From contig NC_059428.1 in assembly GCF_021028975.2 (NCBI RefSeq), positions 149,048,001 to 149,112,000 on the forward strand: a stretch of 64,000 bases of DNA. Direction: 5' to 3'. A program made the translations under genes and the position numbers. Below the pieces are notes generated by a model, which worked only from the letters and a program-made list of their open reading frames with translations, was not told the origin of the DNA and ran no database searches. How positions within the stretch are numbered: position 1 is the stretch's first letter; every line of letters begins with the position of its first letter. Source of the DNA: Sphaerodactylus townsendi (taxonomy: Eukaryota). Shown here one piece after another: positions 1 through 64,000 of the stretch.

Positions 1-1029
1 AAAGCAAAACACTCCACGTGGGTGCATGAGGGAGAATCAGATCCCCAGACTGACCTTTTGAAAAGGAGCATTTAGACATGCAATTCACATCACAAGATCT
101 CTGGAGATCTCATGTGAGGAACCCACATATTCGTGCATTGAGTGTATCTTGAAAGTACTTCAAAAGAACAAGCAGATCTTCACATCTAAGCGCGAAAGAA
201 CAATTGCATTTCAGCTTTTCAACACCTGGGACTTACCCCTGGGTAAAATCCTGCACATTTATTGGAAGGGGTTTCTGCTAGAAAGCCCTTTCTGAAGCTG
301 GGACCGCTGTGCTTGCATTATGGAAGTGTGCTAAAACACAGACCTTCTGGAAAGGGGTTTCTGACTGTTGTCAGCCTGCCCGGATAAGTCTCCGTTAGAA
401 GGACAAAAGGAGGAGGGTGGTATTTGTTGAGCCATTGGGAATGTGGTTCTATATTGTAAAACGAACCTAGGAAATAGAGATATCTTTAAATATATTTGTG
501 TGATAGAGAAAGAGATCTGGGGGAGTTTTTCATCTCTCCAGTTGCTGTTTTTCAACAACAGAAACTCCGAAAGGGAGACTCTATGCCAGGATGAAGAACA
601 AGAATCTGGCAACAATCTTTATTCTACCCCCCCTCCCCCCCGAGGTATCTTCGCCCTCTTCTTCATGGTGACCCCCTGGTGGGGTTGTCAAGGCACGAGA
701 GTCCCAGAGGGGAGTTTGCCATTGCCTGCCTCGGCAGGGGGACCCTGGGGGATCTCCCATCCCAGAGTTAAGGAGGGTGAATCCGGCTCAGCCACCAAGG
801 TCTGCCGAGGGAACTACTGAGGACCGCTGTTTCCCTCCTGCCCACCCCATGGGCAGCTGCCAGCTGAGGACAGGACAGGGGAGCCCGCAGGGGATGGAGT
901 CCCTGGAAGGGTGGCATCATGCGGTGGAGGCGCGAGTCTTGGAGACGCCTCAGCTACCTTCCCCCCCATCCTGAGCTCAGAGTTTCTTCAGCCCAGCTGC
1001 AAGGAGAGCTCTGCAAACTGTACAGGAGT

Positions 1030-1940
1030 GCTTACGGGGGGGGGGGGGGATCGGCGGGAGGGAGGAACAGTTCCCGAAAGAGCAGGCAGTGCAGAGGACG
1101 GGGGGGGGGGGGGCAGAGGGCTTCAGAGGTGGACCTCCCTCCCTCCCCCATGCAAGCGCTTCTCCAGGGACGGGTCCCTGGAAGCCCCCTGGTCTGGTCT
1201 GGTCCGGCCCGCAGCAGGCGCTGGCCCAGGGGCTCTGCGGGGGCTGCCCTCTCCCGCCTGCCTGCCACCCCCCTCCCGGGGGGGTGCTCTGCTGCGGAAA
1301 AAGTCGGGGGCTTCCGAAAGCGCCTGGCAGGTCTCCACCGCTGGCCCGGGACGTTGCGCTCCGCAGCGCGCTCAGCCCCCCGCCGGCCCCGGGCGCCGCA
1401 GCCTTCCTTACCCGAGGCAGCTCATCTTCCTCCTCCTCCTCCGGGCATCCTCCGGCCCGCGGCAGGGAAGGGCGAAGGAGGGCAGCAGGGGGTCGCCGCC
1501 GCCGCCGCCGCACGTGCCCGATGCCGCTGCAAAGGAGCCAGCCGCCGAAGCTGGCCCGGACTGGGAGCCGGGCGGGGCGGAGCCAGCCGGGAGCCCAGCG
1601 GGGAGGGGAGGGGGGGCAGGCAGGCTGCACCGCCGCCGCACGCGCCCCCTCCCCCCTCGACTCTCCACACCGCCGCCGCGTGTGGGGCCAAAGGCAGTGT
1701 CGTCCACTAGCTGCAGGGCAGGCGCTCAGTCCCGGCCCCTCGGCTTGGCCTACCGCGCAGGGTTGTTGTGAGGACGAAGACGCGGAGGGAGAAGCAGGCG
1801 CTCTCCCTCTCCAGGGAAGAAAGGGGCCAGAGATCAGCAGGTGGACTGGCTCCCCGCAAGGCTGGCATCCAGACCCAGACGGCAGCAAAGAGCCCACGGG
1901 ACACTGACCCCACTGACCATCCCCTCCCCCCCGCCCCCGA
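1030..1940 (-). promoter_or_regulatory. CpG island / internal promoter for short delphilin
   Basis: Very GC- and CpG-rich stretch with GC boxes and CCG repeats, surrounding and lying upstream of the MSCLG exon. Confidence 0.75.
1412..1425 (-). CDS. GRID2IP: Alternative first coding exon of short (alpha-type, N-palmitoylated) delphilin: M-S-C-L-G
   Basis: The minus strand reads ATG AGC TGC CTC GG|GTAAGG inside a CpG island. It ends in phase 2, the same phase as the long-form exon ending at 5545. MSCLG is the recalled N-terminus of delphilin-alpha. Confidence 0.85.
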
Positions 1941-2101
1941 CTGCCCAAGGCAATAGACAGGGAGAAGAACCTCGCCCCATATCTCTCTGACCCCGTTTTA
2001 AATCCAAGCCGGTGGCTGGCACAACATCCCAAAGCAAGATTTCCTCTCTGTACTTCCTTTGCGTCCAACGTGATCGGTGGTGGAAAGTCCTGACTTCTGT
2101 T

Positions 2102-2262
2102 GCTGCTGACTTGTGATGGCCCCATCCGGTTTGCAAGGCAAGAGACGGTTTGCTATTTCCCGCTGCCTCTGCCCAGCAGCCCTGCACTTCCTTGAGGGCC
2201 CAAGGACTGACCGGGGCCAGCCCTGCTTAGCCTTTGAGGTCTCCTGAAGTCAGGGCAGCCTG
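2102..2262 (-). mobile_element. Degenerate 5S rRNA-derived SINE
   Basis: ccagccctgcttagcc matches the reverse complement of 5S rRNA. The caaggcaagagac...tttgc body is shared with the copies at 47697 and 55740. Confidence 0.55.
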
Positions 2263-2617
2263 GGCTGGCCAAGTAGGTCAGGGCCCAAAGGGGCTAGACG
2301 ACGGGGTAGAAAACTTTTGGCAGCTCCATGTGTGCCCAGGATTTTCGTGGCAAAGGTCCCTGGAAGCCCCCTCTGGTCTGGTCCGGCCCGCTGGTCTCTC
2401 CGGGGCCTGGGGGCACTCTAGGGGGAAATCTAGTCTCTCCGGAGGCTACTCAGGAGCAAGGCTCTCAGTCAGCTGCCCAGGTTATGTTTTGCACGTGGCT
2501 GCGAGTGGAGGGGGAGGGTCAGTCATTTTGGAACCTGAAGTAGAAAATCTTCAGCTGGGGGAGAAAGAGAGAGGAAGAAGGAACGAATGCATGCTCTGAG
2601 ATTAATCTTGGAAGTGG

Positions 2618-2987
2618 GGGGCAGCAGTGGCGTAGGAGGTTAAGAGCTTGTGCATCTAATCTGGAGGAACCGGGTTTGATTCCCTGCTCTGCCGCCTGAG
2701 CTGTGGAGGCTTATCTGGGGAATTCACATTAGCCTGCACACTCCCACACACGCCAGCTGGGTGACCTTGGGCTAGTCACAGCTTCTCAGAGCTCTCTCAG
2801 CCCCACCCACCTCACAGAGTGTTTGTTGTGAGGGGGGGAAGGGCAAGGAGATTGTCAGCCCCTTTGAGTCTCCAGCAGGAGAGAAAGGGGAGATATAAAT
2901 CCAAACTCCTCCTCTTCTTCTTCTTCTTGTTCTTCTTCTTGTTCTTCTTCTTGTTCTTCTTCTTCTTCTTGTTCTTCTTCTTCTTCA
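2618..2987 (+). mobile_element. tRNA-derived CORE SINE (Ther1/MIR-related, Squam3-like) with expanded (CTT/GTT)n tail
   Basis: tRNA-like A and B boxes (agtggcgtagg...gggtttgattcc), CORE motif gctgggtgaccttgggctagtcac...ctctctcagcc, 3' ataaatccaaactc and a trinucleotide tail at 2906-2987. Confidence 0.85.
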
Positions 2988-5544
2988 TAGTGACAAAGCC
3001 GTCTGGGGAGGGTTCAGATGGGGTCTGCAGTGCTGATGGAAAAGGAGGCCTTTCCAATCTCGTGCCATTTTACTGGCATCTCACATTTTATCTTGTAAAA
3101 AATATCAGGGATCTGCCCTCATTTCCTCTATTTTGGTCTTGATGAACATAGAGCAGTGACCCCTGGGGAATGGCCCGAGGGTCTCACACAGCTCCTAGAG
3201 ACCCATGTGGTTCCATGTGGGGTGGAACGTGCTCCGGGGCTCGGATCCGTTCTCCCACTGAGCTGTCACTACTAGTATCCAAGTATTGTCACCGCCCGAG
3301 GAAACCAGGTCATCATGCACTGTGGAAGGACCTCCTCAGGCTGCAATCAATGAAGGTGACTTTGAAAGGAGAAGAAGCAGGCAAGTTATTTAAGAACGTC
3401 ACTATCTTTTCTGACCGTGTTCTTTTTGAGTCCCCCTAAGTGGAGCTCAGACAGAGTAACTTGGTGGGTCCTAAATGCACTGGCGCTGCCCAGAACTCTG
3501 CTGCTGCTGGCATCAAGTGCCAGAGTCTCAGATCTATGAAGTGTCTGTGGGTTGAAAACCCCTTTCTGTGCAAGGCCAGAGTGTAGGATTTAAGTAAATT
3601 ATTTAAGAAGGCTTTCCTGTGCAGACAACAACGTTGAATTGTGCAAAATGATTCACAAAGTTACTTGGATGAACAACTTGGGACTGTGAGATATGCTATT
3701 CTGCACAGCTTGCTGTAAGTTGGATCCTACCATGTAATTTTTGCAGTGTTTAATGTGTCATGTTAATGGTTAGGCTTCCTTCAGTTCAGTTTTTAGATTT
3801 CTGGTGGGTTAAATCTACAACCCTAATTCCCACCGCGCTGTTTCTCGAATGTCCCATCCTGCAGATTGTATTGACTCGTTATGTGTCATCTGCCTTGACT
3901 GCCAGTGAGAATGTAAATAAACGAATAACATAGGATGAGGCTAAGGAGGCCACCGCAGGCAGGGAGTAGCAGGGAAGCCTTATTACTGGAGTGGGGGATC
4001 GAGGGCTGAGGGCAGACCCACACGCGCAGGGAGCTGTCCAGGGGCTGGCTCCAGAGTGCAGTAGAGAAACCAGACTTCTCCGGCTCTTGGGCAGCTGGGA
4101 AGCCTCCCCAGCAACGGATCAGTGCTGAGGACGGCCACAATATTCCCGCTCTGGGCTGACCGGTCAAGGTTTAGAGCCTTTTTGATTTGCTCTTCCAGGG
4201 CATCTTCTGCCTGGCCCTGTATACACCGCATTTCCTCGACTCCAGCCCCTCTGCCTTTCCTGTTCTTGATGTTGAGGGGCAGGTCATGGGGTATGACTGT
4301 CACAGGCTGGTGGGAGTCTGGTCTGCTTGGCTCAGATGTTATTGCAATGCCCCCCTCCCCGTCCAAAAACACACTTTTATTTGGCCACTGCAAAGCACAG
4401 AAGTGTTCATGTCTGTTGCTTTTAGATTACGCAGGGAGACACCAATGTTGACCAAGGCAAGCAGAACATCACTAGTTTGAGTATCCCTTGGAGCTGTGCA
4501 GGGAATGGCTCCAGAGAGCTTCTAGTAGCAATACTGAACTTCAAGGACTGTTGGTCTGACTCCATAAAACCACCCAGCCCCTCTCGTGAGGACAACACAG
4601 CAGCTGGAGAAAGACTGAGGAGCACTTGGTAGAGGTTCGGGAATGCAGTTGGCCCTTCCGAAGGAAGGAACAGACTCCTGGGCAGCTGTCTCCCTTCGCC
4701 TGCCCTTGTGTGAGGTTGTTATGGAAACGGCAATCTCTCCCAGTTGCACAGATTAGAAGCAGAAATTGGGAGCGCGGAGCCAGATGGAGGCCTTATTGCC
4801 TAATGACCAGGGTCTCCGAAGGTCCATAATCCCTTCCATGAACCTCACGTGCAGACGGTGCCCCACTGCAGAGCTGCATCCCCCCGCCCCCCCGCCCCCC
4901 GATAGATTCAGAAGGATGTTTCCCTCATGTGTTAAACATGCGCTACCTGGCCAAGGTCAGGCCAAAAGGGCAGCTGGCAGTTTAGTCCAGGCAAACAGCA
5001 TTAGAGGTTCTATTTCATAAAAGGTGGCTGGATGTATTTCCTGCTGCCTCAGCTGCACATGGATGCATTTATGCATTTATTTACTTATTCCATTGAGACG
5101 TTGGGAACGGATCCCTGCATGTGCACCTCCTGGTCCCCCCTCCCGCTCCTAATGACGTTGCTCACTCTCAGAGGCTCGCTCTCCTTCAGAGCAGGTGGGG
5201 CGCTAGGTGTGGCGTTCTCTGGGAAGCTCGGAAGGTGGTTTTTTTCTGGTGCAGCCCTTGTCCTTTGTTTTACAGTTCAGCGATTCTGTGCAATCTAACC
5301 TCCACCCCCCTCTTCCCCCCCCCCCAGCAAAGCGATTAGTGTCTGTTAAGGTTTACGGCCATCTGTGTGGCATGTTTACCATTTTTTCAACTAACCCAAT
5401 CCCCTTCCCTGCCCCCTGATCAGCTCACAATCCCAGGAAGCACAAATGGGAAAGACACGGAAGTCAACAAGGGTGTACTAAACGCCTCGGCCCTTTGCAT
5501 CGTGTTCTACGCAAAACAGCCGCGCGAGGAAGGTTGCCAAATAC

Positions 5545-8500
5545 CTGATGTTATCCAGGAGGAGGTGCTGCGACTCTTTGGTAAGAACCATTGCAAGGGC
5601 GTAAGCCAAGTAGTCCACCTTCCTCTCAGCTGCATACTGCTTCAGGATGGTGAACATCTTCTCTTTCACTTCCGGCTGGTCCCCCAGGATCTCCTGCACC
5701 TGTGCATGAAACAGCCTTCTGAGGAACAAAGGGGCTGGCTTGGGATTCTCTGCCTGCACCAGAAATGACCCCAGATGGCCTGGAAACCCCCAAGGGAACC
5801 ATTGGCCACCATCACTGACATTTCCTGGGTCTTGTCCAGTTCTCAGCCTCCTAGCAATACCAGAAATGTACATGCGGCTTCTAAAAGGAAGTTTCAAGTG
5901 TTTACCCATCTCGAGCTTTGGCCCCCACCCGATCTGAAGCCCTTTTCGCATGAACCCATGAAGCCGTCTTAGAGTGAATCTGATCCTCCCTCCATCAGGA
6001 CCAGTCATGCCTACTCTGACTGGCCACAGCTCTCCGGGGCTTCAGGCAGAGAAAGGTCTTTCACGTCACCTACTGACTGGTTCATTTTTTTGAAAAAGGA
6101 GAGGCCAGGGATTAAAGCTGGGACCCTCCGTGCCCCTCACAGGTGCTCTGCCACAGACCCCTCCCCAGCTTTATTCTTCATGAGCTGTTCTGTGAGGTCA
6201 TGACAAACATCAACGCGGCAACTGTCGGTGCGTGCTGCTTTAGAGAGCTGTTGGGGTTGAACCATCTTGGAAGGCCAAATTTTGCTGCTTGCAAACACCG
6301 TTTAGCCCCACTGTTTGGAAGCCCCCTCGTGGACATGCCCTCCTCGTGTCCAGGACAGCTTCTTGAGCATTCCCATCTCTCACCTCCAGCACCAGAGAGG
6401 GGATAGAAATGGGAATGTGAAGTACAAGATGCCAAGGAGGAGCAGCAAAACTTTGCATAAGGCAGAAGAAAGGAGTCGCAGCCCCTTCCCCAGGTGCCTG
6501 GCCCACTTCGAGGCTCTCCAGAGCCAATTAGCAGCAACAGGCGTTTGCAACCTACATCCTGAAACCGCAAGGTCTACACAGAAATCACGTGATCGGGGCT
6601 GACATTCTCATGAGGCATCAGACACTTGAAGGTGACTCCATCTGGAGCAGCGCCTGTCTCTCCTGCAGCAGCTGCCTCACACGAGGGAGGAAGAGGGTCC
6701 TTTGAATGCCGCAGCCCAGGCAGCCGAGGAGAGAAGGGGTTGTGGAACCCTCCAGGGACATAGCCCACTTCAATCATTTCTGAAAGTTTCACATCTGCAC
6801 GGTCCGCTCTGCTTATCTGTAACTGCTGCTGTGTTCTACGCTGGTCCCAGTTTTGAAAGGAGACAGGTGCGAGTTTTGCAGAGCCCACTGTGACCTGTGC
6901 AAACTGGATTCCGTTTCGTGTCCACAGCAAACTGGGAAAGAAAGGCTTTCTTGCTTGCTTGCTCCTGATCAATCTCGAGGAACCTTATATTATAGCTGTG
7001 AGGGGGCCACAGAGAGGGAGCCTTGGGGAGGGGCCATCCTCAGCATCTCCAATCCACAGAATCATACGGTTGGAAGAGACCCCAAGGGCCATCCAGTCCC
7101 GCCCCCAGCCATGCAGGAACACACCATCAAAGTGCTCCCAATAGATGGCCATGCAGCCTCTGTTGAAAAACCTCCAGAGAAGGAGACTCTGGCAGCCTCT
7201 GAGGCATCGTAGTGCACTGCTAAACAGGCCTTACCACCAACAAGTTCTTCCTAAAGTTTAGGTGGAATATTTTCTTGTAGTTTGAACCCATGACTCCTGG
7301 TCCTAGTCTCCGCAGCAGCAGAAAACAAGCTTGCTCCCTCACCAACATGACATCCCTTCAAATACCTAAACAGGGCTGTCATGTCACCCCTTGGCCTTCA
7401 CGTCTCCAGGCTAAACATGCCCAGCTCCCTAACCTCTCCTCATAGGGCGTGGAATCCAGACCTTCTCCCTCCTCTTGGTCGCCCTCCTCCTCTGGACATC
7501 CTGTAGCTTGTCAATATCCTTCAAAGGCCCAGGCAGTGAGTGGTGGGAAAGACCTGCGCCAGTCTGAGCAAAAAAACACTGGTGGTCTCGGTGGTCTGAT
7601 TTAGGATGGAAGAGGGAGCTGCTCCATGAGAGCCGGTCTGGATCTTGGTGAGCCAGGTGTTGCAAGGACGCCCCCTGTACTAAATCTGTGCTTTAACCTC
7701 TCTAGGGGTGTGGCGCAGGGTGGTAAGCTGCAGTTCTGCAGTCAATAGCTCTGCTCGTGACCTGAGGGAGCAGCGAGGGGCCTTTTTAGTGACTGGGTCA
7801 AGCCAAAGAGGTAAACTAGTGTCAGGAGCTGCCCCTGCTTGTTGTAGCCTTTGCAGAGAAGGGCCGGAAGCAACTGAGATTAACTTCTGGTGCGGATGTC
7901 TCTTTCTCTTTCCCATGGCAGAGACATCAGCCTGGGCTGCTGGAAGGAAGGTGCCTTCTGATACCCAGGTGGCAAAACAGGTGGGGAGATCGTGCGAACT
8001 GGCTCTGCATGACAGACAGTTTCCCCACTGCAGCAAAGGTTCGTCTCTCCCCAGTGGCATACCTGCCTAGGGACAGGGGGTACCCTATGTCCCCGGGCGC
8101 TCCCATTTGGTCATGTGGGGGGGGCGCCACCATTTCAGGGTCGTTTGTGTGTTTATAAATTTTAAGCATTTTTTACGTTTTGGCCTGCAGGGGGCGCCAA
8201 ACTTTCAGGGTACCAAACTAGCGGCACCAAACTTTCAGGGTACCATCCAGAGACTGTCCTGTTGATATCGCCCGAGTTTGGTGATGTTTGGATCAGGGGG
8301 AGCAAAGTTATGGACGCCCAAATGGAATGCCCCCATCCCCATTGTTTTCAGTGGGAGCTAACAGGAGATGGGGGCTACCCATTTGAGGGACCATAACTTT
8401 GGTTCTCCTGAACCTAACTACACCAAACTTGGGTGGCATCATAAGAATAGTTACCAGATGATACCCTGAAATTTGCCGGATGGCTCACTAACACAAAAAT

Positions 8501-11500
8501 ACACCTCTTCCAGGCACCCCAAGAAATTTGCCCAAGATTCTTTGTTTTGCAGTGACTTTGCTCCATTGTAGCCAATGGGGAATTTCTGAGTGTGTAGGCA
8601 GGCTGCACACTTTTGAAGATAGAGGAATCAGACTTTCATGGTGGCTCAGGAGGCCCTCCTGGTAATAGCATCCAGGTTTGGAGACCTTTGCTTCAGGGGG
8701 TTCAATTTTATGGTCCCCCAAAAGGCTTATTTTGTTTCCCCACTCCTGCCCATGAAAGCCTGTGGGCTGAGTTCTCTCAGAACTCTCTCAACTTGCGCCC
8801 CCCCCCCCCACTCCAGAAGCAAAGCTCACCAAGCTTGGATGCTATTACCCAAGACCTCTTGGAGCCACCTTGAAAGTCTGGCGCCTCTATTTTAAAAAAT
8901 GTGTGGTCAGTGCTTACACACTCAGAAATTCCCCAGAATCTGCCAGACTCTTCCGCAAGTTCTGTGGTGGGAAAAATTACTTTTCCCACCATAGACTTCA
9001 ATGGGGCTTTCTGTTATGCCCAGATGGCTCTGTGGTAGAGGTTTCAACAGGAAAAGCACTGTGGTAGAGTCTTGCTCTGGGTGAGGGGCATTTCCTGCAG
9101 GGCTGCTGGTGTGAGTCTCCCTGAAAGGAACCAACCAAAATTTGCTAAAATGTGTGTGGAGAGAGAGAAAATGCTGTGGGCACCAGAGTTTTGGGTGAAC
9201 CTGAGTGCCCACAGCGTGCAGCCATCCCAGAGCGAAACTTTGGCAAAAGTTGGCTGCAGTTCCTTTCGGGAAAGACTTCCACACCAGCCCTGCAGGAAAT
9301 AAGTGCCCCCGCCCAGAGCAAGATTTCCCACTACTACAGTGCCCCTCTGTTGAAACCTCTACCACAACACCATCTGGGCATAACGAAAAGCTTACTGAGA
9401 AGTCTATGGTGGGAAAAAATAATTATTTTTCCCACCATAGAATTTGCTGAAGAGCCTGGCAGATTACCGGGGAAATTCTGAGTGTGATAGCACTGACTCC
9501 TGACCTGAAAATAGAAGCGCCAGACTTTCAAGGTAACTCGAATGGTATCTTTAGTCATAGCATCAGCTAAAGCTTGGTGAGCTTTGATTTTGAGGAGTGG
9601 AGTGAGGGCACGCAGTTAGTTCTGAGAGAACTCAGGCCATCCAGGCTTCATGGGCAGGAGTGGGAAACAAAATAAGCCTTTTGAGGGGGCCCATAAAAAT
9701 GGAACCCCCCAGAAGCAAAGGCCTCCAAACCTGGATGCTATTACCAGGAGGCCTCCTGGAAGGAGCCACCTTGAAGAAGTCTGGTGCCTCTATCTTCAAA
9801 GTAATGTGCAGCCTTATAACACTACACACTCAGAAATTCCCCATTGGCTACAATGGAGCAAAGTCACTGCCAAAACAAGAGAATCTTGGGCAAGATTTCT
9901 TGGGGTGCCTGGAAGGGGTGTATTTTTTAAAGAGCTAGAGTGACACCAAAATTTCAGGGTATCATCTGGTAAACTATTCTTATGATGCCACCCAAGTTTG
10001 GTGGAAGTTAGGTTCAGGGGGACCATGAAGTTATGGTCCCTCAAATGGGAGTAGCCCCATCTCCTGTTAAAGCTCCCACTGAAGAAGCAATGAGGGATGG
10101 GGGGGCATTCCATTTGGAGACGTCCATAACTTTGCTCCCCTGATCAAACATCACCAAACTTGGGTGGTATCATCAGGGCAGTCTCTTGATGATGACCCTG
10201 AAATCATGATGCTGCTAGCTTTAAAAATGCCCTCCCTGCAGGCCAAAAAACACCAAAAATACCCCCCCCCAAAAGCCCAAATACCTTGCATTTGTTCATA
10301 TTTGGGCAGGACATAATCGGACACTTTTTGTCCAAATTTGCCCAAAATTGCCCAGATTCTGGCTGAATTTGTTTCATCTGAATCTCCAACCTTCAAAAGT
10401 GATGCTGTTTTAGGGTAGGGGAGAATCCACCCCCAAACAGCATCACTTTCAATTTTGTTTTAACCGGGGACCCCAGATTCTTCCTTTAAGATGGATTTAA
10501 AAAAGGAATCTGAGCTCCCTAGTTTAAACACCATTGAAAGTGATGCTGTTTGGGGGTGGATTCCACTGGAGGTGTTTTGTGAGAGATGATGCTGACATTT
10601 GTTTGGTAAATGTTTTGCTGGGGGTGATTTGTGAGAGATTTACATGCTTAATACCCACTTGCACTGGCTTGGAGTTGTTTCTCAGGCTAACAACCTACCA
10701 CATAGGGTTGTTGTGATTAGGAAATTAGGAAAAGAATTGGTGGGGAGAGAGCCATGGATGTTTTGCTGGTAGTGGGAGGTGTTTTGTGAGCTGGTGCAAA
10801 AAAATCATTGTTTGTTCATGGTGGGGGAGGGTGGCCGCCCATTTGCAGGGGGGAGGGCGCCAAACTCAGGTTTTGTCCCTGGGCTCCAGTTTGCCTAGGT
10901 TCGCCCCTGTCTCTCCCACAGCTACCAATATCCCAGTGTAGGTCCAGCAGCAAAGCCTAGTTGTACAAACACCTTGAAATGTAGTGGGTCAGATTTAAGT
11001 TCCACGGGCTTGTCAGTCTCCTCGATGCATGCGCAAGGCAAGTTGCCTCTTGATTGTTTTTCAGATGCCTGTGCCATACGATTGCCTGCCTGCGTTTGCC
11101 CTTTCATCTCTTGCAGGGGTCTGCAACCTGCGGCTCTCCAGATGTTCATGGACTACAAATCCCATCAGCCCCTGCCAGCAATGCCAATTGACCATAATGG
11201 CAGGGGCTGATGGGAATTGTAGTCCATGAACATCTGGAGAGCCGCAGGTTGCAGACCCCTGCAGGGAAAGGGAGACCAGCTTAGAAAAAAAGAAAGCAGA
11301 ACATTTAGCAGAAAGGCCTGGAATAGATTATCCCTGAGGCTTCCACAGCCCAGTCTCTTGTGGGAGCTTTCCCACCCACCCCACTAAATGTGTGAATGGT
11401 TCCTTCAGGGGATTTTATGGAAGCATTCCTCCATGCTTCCTGCTGAGTCTAGGTAATTCAAAAAGGGAGAAAGAGACTTTTACTTCCTTTCACTAATCCC

Positions 11501-12558
11501 TCTGTAATCATAACACAGCCACTGAGCATGCAGGAAAACTGCCTTGCCAGTCTGGAAGGGAATGGCACATTTAGAACTCAAGGCTCTTCACTTTGCTACA
11601 GGGAAAGTTTCCTCTGGGCAAGGGACCGGCTGGCCTACGAGCTCTATACTTGGGAGCCAGTCTTGATGTCCACATAAGGAGGATTTAAGGAAAATAAGCA
11701 ATCAACCTGGATTAATCTTTTAACTAGGGCAGATTCTATGTTATGCAATAGATTTTAGGTGAAATCCCTTTCCAAATTTCCCCCTCCAGTGGCTGCATCC
11801 CCAAATATCCAGGAATTTCCCAACCAGGAGTTGGCAAGACATGAGATCAAAACCCAGAAGGTTTGGGGCCACCAGGCATGGAAGCCCTGTCTGCCTCTGC
11901 CTGAATTCTGCACTCCCACAAAGTCTACGCTTTCGAATCAAGACTCCCCTCTCCCCCGGCCCTGGAGACCCACCTTCTTGCTGAACTCCTGGGCCTTCTG
12001 CCTCCGCTCCTGATGGATGGCATCTGCACTCTGCACGAACTCTCTCACGCTGCTGCTGGCCCACCTCTGGAGCCGCCCCACCCTCAGGAGTCCCAGCTGC
12101 AGGCTTCGTCCCTGGCAGGACTGGATCACGGCAGCTGCCTCCTCGTACTGCTTCACAGGGATCCCGTTGACCTCCAGCATGTAGTCCCCTGCTTTGATCC
12201 CGCATTGAGAGGCTGGCGAGGCGGGGGCCACGCTCTCCACCTGCAGGGGGCAGCCGCCACCATGGGCCAAGGTGAAGCCAAAGCGCCCCTCCGGCCCGGG
12301 CTTGAGGTCCAGCTGCTGGATCCTTGAGACCACGCCGATGCTGGGGGGCACGTTCTCACACTGCCTGGCCAAGGCGACGAGGGCCTCGCAGGTCATGGCG
12401 GACACGTGCTGGCCTTCGATCTCCAGGATCTGGTCCCCTGGCTGGAGGCCTGCCACCTGGGCGCTGCTGCCCTCTTCCACAGCCAGGATGTAGCAAGGGC
12501 CGTTCCCACTGATCCTGAAGCCGAAATCCTCCGGCCAACCGTCGTTGGTAGCAGGCAT
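5545..12558 (-). CDS. GRID2IP: Delphilin (glutamate receptor delta-2 interacting protein), long-form 5' coding exons; the gene continues past the left edge of the window
   Basis: Exon 12558-11974 (585 nt, Kozak accaccATG, acceptor tttccaag at 12567, donor gtgggt) encodes MPATNDGWPEDFGFRISGNGPCYILAVEEGSSAQVAGLQPGDQILEIEG...ERRQKAQEFSKK. Exon 5699-5545 (155 nt, cag/gtat) encodes VQEILGDQPEVKEKMFTILKQYAAERKVDYLAYALAMVLTKESQHLLLDNIR. These match the recalled delphilin N-terminal PDZ and harmonin-N-like helical region. The adjacency to ZDHHC4 is as in human. Confidence 0.93.
6010..6168 (-). mobile_element. tRNA-derived squamate SINE (second family), degenerate
   Basis: Reverse complement of the element split at 61536-61630 and 62090-62195 (ctctgactggc..cagctctcc, tttcac.tcacctact). 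Confidence 0.55.
7056..7530 (-). mobile_element. CR1 LINE 3' fragment
   Basis: Begins cacagaatcata, the reverse complement of the CR1 3' (ATTCTRTG) motif. Near-collinear with the 61631-62089 copy, which still encodes the ORF2 C-terminus. Confidence 0.88.
8052..10909. mobile_element. Non-autonomous hAT-superfamily DNA transposon with a long internal palindrome
   Basis: Perfect 8-bp TSD TCTCTCCC at 8044-8051 and 10910-10917. Imperfect TIRs CAGTGGCATACCT and CAGGGGCGAACCT (10/13 match). Inverted arms ~8170-9183 and 9205-~10250. No transposase-like ORF. Confidence 0.88.
11114..11261. mobile_element. Palindromic hAT-type MITE (148 bp)
   Basis: caggggtctgcaacctgcggctctccagatgttcatggactaca...tgtagtccatgaacatctggagagccgcaggttgcagacccctg forms a near-perfect hairpin. 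No TSD is visible. Confidence 0.85.
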
Positions 12559-13611
12559 GGTGGTAACTTGGAAACAAAGACATAAGACGAGAACTGAGCT
12601 AGAGAGTCTCCACAAGACGGAATCCCCCCTCTCTAACCAAAGGAATATTGCTAGGCTGCAGCTGCAACCACCTGGGGCATTCTGCAACCCTCCGTGGCTT
12701 CCTGCAGTCAAGGAGGCCAGGTTCTTGCACACAAACTCTGCAGCCTTCCTTGTGCATAACTTCCATCTAATCCGCAGTACTTTTCTCAGTATCCTCTCTT
12801 ACCTGCTGACGGTCACTTACTGACAGCACTGACAGCACTGCGGTCACCACAGACTTAAGTGCTTGAACAGGCACTCCTTCTGCCTGAACAGGGGACTCGG
12901 GGAAACGGTGGGAGAAAGGGGGCTTAGAGCTTTCAACATCCTTTTTTTTTAATGACAGTTCCCAGGTGTCTCTGGAGGACAATTTAACAGTGCAGGTGGG
13001 CCTGTATTGCTGGTGGTCTTTGCCAGTGGGAGCGGGACATCTGTGGGGAAACGTGGACAGGAATAGTCAGATATGTGCCATCGCATCTTGCTAGAAAAGG
13101 AACGCTTAGGGGAGGAAGTTGTTCTTTGCCCCTTCAGGACTCCCTCGAATTGCATCTTGCCCGTTATGTGCTGAGTCGTAAGTGCCGTCTGCCTGTTGCC
13201 CTCTGATCTGGCGTCTGTTTATTTCAGGGGGCTTCATCTGCGGAAGGCCGGGGAGTCTGCAGGGGATGCCGCCGGCCAGCAGTGCCCGTGTTCTCTTTTC
13301 CCTGGCGCCCCACCTGACACTCGCCCAACCCCCTTGAAGGCAAAACTCACAGAAGCCGCAGCCGTTTGAGTCCACCTGAGGTCCTGCCAAGGTGAGAGCC
13401 ATTTCCCTGCAAGGTCCGCAGGTTCCTAGTTCTCTTGGGCATTGGCTCCCTCCCTCTTGCTTCCTCAAAGCCTAGCTTGGCTGGAAGAGGGAGAGCCTCA
13501 GTGCCGCCACCAAGGGCACCGGTCCACCCACCTGGGCTTCAGGGCCTGGGCTCTGCATCCCTTCTCTGCAGGCTACCCCTCAGGTCGAAAGGGGCGTCCT
13601 GAGCACTATCA

Positions 13612-13861
13612 NNNNNNNNNNNNNNNNNNNNNNNNNNNNNNNNNNNNNNNNNNNNNNNNNNNNNNNNNNNNNNNNNNNNNNNNNNNNNNNNNNNNNNNNN
13701 NNNNNNNNNNNNNNNNNNNNNNNNNNNNNNNNNNNNNNNNNNNNNNNNNNNNNNNNNNNNNNNNNNNNNNNNNNNNNNNNNNNNNNNNNNNNNNNNNNNN
13801 NNNNNNNNNNNNNNNNNNNNNNNNNNNNNNNNNNNNNNNNNNNNNNNNNNNNNNNNNNNNN
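13612..13861. other. Assembly gap (250 N)
   Basis: Run of N. Confidence 1.
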
Positions 13862-16380
13862 GCTGAACTGTGGGGGAAATATCAGAGAGGCAGATGGCCC
13901 AGCGCACTGGCCCCGTCCGAGCCTCCCTTGTCTGCCACCTGAGATCCCTAAGAGGAATTAGAACCTGTCAAGAGCTAAACTGGATTACAGACCAGTCAGG
14001 GAGCTACACAAGCAAATTGGAACTGACTCTGGTCCTTGTAGGGTTGCCAGCTCTGGGGTGGGAAATTCCTGGAGGTTTGGGGGTGGGGCCTGGGGAGGAG
14101 AACGTTGGGGGATGGGAGGCAATTCAGCTGGGTTGTGGTGATTACATGCAGTCCCCGTCCCACCCCACCCAACGCTGCCACTTCGGATGTCCCTTGCTTG
14201 GAGATGAACTGTTATTCCAGGCCAGTTCTGTGCTTCATCGGGAGGTGCTGGCGCTGGCTCACATTTCAGCCCAAGGGGGGGGGGGCACGACCACTGGAAC
14301 CTCCCCTTGAGTTGGAAGCAGAGGTCGAGAGAGCTGGCATCCGACCCAGAACCCAGAAAAGCAGGTTGCGACCCAGGTGTGGCTCTCTGACCCACTCGGC
14401 TGCCTTTTTGAAACCCTGGAGGTGTTTCACAATTTTTAGGAAGGACCATCCCATCAGGCCTGCTCTCCAAACTGCATCCAGCAAGCCACGGCTCCTGAAT
14501 TGCTCAGCAATGTGAAGGCAGCTGGGCCTTCCCAGGGGCCAGATAGGAGGTGTTGGAATTCACTCCAGTTTAAGGGCTGGAGGGAGGCCTGCAAAGTTAA
14601 GCAGGCCTAGACGTGGCCAGTGCCCCACCCCACCCCCCCGCGCTATGCCAGACAGCCACGTCTGAGGCCAAATCTGGAACTGATTTTCTCCTTCCAAGCA
14701 GCGCCAGAGCTGGAAAGGTGACCAGGGAATGGCGCCACTCCATTGGCCAAGGAGTCCAAACCAGGCTGGCCCAGTGCAGAGCCTACCTAGCAGGGTTGGC
14801 AGCCTCCAGGTGGGGCTGGGAAATCTCCCAGAATTGCAATTTTTCTCCAGGCTTCAGAGATCTGTTCCCCGCTGGAAGAAAATGTCTGCTTTGGAGGGTG
14901 GATTCGATGGCGTCGTGCCCCACTGAAGCTCTTCCCTGCTCAGTCCCCATTCACAAAATCCCCAGGAGGAATTTCCTAACCCAGAGGGGGAGCCCTCTCC
15001 TTCCCAGGGCTGCCTGGCAAGTGCAGGGGCAGAGGTTGGCAGTCTGTTTTCCCTCTGCTCTTGGAGCACCCTGAAGCTGATGCATACCGCTAGTCCATGG
15101 TGGCTGCCCATGCTAAGCCTCAGAGTTTGCTTGTTGACCTGAGAGACCTGGTTGCTGCTCTGCTGGGCGTGGGGGACCACTGGCCTGACTCCATATGTAT
15201 GTTTATCCGTAGAATGTAGCTTCCTCTCCCTCAGAATGACCCTCAGGTAGTTGTCAAAAGGCTTCCTTTTCACCCCACCACCAGCAACACAGACCGCAAA
15301 TTAGGAGTTTTCCTTCCTTTTCTACACGTTCCTTTGACAAGAATGGAAGAATTGTCTGGTGGGGCTGTGGTTGTTCGGTTGTTTTTAATACGGACGCCCG
15401 TCAAGCAAAGCTTACCTCGCTGGCAGGCACAAGGCCTCAAAAGCAACCACCGTGGCTCGGGAGGAGGACTGTTACCCGTTCAGCCATCCCAAGAGCTTCT
15501 GTGCTGTTGGATCAGTTACAGACCTCCGGGTCTGAGTTTCTATGGCAAACTCTGCCCAGGCACCGTAACCTAATAGGGCTGTCGTTAGCGGGGAGAGGAG
15601 CGCAGGCGGTGTGGGACAGCCAGCTATTCTGCCGCCAGCTACACTTCAAGCTGCCTCTTGCCCTGGGGATGATTTGGGGTGGATGGTGACAACCAGGAAG
15701 ATCTGTCAGCACAAAGGAAGAAAACTGCTCCCTTGATAAATGTCCTGAGGGTCTATATTGTTTCTCCAAAGAAAGCTTCAAGGCCTAAAGAGCACAGGCC
15801 CTTATTATGAACATACTTGCTGTGCTTTACCACCAAAAAGAAGTTTCCGGGGGTAGCCCTGTTTTTAGAAGAACAGAGTCAAACCTTGCTTTGTCGGACA
15901 GGAGTTGGAAGGGAAATCTGTAAGGCTTTATATCCCAGTCAGAAGGTGGGAGACAGAGCGGTGTTGTGAGCATGCTTGCAAAGAACACAAAGATACAATG
16001 CATATTGCAATCAACTTAATTGCAGCAGAGGGGAAATGCTTGGGGGGCAGAAAGAAGAGGATCTTACCTCTCTATCTGACCTTCCTGCCCCTTCCCCTCT
16101 CTTCCTAATGGGTGGCTGGGGGGTAGCAATATTTTGGAATGCTGTTACAAGAGTCCTGGACCCTGGGATGCCCTTTGGTGTTCCAAAGAAGTGGCTGTCA
16201 GACCCTGACATGCAACTGCTTCAGCGGATGGAAAGCCTCGGCCTTCCCTCTCTGCCTGATCCAGAATGAAAATTAAGCAATGGAAAGAAGGTTGAATATT
16301 TTAACACCCACCTTGACTGTTCCCTAAAAATAAGCTGCAGTGGAAAATATTAGCACTGTAGATACTCATTAACACCTGCT

Positions 16381-16599
16381 CCTTTCCCTTCCTCTCCCCC
16401 CCCCCCACCTTGTGAGGCAGGTGGGGCTGAGAGAGTTCCAAAGAACTGTGACTAGCCCAAGGTCACCCAACTGGCACGTAGGAGTGCGGAAATGATCTGG
16501 TTCACCAGATAAACCTCTGCCACTCAGGTGGAGGAGTGGAGAATCAAACCCGGTTCTCCAGATTAGAATCCACCTGCTCTTAACCACTACACCACGCTG
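16381..16599 (-). mobile_element. CORE SINE (Squam3-like)
   Basis: Reverse complement of the 2618 family: gtgactagcccaaggtcaccca and aatcaaacccggttctccagattaga. Confidence 0.85.
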
Positions 16600-18846
16600 T
16601 GTTGAGGTCTTGCTTCCACTTCACAAGGGCAGCCCCTCAGCTGCTCACTCTAATGGTTTTAGAAAATCAGGTGGCTGGCAAAGGAGAGGAGGAAAACTTT
16701 ACAGTTCATCTCAGCAGAAGGAAGGAAAATGTGGAATTCCTGGGAGGAGAGAGAGAGTGTGTGTGTGTGTGGGGGGGACTTTAAATCAAGAGCGAGTCTG
16801 CAATGAAACACACATGCTCAGTGGATGAGATTTATGTGGGTCGTGGCCTACCAAAGCTTCTGCAGTCATTAATGGGTGGAGAAGACTCTGTTGTTTTGCC
16901 CTGCGGAGACAGCTGAAGTTTGACAGACCAAAGAATAAGCTGAAAAGCAGGTGGGGGCGGGGGCGGGGGTAGGACTGAATTAAGCTTCCACACAGAGAAA
17001 TCCACATTCCCTTTCGCCTCTGTCCTCATCATGACCTCTTTGTGATTTCCATTATGTTCCATAAAAAGAAATCAAATATTTGCTGCTGGCATTAAGTGAT
17101 TTGCCCTGGGCCAGGGAGCCAAGGTGGCACCACTAAATCCAATCCTCAACATTAGAAAAGGCTTACTGGGAGAGACCCCGGCCGGCCGAGGGATGATCCA
17201 ATTAGCCACAGAGAGAGAGAGGCACGCAGTACTGCAGGCCTAAATCCCCTCTCCAGATTCCAGCCATATGGAGCTGGTGGCTGAACAGCTCAGGGCTGGC
17301 TATTCTTTGCATGCTGGCAAACCACTCCACAGGACATGTGAGGAGGGAGAGGGTACCCAGGGGACATTTAGTCCATTCCTCTGTCCCCAGGTACAGAGAC
17401 CCAGTGAGTTACCTCCCTGCCTCCACTGCATCTTAAACACCTTCTACAGAGGGATGGTCTGCATGTTTCTGAAAATGCAACTTTTGATTGCCGTTTGCTC
17501 ACAGCAGTTTGGTCTGTCCCTGTGTTACCTGGGTGAGTTGTTATTTTGCAGTCTGCACCTTAAATGGCTTAACTTAATTCAGGCTGCTTTGCCAGGACTT
17601 CTGGTGCATTACTAGAAAATGGCAGCTATCCACAAACAGAGGGGCTTTGAGGATGTGTCCCGAGCAGCGTCTTTTCTGTCCCAGCCTCTTTTCCCACCTC
17701 ACTTAACATCCAGCCAGAGGAAGAGTTGAGGAGAGCTTGAAAGCCTCACCAATGAGCACTAGTTGAGGTTATTTCTCTTAACATGCATCCACCCTCCCCA
17801 GACTTTGTTCTAAAGGACTGATCGTTTTTACCCGGCCTTTCCCCATGCAAAGGGCTCTCAAGGCCGCACAGGTCACAGGAGCTAGCAGACTTCTGAGCCA
17901 AACAGTTTTTTAAAAGTAAAACAAAAACTGACTCTCTGATTTGCCTGGAGATCTTTAAAATATTTTATAGGCTTTAGACTGTTTTCTGTCTGTTCTCCTT
18001 TCCATAGTGATAGTATTAATTGGACCATTTTTCACTAGATCTGCACAAGCACTTTGCGTGTTATTTGACTGATCTCGCAGACCTCTTTTAGTGCCAACTA
18101 GCTTGTGTATTCGTGAACGAAAGTAGACATGATTAAGCCGTAACGTGTTACATCAACAATAATAAAACGTCCTCCTATCTTGGACTTTCTTCCCCCACCA
18201 GTTTGAAAGCGGTTTGCAGGGGAGTAGGTTCTGCGGTGCAATGGTTGGAGTAGGACTCCAGAGAGTTTAGTTCAGATCTTCACATAGTCATTGAAGCTGG
18301 GCCAGGCCCGCTCCCTCAGCCTGACCAACCTCACCGGGTTGTTGGAAAGACTGTGCAACACGCTGAGCTCTCTGGAGAAAGAGGGGGGGGGGGGTGAAAT
18401 AGCAGGGCGAAAAGGGAGACGCGCGGGAGGCTTGCCTTCAGATATGGATCTTGTTCATGAAATGTGGCCATTAAGCTCGCGCTGGTGGAGGCGCTGTCCA
18501 TGGCCTGATAAAAACCAGCAGGAGCCTTGAAGACTAACAGACGTCCTGTTCGGGCAGAAACTTTTCGGGGCGGGCGGGCGGGCGGGCTCTGGGTCTTTGT
18601 AAAATGCCATTCGTGGCAGGTTCCACAAGAGACCCCCACCAAATTTTGCTGTAACAACAGGTGACACCCCCCCTCCCCACGGGGTGACTTCTGGGGCATT
18701 TGCGGGTCTTAAGATGATGCTTTTTGCATTAAGGATTTATTGCATTTGAGAATGTTTAGTTGAGCAGCTCCTTTCTGGGCTGCCCCTCTGTGTGGGTCCG
18801 CTGTCTGTCTCTGCGGGGGTGCTTTTATTATTGTGCTTTGGGGGGA

Positions 18847-18969
18847 AAACTCGCGGCCCTCCAGATGTTATGGACTACAGTTCCCATCATCCCCTGCCAG
18901 CATGATGCTGGCGGGGATGATGGGAACTGTGGTCCATAACATCTGGAGGGCCGCGAGTTTGACACCTCT
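18847..18969. mobile_element. Palindromic hAT-type MITE, left terminus missing
   Basis: aaactcgcggccctccagatgttatggactacagttcccatcatcccc pairs with ggggatgatgggaactgtggtccataacatctggagggccgcgagttt. It is related to the 11114 MITE. Confidence 0.82.
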
Positions 18970-19059
18970 AGGAATCGATTCTGGTTGCTTGCAAAACCAC
19001 TTAATCCGGAATAAAAAGGGAGACTTGGAAAGGAACGAGATTCACAAAGTCCCCCCTCC

Positions 19060-19190
19060 TTTGTGGAGGCACTTCCGGGACACTCGCTGGCTACTCTATG
19101 ACCCTCTTCCGGCGCCTTTGCCGGAGTCACGTGAGGCAGGATCTTGCAGCAGCTGCTGAGTACGCGGGGGAGGGGGCGGGGCTTCCACGG
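19060..19190 (+). promoter_or_regulatory. Probable ZDHHC4 promoter
   Basis: Locally CpG-rich, with two ETS-type cttccgg motifs, the E-box gtcacgtga and a GC box ggggcgggg, ~1.3 kb upstream of the ZDHHC4 ATG. Candidate donor gcg|gtgagt near 19449. Confidence 0.55.
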
Positions 19191-20412
19191 TGGGTGTTTT
19201 TGCTGCCCCCCCACCGTGCTTGGCCCCAAATTAATGCACAGAGGTAGAGAGCAATGGTTGCAAGAAAGGGAATCACAATGAAACGGGGGGAGGCTGAGAA
19301 TGGCTGGCTGAGCTGACCCACCTGGCAGGGTTGTTGTGAGGGCAAAGCGTGAAGGGTTCCTGCAGGCAGAAGGATTTGAGGCCACCACATGGCACCTGGA
19401 GCACCCATTAAGAGTAATCACGATCCAAAGGGGCTGGTAGCACGTGGCGGTGAGTTCCGTAGGAGTGCCCTGGCAAAGCAAAGCTGCATGAAATTGCTAG
19501 TTCAGTCCTACCCCTCCTGGCACCCACCGGCTGCCACTCTCCAGGGTCTCTGGCAGGAGGGGAGATCTTTATCATGATCAACTCAGTGGGGCATCTCCAA
19601 CTGATGGGGAAAGCTGCACGTGGCTGCCCAGACCAAGCGCAGCAGCGCCCAGGTCGGTCGGCAAAGGAAGGTTTTTCCAGGAGCTCCTGCGTGCAACATC
19701 CATGCTCTCCGTCGGGGATGATGGTGCTGCTGCTGGTGGTGGTGGTGGTGGGGAGACCTATCTTTGGAATGCGGTGCTGCCAGTCCATTTTGGTGGAGGG
19801 GTTCATGGGGCTTCATTCTTTCATGTGGTCCTGATCTGGAATTCTCAGCCACCTCAGGTACCAAGGATCAGTAGAAGAAAATAAAATACAGTTAGAGCCA
19901 ATTTAAGGTGACCTTGTAAATTTTCAAGGGAAGTGGTGAACAGAGGTAGTTTGTCATAAGTAGGATATATATGTTTTAATAATGAAGAAAGCCTAAGCAC
20001 CCAATGGGTCCCTGCCATGTTTGAGTTCCTATTCTAGATCAGCCATGAATGTTGGAGTTGGGGGGCTGGGGTGACTTGACCTCTTCCATCTCACTGTTCT
20101 TGTGAAGGCAACTGACAGAGGAGGCCGTTGTCATCATTAATGTACTCAGTCTGCTACAGGAGTGGGTGGGGACCCTTCTCAAGATAGACAGCACTCGAAA
20201 GACAAGTCAGAGGGCTTTAGCAGATTGTTGGCAACACTTATTCAATGGCTGTGCAAGTGTGCACTTTTCTGTTTGTGGTTTACAGCTAACAGCGAGAGAA
20301 CCGTGCCTGCCTCAGCCCCTGCTGGTGGGGGTATCTGAGCTTTTCCTCACCGGTTGGCCCTACACCAAGGAGGAAGAGCCCCTCTGTCAGCATCTGGATA
20401 CTGCGGAGCAGG

Positions 20413-23400
20413 ATGGACTTCCTGAGCCTCTTCCTGCTGTATGTCTTTCTGGTTCTGCTGACCATTCTCTTGGTCTGCCTCTATTCTGGGAAGGAGCAAA
20501 GTTTGCCTTCGAGGACTATCAACTGGCTTGCTCAGGTAAGGAATTCTAACGCTGGTTGCAGAAGGCAGGCTGTCGGGTGCATCCGGCCTCCAGCAGGTTT
20601 GGGAGGAAACCAGATGTATATTTATTTATTGCAGTCTTTTTTCTTTTTAAGTCAAGGGTGTACTCACCCTTGCCCCCAGTTTCTGGCACAAATCGGCTTC
20701 CATCCCACTGTGACCTCCTTTGCGCTTCTCTGGGTGTATTTAGCCTGAAATGCTGCATGGAGCCTACAAGGGTATCCCATAACTGCACCCTTGTTCTTTG
20801 GGTATTGAGCCTAGGTGCCATTCAGAGCTAATTTTCTCCAGATCAGAGGAGGTGGCCTTTTGATTTCTCTGAATGTCTGTGGCGTTTTCTTTTTTGGCAC
20901 AGGTGCTTTCTTGTGTAATCCCAGGCCAAGTTCACCAAGCTGCTCAGAGGGTGCTCCACCGCCTCTTCCACACACGGTATTGCTCCCTTTTGTGCATGCT
21001 TTCCCTGCGTCTGATTTGTCTGCGCCACTGACCTCCCCTCTCCTCCCACCCCTGCCCATGTTCTGTTGAGCAGTCATGCTGTGGGAGCTCCATGCTCAAG
21101 ATCATAATTCACCGGTTCAGGGGGGCCCATGTCAGATCGGGACTGGAGGTGCGGGGAGAGGCAGCGGAGCCTGTGCTTCCTGCAGTGTTCCTCTGAAGCG
21201 GTGCTGGGGCGTTGCTGTTTGACCTCTTGTGGCAGATGCTGCCTTCCCCTTTTGACAGACACAGCCTGTTTGTGATCCTGCACTTGGCTTTGGAAGTGCT
21301 GGTCTATGGCGAATACACTTGGGAGGTGTTTGGCTACTGTCAGGAGCTGGAGTTCGGCCTTCCCCTCCTCCTCCTGCCTTACCTGCTGCTGGCTGTGAAC
21401 ATGGCCTTCTTCGTCCTCTGTTCCAGGAGTGACCCTGGTAAGACAACACCTTGAGCTGCAATGGCAGCTGTGGGCCAGTGAGGAAATCTCCCCCTGTAGA
21501 GGCAGTGACTTCTGCCACATCTGGCTCCTCTCAGGGGAATGTGCTGGAGCATCAGTGTAGCATAGTGGTTAGAGTGTCAGACTAGGATCTGGGAGACTTG
21601 GGTTCAAATCTCCGCATCTGCACTGGAAGTTTGCTGGGTGGACTTGGGCCAATCACACTCTCTCAACCTCACCTGCCTCAAGGGGTTGCTGTGAGGAAAA
21701 AATGAAGGAGAAAGGCGTGGGTATTGGGGTGAAAGGCAGGAACAAATGAAGTAAACAAATAAATTTGTGACACCATTTGCTTCCTGTACAAAACCACGCG
21801 TCAGTGCGAAGCATTCTTTGGCATGCAGCTGTTGATGTGTGGGAATGGGAAAGCAGCCCTTCCGTCGCCTGAGCTCCGGCTGGCTCCCAGGATAAGGAGA
21901 TCTAGGCATCCTGTTCTCACCATCACCTGTGGGCAGGGCTCTGGGGCGGGACCAGTCCCTCAGCAGAGTATGCAGCTGACTGGAGAACACGGGCTGGGCT
22001 GGTTGCATGTCTCCAGGGAAGAATCCTTGTTGGCTGCTCTTGGCTATGTGGTCACAAGCAAGTGGACATTGCTTTTCTCCTGGAATTTGTCCTGGCCATT
22101 AGATACGTGAAGTCAGAGCGCAGGAAGAGGGGTGAAGGTGCCTCCACAGAGACATATTTGTCCATCCCTTGTTGTAGGTGCCATAACCAGCTCCAACCAG
22201 GCCCTCTTCCTCCATGCTTACACGTATGATGGAGTGATGTTTGACAGAGGCGCCGAGTGTGCCACCTGCAGCACCAGGAAGCCGGCCAGATCCAAGCACT
22301 GTGGTAAGCTCTCCAGTTGCTCTCAGATGTTGGAAGACCTTCTTGAACCAGCTTTTCTGCTTTCTTCCTCTTGCCTCTTGTCTGTCTGCCACCACTAGCT
22401 CCTTCCCCTCGATCTTCTCCTGCCTATTGGAAGAGCAACAACGCCTGTTACTTCTGTGTCTGGAACAGTCACTGGTGCCACTCGTGTTTAAGCACCAGCA
22501 CGGCCAGGGCCTTGTTTTCCCACGGCAGGCGTCTCGCTCATTAATGTGCCTTAGCACAGGCAGTGGGCCTTTCAGTTTAATAACGCTGTTAACACCCCGT
22601 GCCTCAAGAGAGTCTCGGTGACAAAGGGAAGCTATAGATAAGCTAAACAAATAAATATAGGGGAGCACTCGCAGAAGTGATTTTGCAGCTGGACATGCAA
22701 GCATGTCATGAAGGTCTCTCGCTGCACTTTTTTGTCCCAGAGCTTCAGGCGAGGCGCGAGGCACCTGGTTGGCGTGTGCCAGTGACCGTGGGCTCAGCTG
22801 CATAAGTAGCCTTTTCCTTCCGACAACCCAGTGACCGTGTTCTGCTCTTGAGCAGGAGTGTGCTGTGCCTGCGTGCATCGCTTCGACCACCACTGCATTT
22901 GGGTCAACAACTGCATCGGGGCTTTCAACACGAGATTCTTCCTTGCCTACTTGCTCTCCTTGAGTGCCATGGCCGCAGCCATTGCGGCCGTAACCACTGC
23001 CTTCCTCATCCGGGTGGTCTCTCTGTCAAACCTGATGCTGGGATATTATACGGACGACCAAGGCCAGGAGCAGCCGGTCGACGTTGCCTTTGTTATCCAG
23101 GTAAATGTTGAGCGAAGACTTTTCCTGACACTCCACAGCAACAGACCAGTCTTGGGTCTGACCTCAGTAGAGGCACGAAGTGGGTTCTAGATGCCAGGTC
23201 AATCAAAGGAGACCTTTGTGAATGTTTTATAATGGAAAGGACCCGTCGCAAAGTTTTAGCCTGGGTTTTTTTTTCCTGCAGAGCTTTCCTTCGTGGCTGC
23301 TCTCCATCCAGGGCAAGTGGTGCCCTGTCACCAAGCCTGAGAAAACAGCTGGTCTCAAAGGATGAGGGAGGAGTTACTTCTAGCTTAGGATGTCGATGTA

Positions 23401-23796
23401 GCCCTTTAATGAACACCGTCCCGTCCCCCCGGCCTGCTCCTTTGCTGTGTCCGCCTCAGAGGAAGCAACCTGTGCTGGGGGGGAGGGACTGTCTTGGGCT
23501 TTGGGGCCTATATCCTGCTTCAGCCGGGCTGTTCTTTCCCCCCTCTGCAGCACCTGTTCTTGGCCTTCCCCAGGACAGTGTTCATGCTGGGCTTCGTCAT
23601 CGTCCTCGCGGTCATTCTGAGCTTTTACTTCTGCTTTGATCTGTACCTGGCCCTGAACAACCAGACGAGCTATGAGTGGCACAAGGCAAGAAGATTCAAG
23701 AGTGGAGCATACAGAAATATTTACTCTAGAGGAGTCTGGGGCAACATCATGGAAATCGTGAAACCTCGAACAAGCCCTGAACAGAAGAGAAGGTGA
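20413..23796 (+). CDS. ZDHHC4: Palmitoyltransferase ZDHHC4 (330 aa, 6 coding exons)
   Basis: Exons 20413-20535, 20903-20976, 21259-21437, 22178-22303, 22856-23100 and 23551-23796, all GT-AG and phase-consistent. Cys-rich domain [15 protein letters not shown]...[15 protein letters not shown]-terminal MDFL hydrophobic segment, and Lys at -3 (QKRR*). Confidence 0.96.
21549..21710 (+). mobile_element. Older CORE SINE (MIR/Squam3-like)
   Basis: agtgtagcatagtggttagagtg...gggttcaaat followed by the CORE ttgggccaatcac...ctctc. Confidence 0.7.
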
Positions 23797-24550
23797 CCGG
23801 CCAGAGGTGCCCGCAGAGTGGACTCCGGCCCCTGCAAAGTGCTGTTGGCCAACCAGAAAGAAAACAGCTAAAATTCTTTTGAATCGTCCTTCCAGGCCCC
23901 TCTGAGGGACCTACGGCCTAAAAGAGATTCCGATGTGGCAGCAGCAGTGCTGACCCGTAAGTTTTCCACACATGATCCCTAAAGGGATGGCACTGGATCC
24001 GTCAGAGGCCTGGGCTCAGATCACACAAGGACCAATCCTGTTCAGCTCCACAGACTATCAACAATCCACAATTTCCACAAACAATGGCTTGCCATCCAAA
24101 GACTGAGCAACGGTCTACTTGTAAGTGACATGAGCCTTTGAACTGCAAGCCACTTTTTGTGCAAATTGTGGATTGTTGAGATTCTGGTTACACAACCCCC
24201 CTTTCTCCTCTGTGTACAACACAGCTCCACTGACTAGCTTATTTGGTAGGGAATTTGTGGCGGTCCTTAACCAGTTCTGCATGGCAGGAGGGTTCACTGA
24301 GATGTGCAGTGCTTAAGCTGCAGTTGCCAAGAAGGATCTGGACCCCATCCTGTGCAGGAACCCCCTAACCCCAGCCCCCCTTGAGTGCTGAAGCGCTGCT
24401 CTGGGTTCCTATCCCAAGAACAAGAAACATGTCAGCTGGAGCCTACTCTTGCCAGGTGGCAACCAGACACTTTCTTTTTTGAAAACGTTTTGAAACCGTT
24501 CACTCGTTTGGTGCTGACCCTGCCTCCCATGTGAGAAGTGCCTATTTTAG

Positions 24551-24564
24551 AAATAAATTTATTT
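24551..24564. terminator. Bidirectional poly(A) signal shared by ZDHHC4 (+) and E4F1 (-)
   Basis: Perfect palindrome AAATAAATTTATTT: AATAAA on + at 24552-24557 and on - at 24563-24558, lying between the two convergent stop codons. Confidence 0.75.
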
Positions 24565-25047
24565 ACAAGCTAACTGTACAATGTACAATTAAAAGCTATG
24601 TGGTTACAAAAGAAATGTACAGTGTGACTTTTACATAGCACTTGGGAGGTATTCTTCCGAATAACCTGTGGCATTTTGCGGTGAAGCCTTTTGAGCCCAT
24701 CTCGAAGGTTCGTGTCCGTCACGAGGCGCTTGCGTTCCATGCCTGAAGCAGCGTAAAGGAAAGCAGGCAAATGGCCCACACACAGTGTGGCTTCTCCTTT
24801 TGCCCACGACCAAGAATAAAGTGCTTTCTTCTAGCCTTCTTTGCAACCTACCGTGGCCCGGGAGCAGAGCTCAACTGTCCAAACGCCCCCTCCCCAGAGG
24901 GCAGTGAGGGGCCTGTCGTTTCTGGTGACACCTGGTGTACAGGTGTCAAGGAGGGGCGGCCAGTTCTGAGCCTTGGCACTGTCCCATGTACCTGTTGCAA
25001 TGATATGTGGGAACAGCCCCCAGGGACTGAGCACGGACCACGGAGCC

Positions 25048-28000
25048 CTAGACTATCACCGTCTGCACCTCCAGCTCCCCCTCCTGGGAGGCGATCACGA
25101 ACTCGCCTGGGTGTTCCACAATCTCGATGTTCTCGCTCAGGGTGGCCGCCTCTGCCTCGCCGCTGCCCTCCGTCGCCAGCACCGTCCCCTCCCCCATGGC
25201 AGAAGCCAAGGTCATGGCCACCTGCTCCGTCAGGCTCTCGGGGGTGGCGATGGCAATCGTATCGGTGCTGTCGGCCGTCAGAGCGGAGCTCTCCGCCACC
25301 GTGACATTCTGCACAATTATCTGGTGGCCAGAACCGGCTTGGCTCACAATCTGCTGCACGACTTTCATGATGCGGCTGTCCACCTGGGCGAGGGAGAAGG
25401 GGAGAAGTCTTGCTCAGGGAGCCGGGAGCAGTTTGGTGTGATCTAGAGGCCTGTTCAGCATAGCATATGGTGCAGGGGTTAAGACTGGCAGATGCCTATC
25501 GAATGAGCTGGACTTGTCTCCCTGCTCCTGCACATGAACCCTGCTGGGTCGCCTTGGGCTAGTCACAGTTCCCTCTGAACCTGCTCAGCCCCGCCTGCCT
25601 CACAAGGTGTCTGTTGTGGGGAGAGGAAGGGAAAGGAGATTGTAAACTGCTTCGAGACTCCATGTGGTTGAGAAAGTGGGGAATAAATTCAGACACTAAG
25701 AACTGGGGGGTGGGCAGGTCTGAAGACCAGTGAAGGTTTCAGAGCAACAGTTTTGGGGGCTCAGCAGCTGGCTGAGAGAAATGCTGGTGGGCTCATCTCC
25801 CCTCAAAAAATTGAGGGCAGGATACGACAGCTGGCTAATCGTTATAATAGTCTTTAGCAGGTATATCTTTGAAGATAAAATGAAAAAAACAGAGTCAGAG
25901 ATTTTCCTGTCCGGCTGGATGTCACCCCTGAAAATCAGTCAGCCGTTCCCCAGTGCTGCATTTGTTGAAGAATTAAATGAACATGGAGTCTCGGAGACAA
26001 AGTCACAAGGAGGACACCCAGTAGACCACTGACCTGATGCCTCGTCCCTTCTATGATCTCTGTGGCTTCGCTGGTTTCCATGTCCTCAGTAGCTGTCTTT
26101 AAAAGAGAGAGAGAGAGAGAGAGGCGCACATGTTCAACTGGGCTTGGCTTTGCCAAACAAACTGGGGCAGCAGTTTCCACCAGGTCAGCAGCAAGCAGCT
26201 CACCATACAGGAAAGCAGAACAGCTCCAGGCTCCAGTGACCGCAGGAGCGCTTCCACTGCCAGAAGGTCCCCCCTGCTTTCCAAGGGAGGCAGGCAAAGT
26301 CCGCTGTGACTCACCAGCCAGACTTTTGGGCCGGCAGCCCAGCGTCAAATGCCTGCTCTACTGCGCCCGGTCACTTCCCCATCCCGCCTTCCTTTTCAGC
26401 TACCTCGATGATGTACTCTTGTGTGTCTGCCACAACGGATGAAAATTCCACCAAGACCGTTGGGGCCTCTTCAGCTATGACGGTAGCGGCCAAGTTGTCT
26501 GCCGACTGGCCCTCATCCGACACCACAGCCACTTCGGCCTCCTTCAGAGTGAGCAGACAGCCTCCTAGGTTGAAGCGGCAGACCCAGACAGAGCAGACCC
26601 ACAGTGAGCATTCCCGCTAAGAGGGAAACCAGCACACACAGGCTCCTGTGTCTTACCCACAGATCCTAGCTCAGGGTGATCAATGTTTCCAGCTGGACAA
26701 TGTACTAGAGAAGGCCTGAAGCCTCGGCTGGTTTGGGAAGGCCTCTTCGTTTTGGAAGGCAGGGGACACAAGCGGCTTCGCTTGGGCCTCCACCAGTTTG
26801 GCGGGAGCCAAGAGGCACAACCAGCTATCTGTGACTCACCTTTGGTCCTCAGGTGCCTGTTGAGGGTGCCGTGCTCCGCAAAGCCCCGGCCACATTTGTA
26901 GCACTTGAAGGGCTTCTCGCCCGTGTGGTGGCGCAGGTGGCGCACCAAGGAGCCCTTTTCCCGAAAGCCCTGGTCGCAGAAGTGGCAGACGTACGGCTTA
27001 TCGTCCAGATGTGTCCGGAAGTGGACCTGCTGAGCGTTCTGTTCGGGAGAAGGAACAAGTGGAGGCTTCAGGCACTGAAGACACCGAGTTACTGTTAATT
27101 AATGCCGACGTTCAGCTCCCGCCAACCACCCAGGGGGAGCCGGGACTCTGAGTTCCTTGAAAGCCCCAAGCGCCAATTCACGCCTGTGCTACCTCCACAA
27201 GCTCCCTTCTCAGGGGTGCCAAGATAGCCTGGCCCTGTTGTGGGGAAACACCTGCTCCTAACTTGCAGCGCTTCTGCGGAGCAGATCCAGTGGCCGGCTG
27301 CCGTCGGACCAGGCAGGGCTGAGCTGGGAGCCGATCAGAAGCCCCCCACCCACAGCAGAAAGGCCACTTCCTACCTTGGTCTTGTACCTCTTGCCACACT
27401 TGGGGCAAGGGTAGGGCCGCTCCTCGGAGTGGACCCGCCGGTGCCCCTTGACGTGGGCGATGGTCTTGTACAGCTTGCCGCACTCCCCGCAGCAGAACCG
27501 CCGCTCGTTGACGTGCACCTCCTGGTGCTTCTTCAACAGGTAGCCCTTTGTGAACTCCTTGCCACACTCCTCACACTTGAAGGGTTTGCAGTCTGGAGGG
27601 AGATGGGAAATTAGGCAAGGAGGGGCCCCCAAAGGAGGCGGGACTTCACACGTCCCTGGAGAGCAGCAGGAAGAGGTCAGGAAAGGCATCTGTCGCATCC
27701 AATTCCTGCTCAGGGGTGATGGCAGAGCTCTCCGGCTTCACATGCCCCACTGTGGACACACCCAGTAGGACTCTGCCTTTCTACAGGGACTGTGCACCGC
27801 CAATCCAGACAGCCTCTGGGGGGAGACGCCAGCCAGACACTCCTCCCTCAAGCTCACATGAAAATACAGTAATAAAGGCACTGCAAGAGAACGTTGCCAT
27901 TAAAAGAGGGCCGGGGCAGCAGTGAGGCGTTTAGCTGCAGGAGCTGTCCAAGGTCATGGCCCTCCCTCTCTGCAGAAGAAATTATGCTCGGCATCCTGTG

Positions 28001-31000
28001 AGGGAGGAGTTTCAGCATCTACGTGTTTGCAGAGCTAACACTGTGGCTCCCATCAGGTGGAAAGAGGGACTTCCGTGGCTTTGCCCGCGTGGCCTCTGTG
28101 CAAGGGGCCCCCTTACCTAGGTGTCCGCTGACATGCACGTCAAGGGCCCTGGGCTCCGGAAAGACTTCGCTGCAGTAGGGGCACGCGTGCTGCTCGCTTC
28201 CGTCTGTCGTCTTGGTGTCTGGCTGTGAAAGAGAGAGAGAACCCCACTCTAGCATCTCACCTGCGTATCGTTTGGCGCACTATACTCCCGAGCCAGGAGA
28301 GGTTGTGTGAGAAGCAGGGGACCGCTCTGCCCCCCCTCCCCCCCCCCGGGCTGCCTCATTTCCTGGAAACGAGGAGAATTCAGTGTCACCCGGGGAAAAA
28401 AGCTGCAGGGAATATCTTACCCCCTCTACCTGCTCTTCATACTCTTCCTCACACTGCTTCTCCGGGACGTCCACCTCTTTGCAGTCTGACTCCAGGGGTG
28501 CAGTAGCTCCACCTGCGCCACCATCGCATTTGGTCACCTCCTCCATGGACACGCGCCCTATTACAATCCCAGAATCCCTCATGGCTTCTCGCAGCAAGTT
28601 CTCATGGTCCTCTCCCTCAGGGGACAGCTCCTCTGGACTGGAAGACTAAGGACAAAGCAGTCTGTTTTCACAACTTGCAGCAGAGTCCCCCCCCCCCACT
28701 TTTCTCTCCAGCTGTGCTTGTCTCAAAGCCCACCCCTGGAGGCCAGCCTCTTTCCAGATACGCAGAGGCCTCTCAAGGCAGCTCCTACCTCTTGGTCCAC
28801 CAATTTGGCCTCTGTGGTGGAGATCTCCTGCATCTGGACGTGGACTTCGTGAAGGACGTTCCCTTTGGCGATTGATCCATGAGAAGCCCAGGATAACAGG
28901 TAAAGGGAGATCAAGGGACTGAGCTGCGGCCGAGAAGAAACAACCCTGAGAGTGTTGAAGCTGCCAGGAACTTCCAGGAGAGCCACACGCTGCTCAGTGG
29001 GCACTGAGCAGTCAGGTCCCGTGGGACAAGGCCCAAATGTCCTCCCCCCCCCCCCCGTGGGAACTCTGGGGTGGCTCCTCATGCCCACTGCTTGCTCAGG
29101 AGCACTGCCAAAGCCTCCAGCAGTAGGCAAGAGTTCTTTACAGTGCTTCCCAAACATCCTTTGTAATCTGCATAACAACCCTGCAAGATAGGCCCCGCAG
29201 CCTTCCTCCTGAGAGCTGCTCTTTACCGTATCAGGAGGGCCGTGGGAGGGGGCCAACCACAGGCAAGGCAGGGATGACTCCATGCTCGTGGGAGAGACTC
29301 CCCAGGTACATTTTTTTTAAAGGAGGTGGGTCACCAGCATCATTAGCCCCCCGTGGACCAGGAAAACAGCTCTGACCACCGGCCATCAGTTTCGACGCTG
29401 TTTCTGAACAGAAGGGGAAACACCCCCAGCCCGGCCACTGACCTGGGGCTACGTCCGCTTTGCTGACGACAATTTCTTTGTTCACGTTGAAGCGGATTTT
29501 CTCTGTGCAGGGAGTCAGAGATTTCAGGTGCCGAGTCAAGGCCCCCGACTCACGGAAGCTTTTCCCGCACTTCTTGCACTTGTATGGCCGCTCATCTGGA
29601 CAGGTTGAGACAGTGAGAGTTACGCCACGCTGAAAGGTCTCTGTTCTCCACAGATGCATTTGGCACAAGGGCCATCACCGTGTCGGGACGGGTAGGACGC
29701 AGGGCCATGCTTCACGGCCAGCAAATGAACAGGGCCAGTTGCCACAAACAGGTCGTCAAAGCCGTTTGGTTAAGGCCACTCTAGTGACGTGACTCTCAGA
29801 GCTCAATAACCAATCTCTGCCCCCCCCGGATCTTGCTTTTAACTCTCACTGGCCCCTCTGACTCCCACCACCACAGGACGGCACACCTGTCCCCTGATGT
29901 TATAACCCATCCCCTCACCTGTATGGCGGCGATGATGGCGGATGAGTGACCCCTTTGTCCTGAAGGACGTCCCACACAGCTTGCATTCGTAGTCTTTTCT
30001 GCTGCTGTGAGTGATCATGTGGGCTTTGAGAATGCTGGCCTAGTGGGAGAGGAGGAATCTCTTTTTCAGAGGCAGCGACACACAGGGTGCAAGCATTACG
30101 CTCTGCCGTCAAGGAACTAATCCCCAAGAACAAACTCTGCATAGGAGCCAGTAACAATACTTAACAGACACAGACCCCCAAGGAGAGGAAGGATGGAGAA
30201 CGCCAGGAGGGCTGGTAGCATTTAATCAAGGACCGATTTGCACGTTGTGCTGTTCAGCCCTTACGTACCGTTTTAAATGTTTTGTGGCAGAGTTCGCACA
30301 CATATCGTCCTTCTTGGTTAACCAGCAGTTTAACTTTGACGAGTTCCACAGAAGCCCCTTCTACGTCTTCAGGGCTCTCCTGCTCCTCTTCAGCAACGTC
30401 GCCATCAATGTGGCCGTTGGGGTTTTCAAAGACGTGGTCACCAACGACAATCACTTCCTTGATGTGCCCGCTGCCTGCAAAGGGTGATGGCAGGACACTT
30501 ACAACCTTAGCAGCAGCCCACCTGGCCAAAACCAGCCTCTCTTTGGCTTCAGCATACCGGCAAAGACAACTGTGGATTGGCAAGACAATGACCAGCGCAG
30601 GAAACTTCAAGGGGATCCAGAGCAGGGATAGTGGGCCAGGTACCTCCCCATATGTGTCAGCCAGATGAGTTAAAATATTTGAGAACTTTGCAGCCAATAG
30701 CCCCGTAAGGCTTTTAAAACAAGCTCTAAATGCCTTAGATTTTCCTCAAAATGAAGACACTCAGATCCCTGGTTTATCTTGACTGCTCTTTTCCTGTACA
30801 TTTCGTAGTTCTAAAATAGTCACTTTGCAGTAGGGGTGACCAAAACTTCAATGCAATTACTCTCATAAAAAGGCATCGTAATATCAGACATCATAATACC
30901 TTGCTTACCTGCCCGTTCTCTAACACTGAGCTATGCCTACATAGCACGTAAACATTTTCACTGTCGTAGATCTTTCTTGGATAATCAGTGTATATGCTTT

Positions 31001-33574
31001 GTGGTGGTGGTGGGATGGACATCTTTTTATATGTTTATGTAGAACCTTACGGGTAATTTTGTTTCTTCCAGCATGGAAGCGTTCTCCTAGAACTGTCCAT
31101 CTACTCCACATTGAATAATTTGATGTCATCCACAAATTCGGCCGACTTACAGATAACAAAGTAAACAACAGCAACCCCATAGATACCCTGGTCAGGTCTC
31201 TCTGCGGACTGCCCTCTGTTCTGAAAACTTTCCTTCTAGTCCCCTCTTCCACTTCAGTCCTGTACCACCCTCTTCCATCCCCGTCTCCACAGCCGTGCTT
31301 GTGCCTGGGCCCCCACTGGGGAACTCTGTCAGAAGTTTTCTGGAAACCCAAGTCTGCAGCTGCTAACTGGATGGACAGTCACAGCAGCAGCCTTTGCCGC
31401 AAGCTCACCTAGGATTGCAGATGCGCTGCTGATCTCTTCTGTAATGGGAGAAGCTTCCACAACTATGTGAGCCACAGTTATGGGCTCTTCTGCTGACGAG
31501 GCCACCTGAGGCAAGAAACGGGGTTTCAGTGAGGAAAGCGAGATCCTGGGGGCAGCGGCTCAAAGGGACTGACCGACAGCTTCCAGATCTAAACTGCAGC
31601 CCTCTTCAACCACAGCTGGCCCTACTGGCTACTCAACTGCCACTCTGTGCGTTCACTCAGACAGTCAAACACTTTGTTTTTCTGCCCCTGGGGAAGGCAG
31701 AGCAACCTATAGCATCGCTTCCTGTTCCTCCATTTTATCCTCACAGCCAAGAAGGGGAAGGTGAGGAGCTTCCACGGCAAAATGAGGATCCAAGCCTGGG
31801 CCTTGAGGACCCAGGGGGGATACAAATCGAAACTCTTCTTCTTTTTCTTTCTACCACATTGACTCTCATCTCTACTCAGGGTTGTATCAAAGACTTCGCC
31901 ATCCCCACAGTCAACGTTTGGCAGTGTGGTGTAGTGATTACAACATGGAGGATCCAGGTCTGAATGTCACTCTATTGTGGAAGCTAACTGGGCGACCTTG
32001 GGCCAGTCATCCTGCCTCAGCTTAATCTACCTCGCAGGGCTGTTGTGAGAATAAAGGGGAAGGGGGGAAGAATGTTATAGGATCCTTTAACTGAACACAT
32101 TTGAATGATAATGTGCTACTCCTCTGGGTGTGACTATATGTTCCTATCGCAGCACCAAGGAGCCCAGAGAAGCCCCCCCCTATCCACTCCCAACCTTAGA
32201 GAACTTGCCGGGGCTGCTGCTGCTGCTGCTGCAGTCGTCTCTTGGGACCTCTGGCAAAGCTTCTGCAACTTGTGCTGGACGAATTCCTCCAAAGAGGTGA
32301 ACTCGGACTGGCAGCGGCCACACTTGTGCCGGTCGTCTTCATCTGAAATCCAGAGGGCAAGAAAATTGCGGTCTCACCTTGGGAAGACAAGACTGAGCCA
32401 GGGAGATTTCAGCGACGCACAGCAGCTCGGAAAAGTTGCGTGGGGGTTCTGACTTTCATCCAGGGGCCGTACAAAGCTGCCGAGCCAAAGCACGGGCCTC
32501 TGTTGCTCTGACCTGCAGCAGCGCTGGAGAGACCCCCATGCAGCTACCCACGGCCCTTTTCAGCTGGAGTTGCTTCAGCCTTTACACAAGGCCACCAGCT
32601 CACCCCTGGCAGGAAGCAAAGGTCACCAGCTCCAGGTTAGAGAACTTAAAGAAGGGCTGGGGAGGACCTCATTGGGGTACAAAGCCATAGAATCCACCCT
32701 CCAGAACAGCCGCTTCCACAAGGGGAATGTGGGTCGCTGTAGTCTGGAAAAGGAGCAGCAGTTCCAGGAGAGTTGCTGGCCCCACCTGGCAATTCTACCT
32801 GTCAGCACAAGCCAGGCAGGTGGGCTAAGCGGGTTAACACTGAAAGCAGAAGTTGGACGCAGGGGGTTGATTTTATTGCCGCTGTTGAAACGCACAACCC
32901 GCAGGCTGAGATCCCCCTTTGCAGGGCTTTAGGGGGAGGGGATTTGTGTGTGGAAAATGCATCCTGAGGGGGTGGGTGGAGGCTCCCAGGGGGTCTTGAC
33001 CCCCGTCACTGCTTCCCTCTGGCAGGCAAGCGACGCTCCACCGGTTGGACTTCTGCTCGGAAAGGCTCCCTTGCTGAGTCATTGTCTCAGTGGTGCAGGA
33101 GGGCCCGGACCCCCGAGACTTGCCCTGTCGGTCAGCACTGATCTCGCCCTGGCACGGAGGCAAAGCTGTGACGGGTCGGGGAGCGGCTGGAGCCACCACC
33201 GGCAAGGCCCCGCAGGAGGGGCTCAGCAGCTCCGCCTTTCAATACGGGGCACCGGCCCGACACTCCTGCACCCTGCGGGCAGACGAGGAGGGGCCGGGAA
33301 CCAGGCCTGCAGGGGCCGCCTTGCCGGCTCCCCCCGCCCCGCCTCTCCCCGGCTATGCCGTCACCTACGGATCCACCGGCCCCTCCTTCCCCCCCGGCCG
33401 CCCCCTCCCCCCCGGCTGGCTACCTTCCTCCTCGAAAGGCGCCGGGAGGCTGAGGAAGGCGGCAGCGGGCGGCGGCCCCGGGCTGCAGGCCGCCCCCGCC
33501 GCGCGCTCCACTCCCCGTGGCTCAGCTGCCGTAAGCCCCGCCGGCCCAGCGCTCGTTGCCATCGCGGCCTCCAT
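25048..33574 (-). CDS. E4F1: E4F transcription factor 1 (C2H2 zinc finger, ~783 aa, 14 exons)
   Basis: Exons 33574-33424, 32342-32209 (donor uncertain), 31505-31409, 30474-30269, 30039-29919, 29595-29443, 28970-28789 (locally garbled), 28645-28421, 28222-28117, 27592-27375, 27038-26840, 26564-26404, 26096-26034 and 25383-25048. Motifs EEPITVAHIVVEA, GALTRHLKSLTPCTEKIRF, multiple C2H2 fingers and C-terminal EVQTVIV*. Confidence 0.95.
25456..25687 (+). mobile_element. CORE SINE (Squam3-like) in the last E4F1 intron
   Basis: ctgctgggtcgccttgggctagtcacag...cctcacaaggtgtctgttgtgggg...ggagattgtaa. Confidence 0.8.
31921..32065 (+). mobile_element. Older CORE SINE
   Basis: cagtgtggtgtagtg head and ctgggcgaccttgggccagtca...cctcagc core. 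Confidence 0.65.
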
Positions 33575-34139
33575 GTCGCAAGGCGCCGCAACCCCCAAGA
33601 TGGCGGCTTTACGGCCGTGTCGTCATAACAACGAGCCCCGCGCCGCGGAGGGATTGTCCCCTCGGGTGGGCGGCGCCTGCACTAGCGGTGGGCGGGGCCA
33701 AGGGCAGCCAATGGCTGAGTCGGGGCCGGCCCCTCCCATCCGCCGGCCCCCATACACGAGGAAATGTCAGTGCAGAGGGCGGAGCCGGCGGCGCCGATGA
33801 CAGGCGCGGCAAGGGCGGGACGACACCCTAAGCTCCGTTCTGGCTTAGCCAATAAGGTTGAGGCGGAGAACCAGCTGGCCCAATCGGAACGCGCCGGCGC
33901 TCCATGTCACCCAATGAGCGGCCGAGGCGGTCGGGACCACCTGGAGGCTCAGCGGCATTTAAGAGACGGCCTCCGAGTCTCCTTGAAGACGGGCGGGGGC
34001 GGGGCCGGCGCGCCTCCTCCGCCCAATGAGGGCGAGGCTGCCCGCTTTCAGCCAATGGGCGTTGGCGGAGGGGGGGAGCGCGCCTTGCGTTGCGCTTCCT
34101 TCCTTCCCCTCCGGAAGCCGCGCGCAGGTTCCCGTCGGG
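33575..34139. promoter_or_regulatory. Bidirectional CpG-island promoter of E4F1 and PGP
   Basis: 565 bp separate the head-to-head ATGs. YY1 motif caagatggcggc at 33596-33607, six same-strand CCAAT boxes (33708, 33849, 33880, 33911, 34023, 34052) and several GC boxes. Confidence 0.88.
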
Positions 34140-35561
34140 ATGGCGTCGGCGGCGGAGAAGCGGTGCGAGCGGCTGGAGGAGGCGTCGGCGCGTGCGGTGC
34201 TGGCGGGGGCGGACGCGGTGCTCTTCGACTGCGACGGCGTGCTGTGGCGGGGCGAGGCGGCGGTGCCGGGGGCGCCGGAGACGCTGCGCCTGCTGGAGGC
34301 CGCCGGGCCGGAGGGGAAGCGCCTCTGCTACGTCACCAACAACTCCTCGCGCACGCGCCTGGCCTACACGGAGAAGCTGAAGCGCCTGGGGTTCCCGCCG
34401 GCCGCGCCGCGCCAGGTCTTCGGCTCTGCCCACTGCGCCGCGCGCTACCTGAGCCACGCCCTCCCGCCGGGGGGCTCCGCCTACGTGCTGGGCGGGGCCG
34501 CGCTGAGCACCGAGCTGCAGGCGGCGGGCGTGGCCCACCTGGGCGTCGGCCCCGCCCCCCCGCCCGACTCCGCCCACTTCGGCTCGCGCGCCCCCCTTGA
34601 CGCGGACGTGCGCGCCGTGCTGGTGGGGTACGACGAGCACTTCAGCTACGGCAAGCTCTGCCTGGCCCTGCGCTACCTGCTGCGCGGAGACTGCCTCCTG
34701 GCCGCCACCAACCGGGACCACCGCCTGCCGCTGGAGGGGGGCAGCGCCGTGCCCGGTGAGCGGGGGGACCCCTGCAGGTTTGGGTGGGGGTGGGCTTTGG
34801 AATAGGCCAGGTGTAAGGTATTTCCAACACATGAAGCCTGCTGGGTGACCTTGGGCTAGTCCCAGTTCTTCAGAGCTCTCTCAGCCCGACCCACCTCACA
34901 GGGTGGTGGTTGTGTATGGGAGGGGAGGGAAAGGAGATTGTCAGCCCCTTTGAGTCACCTTACAGGAGAGAAAGGGGGGTATAAATCCAAACTCTTCATC
35001 TTCTAGGACAATGATCCCCAACATGGTGGCCGTGGGCACCTATGGACACTTCGTCAGTGCCGACACCCGTGTTTAGAAAAATAGTCGGGGGCTTTTGTAT
35101 TTTCTAGCCTGACACGTGTTACAGGACACAAGTTGCTTTTTTCTGCAGCTGACTGCAAAGAGTTCCTACTCCAGACAATAATTGAGACAATGGAGCCGCC
35201 TTCCGCTTTCTGAGCCTCTCCCCTTCTGTCCTCAGGAACCGGCTGCCTCGTCAAAGCAGTGGAGACCGCGGCGGAGCGCGAGGCATTCATCATTGGCAAG
35301 CCCAGCCAGTACATGTTTGAGTGCGTGGCCAGCGAGTTCGACATCGACCCTGCCCGCACCATCATGGTGGGCGACCGCCTGGACACAGACATCCTCATGG
35401 GGAACAACTGCGGCCTGACGACTCTGCTCACCCTCACGGGGGTCAGCACCCTGGAGGAAGTCCAAGGGCACATGGAAAGCGACTGCCCTGAGAGGAAGAA
35501 GCTGGTTCCTGACTACTATGTCGACAGCATCGCTGATCTCCTTCCTGCTCTGAAGGCTTAA
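34140..35561 (+). CDS. PGP: Phosphoglycolate / glycerol-3-phosphate phosphatase (HAD IIA, 313 aa, 2 exons)
   Basis: Exons 34140-34755 and 35236-35561. HAD motif [10 protein letters not shown], plus TNNS, IGKPS and motif [12 protein letters not shown]. Confidence 0.97.
34829..35003 (+). mobile_element. 5'-truncated CORE SINE (Squam3-like) in the PGP intron
   Basis: gctgggtgaccttgggctagt...ggagattgtcagcccctttgagtc...ataaatccaaactcttc. Confidence 0.85.
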
Positions 35562-38500
35562 AAGAAAGGGAAACTTCTTCAGCTTTTAAAAAGCTATTTC
35601 CCGTCCCCTCCTCCCCCCGCCCTTAGCTGTTCGAGGCGGATAATCTCCCCTGGGTTACTGTAATGTACGTGATTGCTGCTTGCACATTTGAGATGCTTTT
35701 AGCACCTAACTTTCGATTCGAGTTCTCTGTTTACAAATTCCTTTAAAATTGCACTTTGGAACAAAGAGGGAAGCGTGTTGCGTCAGTCCGCTTGCTGGCG
35801 TCGCAGAAGCGCCAGTGCGTCTGCAGCGTTAAAGGGTCAGGTTGAAGTTTAGCTTCCTTGGGCTGAAGGGGATCGGGCACCTTGTGGGAAACTGTCACCG
35901 ACTCTTTTGAAATTCAGGGAACTGAGCAGTTTGAGGACAGACGCTCTAGAACTTGATATGAAGCTTAGTTTTGATTCTTACTCAGGGCCAGTCTCAGGCA
36001 AGTGTGATTTCAGGGGGAAAGTAGCCACTCATATTTTTGTCTAGGGGGGTTTTCATCCTTCCTTTCTGCCCTCCCTCCCCCTTTTCACTTGCTCAGTATG
36101 CAAAACACAAATAATTCTGTCTGTGTCATGTGTTCTTCCACTTTAGACGTTTGTGTACAAAGTTAGGAAGGACTTCAGATGTCTATTTTAAAATTATCAT
36201 ATATTGAACGTCAGTTTTATTGATGAGGAGGGAAAAGGAGAAAAAGGGAGAGAGAAGTGCTTGATTTCTAGAGATTCTCCTCAAGTTCTCTTGTTACACA
36301 CTACCGCAGCAACTGTATTTTTTGCAAGACTAAACACCATTTTCAGTAAGGGGCCGGAACACCTGGAGATTCCCAAATTGTACCTGTTGTTGGATACCAA
36401 AACCTGTAGGTCTGACTGAAAGTTGGAAGCCTTAGGTGGAAGAAGGAGTTACCCAGCTCAGCTGCTGGGAACAGCTGGGCCTTTGGTGGGATTTCTCTGG
36501 TGTCAGTTTTGTTCTTTGCCCATTTGAGAGTCTGTTTTGAGAAAGCAAGTACAGCTACTTGCATGGTGCTTCCTGATCAAATCTTTCTTGAGAATTGGAT
36601 GGAAAGACCTGGCAGGAATCCTTGGCAGATCCACCTTGGCCCCAGTGGCCTGCTGAGCGGGGCAGGTGGAAGCTTTGCAGTTTTGTGGCAAGTCAGATGA
36701 ATTGTACTTCTTCAAGTGCCCAGGTAGCTTTCTGCCTGTGGCCCTAACTGCCAAAGTATGTTAACATTTCAAGGAACAAGATCTGTAGATTAGAAAGGAG
36801 CCAGGCCGCTCTTCTGGCAGCAGGGAGAGGGCGCTTTGTTTCGCCTTTCAAACATTGCCAGGCATCTTGGACCTGCTGCGCGGTCTGTGACTTTCCCTCG
36901 ATCTCAGACACTTGAAACGTGTACTGACTTTGCCGCCCTTCTGTGTTGTAGCAATAATTGTGTTGTCTACAGTGGAAGGTGTTTTGTATCGATACATTTA
37001 GTGTCAACATTTGTATGACTTTTAACAGTACCTCTTTGGAAGTGTTAAAGGTGCCCAGTGATCACTCGCGGCCCCCCTCCCCCCCCCCATTAATCCGTTT
37101 TCTAATACTAAGCATTTTGTCTGTACGCTCTTGGTTAAGCCTAAATGTTGTTCTACACACAAGCCATTTATTTCTGTCTGGACTGACTTGAAAATAGCAC
37201 AACATCCTTTTTTCCCCTGGTACTTGTGCTTATGCAATTTTTTTTGGAGATTCAGGAATGTGTATTGAACATGATAAATGTTGTTTAAATCTTGTCAGTT
37301 TCTGCTCCGGCCTGTTTGCCAGATCAACAGGGCCTGTTGCTTCTCTTACCTGTTTCTGACCTTGCGGTGCAGCTGCTGCTGCTGAAAACATGGTGGGAAG
37401 CGAATGCTGGGGGACTTTAAGAGTCACATTAAACACAACATCTGGCTGCATTAGGTGTTCGTCATCTTTTCATCTTCAATCCTTTGCTGGCATTCTATTG
37501 AAATTATTTTAACAGTGATCCCGTTTCCCCTGTTCCCTTCGACACCAGCATGGTTTACCAGGGTCGTTTTTTAAGGAGAAGGTTGTGCCTGACGCTGCAA
37601 CTGTGCTGGGGGGGAGGGGGGCAAACTTGGGATTCTCTTTGGAAAGAAGGTGCTTTCTGACCGCAGCGTTCGATTACATCTTCAGAAAGTGGAATCTCTC
37701 ATTTCCTCTTAGATGTTTAGAAGAACGAGAAGACCTCTGGCCCAGAGCAGGGGTGGGCGGGGCGTTCCAGCGATGTCTTCGCCAAAGAAGAATCTTCCCA
37801 GCATTGACCTTGAGTTGGGACATGCACAGATGGGCTTGTTCGAAAGCCGGCAAACGAGCATTCCAGCATAAAAGCATTCCTGCTGTGCTCCTTCCCCATT
37901 CCTTCTTGCTGCCTTATTCTTTGTCTCCAGTCGGTCTCAAGCAACAGGGGTGGGAAGGCCGTGTGATCTTTTGCCAGACAAAATAACTGAAGACTGAAAG
38001 GCGGCAGGTGCTTCATGAAAGCACGAACCAGGTCGATGACAAACTGTCCTCTTCGTCTCGTTCCACATCTTGGGGCAGGCTCCGTCTGGAAATTCCTAAG
38101 GCCTACGGGCATTTCAGAGTGTTTGGGAAGAAGTCCGCCGGCCTGTCTTGGCTGTGCCTCTGACAGGTTACTTGAATGGGTCCTGGCGTGTAGCTCTGCT
38201 TCTTGCAGGCCATATTCCTGGGCGTTAGTTGCACAATGAGGAATTGATTCCTTCTTAGCGGTGTCTGCCTCTAGGAGAGACCACTAGCACCCAAAAGTTA
38301 AAAAGAGCAAAAACTCAAATGGCAGATTAAAATGGATTGGGTTTCTTGAATACAAGGGCAGTTCTGGGGTTCTGATGCTCTTGACCTGAGACGCCATGAG
38401 AGTGCCTCCCTGAACTGCCTTTAGAGTGGATGTTCCTCCCAATTAGGTTTCCCTGCCTCCCGCCGGTTCTTGTGGCGTTCCTTCTAGCTATTGAAATATG

Positions 38501-39263
38501 ACTGTCTGAAAATCCCCGTTAAAACACCTTTTAAGCCTGCGTCCTCCCCAGCTGCGTAGAGCACAGGGCTTGATTTCTTTCACCATTCTGGTCCTTTGGA
38601 ATAAAACTCTGCCTAAATGTGATGAGAGGGATCTCACGGCTGGCCACTCCCTCTACCAAAGCAGCAGGGTCCTGCCTTCATCCCCCCCTCCCCCTCCTTC
38701 AGGCTCACACGCAGGTGTTTGAACAGGATTCCCCACTGAAAACCGGACAGCCAAGAGGTGAGAACAACCTTTTGCCTGCTTCTGGCCCAGGTGATCCTCG
38801 CTCGGTGGAAGACCGGCTGTGTGGATGGCAGGGATCTGTGGGCCGCGGCCTCTGGTGCGCGTTGGAGTGGCTGTTCTCACTCTGTGCAGGCTGTGCTGCC
38901 TCCTGCTGCCTAGCCACGCTCACTCAAGGTGACTGCCAGCACAGGAGGTCTGACACAAAGCCCCCGATTGTGCTGGCCATGAATGCCTTGGCTGTCTCTC
39001 CAAGGAAGACAGGCACAGAAGCACCGTCCCCAGGACACCGTCTCTCTGCGGGCCCCCCCCCTCGACTCCCCTCCCATCGAGGGAGGCTCCAGTTTCACCT
39101 CCACGCGTCCCTCTCCAAGCCGAAGTGCCAGGGTGGGCAGTTTACCTGGCCTTGACGGGCACATTCTCAGGTTTCTGCCCAGATTCTAAGGACTGTCTGA
39201 TCATGCACACCCTCTGCATTGTCCGAGGACGGAGCTGCAGGAGGCGATACCTGGAGTGGAAGA

Positions 39264-43587
<4,324 letters not shown>

Positions 43588-44582
43588 GCGGCCGAGGGTC
43601 CTGACCGCCACCACCCACCCCCTTTGGTACTTGAAGTCCCGTGGGAGAGACCCCCAGGTCCTGCCTGGCTCACATCCTCCACACTGCCTCTGCTTGAAGC
43701 TGCCCCGCCCCCCAAACCCAAACCCACCCTATAGTCTGGGTCTGGATTGGGCCAGAAGGGCAGCTGCGGTGCTCGGAACAGTCCCTCTGTAGCTTCACCA
43801 CTGCGCCCATTTCATTTACAGAAGGCGGGGGGGGGGGGGTCGCTTCTTGGCTGTAGTCTGTAAATAACTCTCTTGTGGTAGAGCTAGCTGCATGCTGTAT
43901 AGCCAGGGTCCAGACAAGTCAGAGTCATTCGCACCGCGTGTTATGACGGTCTTTTTTTAAAAGAAAAAAACATTCACAATTTTGTACAATGTTAGTTACC
44001 CAAATGTGGCATTTTAAATAAAAGTACAAAACGAGGAAACTGAACCAGCTGCCCCTCTGGCGGCTGCGCTTCCTGCCTCTGCTTCCTCTGGTTTTCTAGG
44101 GAAAGGCTTCTCTTCAGGACTCTCAAATAGGTGGGCGCTCCCTTCCCCTTCCTTAAGGAGGAAAAAAGCCCAGATTTGATCAGCGCTAACAACGGGCACA
44201 GCCATTCTTGTAGGCAACACACTCCTGAAAAGGCACCATACATTTTGGTCTTGTTCCAACAGGGCTGTGTTTATTTCAGGCATCTTTTATTATTCGTGGC
44301 CCACAGGCGACTCAAGTGAAGAGCAAAACAGCCTTCCAAGCACTTCAGACAGAGTGCTGCTTTGTCGGTGTGTAATTGTGGCAGGCGACAAAACCAACAA
44401 ACGAAACGTCTCCACCAATTCCTGGTGGGGTCCCTGTCAGGGTGAGCCTCCCTCCTCTCACGGGAGAAGAGATGCAACCGCTGCTCGCTGCCTCTTCCTG
44501 TTAGCAGCCGCAGGTATATCCTGGCTCCAAGTTTTCACCCAAGGCTGATAAGCCCAGTTCTGGGGGTCCCAGCAGGTGCTAT

Positions 44583-47500
44583 TCAGCCCAGCACGCTGTC
44601 GTTGAAAGCCAGGCAGACGACGGCCTTCTGGTGGCCACTGTACTCCCTCTTGATCTCCCCCGTCTCCACGCACCACAGTCTGGCCAGATTATCAGAGGAG
44701 GCTGGGAAGGGGGAGACAAACAGAGAGAGGTCAGGAGGTCAGGCTGCTGGGAAGAGCAGGCACTGGGGGGGGGGGGCAGGACCAGGAGTCCCCATGGTCC
44801 CTGCCTCTCTCACTCCCTCGCTTGAGGGCTGATCTTAGCTCCTTTGCCCTCTAGTCTGCAACCCGGGAAGAGCAATGACCCAGTTGACAAGGGCAAGGGA
44901 AGAGAACTTCTGAAGGAGAGCCCCAGCCCAACCCCCCATTCGGCTACTTGAGGCAGCAGAAAGGGCATCCCAAGGGGGCTCGGCTTCAGAGCCCTCTAAG
45001 GCCTGCATTCTCACTGGGAAAAGGAAGCATCAGGTCAGAGCACCCCGGGGCTGACCCCTCCACGTTCAGCACCCCTCATGCCCACTTCCTGGACTCTCTC
45101 ACCAGTGACAATGTACTGGGAGTCTCCTGAGAAGGCGCAGTCCCACATCCAGCCACGGGAGGTCTCCCCCGGGTTGTTGCTCTTGATGCTCAACTCTGTC
45201 ATCAGGGAGAAGTTGGACGTCTTCCAGATCTTGCAGGTCTGGTCAGCGGAGCAAGTAGCCAGGAGGCTGCAGCAGAAGAAAGAAGGCAGGTTCCATTGTT
45301 GTGGGCAGAGGACAGCTTGTGCATCAGAATCCTTGCAGCGCCAGCCCTGGAGAGCTCAGAATCGACAGTGTAGCTTTCTCCCCACCCCAGGCCACAATGT
45401 GGCACCCACACAAATGCTTTGATGTGTGTGAGGAGTAAAGCAGGGAAAGATTTCCCGAGGCCACTCACTGATGGATAGGTCTGGGCTGAACTTGCACTTT
45501 GGGAAGGCGCTATAACTTGGTTGTGTCGCTTGGGAATCTTTGGTCTTTAGGATGAGTTAGGAATGCACCACCGATGCTCCAATGCCTCCCGTTAAGTTCC
45601 ACACGTAACAGTTGCCCTGCAAGGAAAGGGGGGCAAACAGACCAACTCAGGCTACTGAGCTCTCCACCCTTCTGCCCATGACTTTCGAGCTCTGGCTGTC
45701 CCACTGCCCCCCCCCCCCCCCCCGGCAGAAGGCAAAGCAACAGCCCACCCTCCCAGGATTGTGCACGTGGTCACCGAGCAGGCTTGCTTGCTTACTGAGC
45801 TGTTGACGGCTGCCATGTAGCTGGCGTCAGGGTCGATGTGTACGGAGTTGACGGAGACTTCCGGCTCCGGGATGAGCTGCTCGTTGTGGTCTGTTTTCAA
45901 GTCCCAGATGTGAATGGCTCCGCTCTGGTCCCCCACAATCAGTTCTGCCTGAAAGGGAACGGGAGAAATCAGGGGCCCGTGCCATCAACTGCATGATGCC
46001 CGAGAACGGACCAGGAGGTCAGAATACCTGATTTGGGTGCAGGCAGACGCAGTTGATGGGCGCGTTCACTTGGAAGATGCGCTGGCACTGCAGGTTGCGC
46101 GATCTGGGAACGGAAGGGACACGGGGTGATTCAGGGGCAACGGCACAGTAGCCCTCCATGCTGTGTGGCTGGTTTTCCCCCCAGGGAACTCCAAAGCCCC
46201 TCAATCTGCCGGGAACGCCTCTCGCCCAAGCCACAACGGACGCTGTTTTTACTTTTCTTCAGGCCTGATGAGATTCTGAAACCTCCCACAGGAGACCGTC
46301 CAAGTGGGTCACGCCCAAGATTTGGGGCTCTTCATAAAAAGACAGAATTTAGGGCAAGATAAGGGGAACCTTCTAATAAACACCCGGTGCTGTGTCATTT
46401 CTAGGATAACTTTTTACAGAACCACAACCATTGACATGTACCCTCTGCCTTCTCTAGCACGGCCGGTGGTCCTTCATACTTCTGATGCCGTTTTGTTTTT
46501 TAAAAAATGAGATCCAGGAGCCAAAAGCTTGCGGTATAAAGAAAGCAGAATTTAAACAGCCAGATCTTAAAATACCAAAAAGGGGTTTCAGAGGCCGTAA
46601 TTCTAAATTCTCTTGTAATGAGGGATGTGCTCCTGAACAGCCCCCTCCCCACTCTGAACCAGAACCAAAGCGAGGCACCGGAGGTCCCAGATGCGAGCCA
46701 TGCAGTCTTCGCCTCCCGTGTACATCCAGCGGCCGTCTTCATGGAACCCCACAGACGTTATGTTCTTGCTCACGCCGTCGTAGTTGATCACCGGGTTTGG
46801 GTTGTTGGAGTTCAAGTCGTACATCCGAATGTGCTGGTAGCCTGCAGGACAGACACAGGTGGACAGTTTCTTGGTGCGTTAGAAGGGCTGGAACAACCAG
46901 AGTGGGTCTTGTGGCATGTTAAATGAATTCATGATGGCAGAAGTTTTTCTGGCCCCCAAAGTCTGCTTTTGGGGGATATTTGGTGCTTCTGACATTACAT
47001 AGAAAACACAGAACTGTTATCAATCTTGAGGCAGTAGTTTAATACTATTATTGCATTTTGTACTGATCTTCGTTGAGAGACTCTGTGCTCAAAGACAGGC
47101 TAAAAATTCTCTGAAGAAAGAGCAGTCAATACTGTGGAATTTGAAGGGCAGGCTAGCCTCCATCTAACTGTCTGCATTTGCTCCAGTCTGCACCTTCCAC
47201 CCACCCCCCTCGGCTCCTTGGATGAATTTTTAGTACCACAAATTTGCCAGCTTTTAAAGCCCTTTTAAGTGATTGATCTATCAGTCCTCTTGCTGTTTTC
47301 CACCTGCTGAATGTGTTATTCCAGCACAGATGTTTGTTTTATGTTGCATCGAGGTTTAAAAATGTCAAAAAGGAACAAAAAAATTGATTACTTTAAAAGC
47401 CTGCTAAAATAATGAAAGAGGCAAGAATGGGGGCGGAGGGGGGGCACCAAAACAACTCCCCCCAAAAGGAATTGCATCATGCAAGTCTGAAAGGTCAGGA

Positions 47501-48489
47501 AGGGTTACTGCTGTGTCTGGCAGGAGAGGGGAGCACTTATAGATCTCTGCTTTTAAGGTCTTCAAACTTGGAGACAAGCAGGAAAGAGGAAGAGCCAACT
47601 TCAAACGGAAATCCAGGTGTGGCCGTTCGGCTAAGAAGTCAGCCAGCCCTTGATCCAACCTCCTGTCACTGAAAGGGACAACCGTAAACATTATATGTGG
47701 TGGTGGCAGAAAGTGTAGTCAAGTGGCAACCTCGTAGGGCTTTCAAGGCAAGGGACGAAGGGGAGTGGTTTGCCATTGCCTGCCTCCATATAGAAACCCT
47801 GGACTTCCTTCATGTCTCTCCTCTTAGCTTTCAAGATCTGATATCAGGCTACCCGGGGTTATATATTATATACTCTACCTCCAAGTAACACTGTGCCATG
47901 TTTAGTCCACTACTCTGGGAGACAGTGCATCCTTGGGTCTCTAACTCCTCAATGTTTTAACACGGATGGGCTCCAGCCATAAATTTACCCTTGGAAAGAG
48001 TGTTTCTTGGGCCACTGCTGTCTGGGCCTTTCCCACCTCCAAGAATCCTAGGGCCATAGTTCCAAAAACAGTGCAGAGAGTTCTCCAGTTCAGATCCCCA
48101 GCGCCCATCTTGCACTGGAGTCCTGTGCAAAGCCCTGCAGGAGGAAGGATCTATCCCCCCTCCCAGGGTGGCACCTCATTCCTACCTGCAGCCGCTATCA
48201 TGCTACGGTCTGGTGTGATCTCCAGGGCATTCACCTGCTGGTTCCTCTGGTTAAGAAAGATTTGTTGGGTAATGGCTGAAAAAAGGGCGGGCAAGACTGC
48301 GTGGATTGTAGGAGCAAACGCCCTGCCCTACCTGCCTGGCTTCTCTTTTCGGAAGGATACAGAGTCCTGGTGCTGGACAGTTCGGGTGCATATCCCGCTG
48401 TGGGCCTGCCAGAACCGAACCGTGTGGTCGTAGCCTGCGGTGGCCAGGATCACTGGGTCGCTGCCCACCGTGCCCTGGGCTGTGTTCAT
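44583..48489 (-). CDS. MLST8: Target of rapamycin complex subunit LST8 (WD40), 8 coding exons, one locally garbled
   Basis: Exons 48489-48361, 48237-48186, 46841-46679, 46103-46028, 45948-45796, 45616-45469 (garbled), 45266-45103 and 44701-44583. Translation runs [32 protein letters not shown]...[17 protein letters not shown] non-coding exon donor gtaagt lies at 49152. Confidence 0.96.
47697..47855 (-). mobile_element. 5S rRNA-derived SINE, internally deleted
   Basis: gtagggctttcaaggcaag...gtggtttgccattgcctgcctcc...ccctggacttcctt...cttagctttcaagatctga. Confidence 0.6.
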
Positions 48490-49039
48490 GGCGTCAAGGG
48501 GTACAGCAGGGTGCAATGTTGAGTCCCCAAAGTCAGTGGTTTGCACGTGTACGGAGAGCGCCTCCTTCCTCCAGGACACGAATCCAATGGTGAGCAGAGA
48601 AACAGAGAAAGAAATGAAATGCACAGAAATCAGCCTGCCCCTCCTGTGGGCACGACTGTCTTTGCGAAGAAATCTGAAATAAACCAGAGGAGACCGGGCG
48701 AAACATCACCAGTCAGCCCCAGGATAAAAAGCTTGTCGGGGCAGATGAGGGAGGGAAGGAAGCGCCCCAGAATCCCCCAGACCGACGCAAAAAAAAAAAA
48801 GGACCCCAAATGCTGCCCGAAATCCCGACAACCGAAATCCCGACCAATGGAGGAAGGAAGGAAATGCAGAGATCTGCATAAGCAGACAGGTGCCAGCAAG
48901 TGCAATATGTCCAGTCAACACAGGACTCTGCACTAGCGCGGCCACGACGGTGCAAAATGCCCTGCAGAAATAAAATGCCCTTTGCAAAACATCGCAGGAG
49001 CAAAAGAAAAACCCTTTTGCTGCAACTGTTTGCTGCCAA

Positions 49040-49780
49040 GAGAGACGCGCAATCCGCGCCCCCCCCCCGCCTCCCCCAAAGGGGGCCAGCACCCCTCCCC
49101 CATTAACGGGGGGGTCCCACACTCGGGGGAGGGGCCGAAGGGGGTCACTTACCACCAGAAAAGGGGAGAGTGGCGGGGCGCATGCGCCTTCCGGGGCAGG
49201 ACTGGCCGGTCTGTGCTCTCCCCCGCCCCAAGCCCGGTAGGAGGACCGCAGCGCCCCCTGCCGGCGCGGAGGAGGAAGAGGGCGCTCGCCCAGCTGAGCA
49301 TGCGCAGTGCCTCTCGCGTGCCTCTTCCCCTGTCATCCTCCCGGTTCTGTTCCGAGTACCCCGTTATGGGCCCGGCGGGCCTCGCAGGCGGCGCTTTGGG
49401 TCGTCGTCCGGCGCCTGCGCGTGGCCGGCTTGGCAGGAGGGGCAGGAGAGCCGCCTTCCCCCCGCGGTAGGGAAGCCCCTTGCAGAGGTGGGGGAAGGGG
49501 CCTCACCTGCCGCAGAGGAGCACAGCAGGTGAGCGGAAAAGGCGGGTGAACCTGCCTCAAGAGGGGGGCCACAGGCAGAGGGGGTCCGGCAGGTCCATGG
49601 GGGTCATGGGGACTGGCCAGAGAGAACCTCCATGTTCAGGGGCAGTCAACCTCTATATCCTAGTAGTGGCAACAGGCTACATCAGGGGCTGCTGTCGGGG
49701 GCGGGGCGGCCGGAAAAGCCCCCCCCCCAGGAGCCGTGCTCGGGGCCGCCCCCTCGAGCTCAGGAGCTGCTGGACTCCCC
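49040..49780. promoter_or_regulatory. Bidirectional CpG-island promoter of MLST8 and the HEXD-like gene
   Basis: CpG-rich. NRF1 palindrome gcgcatgcgc at 49178-49187 with an adjacent ETS cttccgg, and a second NRF1-like tgagcatgcgca at 49295-49306. Outward-facing donors at 49152 (-) and 49529 (+, cag|gtgagc). Confidence 0.75.
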
Positions 49781-52700
49781 TGGGGAAGGGCAGGTGGGGG
49801 CTGGGGGAGGGCTCCCCTGGGGAGGCGTCGCTTGGATATCGAAAATGGTCGCCCACCCCCTGCAGCAAGGCCCACTGGGGTTGCCCTCCCAGGATCTACC
49901 ATGAGGTTACTTGCTTGCTTGCTGGGGGTGGGTGGGGGACGAAGGACCTTGGTTCTGTTTTTGGGCTCTCAGAATTGAGAGGGAATATGGCCCTAACCGC
50001 TAACCCCCAATCCAGTTGCCTAGATGCATCCTAAAATGGGTGGGTGGGTGGTCTGCAGGGCATCTGAGGCCTGTGTGGTGGTTATGGGGTGCGGACAGAA
50101 TCAAAAGGCAAAGCGCTGGCTCTGCTGCCGGGACTTCTGTTGAGCCGGACTGGCAGGAGGCAGCACCAGGTCAAGAATTCCCGCCTGCAGGTGTCTTTCT
50201 GAGCCGCCATCTGATCTCGCCTGTCTGCTCTGCCTGCGGGGACAGGAGACACCCCATGGACTCTGGTTTTGCCTGGGGGGGGGGGGCTCAGAAGGATGCC
50301 CTTAGCTGGGTGAATCCCAGGCAGCACACAGAGCAGAGGGTACCATTTTCTGTGACTGGTGGGCAGCAGCCTGGCAGGCTTTGGGGGTGACCTCTGGGCT
50401 TCTGATGGAGCCACAAACAGGATTGCGTGGGCAAGTTCTCCATGCAGGGGGTCTGCCAGCCTTCCCAGATAGAGATCCAGCGGAGAAGCCCAGCAAGGCT
50501 GCTTTCAGTTGACTTCTGCCTGCCAGCTCAGCAGAAAAGCCCAAATGAACTGTTGCAGTGGTTGTTCGGGACCATCAGTGTGCAACTTCCAAACCTGCTG
50601 CTTGCTCAAAAAATGCCTTCTTTGGGTGTTCCTGAGCTTGGTGGCCGAGGTCAGAGAGAGCTTCCTGGGCTGCCTTCTGAGAAGTGACCTGCGGCCTCTT
50701 GTCCTTTTGATCCCTTGAGATCTGGTGTCGACACAACCAGTTCTCACAGCTTCTGTCTGCAAAGATGCTGCGTTGATGGACTTTGAACACAACCCTGGTT
50801 TCTGGATAGAAGTGCAGGCCCACAGCTACCAGGGTGAGAAACTGGTTCCTGTAGGCAGTCTCCGTGGATAGCTACCTGGCATCTGACAATAAAAATTCAC
50901 CCCATGCAAGGTATCATAGCTAACAGCCCACACACACACACACAAAAACCCCATCCGCCATACCTCTAATCCACTCCCCTGCTAAAACCAGTGGCCATGG
51001 CCATGTCTGGTAGCAGGGAGTTCCGCAAGCCAGCTACCTGATGTGTGTGAAGAAGCCAGACTCCATTGGGTCTCTCTTGAACCCTTGAGCCTGCTGTGGC
51101 TTTACCTGCTGACCCTCCTGATTGTGCATTTGCTCAGCTGACAGCTGCAAACTGGCATATTCTTGTTTTCAGGTAGGGTTGACTCTGCATTTGAGGGAGG
51201 TGGGATTTGAGCTGCTGGCTCAGGACCCCTTGGCCAATCTCTTTCTTTATATCTGACTGTCAGGAATTGGCCTGCAGAGCGGTAACGAGGAGTGAATTTG
51301 CATGGTGCCAGATCCGGAAATATTCCCTGGGGGAACTACAAATCTTGCAGCTCCTTCGCCTACTTCACAGGGCTGTGCGAGGAGAAGGAAATGCAGCAGA
51401 ACTGGTACAACCCCAAAGATAGGTTTACAAAGCAGAGGCCTGCTGCTCTGTGGGCCAGCTCCTCTGCTGGCCCGGCCCTGGCAGTGTGTACAAAGTTTGC
51501 TATAAAAACACAGTTTTTCCCGGACAGTTAAGTAAATCAGTTGATGCTCAGAGCTGCTGAAAAACCTGTTTATGATGCCATCCCCACCCCTACATGATCT
51601 CTGTGTTTTTTCCATCGGACAGAAGCTCCTGCTGCAAAGCCAAGAAAGCCGCCTTCGCCCTGCCGCAGTTTATTTCCTTGACGGGGTGGTGAAAAGTGCC
51701 GGGTTGGTCTCGGAGAACAGAAGAGCCCTCGGTCTGTATCTGTGGACGGGATTTTCACTCTCTTCTGGCCACACGGTGGTTTCTGAGTGGACAGAGGTTG
51801 TGGTCGGCCTCTGCAAACAGAGAAAGTTGTTTTTCTCACAGTAGCAGAAACAGGAGGGTCAGCAGGTGAAGCCGCAGCAGGTTCAAGGGACCGAGGGAGG
51901 CCAAGGGAGGCCGGCTTCTTCACACACATCAGGTAGCTGGCTTGCAGAACTCCCTGCCCAGGATGTGACGGAAGTGGTTGCATCTGCTAATTTCGGGGGG
52001 GGGGGGGGGGGGGGGTTGAAGAAAAAAAAGATCAGACAGGTTTTGGAGGGCAGATCTGTTAGTTGTGATGATTCAATGGAGCTTACTTGTCCCAAGGCAG
52101 TGTACCTTGGAGTAACCATGTGTCCTGAGTGCAAGCCTTCTAAGGGCCAGCTGCTTCTGGAAGCAGAAGGGCCTGATGAATTTGAGTGATGTCTTAAAGA
52201 GTCATAATAAGGTTATTGTGGCAGGAGCGTTCCTGGGCTGGATCCTACCGTGCCTGCTTTGTGCAAACACAGTCTTCGGCGTATTAAAAAAACCCCAACA
52301 GGCTCCAATCTGATCTGAAGCTCTGCTGCCGATCTGAAGGCTGGGAGTCCTTCTTCACCCCAGCGTGAAACTGTGGAATTATTATGCACCCGTTCTGTTA
52401 AGCGGGGCTCAAATAGAGATGAAGAGTTTCTCACCCGCTGCAGTTGCTCAGCTCACGTGAATGCCACTGGGAAGGTGATTTGCAGCCACTGAGCCGCACT
52501 TAGAAGCAGCCTTCGTGCTTATCTTGTGCGCTGCTAAGCTCTGGGGAAAAGGGCCACCTGTGAACTTTGCGGTTCAAATCCCCCCCCCCCCTTCTATGTG
52601 TACATATCTGGTGACTTCAGACGTACGTTCGCTTCTGTAGCTCCTGGAAGGGGCCACCAGACTCCTTGATGTTTACTCGGGCAGCACAGTTCCGGCTTTC

Positions 52701-53313
52701 TTCCGAAGCAGCTTCCTTTGAACCTGCAAACAAATTCCGGCTTTTCACTTGGTGCTGCTCAGCAGCACCCAACTCCAGCAAGCCGGCTCAGGGCCAATCC
52801 CCACAGGAGTTCTTAGCTATGCAGTGCCATGGAGATGCCACGGAGCCCCGTCCCCACGCTGCAGGTGCTCCGGCTCCCTCCCTCCCTCGGCCTCCTCCCT
52901 CCCCGAAGCCTTGCCTGTGTTGCTGCATGTGGGAATTGGAGTTAACCTGGAACAAATGCAGGAATGTGGAGGCTTCAATCAAGAGCCGGGGGCTTAATTG
53001 GTGACGGGCTGGCCTCTTTCAACAGACCTGAGCAAGTGGAGGAAAAATGTTCAGATCTTGCACCTCTTAAATAGCACTTGCTGGGGGGGCGGAGGTGGGG
53101 AGCTAGACAGGGATTGTGTCATGGGGTGGAGGTGGAGGTGGGGGGGGGTTACCTTTTCCTCCCAGTTAGTGTCCATATAGATCACTCTATAAGGTTGGCT
53201 TTAGGCTTAATGGGGAAGGACCTTGGATTCTAGCAAGAGATTCCACGCGTTGTCATTCCTTCTGGCCTCGCAGCCCCTCTGCAACGACAGCTTCTTTCCC
53301 CTTCTCCTCAGAA

Positions 53314-56300
53314 ATGGTGCTCCATCGCAACCAGAAGCTGAATCTGCTGCGGATTGTGGTGCTGCTGACGGTCGCCCTGGCCGGCCTCAAGTTTTTCTTC
53401 CGGGACAGGTGAGTGCTTGGGGGAGGGGGAGGGCGTGCAAGGCCCTAGCTGGGGAGAGCCTGTGGGTGATCCAGAGAGCAGAACTGCCAGATTGAGCTCT
53501 TCTTGGACTGGGTGAAAGGGAGGGTCGCTTCCCCCTCCCCAAACGTCATTGGGGCATCAATAGACTTCTGAGAGACTGTCTAGCTGCAAACTCCATACTT
53601 GTGAACTGCAAGTTTGGTTCCATTCAGTCCCACGGAACAGTGGCTATGATTTGCTGGGCGGAGCAGCTACTGGAGGGAGGATGGGACATGCCAGGCCATC
53701 AATTCCCAGCAGAACGGCAGGGGCTGGGCTGTATTTTTGTGTTCCCAGAATTCTGCCTGCAGCTAGGCAGGCGTCCTGGACTGGCTCATGGGCGGGGCCG
53801 TCTTTGCTGGGGAACCGGGAATTATCCTTGGCCCCGGGAAGAGATCCGCACGCAGCAGATGCTTCTCGCTTGGGGCTTTTCTGTGCTGAGCCGTGTCATT
53901 TGCTCCAGAGGCAGCCTGGCCTCTGAGGCTGCTCTGCTTTCCTTCAGCTGTTCTGCCTCCCCAGAGTTCTGCTTTCTTGTATAATTGAAGGTCTGGTGAC
54001 CTTTAGGCTAGAAAAAATGAGGGGGGAAATTAGGTTTAATTTAGCACTCAGTTTACTAGTGAGACAAGGTCTTCCTAAGGATGTCTACGTAGGATGAAGA
54101 AGAAGAAGAAGAGTTTGGATTTATATCCCCCCTTTCTCTCCTGCAGGAGACTCAAAGGGGCTTACAATCTCCTTTCCCTTCCCCCCTCACAACAAACACC
54201 CTGTGAGGTAGGTGGGGCTGAGAGAGCTCCAAGAAGCTGTGACTAGCCCAAGGTCATCCAGCTGGCGTGTGTGGGAGAGTGCACAGGCTAATCTGAATTC
54301 CCCAGATAAGCCTCCACAGCGCAGGGCCGACAGGAAGCTGAGGAATCAAGCCGGTTCCTCCAAGATTAGATACCACGAGCTCCTTGGCCTCCTGCTGCCA
54401 TGCTGCTGCACACACACACACTGCTGCACACTACGCCACTGCTACACACACACACACACACACACATTCTGTTGGATGTGGCTTCTGGGTCTGAAAACAA
54501 CTTCTTTCTCAACATGGTACCTAAATGGAACCTCCATATTTGGAAGCAGTCTAGCCTGGGGAGTCAGCGGTGAAAAGAGGTAGAATATCAGTGGCTAAAA
54601 ATCTTGAGCCAGATTTGTTCTGGGCATCCTGGAAGGGGTCGTACAGGCAGGGGATGTCCGCTCACCCCCTGTTTCCACACATGCAGCTTCACACTGGATC
54701 AGCGCAAAGACACTAGCGGGGAGAGCGGCTTCTGGGGCAAAGCCGGGGAGCTCAAGCAGTCTGCCAAGCCCTGGGATGGGTTGCCGGCGCTCCTGGAGAC
54801 CAAGGTGGCCGCTGCGGGGCAAGAGAGTCGGAAGCAGCCGGTCTGGGATTTCAGCACCACCCAAATGCGGCTGGTGCATCTTGACCTCAAGGGGGCAGCC
54901 CCCAAAGTGTCTTATTTGGAGCAGGTGAGCAAGGAGAGGGGAGGGAGGGCGCAGAACGTTTCCCTTGCGTCTCTTCTTGCGCGTCTGACAGCGGTGTGAT
55001 TTGCAGGCGTTCTCAGGTGGCGACGCTTCTTGCCATCCCACCTGATGTTAGGTTTCTTTGCCCACTAAAGTGCTGTCCAAAGGTGGGGTTTTTTTTGGGG
55101 GGGGGTCTGCCACCCCAGGCACAGAGGGGGTGCCCAGCCAGCGATGTGACTTCTCCCAGCCCGCAGCCAGAGAATGGCGGTTCTTTTGTGGCATGAGGAA
55201 GCGGGACCGGTCGTATTCCTGTTCCTCCGCAGGTCTTCCCGCTCTTCTCCAAACTGGGCGCCAACGGGATCCTCATTGAATATGAGGACATGTTTCCATT
55301 CAAGGGAGAGCTGGAAGTTTTGAAGTCTCCATATGCTTATAGGTAAGCAGGAATGTTTTTGGGGGAGTAGGGGGGGCTGGGATGGCCGAGTGTCCTCACT
55401 GATGAGGAGATCTTCCAAGAGGCTGCCTGTTTGGTTTGCAAGATAGAGAAGGGTCACGTGACATGAATGTCAGGAGACCCCTGTTGGATCAGGCAGCAGA
55501 GGCCTGCCAAGTGCTTCTCAAGACAGTGGCCACCCAATTCCTCTGGAGGTCCAACAAGAGGGCACTGAGGCCAAGGTTGTCCTCCGATGCGGCCTCCCAG
55601 CCTGTGGAATTCGGAGGAAGAAGAGCAGTTGAGAAGATTGTCCGCTTTTCCAGTCGCGAAGCCCTTCTGAACTTCCTGTGTCTTTGTGTGAGGTCTCCTT
55701 TCCTCTCCTGGCTGGCCATTTGCAGCTGGCTTAGCAGGGCCCTGTAGGGTTTTCAAGGCCGGTGAAGTGCAGAGGGGTTTGCCGTTGCCTGCCGCAGCAA
55801 AGTGACCCTGGACTTCCACGGGGGTCTCCCACCTGAGCACTACCCTGTTCAGCATAAAGATGTGTGAATTCATCTGCCATTTCCTGGACCATCTTTGTTG
55901 CAGGATGCTCCACTTGGGTCCTAGTGCCTTGCGGAGGACAGAACTCGGTAGGCACTAGGACCCAAGCAAAGCATTCCAGGAGAAAGATGGTCCAGGAAGT
56001 GGCAGATGAATTCACACATCTCCTGTCGTCCTTATCCTGAACAGGGTATAACTAAGGCTGGTGCTTCTTAGCTTCCCAGGTCCTATGAGAGGGGGCTGTT
56101 AGCCTCCCCGGCCATCCTCTTCTTAGAGGTGCTCTGGCTTCCTACTTGGACCGGCTCTGGCTTTGGGCCCTGTGGCTGGCCGGCCTGGCACCCCCGCCCG
56201 AGGCTGGCTGGCTGGCTGGCTGGTTCCAAGGGCTGTCCTGTGCTGACCGGCACTCCCGTCTCTTGACAGCGAAGAGGATGTTGAGAGGATCCAGAATCTG

Positions 56301-59300
56301 GCTGAAATCAATAAGCTGGAGGTGATCCCGCTGGTGCAGACCTTTGGGCACGTGGAGGTAAGTGGATCCTCCTTCTCCGCTGACCCCTGGCCAGCTGTGG
56401 CTTCTGCCAGAAGAGCCCTACTGTGGTCTCCGTGGCCAACTAGCCACGGAGGTGGGAGAAGCTGGCTTCAAATCTGGTCAGGCCAGTTCTGGCTCCATGT
56501 GCTGGATGCCGGTTGCTCTTGTGAACAAACAGTTCACGGGGGGGTTTGGGAATGCAGGAAACTGAGGAGACCTTGGGAGACCTAAGTGAACAAGCAGGGC
56601 GAGGGGCAGATCCCGCAGGGCATGGCTGTGGGTCAGCGCCCTTTCTGCCCCCCTCCCAGTTGACTTTGCCCCTGGGCCTTGAATGGCAGATGCAGGCAAA
56701 GAGGCTCTTAGCGAGGACGGAGGAGCCGCAGGCAGGTCCCTTCTCCTGGAGTTCCCTTGCAAACGCACTCCAGCCCCGCTCCCTCGCCCATCCCCTCTGC
56801 TGCTCTCTCGCAGTTCATCCTGAAGCACGACAAGTACCGGCACTTGCGGGAGGTGGAGCGATTCCCCAACAGCTTCAACCCCCACGTCCCGGAGACGCTG
56901 GCCGTTCTGAAGGCCCTGATCACCCAGGTGCTGAGCAAGCACAGGCGCTCCAGCTGGGTGCACATTGGGGCCGATGAGGTAAGGGGAGCCCCCTTCTCCC
57001 CCACCCACACCAACCTCCTACTTTCTTGCAGGGCCGTTGAGCCCCCTGACCCCACCTGGGTCCAGGCCAGCCCGTGACCCACCCCAGTGACCCCTGAGTC
57101 CCCTTTCCTCTCTTCCCAGGTCTTCCACTTAGGGGAGGGGATGGATTCCAAGAACTGGCTGAGCCGCAATGCCGGCGACGTGGGCAAGATGTTCCTGAAC
57201 CACATCCGGGAGGTGGTGGACTTCATTGCCAGCCAGGACTGGGGGTTCCAGGTGCTCATGTGGGACGACATGCTCCGCAAGGTCAGCGTGGCAGCTGTCC
57301 AAGGTGAGCCTCTGGCTGCTCTGACCCCTGCACAGCCGCGGAGTTGAAGTCCCCTGCAGAGAGAGGCTGAGCTGCTCTGATGTCACGGAAGGGCTGAGCG
57401 GCTCTGATTGTAGAGAAGGGGGTGCTGGGAGGTCTCCAAAAAAGATGGGGAGAAGAGGTGGGAGCCCAGGGAATTGTGGGTCTTGGGCGGGGGCAGGTTA
57501 AGAAGGCACAAGCGTGGAAGGAGGGATGGCCCAGAGAGAGGAGACCCAAAGGAAGCATCTGAAAGAGAGAGAATGTTTAAAAGGAGACAAGAACACGCAG
57601 AGGCAAAGAAGGCAGACATTTGAGTATTGGGTCGATTCCCCACGGACAATTAGTCGCATGGAACTCACATGAAAAAAAGAGGTTTCAGGCATGCCTCCTC
57701 ACTGCTTGAGCGACGAAGGGGGTTTCTTCCCGGCTCTGTCACTCGTCTCCCCCCTTGTGTTTTTGCCGTACCAAGTTGGAAGTACAACTTTTTGTGTTGC
57801 CACAGTTCTTTTCTGTCTCGGGGGCGGGGGGGCTAATCCTCGCTATTTTCCCGCCCTGGAGAGTGACGCAGATCCCGGCAGTGAGGAGTTTGAAACCCTG
57901 ATGCAGTTCATTTTTAAACTTGGTTTAAACTACATTTAATTTCCAGTGGGGAATCGGCCTTGGTTCGAAATGGCCTTCCAGACCCTTGGGCTGGAAGGTT
58001 CTAATCCATAAGGCATTGTTTGAGGAAGCTAATTTCCTCCCACCTTTTGTGTATTTTTTGTGTTGCAGACTCCGGTATCGCCCAGCACGCTTCTCCCATG
58101 TTATGGTTTTATGCTCCAAACTTTGATGCACAACAAATAGGTAATGGGGCAGGTGGGGTGTGTTTATATGTGTGTTTATTATTTTATGTGTATTTATTAG
58201 ATTTTATTTATATCCTGCCCTAACTGACAGAGGCCAGGCGCAGGGCAGCCTACAGACATGCTAAAATACATAATATAAAACAAGAAAAGTGATATCTCTT
58301 CCTAAAACCCTAAAAGATGGCAAAACAATAAGCAGTCCTATGAAAAACCCGCCTCCCCCATCTCGACACCCCCCCCCCTCTTGTCTGAGGACCGTCTCAG
58401 CCTGGGGAGAAGGAGGGGAGCAGCGCCAAATACGTTGTATGTGTTAGCCAATAGCATTTGGTTGGTCGGTCGGTCGGTTGGTCAGTCGGGTGGGTGGGAG
58501 GGAGGCCGGCCAATAGAATGTGTACAGACGGTGGGTAGATGGATGGCCTCATCCAAAGGCCTGGTGGAACATCTCTGTCTTGTAGGCTCTACAGACCTGT
58601 TTAAGGTTCTGCAGGGCGCTGGTGTCAACTGACAGAGAGTTCCACCAGGCAGTGTGTGTGCACAAGGTTGTCGGATCAAGGGCTGTCTCAGTAGTTGTGG
58701 GCCTGTGTTTATTCCCGAGGAAAGGACTCACTCGGGGGCTTCCTCAGCCACTCCTGTGGTCCTCTCTCCGAGGCTTTGGCATGCAATGTTCCCATATGTT
58801 TGAGCTGCTCTCAGTACTTGCCTTTGTGGAAGTAAAGCCCCCACAACACAATGGGCCTTTCTCCCAAGTAAGTGGATCTTAAGAGCCTTTGAAAATGGAG
58901 GCTGAATTTCCTGAGGGGCTGCTCGTAGGTGATGCACTTGCAGAATTTCCAAGCGCTGTGAAGCACCTTGGGCAGCAGTTGGCACTAACCCGAAACATAA
59001 CCGGAGCGGGCGTGCCACACTATGACGGCCGTGGTCTCTTGCCTTTCCTCCTTGCAGGGAAATACGTCTCCAAATACGCCGAGTGTGGCTTCAAGACCAT
59101 CTGGTTTGCCAGCGCCTTCAAAGGCACCACCGGCCCTGCTCAGGCCTGGACCCCTCTGCACCATCACCTCCAGAACCACCTGCAGTGGCTGAGCGTCATG
59201 CGGTCCGTGGCCAAGGCCCCCTCCACGAGGCTCCAGGGCATCGCGCTGACCGGCTGGCAGAGGCGAGGCCTGACGCTGGGTCTTCTGGGAAGGGCTGGCG

Positions 59301-62300
59301 GTGGCCAGGGAGCTCGCGTTCTGCCATCGACATCCCGTGGGGATCACAGGAGAAGGGCCCCCCCCCCCACTTCTGGCCTCTGAGAACTGCCTGCAGTTAT
59401 TCTGCAAAGCACCCCATAGCATTCAGAGAGTCATTCTAGCTCCTGCACGTATTCCAGGCCTAGGTCCTGGCAGGGAAATAGGGGCTGGAACTCTGATAAA
59501 AATCGGCGGGTTCTGGGCGTTTGTGTGCCGCCTTTCCACCCAAATAGAGTCTTCACAGCGGGCCCCTCTGGTGAGACTGGAGCTGCTTGGGAAAAAACAG
59601 GGTTTGTCAAACTGGCCTTTAGCATGTGTGTAGAGACGGGGTCTGTGATCTCGGAAGGGTTTGCCCCTATTCCTCCGCCTACCAACAGCCAGTGAGGTAT
59701 AACGTGTAAGAGTGGTGGACTCTCATCTGGAGAACTGGGTTTGTTTCCCTGCTCCTACACATGAATACCTTGGACCAGACCCAGTCCTCTGCAAACTCTC
59801 TCAGCCCCACTGCCTCACAAGGCATCTGTTGCAGGGAAAGGAAGGGAAGGAGCTTGTAAGCTGCTTTGAGAACTCCTAAGAGTTGAGAAAAGCAGGATAT
59901 ACATCCAAATTCCTCTTCTTCTCAAGGGGGGGCTTGAATCAGAAGGATATTTGCTGCAGCTTCACAGGGTCAAACCAAGCGAAAGGAAGGTCGTCTGGAT
60001 GCGTGTTGAGTGGGTTTTGGTGAAGAGCACCACCACAGTCACACTCCCTGGGGCTGCAGGTGGGAAACCCTTTAGCCTCCCACCCCACAGTGTAACAGCT
60101 GACCTCTCTCCCCCTCTGCTCCCCAGGTACGACCACTACTCGGCCCTGTGTGAACTTCTTCCTGTTGGCATCCCGTCCCTGGCTGTGTGTCTGCAGACTC
60201 TGGTGAATGGTGAGGGGGCTGAGCTGGGAACAAATGTGGGAGACGTGGGCCGGAAGGGACTGCCCTGTGCTGCTCAGCCTGAGGTATGGCGGCAGCGGCA
60301 ACTTTCCAGAGAGAGGAAAACAGGGAGGTTGTTCCAGGTTACTTTCATCCTGCCTGCAAATCCTGCAGAAAGGAGTCAGGACCCGCGGGGCAGTGGCGGG
60401 AGGAGGGTGCATTTTGTGTCAGGTTGTGCTGCCTGGTTGAGGCAGGGGAGAGTCACTTCCTAACCCCCAGTGACGAATGAGCTCAATAAAAGGTGATCCC
60501 TGAACAGGTGAATGGCATTGTTTGTTTTTAAGGGAAGGGCCATGATTCACAGGTAAGGCACCCTCTTGACGTGAAGAGCCATAGGTCCTGCATTCAGGTC
60601 CTAGCAACACCCACGAAAAGGATTTCAGGGTGGTGGGCAGTGGGTATTGGGAAGGGGTTTTTCGCTGCTCCCAGCCCTGAAGAGTAGCTGCTTACCAGAA
60701 AGGACTGTGGCCAAACTCTGTGCGGGACTTATATGCTTATATTCGCTTATTCGTGCTGTATTCGTGACTAGCGTGAAGCATCGGTGGTCTGGGATTGGGT
60801 GGGCAAATCTTCTCTAAAGATAGGAGATGCGACTTTCTGCATCAGAGTGTGGTTCTAGATCTGCAGGGCTCAGGGGCATGTCAAGATGGCTTGGTGAAAA
60901 GGATTGTTAAAAATCTTTGCTGGCAGACTGATTTATTTATTTGTTTGTTTAAAATATGATTTTCCTGTCTTTCTGCTCAGCATTTTAGGTTCCCAGGGAA
61001 CAAGGGGTGGGCAGGGGGCTCTAATCTTTACCTCCCCAACTGCTTTCTCACTGGAGAAAGTTAGCTCCATCGTTTGGGGGAAGAAACGGTTTGTGGCGGA
61101 GTCAGGGGGGGTTGAGATTGCCAGTGAGAAAACAGCAAGGGAGGAAAAAGTTAGCTTCTCTCTTCCCCACGCCCTTCTCACCTTTGAGGAAGCCGTTCTG
61201 CCAGCTGAATTTGCATGGGGAAAAAGTGCTGCTTAAAAGAAAGGCGGGAGAAATTGCAGCGAGAAGCTCAGCTCTTCGCCCCGCTGCCGCCCCTGCGAGG
61301 TGGTTCTGAACCCTGCATTCCAACGCTTGCCAGACCTGTGCAAAATGATGGGTGGCTTTTCTTCCCGCCCACCCCCTCCCCCTCCCCCTCAGGTGGGTTT
61401 AATGAAGCCGCCAAAAAGAAGGTCTTGGAGATTCTGGGCTTCCAGAGCCTGCAGCTGGAGAAGAGCACCTGGTGAGTGGAGTGGGGGGCCACTTCCCTCC
61501 TGGCTATTGGGGGCAAAGCCGGGGCCGATGAGATCAGCTGTGGCTCGGGATAAAGCATCTTGTCGGCATGCAGATGGTCCCAGGGTCAATCTCCACCATC
61601 TCCACTTGAAACGGTCAGGTAGCAGGTGGTCATAGAATCATAGAGTTGGAAGAGACCCCAAGAAGGACCATCCAGTCCAACCCCCTGCCATGCAGGAACA
61701 CACAGTCAAAGCACTCCTAACATATTCTCATCCAGCCATCCAGCCTCTCTTGAAAAACCTCCAAAGAAGGAGACTCCACCACACTCTGAAGTGGTGCATT
61801 CCACTGTCGAACAGCCCTGACGGTCAGGAAGTTTTTTCTGATGTTTAGGTGGAATCTTTTCCCCTTGAACCCATGACTCCTGGTCCTCGTCTCTGGAGCA
61901 GCAGAAAACTGGCTTGCTCCCTCACCAACATGACATCCCTTCAGATATCTAAACATGGCCATCATGTCCCCTCTTAACCTTCTCTTCTCCAAATTGAACA
62001 TCCCCAGCTCCCTCAGTCTCTCCTCCTAAGGCTTGGATTCCAGACCTTTGACCATTTTGGTTGCCCTCCTCTGGACCCATCCCAGCTTGATGTGAAAGTC
62101 CTCAGCCGGAGACGCTGGAGAGCTGCTGCCCGTCAGAGTAGACAGCACTGACTTGAATGGCTGGAAGCTCTGGCTCAGGATCAGGCAGCCTCAGGTGTCC
62201 TGTTTGTGTTAAGTAAGGAGGGAGCAAGCAGAGACGTTGGCCAAGCCACACTGAGAGAAGGCACCTTAGCTACCTGTAGGGCGTCAGACTTGGGTGGCCC

Positions 62301-63528
62301 AGACTAGCCTAATTTTGTCAGATCTCAGAGGCTAAGCAAGGTTGGCCCTAGTTAATTCTCAGGTAGGGACCACCAGAGAAGTCCAGCCCAATTCTCTGCT
62401 TCTCCTCTTGGGGGGTGCTCAGGGCCTTTTGCCGAATGGCCCCCAAATATGGTGCTTGGTAAACTGTGGATTGAGACCTTGGAAGGGGAAAGCACCGGCA
62501 AGTCACGGCTGGCTTATTATGGCGACTCGTGAAAGAAGCCTGGGTTCAGCCTCGTGCTCGTGTTTCCTGCATTCCCGATTCGGCAGAGTCACCCAAAAGG
62601 CCTAAGTGGCTGCTCCGAGGGGCCAGTGGTGCGTCGGGGTGGCTGGGCAGGGGGGTCGTTTGCAGCCCTTTTCTCTCTGCCCCTGTCCCGATTGCTGAGC
62701 CAGCTTAAAACTCAGCCCCCCAACCCCAACCCCTTTGTGTCTTCCAGTGTGGGCAGCGGGGCCTTCCCCGGCTTGGATATCTATCGCATGGTTGAGCAGG
62801 TGAACAGCCAGCTGAAAGACTCTGTCCTCAAAGTCCTGGAAGAGGAGAGGTAGCCATTCTCTACAGGGGTGGGGGGAGGGGCCAGAGCAAAGGGCCGGGG
62901 GCGCTGCTGGGTTAACTGTGCCTCTCTGGAGGCTGCGGCCCTGCTTGCCCTGCCTGCCCTGCCGCAAGCCCAGGTCCCTTCCGGTCCTTCCTGCCAGAAG
63001 AAAGACATCTCAGGTGGCTGGGAGGGAAGATGACTCGGAGGCAGCGTGGGGGTGGGGGTGATGTTGGGGGGGCAGGGAAGTCAGAGCAGCAAGCTGCCTC
63101 TCCCAGGTTGCCCCCAAAAGCAAATCTGCGCTGCTCCGTCCAGCCCCCCACCTCCCATTTGCTCAGCCGCTCTGCTTGGCTTAGAGTATGTCAGATCCCT
63201 GCTCATTCCCCCTGTTAAAAACCCTCTTGCAGTCACCCGGGTGAGATCAGTTCAAGCCAAAGGTCTGGATTTGCTGGTGCCCTCAGAGGGACTCATCTTT
63301 GGGTGGAGTGGGCTGGTTAGCAGAGGAGCGCTTTCCCCCGTGCTTTGGCCCCCTTAGCAGTCTAATGGTGATTTTTGTCTCTCTTTCCCCCTGCCGCCCC
63401 GCCCCCCCCTCAGTTCCATTAAGGGATGGTTTAGCCCATATCACCGAAAGCACCTGTTCGGCAACCAGCATGCAACGCATGCGGAGAGAGCTTACAGGCA
63501 AGCAAAGAAATGCATCAAAGTCGTTTGA
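53314..63528 (+). CDS. Hexosaminidase D-like (GH20) protein with an N-terminal hydrophobic anchor; 3' end probably beyond the window
   Basis: Exons 53314-53408, 54687-54924, 55233-55342, 56270-56357, 56814-56978, 57120-57303, 58069-58140, 59058-59262 (GC donor), 60127-60209, 61393-61471, 62748-62849 and 63414-(63528), all phase-consistent. HEXD-family motifs [27 protein letters not shown], catalytic HIGADE, WDDMLR, ASAFKG, LTGWQRYDH and GWFSPYHR. Confidence 0.93.
54097..54409 (-). mobile_element. CORE SINE (Squam3-like, long subfamily), followed by an interrupted CA repeat to ~54467
   Basis: Reverse complement of the 2618 copy, including the internal ggctaatctgaattccccagataagcc hairpin and the (GAA)n tail. 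Confidence 0.87.
55740..56106 (-). mobile_element. 5S-derived SINE interrupted by a MITE
   Basis: The SINE body at 55740-55842 (gtagggttttcaaggc...ggtctccca) resumes after 56048 (cttagcttcc). Confidence 0.6.
55843..56046. mobile_element. Palindromic Tc1/mariner-type MITE with TA TSD
   Basis: ta|ccctgttcag...ctgaacaggg|ta. Internal arms agatgtgtgaattcatctgcca.ttcctggaccatcttt and aaagatggtccaggaa.tggcagatgaattcacacatct. Confidence 0.8.
58185..58900 (-). mobile_element. Old L2-like LINE 3' fragment
   Basis: AT-rich tail tttattagattttattatatcctgccc and the body segment ccaaaggcctggtggaaca...gagagttccacca resemble antisense squamate L2 3' ends. Boundaries are approximate. Confidence 0.45.
59686..59922 (+). 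mobile_element. CORE SINE (Squam3-like)
   Basis: aagagtggtggactct.atctggagaactgggtttg...ctctctcagcccc...ggagcttgtaagc...catccaaattcctcttcttc. Confidence 0.8.
61631..62089 (-). mobile_element. CR1 LINE 3' fragment nested inside a tRNA SINE
   Basis: catagaatcatag 3' motif. ORF 61717-62001 ([10 protein letters not shown]...[26 protein letters not shown]) is the CR1 ORF2 C-terminus. Host SINE halves lie at ~61536-61630 and 62090-~62195. Confidence 0.9.
62296..62390 (+). mobile_element. 5S-derived SINE head
   Basis: tcagatctcagaggctaagcaaggttggccctagtta...gaccaccagagaa resembles the 5S rRNA internal control region, with many substitutions. Confidence 0.6.
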
Positions 63529-63611
63529 AAAAAGCTGAAAGGAAAAGAGGTTGTGTGGGGAGGGTCAGCTGGAAACGGGGTCTTTCTCACTCTGGTCGGT
63601 GAGGGATGACC

Positions 63612-63856
63612 CAGCGTGGTGTCGTTGTTGACAGCGGTGGACTCTTACCTGGTGAACCGAGTTTGTTTCCCTGCTCCTGCACATGAAGCCTGCAGGGTGG
63701 CCTTGGGCCACTCATAGTTAACTCAAGACTCTCTCAGCCCCACCGGCCTCACAAGGTGTCTGTTGTGGGGAGAGGGAGGGAAAGGAGCTTGTAAGCCACC
63801 TTGAGTCTTCTTACAGGACAGAAAAGTGGGGTATAAATCCAAACTCTTCTTCTTTC
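63612..63856 (+). mobile_element. CORE SINE (Squam3-like)
   Basis: cagcgtggtg head, ctctctcagccccacc..cctcacaaggtgtctgttgtgggg body and ataaatccaaactcttcttc tail. Confidence 0.85.
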
Positions 63857-64000
63857 CCATGATGCAGTCTGAACTGGGGAATTGGGGGCGGGGGTGCTTG
63901 CAGCTGGCGGGGAGAATAGAAATGTGTTGGCCTGGAAAGCAACATTGTTTTTTTCCCAAAATTATGTACCTGCTACGTGTGAGCTCCAAGAGGCAGAGGT

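What the first reader, a model, noticed from the sequence alone, without database searches (positions are those of the whole stretch)
8052..10909. 2.86-kb non-autonomous hAT element carrying a ~2-kb foldback
Seen: a perfect 8-bp TSD (TCTCTCCC) and CAG-starting TIRs define the element. Inside, ~1-kb arms are inverted around a 21-nt spacer centred near 9194 (gctgtgggcac 9173-9183 and gtgcccacagc 9205-9215). One stretch is a perfect 49-bp inverted match (8549-8597 versus 9822-9870). The palindrome is off-centre and does not include the TIRs, so it is internal cargo rather than long TIRs. Known: an 8-bp TSD is diagnostic of hAT. Inference: this is an unusually large foldback hAT family that may be undescribed.
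Basis: partly seen in the sequence, partly recalled or inferred. Interest (0 to 1): 0.72.

Follow-up and report, generated by a model that had tools for sequence, protein, structure and literature searches.

The report
Jumping palindrome whose arms copy-edit
This is one copy of a young, multicopy cut-and-paste transposon family in a lizard genome that encodes no transposase and carries a 1.9-kb internal palindrome; the same mutations turn up on both arms of single copies far more often than chance, likely because the arms overwrite each other, which would give many natural replicates for studying palindrome repair.

Summary
Observation confirmed: TSD TCTCTCCC, 13-bp imperfect TIRs, foldback 8178-10248, 21-nt spacer, 49-bp perfect match. 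The element is one copy of a young non-autonomous hAT family: 32 of 41 two-ended loci have perfect, all different 8-bp TSDs. Transposase-bearing 4.7-8.7-kb hAT elements with perfect TSDs share both ends and part of the tail. The palindrome is family-wide and nested, built on a ~320-bp palindromic module shared with related small hAT elements. Correction: the window's 80% arm identity is probably partly read error (44 small insertions in the right arm, 8 in the left); consensus arms are 96% identical. New: arms co-evolve. Variants seen exactly twice, once on each arm type, sit in the same copy in 15 of 31 and 30 of 49 cases (expected 1.0 and 2.6), and 6 subfamily differences are mirrored (expected 0.6). 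This is likely arm-to-arm gene conversion. Assembly mixing of arms is not excluded for copy-private cases, as no read-level test was obtained.

The parts
8044..8051 (.). Left 8-bp target site duplication TCTCTCCC
8052..8064 (+). Left TIR (13 bp, 10 of 13 match with right TIR)
   Evidence: same ends in sister copies
8052..8125 (+). Left end; family consensus 77-80% identical over 75 bp to left ends of transposase-bearing hAT elements L221, L269/L273, L300
8178..9172 (+). Left arm of the large palindrome
8183..8515 (.). Nested ~320-bp palindromic module P (about 77% self-complementary in the consensus), also the core of 710-850-bp related hAT elements
8576..8935 (.). Nested palindrome P', a diverged relative of P (69% over 126 bp)
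9173..9215 (.). Central 11-bp hairpin with 21-nt loop
9216..10248 (-). Right arm (mirror of left arm); 44-45 small insertions against the subfamily consensus, likely read errors
9468..9843 (.). Mirror copy of P'
9907..10243 (.). Mirror copy of P
10423..10563 (.). Separate 140-bp palindrome in the tail (83%)
10568..10790 (+). Tail segment shared (76-90%) with the region upstream of the transposase in L221, L269, L300
10787..10909 (+). Right end; family consensus 82-88% identical to right ends of transposase-bearing hAT elements; right TIR 10897-10909
10910..10917 (.). Right 8-bp target site duplication TCTCTCCC

Best explanation
This is a copy of a young non-autonomous hAT transposon family with 8-bp target duplications, likely moved in trans by a related DUF4371/Dimer_Tnp_hAT transposase, whose 1.9-kb internal palindrome was likely built by repeated inverted duplication of a 320-bp palindromic module and whose two arms likely overwrite each other by patchy, two-way gene conversion. 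Shown: TSDs, shared ends with transposase-bearing elements, a family-wide nested palindrome, and an excess of mirrored variants. Inferred: mobilisation in trans; the order of duplications; conversion by foldback pairing of single-stranded DNA or by break repair on the opposite arm, for example during gap repair after excision; and the origin of the 1.9-kb size class by deletion between the direct repeats that nested palindromes create across the arms.
For: 32 of 41 two-ended loci have perfect TSDs, all 32 different; 5 more have one mismatch. Median tail divergence from consensus 1.8% (subfamily A) and 2.9% (B). Transposase-bearing L221 (4,745 bp, TSD GATCTCGG), L269/L273 (about 8.7 kb, TSD CACTTGAT) and L300 (about 8.0 kb, TSD ACAGGCAG) share both ends and the tail segment; Pfam PF14291 and/or PF05699 over cut-off in 4 of 4 ORFs tested. 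Consensus arms identical at 846 of 883 (A) and 896 of 938 (B) aligned pairs. Same-copy mirrored variants: 72 against a permutation mean of 17.5 (max 34 in 20,000; 36 copies) and 124 against 41.3 (max 79; 24 copies). Left-right doubletons in the same copy: 15 of 31 and 30 of 49, transversions only 8 of 11 and 18 of 25. Lineage-level mirrored changes in copies with different flanks, e.g. B 304A>C on both arms of all 7 carriers. Six A-versus-B consensus differences are mirrored, 0.62 expected, p=1.5e-5. 14 and 30 tracts of 3 or more switched arm-diagnostic sites, in both directions. The 1.9-kb class joins element positions 884 and 1654-1658 with about 115 bp of overlap in a cross-arm direct repeat.
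Against: All conversion evidence comes from one assembly with visibly error-rich patches (L001, L077, L083, L188, L184, L075); local misassembly or polishing could mix the two arms of a copy. Mirrored variants cluster at arm positions 280-580, where the consensus arms are nearly identical, which fits both conversion and mixing. Most variants are not mirrored (41 of 477 and 78 of 512 distinct variants), and 35 of 41 A-versus-B differences are on one arm only. The transposase-bearing relatives are only 77-88% alike at the ends, and the three with both ends show broken or partial ORFs, so the exact mobilising element is not identified. No empty site was seen.
Confidence: 0.8

Rival explanations
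1. The family and palindrome are real, but the mirrored variants are an assembly or polishing artefact: reads or contigs from one arm were placed on the other arm of the same copy.
For: The assembly has error-rich patches in several copies. Two loci show the left end, plus 290 bp and 11 bp of flank, duplicated in inverted form (L063/L211, L156), which could be foldback chimeras. Mirroring is densest where the arms are most alike.
Against: Mirrored changes are fixed between subfamily consensuses (6 against 0.62) and shared by separate insertions on different contigs (12 variants in A and 15 in B are mirrored in 2 or more copies; B 304A>C in 7 of 7 carriers). A per-locus artefact would have to recur at the same site.
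Confidence: 0.13
2. The arms match because each subfamily was rebuilt by a fresh whole-arm inverted duplication (foldback synthesis), not by piecemeal conversion.
For: The palindrome is hierarchical, so inverted duplication happened more than once; L088 shows a new short palindrome after a deletion.
Against: Arm-specific sites and a 7-bp arm-specific indel persist in both A and B consensuses; switched sites come in short tracts in both directions within single copies.
Confidence: 0.04
3. The palindrome is an independently mobile palindromic MITE inserted into a hAT, like Angel in Tol2.
For: The module occurs in many other loci without this family's exact ends.
Against: In the 18 outside cases scanned, 4 gave a TIR plus 8-bp TSD candidate; three of these were 710-850-bp hAT-type elements with CA-starting ends, of which L062 and L202 share this family's right end, and the fourth (L093) was a weak unrelated TA-ended pair. 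The palindrome's own boundaries were not tested for a separate TSD.
Confidence: 0.03

Closest known systems
Non-autonomous hAT families of the lizard Anolis carolinensis (hobo-N1 to N15_AC, hAT-N) (PMC3014272; passages and section 8 part 1 read)
   Same: 8-bp TSD, YARNG termini, 1.3-3.4-kb young non-autonomous families that differ internally and share ends with autonomous partners
   Different: None of the TIRs in its Table 1 is CAG(T/G)GGCG; 'conversion' and 'hairpin' occur 0 times in the text; its variation comes from captured TEs and inter-element recombination, not an internal palindrome
Tol2 internal inverted repeats / Angel MITE (bioRxiv 10.64898/2026.01.12.699174; passages read)
   Same: hAT element with short TIRs, 8-bp TSD and an internal inverted repeat separate from the TIRs
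   Different: Tol2 IIRs are 302/303 bp, come from an inserted MITE and sit in an autonomous element; the preprint calls them unique to Tol2 among hATs. Here the arms are about 900-950 bp, nested, and co-evolve; 'conversion' occurs 0 times in that text
Galileo and Foldback-type elements of Drosophila (PMC3573991; passages read)
   Same: Long inverted arms up to about 1.2 kb, extension of arms by inverted duplication of internal sequence, recombination and conversion proposed
   Different: P superfamily, 7-bp TSD, the long repeats are the TIRs themselves; conversion is proposed there from chimeric copies, not counted from mirrored variants in the passages seen
TIR-TIR recombination with conversion in Wolbachia ISWpi1 (PMC3004938; passages read); arm-to-arm conversion in sex-chromosome palindromes (PMC11168930 and PMC7023750, search listings only; mechanism recalled)
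   Same: Inverted repeats of one element or locus homogenised by conversion
   Different: 23-bp bacterial TIRs at 2 of 22 loci, or large fixed gene-bearing palindromes; here a 1.9-kb mobile non-coding palindrome repeated at many loci

Membership tests
hAT superfamily, non-autonomous | 8-bp TSD | tested here: met
   32 of 41 perfect, 5 with one mismatch, 4 other
hAT superfamily, non-autonomous | Short TIRs starting YARNG | tested here: met
   CAGTG / CAGGG, 13 bp, 10 of 13 match; a 1.9-kb subfamily starts CACTG on the left; motif from PMC3014272
hAT superfamily, non-autonomous | No transposase of its own | tested here: met
   Longest stop-to-stop frame 166 aa
hAT superfamily, non-autonomous | Shares ends with a hAT-transposase element | tested here: met
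   L221, L269/L273, L300: ends 77-88%, tail 76-90%; PF14291 and/or PF05699 over cut-off
hAT superfamily, non-autonomous | Empty orthologous site | tested here: inconclusive
   No empty site seen; one organism-B contig covers 10883-11137 but has only 27 letters inside the element, under the tool's 31-letter bar
hAT-Tip100 group | Transposase groups with Tip100/Zaphod | not tested
   Homologues are named ZMYM1-like and 52-kDa-repressor-like; the link to Tip100 is recalled; PMC9004415 passages did not confirm it; no tree built
hAT-Charlie group | NTCTAGAN target preference | tested here: not met
   No such consensus in 32 TSDs
Foldback / Galileo type | Long inverted repeats are terminal | tested here: not met
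   Palindrome spans element positions 127-2197 of 2858
MITE in the strict sense | Small size (under about 600-800 bp; recalled) | tested here: not met
   Main classes 1.4-2.8 kb; a few 0.65-0.8-kb derivatives
A catalogued Dfam or Repbase family | Full-length match to a deposited consensus | not testable with these tools
   No TE library is held

The most novel reading that the evidence does not exclude
A vertebrate cut-and-paste transposon has spread a self-correcting, hierarchically nested 1.9-kb palindrome to probably more than a thousand sites; in each copy the arms convert each other fast enough to be seen within 2-3% divergence, and converted masters found new subfamilies: mobile miniature versions of sex-chromosome palindromes.
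Probability: 0.6. Interest if true: 0.65.

Novelty: new variant of a known kind. Interest (0 to 1): 0.52.

Why it matters
Long, near-perfect palindromes are usually unstable, and arm-to-arm conversion is mostly studied at a few fixed loci such as sex-chromosome palindromes (recalled). A young family that places the same palindrome at many unlinked sites gives replicates for measuring conversion rate, tract length, direction, base bias and deletion outcome against position and age. It also shows that large internal inverted repeats in hAT elements are not confined to Tol2, and flags a common source of local assembly error in this genome.

Tried and rejected
Single-copy foldback artefact: rejected, 60 copies analysed. 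Coding cargo: rejected. First partner search with 1.5-kb flanks around 40 hAT-domain hits found no flanking ends; wider windows on 70 loci did. L201/L118 and L205 have left-end-like sequence but no matching element. The intact 967-aa ORF in L294 is 94% like the L221 transposase fragment, but no family end was found near it. PDB search with that ORF: 0 hits. A read-level depth test of mirrored variants was not obtained, so that question rests on the assembly. Orientation check of the centre: 1 of 36 A and 0 of 24 B copies scored as inverted, and that one (L156) is a rearranged locus; the loci were oriented by their centres, so clean centre inversions were not seen but not exhaustively sought. 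Folding energies were computed without shuffled controls and are not used. The ten paper searches gave no listing that describes this family or counts mirrored variants between arms of a transposon's internal palindrome; only listings and passages were seen, subscription journals are missing, and no supplements were opened. The CES1 preprint passages did not address arm-specific read errors, so the long-read-error reading rests on my inference. One search ended in a script error after printing the arm alignment and was rerun.
Full report
Observation. Self-BLAST of the window gives an inverted hit 8178-10248 at 79.7%, E=0. The longest stop-to-stop frame in 7500-11500 is 166 aa. The window lies at G000:C4:149048001-149112000 in a 1.81-Gb genome.

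A family, not a single locus. Searches of G000 gave 14,867 first-look candidates for the whole element, 1,729 for the left end, 2,206 for the right end, and 1,528 and 1,057 for two centre types; only 40 were scored each time, so these are not copy numbers. Of 64 fetched loci screened (the window's own copy included), 41 had both ends. Of these 41, 32 have perfect 8-bp TSDs, all different, 5 have one mismatch and 4 do not match. There is no NTCTAGAN preference. Sizes fall into classes of about 2.7-2.8, 2.4, 1.9, 1.6-1.7, 1.43 and 0.8 kb. Subfamily A (consensus 2,708 bp) lacks about 60 bp right of the centre; subfamily B contains the window copy. Median divergence from consensus in the non-palindromic tail is 1.8% (A) and 2.9% (B), so the family is young.

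Anatomy. In consensus A the palindrome spans 130-2033. Each arm holds a 320-bp palindrome P (135-453), a related palindrome P' (514-870; 69% to P over 126 bp) and a 35-bp hairpin; the tail has another 140-bp palindrome. P is also the core of smaller hAT-type elements of 710, 800 and 848 bp with their own 8-bp TSDs (L202, L207, L062; 3 of 18 outside cases scanned). I infer growth by successive inverted duplication. Palindromes nested in mirrored arms create direct repeats across the arms, and the 1.9-kb class joins the two halves with about 115 bp of overlap in such a repeat, which suggests homology-mediated deletion.

Transposase partner. Pfam searches of G000 gave 20 DUF4371 and 73 Dimer_Tnp_hAT matches. 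Screening 70 windows of 9-10 kb found several with family-like ends around the hit. L221 is 4,745 bp with TSD GATCTCGG, left end 80% over 75 bp, right end 87.5% over 64 bp and 175 bp of the tail at 89.7%. L269/L273 (about 8.7 kb, TSD CACTTGAT) and L300 (about 8.0 kb, TSD ACAGGCAG) are similar. Their transposases are partial or broken, but open frames of 870-1,040 aa of the same clade exist, some with a family-like right end (L291, L295, L296). Four of four ORFs tested pass Pfam cut-offs. Mobilisation in trans by this clade is inferred; the exact source element was not found. The Tip100 label is recalled, not tested.

The window copy's arm divergence is inflated. Against consensus B it has 45 insertions in 9216-10250, 12 in the left arm and 5 in the tail, one of the 5 being an end-of-alignment artefact. 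Counting only those of 4 nt or less gives 44 against 8, with 50 of 67 inserted letters A or G. Most siblings have 0-3 insertion events per 480 nt, but some have similar patches elsewhere (L188 left arm, L184 and L075 tail). Contigs of four public runs mostly lack these letters, for example at 9683, 9775 and 10026, and few contigs fit 9496-9659; those contigs pool all copies, so this is supportive only. Consensus arms match at 846 of 883 (A) and 896 of 938 (B) pairs; median single-copy arm identity is 93.8% and 92.1%, and the window copy is 89.4%.

Arms co-evolve. At sites where consensus arms agree, the same new base on both arms of one copy occurred 72 times in 36 A copies (permutation mean 17.5, maximum 34 in 20,000) and 124 times in 24 B copies (mean 41.3, maximum 79); excluding CpG sites changed little. 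Rows not used: 10 of the 30 loci (7 duplicates of copies already held, 3 lacking an arm) and 8 of the 30 (the window duplicate and 7 lacking much of an arm or rearranged). After dropping 9 further misaligned, rearranged or error-rich copies, including the window's, variants seen exactly twice, once on a left and once on a right arm, were in the same copy in 15 of 31 (A, expected 0.97) and 30 of 49 (B, expected 2.6); for transversions 8 of 11 and 18 of 25. Singletons numbered 332 and 353, so roughly 4-8% of private mutations were copied across. Twelve (A) and 15 (B) variants are mirrored in two or more separate insertions, e.g. B 304A>C in all 7 carriers. Between consensuses A and B, 6 differences are mirrored against 0.62 expected (p=1.5e-5), while 20 are left-only and 15 right-only. 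Arm-diagnostic sites switch in tracts, 14 in A and 30 in B, in both directions; some shared tracts may be one inherited event. The simplest reading is patchy intra-element gene conversion, with converted copies founding sublineages.

Against this reading: everything comes from one assembly with error-rich patches; mirroring is densest where the arms are most alike; two loci have inverted duplications that run into the flank; and no read-level check of mirrored variants was obtained. The consensus-level and multi-copy results are hard to explain by per-locus mixing. The copy-private results could be partly artefact.

Comparison. The element meets the hAT tests that could be run and fails the Foldback/Galileo and Charlie tests. 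Anolis non-autonomous hATs have similar size and age but other TIRs, and the words conversion and hairpin do not occur in that paper (PMC3014272). Tol2's 302/303-bp internal inverted repeats are described as unique among hATs and derive from the Angel MITE (10.64898/2026.01.12.699174). Galileo extends its long TIRs by inverted duplication, with conversion proposed (PMC3573991). TIR-TIR conversion is documented in a bacterial IS (PMC3004938). The ten searches gave no listing on this family. The scan's index held no look-alike stretch and one unrelated note in this genome. Dfam and Repbase were not available.

Verdict. Real, and a new variant of a known kind: a non-autonomous hAT family with an unusually large nested internal palindrome whose arms likely undergo concerted evolution. 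Interest 0.52; higher if accurate reads confirm the conversion.

Noticed in passing
window 11112-11263 and 18847-18960: A 150-bp near-perfect palindromic MITE (CAGGGGTCTGCAACC ends), very abundant in public contigs, with a GTCTAGAC target consensus typical of hAT-Charlie
   Followed up: no
L063/L211 (G000:C5:57874266-57876370): Copy with the left end at both termini and about 290 bp of flank also duplicated in inverted form (94%), inside an older related element; template switch or assembly chimera
   Followed up: partly
L156 693-2669 in element orientation (G000:C1, near 39.05 Mb): Second left-left copy, with 11 bp of inverted flank and an inverted right end just upstream
   Followed up: partly
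L099, L151, L169: A 3.5-kb variant with a further ~920-bp palindromic insert, present at 2 or more loci (L099 and L151 are one locus)
   Followed up: no
L289-L298 (G000 C1, C3, C4, C9): Eight open frames of 680-1,040 aa of the same hAT transposase clade in these ten loci; three of them, and a broken fourth, cluster at C3:12.95-13.05 Mb; recent autonomous copies or domesticated genes
   Followed up: partly
L294 2349-5249 (-), residues 330-967: Close homologues in a sea urchin (63%), ticks (61-62%), a toad (65%) and hagfish (61%), about as close as those of another lizard (61-63%); a patchy spread that may reflect horizontal transfer
   Followed up: no
L062, L202, L206, L207, L249 and flanks of many loci: The 320-bp palindromic module is widespread in older related elements (70-82% identity), so a whole clan of palindromic hAT elements exists in this genome
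   Followed up: partly
window 13612-13861: A run of 250 N
   Followed up: no

Follow-up and report, generated by a model that had tools for sequence, protein, structure and literature searches.

Next to MLST8, a gecko gene combines a catalytic region resembling that of hexosaminidase D (HEXD) with an additional amino terminus made of a basic tail, a hydrophobic segment and a polar stem. The locus, in a stretch of 64,000 nucleotides from Sphaerodactylus townsendi (the window), therefore raises two questions: whether vertebrates possess a second HEXD gene and, if so, in which compartment its product would act.

An intact hexosaminidase gene in the gecko

The gecko gene is real and intact. Twelve coding exons lie within the window, and further exons follow beyond base 64000 (Table 1). 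Exons 1 to 12 encode residues 1 to 510 of the database protein P0207 with zero mismatches. This protein, which is the predicted NCBI model XP_048351543.1 ("hexosaminidase D-like isoform X1", Sphaerodactylus townsendi), was retrieved by a protein search with exon 8, which returned full-length relatives, followed by a second search from one of those relatives. The preliminary description of the locus had delimited the first two exons and placed Met92 exactly, base for base, and its suggestion that the gene may already exist as a gene model was borne out by the identical NCBI model.

The start codon (53314-53316) is flanked by A at -3 and G at +4 (AAATGG context). Exon 1 comprises 95 bases and is followed by GTGAGT; exon 2 is preceded by ...CATGCAG and followed by GTGAGC, and the codon for Ser32 is divided between the two exons (AG and C). 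Met92 (codon 54865-54867) precedes RLVHLDLKG, the first strand of the catalytic barrel. The introns in the window are all of the GT-AG type, bar the one with a GC donor after exon 8. Because an acceptor-like sequence (...ctcctcag, a pyrimidine tract plus AG) abuts the 5' side of the ATG, there is probably an untranslated exon upstream of the ATG exon.

Table 1. Coordinates, in the window, of the HEXD-like gene and its neighbor
Feature	Position	Strand	Remarks
MLST8, head-to-head neighbor	44600..48480	-	WD40 exons by peptide motifs; first coding exon near 48435
Coding exon 1	53314..53408	+	Basic tail, uncharged core, K26-FFF-R-D, first two bases of Ser32
Exon 1, basic tail M1-R13	53314-53352	+	
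Exon 1, uncharged core I14-L25	53353-53388	+	Twelve residues
Exon 1, K26-FFF-R-D	53389-53406	+	
Coding exon 2	54687..54924	+	Polar stem S32-T91, Met92 at 54865, RLVHLDLKG
Stem F47-W48, invariant	54730-54735	+	Exon 2
Coding exon 3	55233..55342	+	Matches P0207
Coding exon 4	56270..56357	+	Matches P0207
Coding exon 5	56814..56978	+	3' end is the H-x-G-x-D-E motif; Asp231-Glu232 at 56973-56978
Coding exon 6	57120..57303	+	Pocket residue Trp280 at 57261-57263
Coding exon 7	58069..58140	+	Pocket residues Trp306 (58104-58106) and Tyr308 (58110-58112)
Coding exon 8	59058..59262	+	Trp384 at 59255-59257; GC (not GT) donor at 59263
Coding exon 9	60127..60209	+	Matches P0207
Coding exon 10	61393..61471	+	Matches P0207
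Coding exon 11	62748..62849	+	Matches P0207
Coding exon 12, NCBI model	63414..63522	+	Overlaps the odd stretch 63467-63525

Residues 492 to 509 of the NCBI model differ from those of all other lizards, which read PRNMESFGSKVLK. The underlying stretch of exon 12 (63467-63525) was compared with short-read contigs from the public genomic runs, and in all four of the four runs 26 of its letters are absent and three substitutions are present. Since the contigs are without these letters, and since deletion of 16 listed letters from the stretch restores FGNPRNMESFGSKVLK, we conclude that the reference assembly contains a local cluster of false insertions in exon 12; the true gecko hexosaminidase D-like protein is probably about 564 residues long. 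A pseudogene was considered and ruled out: the exons are all open, the splice sites are intact, the active site is conserved and the oddity of exon 12 is an artefact of the assembly.

Sequence comparisons identify the gene product as a member of glycoside hydrolase family 20 (GH20) subfamily 1. The whole of P0207 scored 39.8 bits against the Pfam GH20 model (PF00728; cutoff, 22.3), and of the exons compared singly, exon 2 aside, only the exon 5 region scored (24.1 bits). The best match among solved structures, to residues 73 to 482, is HEX-2 of Trichuris suis (PDB 8QK1; E = 4e-77); when exon 5 alone was compared with the PDB, the matches were mainly chance ones to leucine-rich repeats, and 8QK1 appeared with a weak E value of 0.04. 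The catalytic HIGADE, which had been described as intact, occupies 56961-56978 and closes exon 5 (H227-I-G-A-D231-E232), and its Asp and Glu are invariant among 38 relatives. In T. suis HEX-2 the catalytic pair is Asp198/Glu199 and the pocket is lined by Trp246, Trp272, Tyr274 and Trp348 (PMC11308363); the gecko residues D231, E232, W280, W306, Y308 and W384 align to these six in that order, so that all of the named active-site residues are kept. Five of the six are invariant in the 38 relatives, and Y308 is kept in 90% or more.

Because both the catalytic pair and the pocket residues are conserved, the protein should be an active exo-beta-N-acetylhexosaminidase of subfamily 1. Catalysis would follow a substrate-assisted, retaining mechanism, in which Asp231 would orient the 2-acetamido group and Glu232 would be the acid/base. 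The same mechanism and the same Asp-Glu pair are found in GH20 subfamily 2, which includes the lysosomal enzymes HEXA and HEXB and insect FDL, a membrane-bound N-glycan-processing enzyme; these are only distantly related to the gecko gene. Subfamily 2 proteins have an additional domain at the N-terminus, from which their catalytic motif is much more distant (PMC11308363).

Two HEXD genes in vertebrates

The closer comparison is with human and mouse HEXD (HEXDC), also of subfamily 1, which share the fold and the motifs HIGxDE, WDDM, FKG and GWQRYDH with the gecko gene. The preliminary description held that the gene is a second vertebrate HEXD, kept in reptiles and missing at this locus in human, and had called for a search of the same genome for a separate canonical HEXD and for a GH20 phylogeny; both came out in favor of a second gene. 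S. townsendi has a canonical HEXD on another chromosome (XP_048346755.1; 478 aa), which is 49% identical to the gene studied here, so the latter is not the only HEXD of this genome.

In a careful maximum-likelihood tree of 46 proteins, the HEXD-like proteins form one clade (support, 100/99) and the canonical HEXDs another (100/96), and the two vertebrate clades group together against the invertebrates (100/95). The HEXD-like clade spans sharks, chimaera, gar, sturgeon, teleosts, coelacanth, amphibians, tuatara, turtles, crocodilians, birds and squamates, whereas the mammalian proteins in the tree (platypus, opossum, mouse and orang-utan) fall in the canonical clade, with which the gecko protein does not cluster. 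Both copies are present in many species, on contigs that differ in size. The gecko gene is thus not an ortholog of human HEXD: it belongs to the sister clade, it neighbors MLST8 and its genome has a HEXD of its own. From this phylogeny we conclude that it is the sister copy of HEXD and that both derive from one duplication in early vertebrates; since the canonical clade also includes a sturgeon protein, the duplication predates the split between ray-finned and lobe-finned fish.

The locus provides a second line of evidence. In the gecko, the HEXD-like gene is paired head to head with MLST8, and a CpG-rich stretch (approximately 48750 to 49750) lies between the two genes. The pairing is common to the gecko, a loon and a chimaera. 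In the loon, a WD40 gene of MLST8 size, the HEXD-like gene and CASKIN1 follow in that order, with CASKIN1 directly next to the HEXD-like gene; in the chimaera, the order is a BRICHOS gene, a WD40 gene of MLST8 size and the HEXD-like gene. At the Xenopus locus, no neighboring gene was found within 10 kb. The canonical HEXD has a different setting, which in a bird is between an OGFOD3-like gene and CYBC1, the neighbors of human HEXD as well. We take 16p13.3 and 17q25 to be paralogous regions that date from the early vertebrate genome duplications.

The order of genes in the gecko, the loon and the chimaera fits a loss of the HEXD-like gene from between MLST8 and CASKIN1 in mammals. A loss is also supported by database matches: no mammal appears among the best 120 matches to the HEXD-like protein, even though these reach sharks at approximately 50% identity, and mammals are numerous among the matches to canonical HEXD. 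The gene has persisted from sharks through to birds and has apparently disappeared from mammals, a loss that is well supported but not proven.

The amino terminus and the compartment of the catalytic domain

The preliminary description also read the N-terminus as a tail, a transmembrane segment and a stem in front of the catalytic domain, and this layout recurs across the clade. When a hydrophobic segment was defined as a 19-mer with a mean Kyte-Doolittle value of >1.6, one was present some 95 residues ahead of the first strand in approximately 110 of 115 HEXD-like proteins, which come from species ranging from sharks to birds. It was absent from all of 100 canonical HEXDs, and these begin only approximately 10 residues before that strand. 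An arginine and a lysine separated by 12 uncharged residues are kept in 107 of the 108 relatives examined; for this reason the N-terminus is evidently not a chance reading frame. F47-W48 of the stem is invariant. The AlphaFold2 model (mean pLDDT, 83.7) has a helix at residues 5 to 31 and a disordered stretch at 31 to 81, followed by a barrel predicted with confidence and, at its C-terminal side, a bundle of helices. The protein thus has the layout of a type II glycosidase: a basic tail, one hydrophobic segment, a flexible stem and the catalytic domain.

It could be argued that the gecko makes little or no use of exon 1, so that the main product starts at Met92 or in some other first exon and is cytosolic like HEXD. 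The public runs with gecko DNA number four, come from one study and are all genomic, and helix-free alternative first exons occur in predicted isoforms from a woodpecker, a tree frog and the axolotl. However, exon 1 is intact and highly conserved, its start context is good, its splice sites are canonical, and it is contained in transcripts of other vertebrates: four transcript-like, intronless Logan contigs of 1.9 to 2.5 kb, one pair from a frog relative and the other from a second vertebrate, carry the full reading frame with the same N-terminus, and in three of them the frame is preceded by in-frame stops. The same N-terminus is found in a rattlesnake UniProt entry (T1E6B1), which is probably transcriptome-derived. 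On this evidence, we consider disuse of exon 1 to be very improbable.

We postulate that exon 1 encodes an uncleaved type II signal-anchor and that the catalytic domain is luminal within the secretory pathway, a reading to which we assign a probability of roughly 0.55. On this reading the tail, which is basic, would remain cytosolic and the membrane would be crossed by a helix of approximately 21 residues (L9-F29, including the 12 uncharged core residues that R13 and K26 flank). The disordered stem, approximately 60 residues long, would present the catalytic domain on the luminal side, within the secretory pathway, where terminal beta-GalNAc or beta-GlcNAc would be trimmed from glycans. We infer the topology, the uncleaved state of the anchor, the Golgi location and the substrate. 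HEX-2 to HEX-5 of Caenorhabditis elegans and T. suis HEX-2 likewise have a cytoplasmic tail, a membrane segment, a stem and a GH20 subfamily 1 domain; nematode enzymes of this type take GalNAc off LacdiNAc and GlcNAc off N-glycans at near-neutral pH. In our tree these nematode proteins fall within a separate lineage of invertebrates and not within the vertebrate pair.

The segment may instead be a cleavable signal peptide, with an n-region at M1-R13, an h-region at I14-L22 and a cut after A21-L22-A23, in which case the mature enzyme would be soluble and either secreted or held in a luminal or lysosome-like compartment. The uncharged core, at 12 residues in 107 of 108 proteins, has the usual length for the core of a signal peptide, the n-region is positively charged, an A-x-A-like pair at -3 and -1 is found in 53 of 70 distinct cores, and Ala occupies the would-be -1 position in 51 of the 70. 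Three observations weigh against cleavage. Mean identity is 50% in the hydrophobic segment, compared with 23% in the stem and 66% in the catalytic domain, a level of conservation in the segment that would be unusual in a signal peptide destined for removal. Hydrophobic residues also carry on beyond the possible cleavage site, where K-F-F-F extends the AlphaFold2 helix to residue 31 and would bury the site in the membrane. Finally, type II topology has been ascribed to the related enzymes of nematodes. Cleavage therefore seems somewhat unlikely to us, although it is an alternative to be taken seriously. Uncleaved anchor and cleaved signal peptide alike would place the catalytic domain in the lumen or outside the cell, and this broader conclusion we regard as likely.

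The distribution of N-x-S/T sequons bears on the same point. In the HEXD-like clade 51 sequons were seen where 244 were expected, an approximately five-fold depletion, and 81 of 117 proteins have none at all, although the proteins are related and the counts are not a clean statistic. There is no such depletion in the canonical HEXD clade (122 seen, 129 expected), and in the nematode proteins, unlike those of the vertebrate HEXD-like clade, sequons are as frequent as expected. Selection against sequons would be understandable only in a protein that is exposed to the glycosylation machinery of the ER lumen; the depletion, like the charge bias described below, is an indirect sign of a luminal catalytic domain.

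The opposite orientation would have the helix tether the enzyme to an organelle membrane with its catalytic domain in the cytosol, as a membrane-bound version of HEXD. The sister enzyme is indeed cytosolic, having been reported as nucleocytoplasmic (PMC11308363). Furthermore, the relatives in the HEXD-like clade have no conserved N-glycan site and no clade-specific cysteine pair that could form a disulphide, which is atypical for a Golgi glycosidase, and the charges flanking the segment are neutral or reversed in 20 of 108 proteins. In the other 88 of the 108, however, the charge difference favors a cytosolic N-terminus; three or four basic residues of the 13-residue tail would need to cross the membrane, and a depletion of sequons that is specific to the clade would be hard to explain for a cytosolic domain. 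We consequently view a cytosol-facing catalytic domain as improbable, and continue to favor a luminal domain behind an uncleaved anchor.

Implications for vertebrate hexosaminidases

Mammalian beta-hexosaminidase genes are counted as four (HEXA, HEXB, HEXDC and OGA), and the biological role of HEXD has been called elusive (PMC11308363). No paper on a membrane-type paralog of HEXD in vertebrates, and no enzyme assay of any member of the HEXD-like clade, was found among the papers searched. The value of the present findings is tempered by the fact that the gene is already annotated in more than 100 species, and by the fact that its function is wholly inferred.

A further reading, which we offer tentatively and consider possible rather than probable, is that the membrane-anchored form is ancestral for animal GH20 subfamily 1 and that the cytosolic HEXD is derived, with vertebrates other than mammals keeping a Golgi or cell-surface enzyme that trims LacdiNAc or GlcNAc. 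To our knowledge, such a step in glycan maturation has otherwise been described only in invertebrates and in plants. If this were true, the loss of the gene in mammals would have altered the vertebrate glycan repertoire, and the near-absence of sequons would reflect selection to keep the enzyme unglycosylated in the lumen.

In conclusion, our results point to a further hexosaminidase gene in most jawed vertebrates, an ancient sister of HEXD, whose N-terminus is predicted to direct the enzyme into the secretory pathway, as in the N-glycan-processing hexosaminidases of nematodes. In fish, amphibians, reptiles and birds, the gene is a concrete candidate for the trimming of glycans by a hexosaminidase, and it offers a natural comparison for asking what the role of HEXD itself may be.

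N-terminal helix, stem and glycosylation sequons

In the HEXD-like protein, the uncharged core of the hydrophobic N-terminal helix (I14 to L25) is flanked by R13 and K26, and this spacing of exactly 12 uncharged residues between the arginine and the lysine is conserved in 107 of 108 relatives. The stem that follows is otherwise disordered and fast-evolving; yet its Phe-Trp pair (F47-W48) is invariant. N-x-S/T sequons are depleted approximately five-fold in the HEXD-like clade (51 observed, compared with 244 expected), and 81 of its 117 proteins carry none at all. The same comparison revealed no such depletion in the canonical HEXD clade or in the invertebrate relatives.

Some predicted HEXD-like isoforms in the woodpecker, tree frog and axolotl models (P0190, P0224 and P0233) begin with another first exon and lack the hydrophobic helix. 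These isoforms might represent a non-anchored form of the enzyme, or they might be mispredictions.

Exon 12, introns and repeats

Relative to short-read contigs from four public runs, exon 12 of the reference assembly contains approximately 26 surplus letters and three substitutions. Furthermore, the deletion of 16 listed letters from this exon restored FGNPRNMESFGSKVLK, which matches other lizards; therefore, residues 492 to 509 of NCBI isoform X1 (XP_048351543.1) are an artefact.

The intron after exon 8 is of the GC-AG type (donor AG|GCGAGG), and all remaining introns in the window are GT-AG. Four intronic stretches had very high summed contig depths of 1,000 to over a million, compared with approximately 100 elsewhere, and numerous joints connect position 59871 with approximately 63820. 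The four stretches resemble copies of interspersed repeats with a high copy number. Intron 1 contains a CA-rich microsatellite with interrupted CACACA runs.

Features of the window
Feature	Position	Strand	Detail
Run of N	13612-13861		250 consecutive N; assembly gap or masked stretch
MLST8 exons	44600-48480	minus	identified from conserved WD40 peptide motifs
CpG-rich stretch	~48750-49750
Pyrimidine tract and AG	53290-53313
R13 to K26	53350-53391
Microsatellite	54400-54470
Phe-Trp	54730-54735
Deep-coverage stretches	58401-58800, 59601-60000, 61601-62400, 63601-64000
GC donor	59263
Surplus letters and substitutions, exon 12	63467-63525

Upstream region and MLST8

Because a pyrimidine tract and an AG directly abut the 5' side of the HEXD-like start codon, the sequence suggests that an untranslated exon precedes the start-codon exon. 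This putative exon possibly lies in the CpG-rich stretch that the gene has in common with MLST8. The hexosaminidase gene and MLST8 are arranged head to head, as they are in a bird and in a chimaera.
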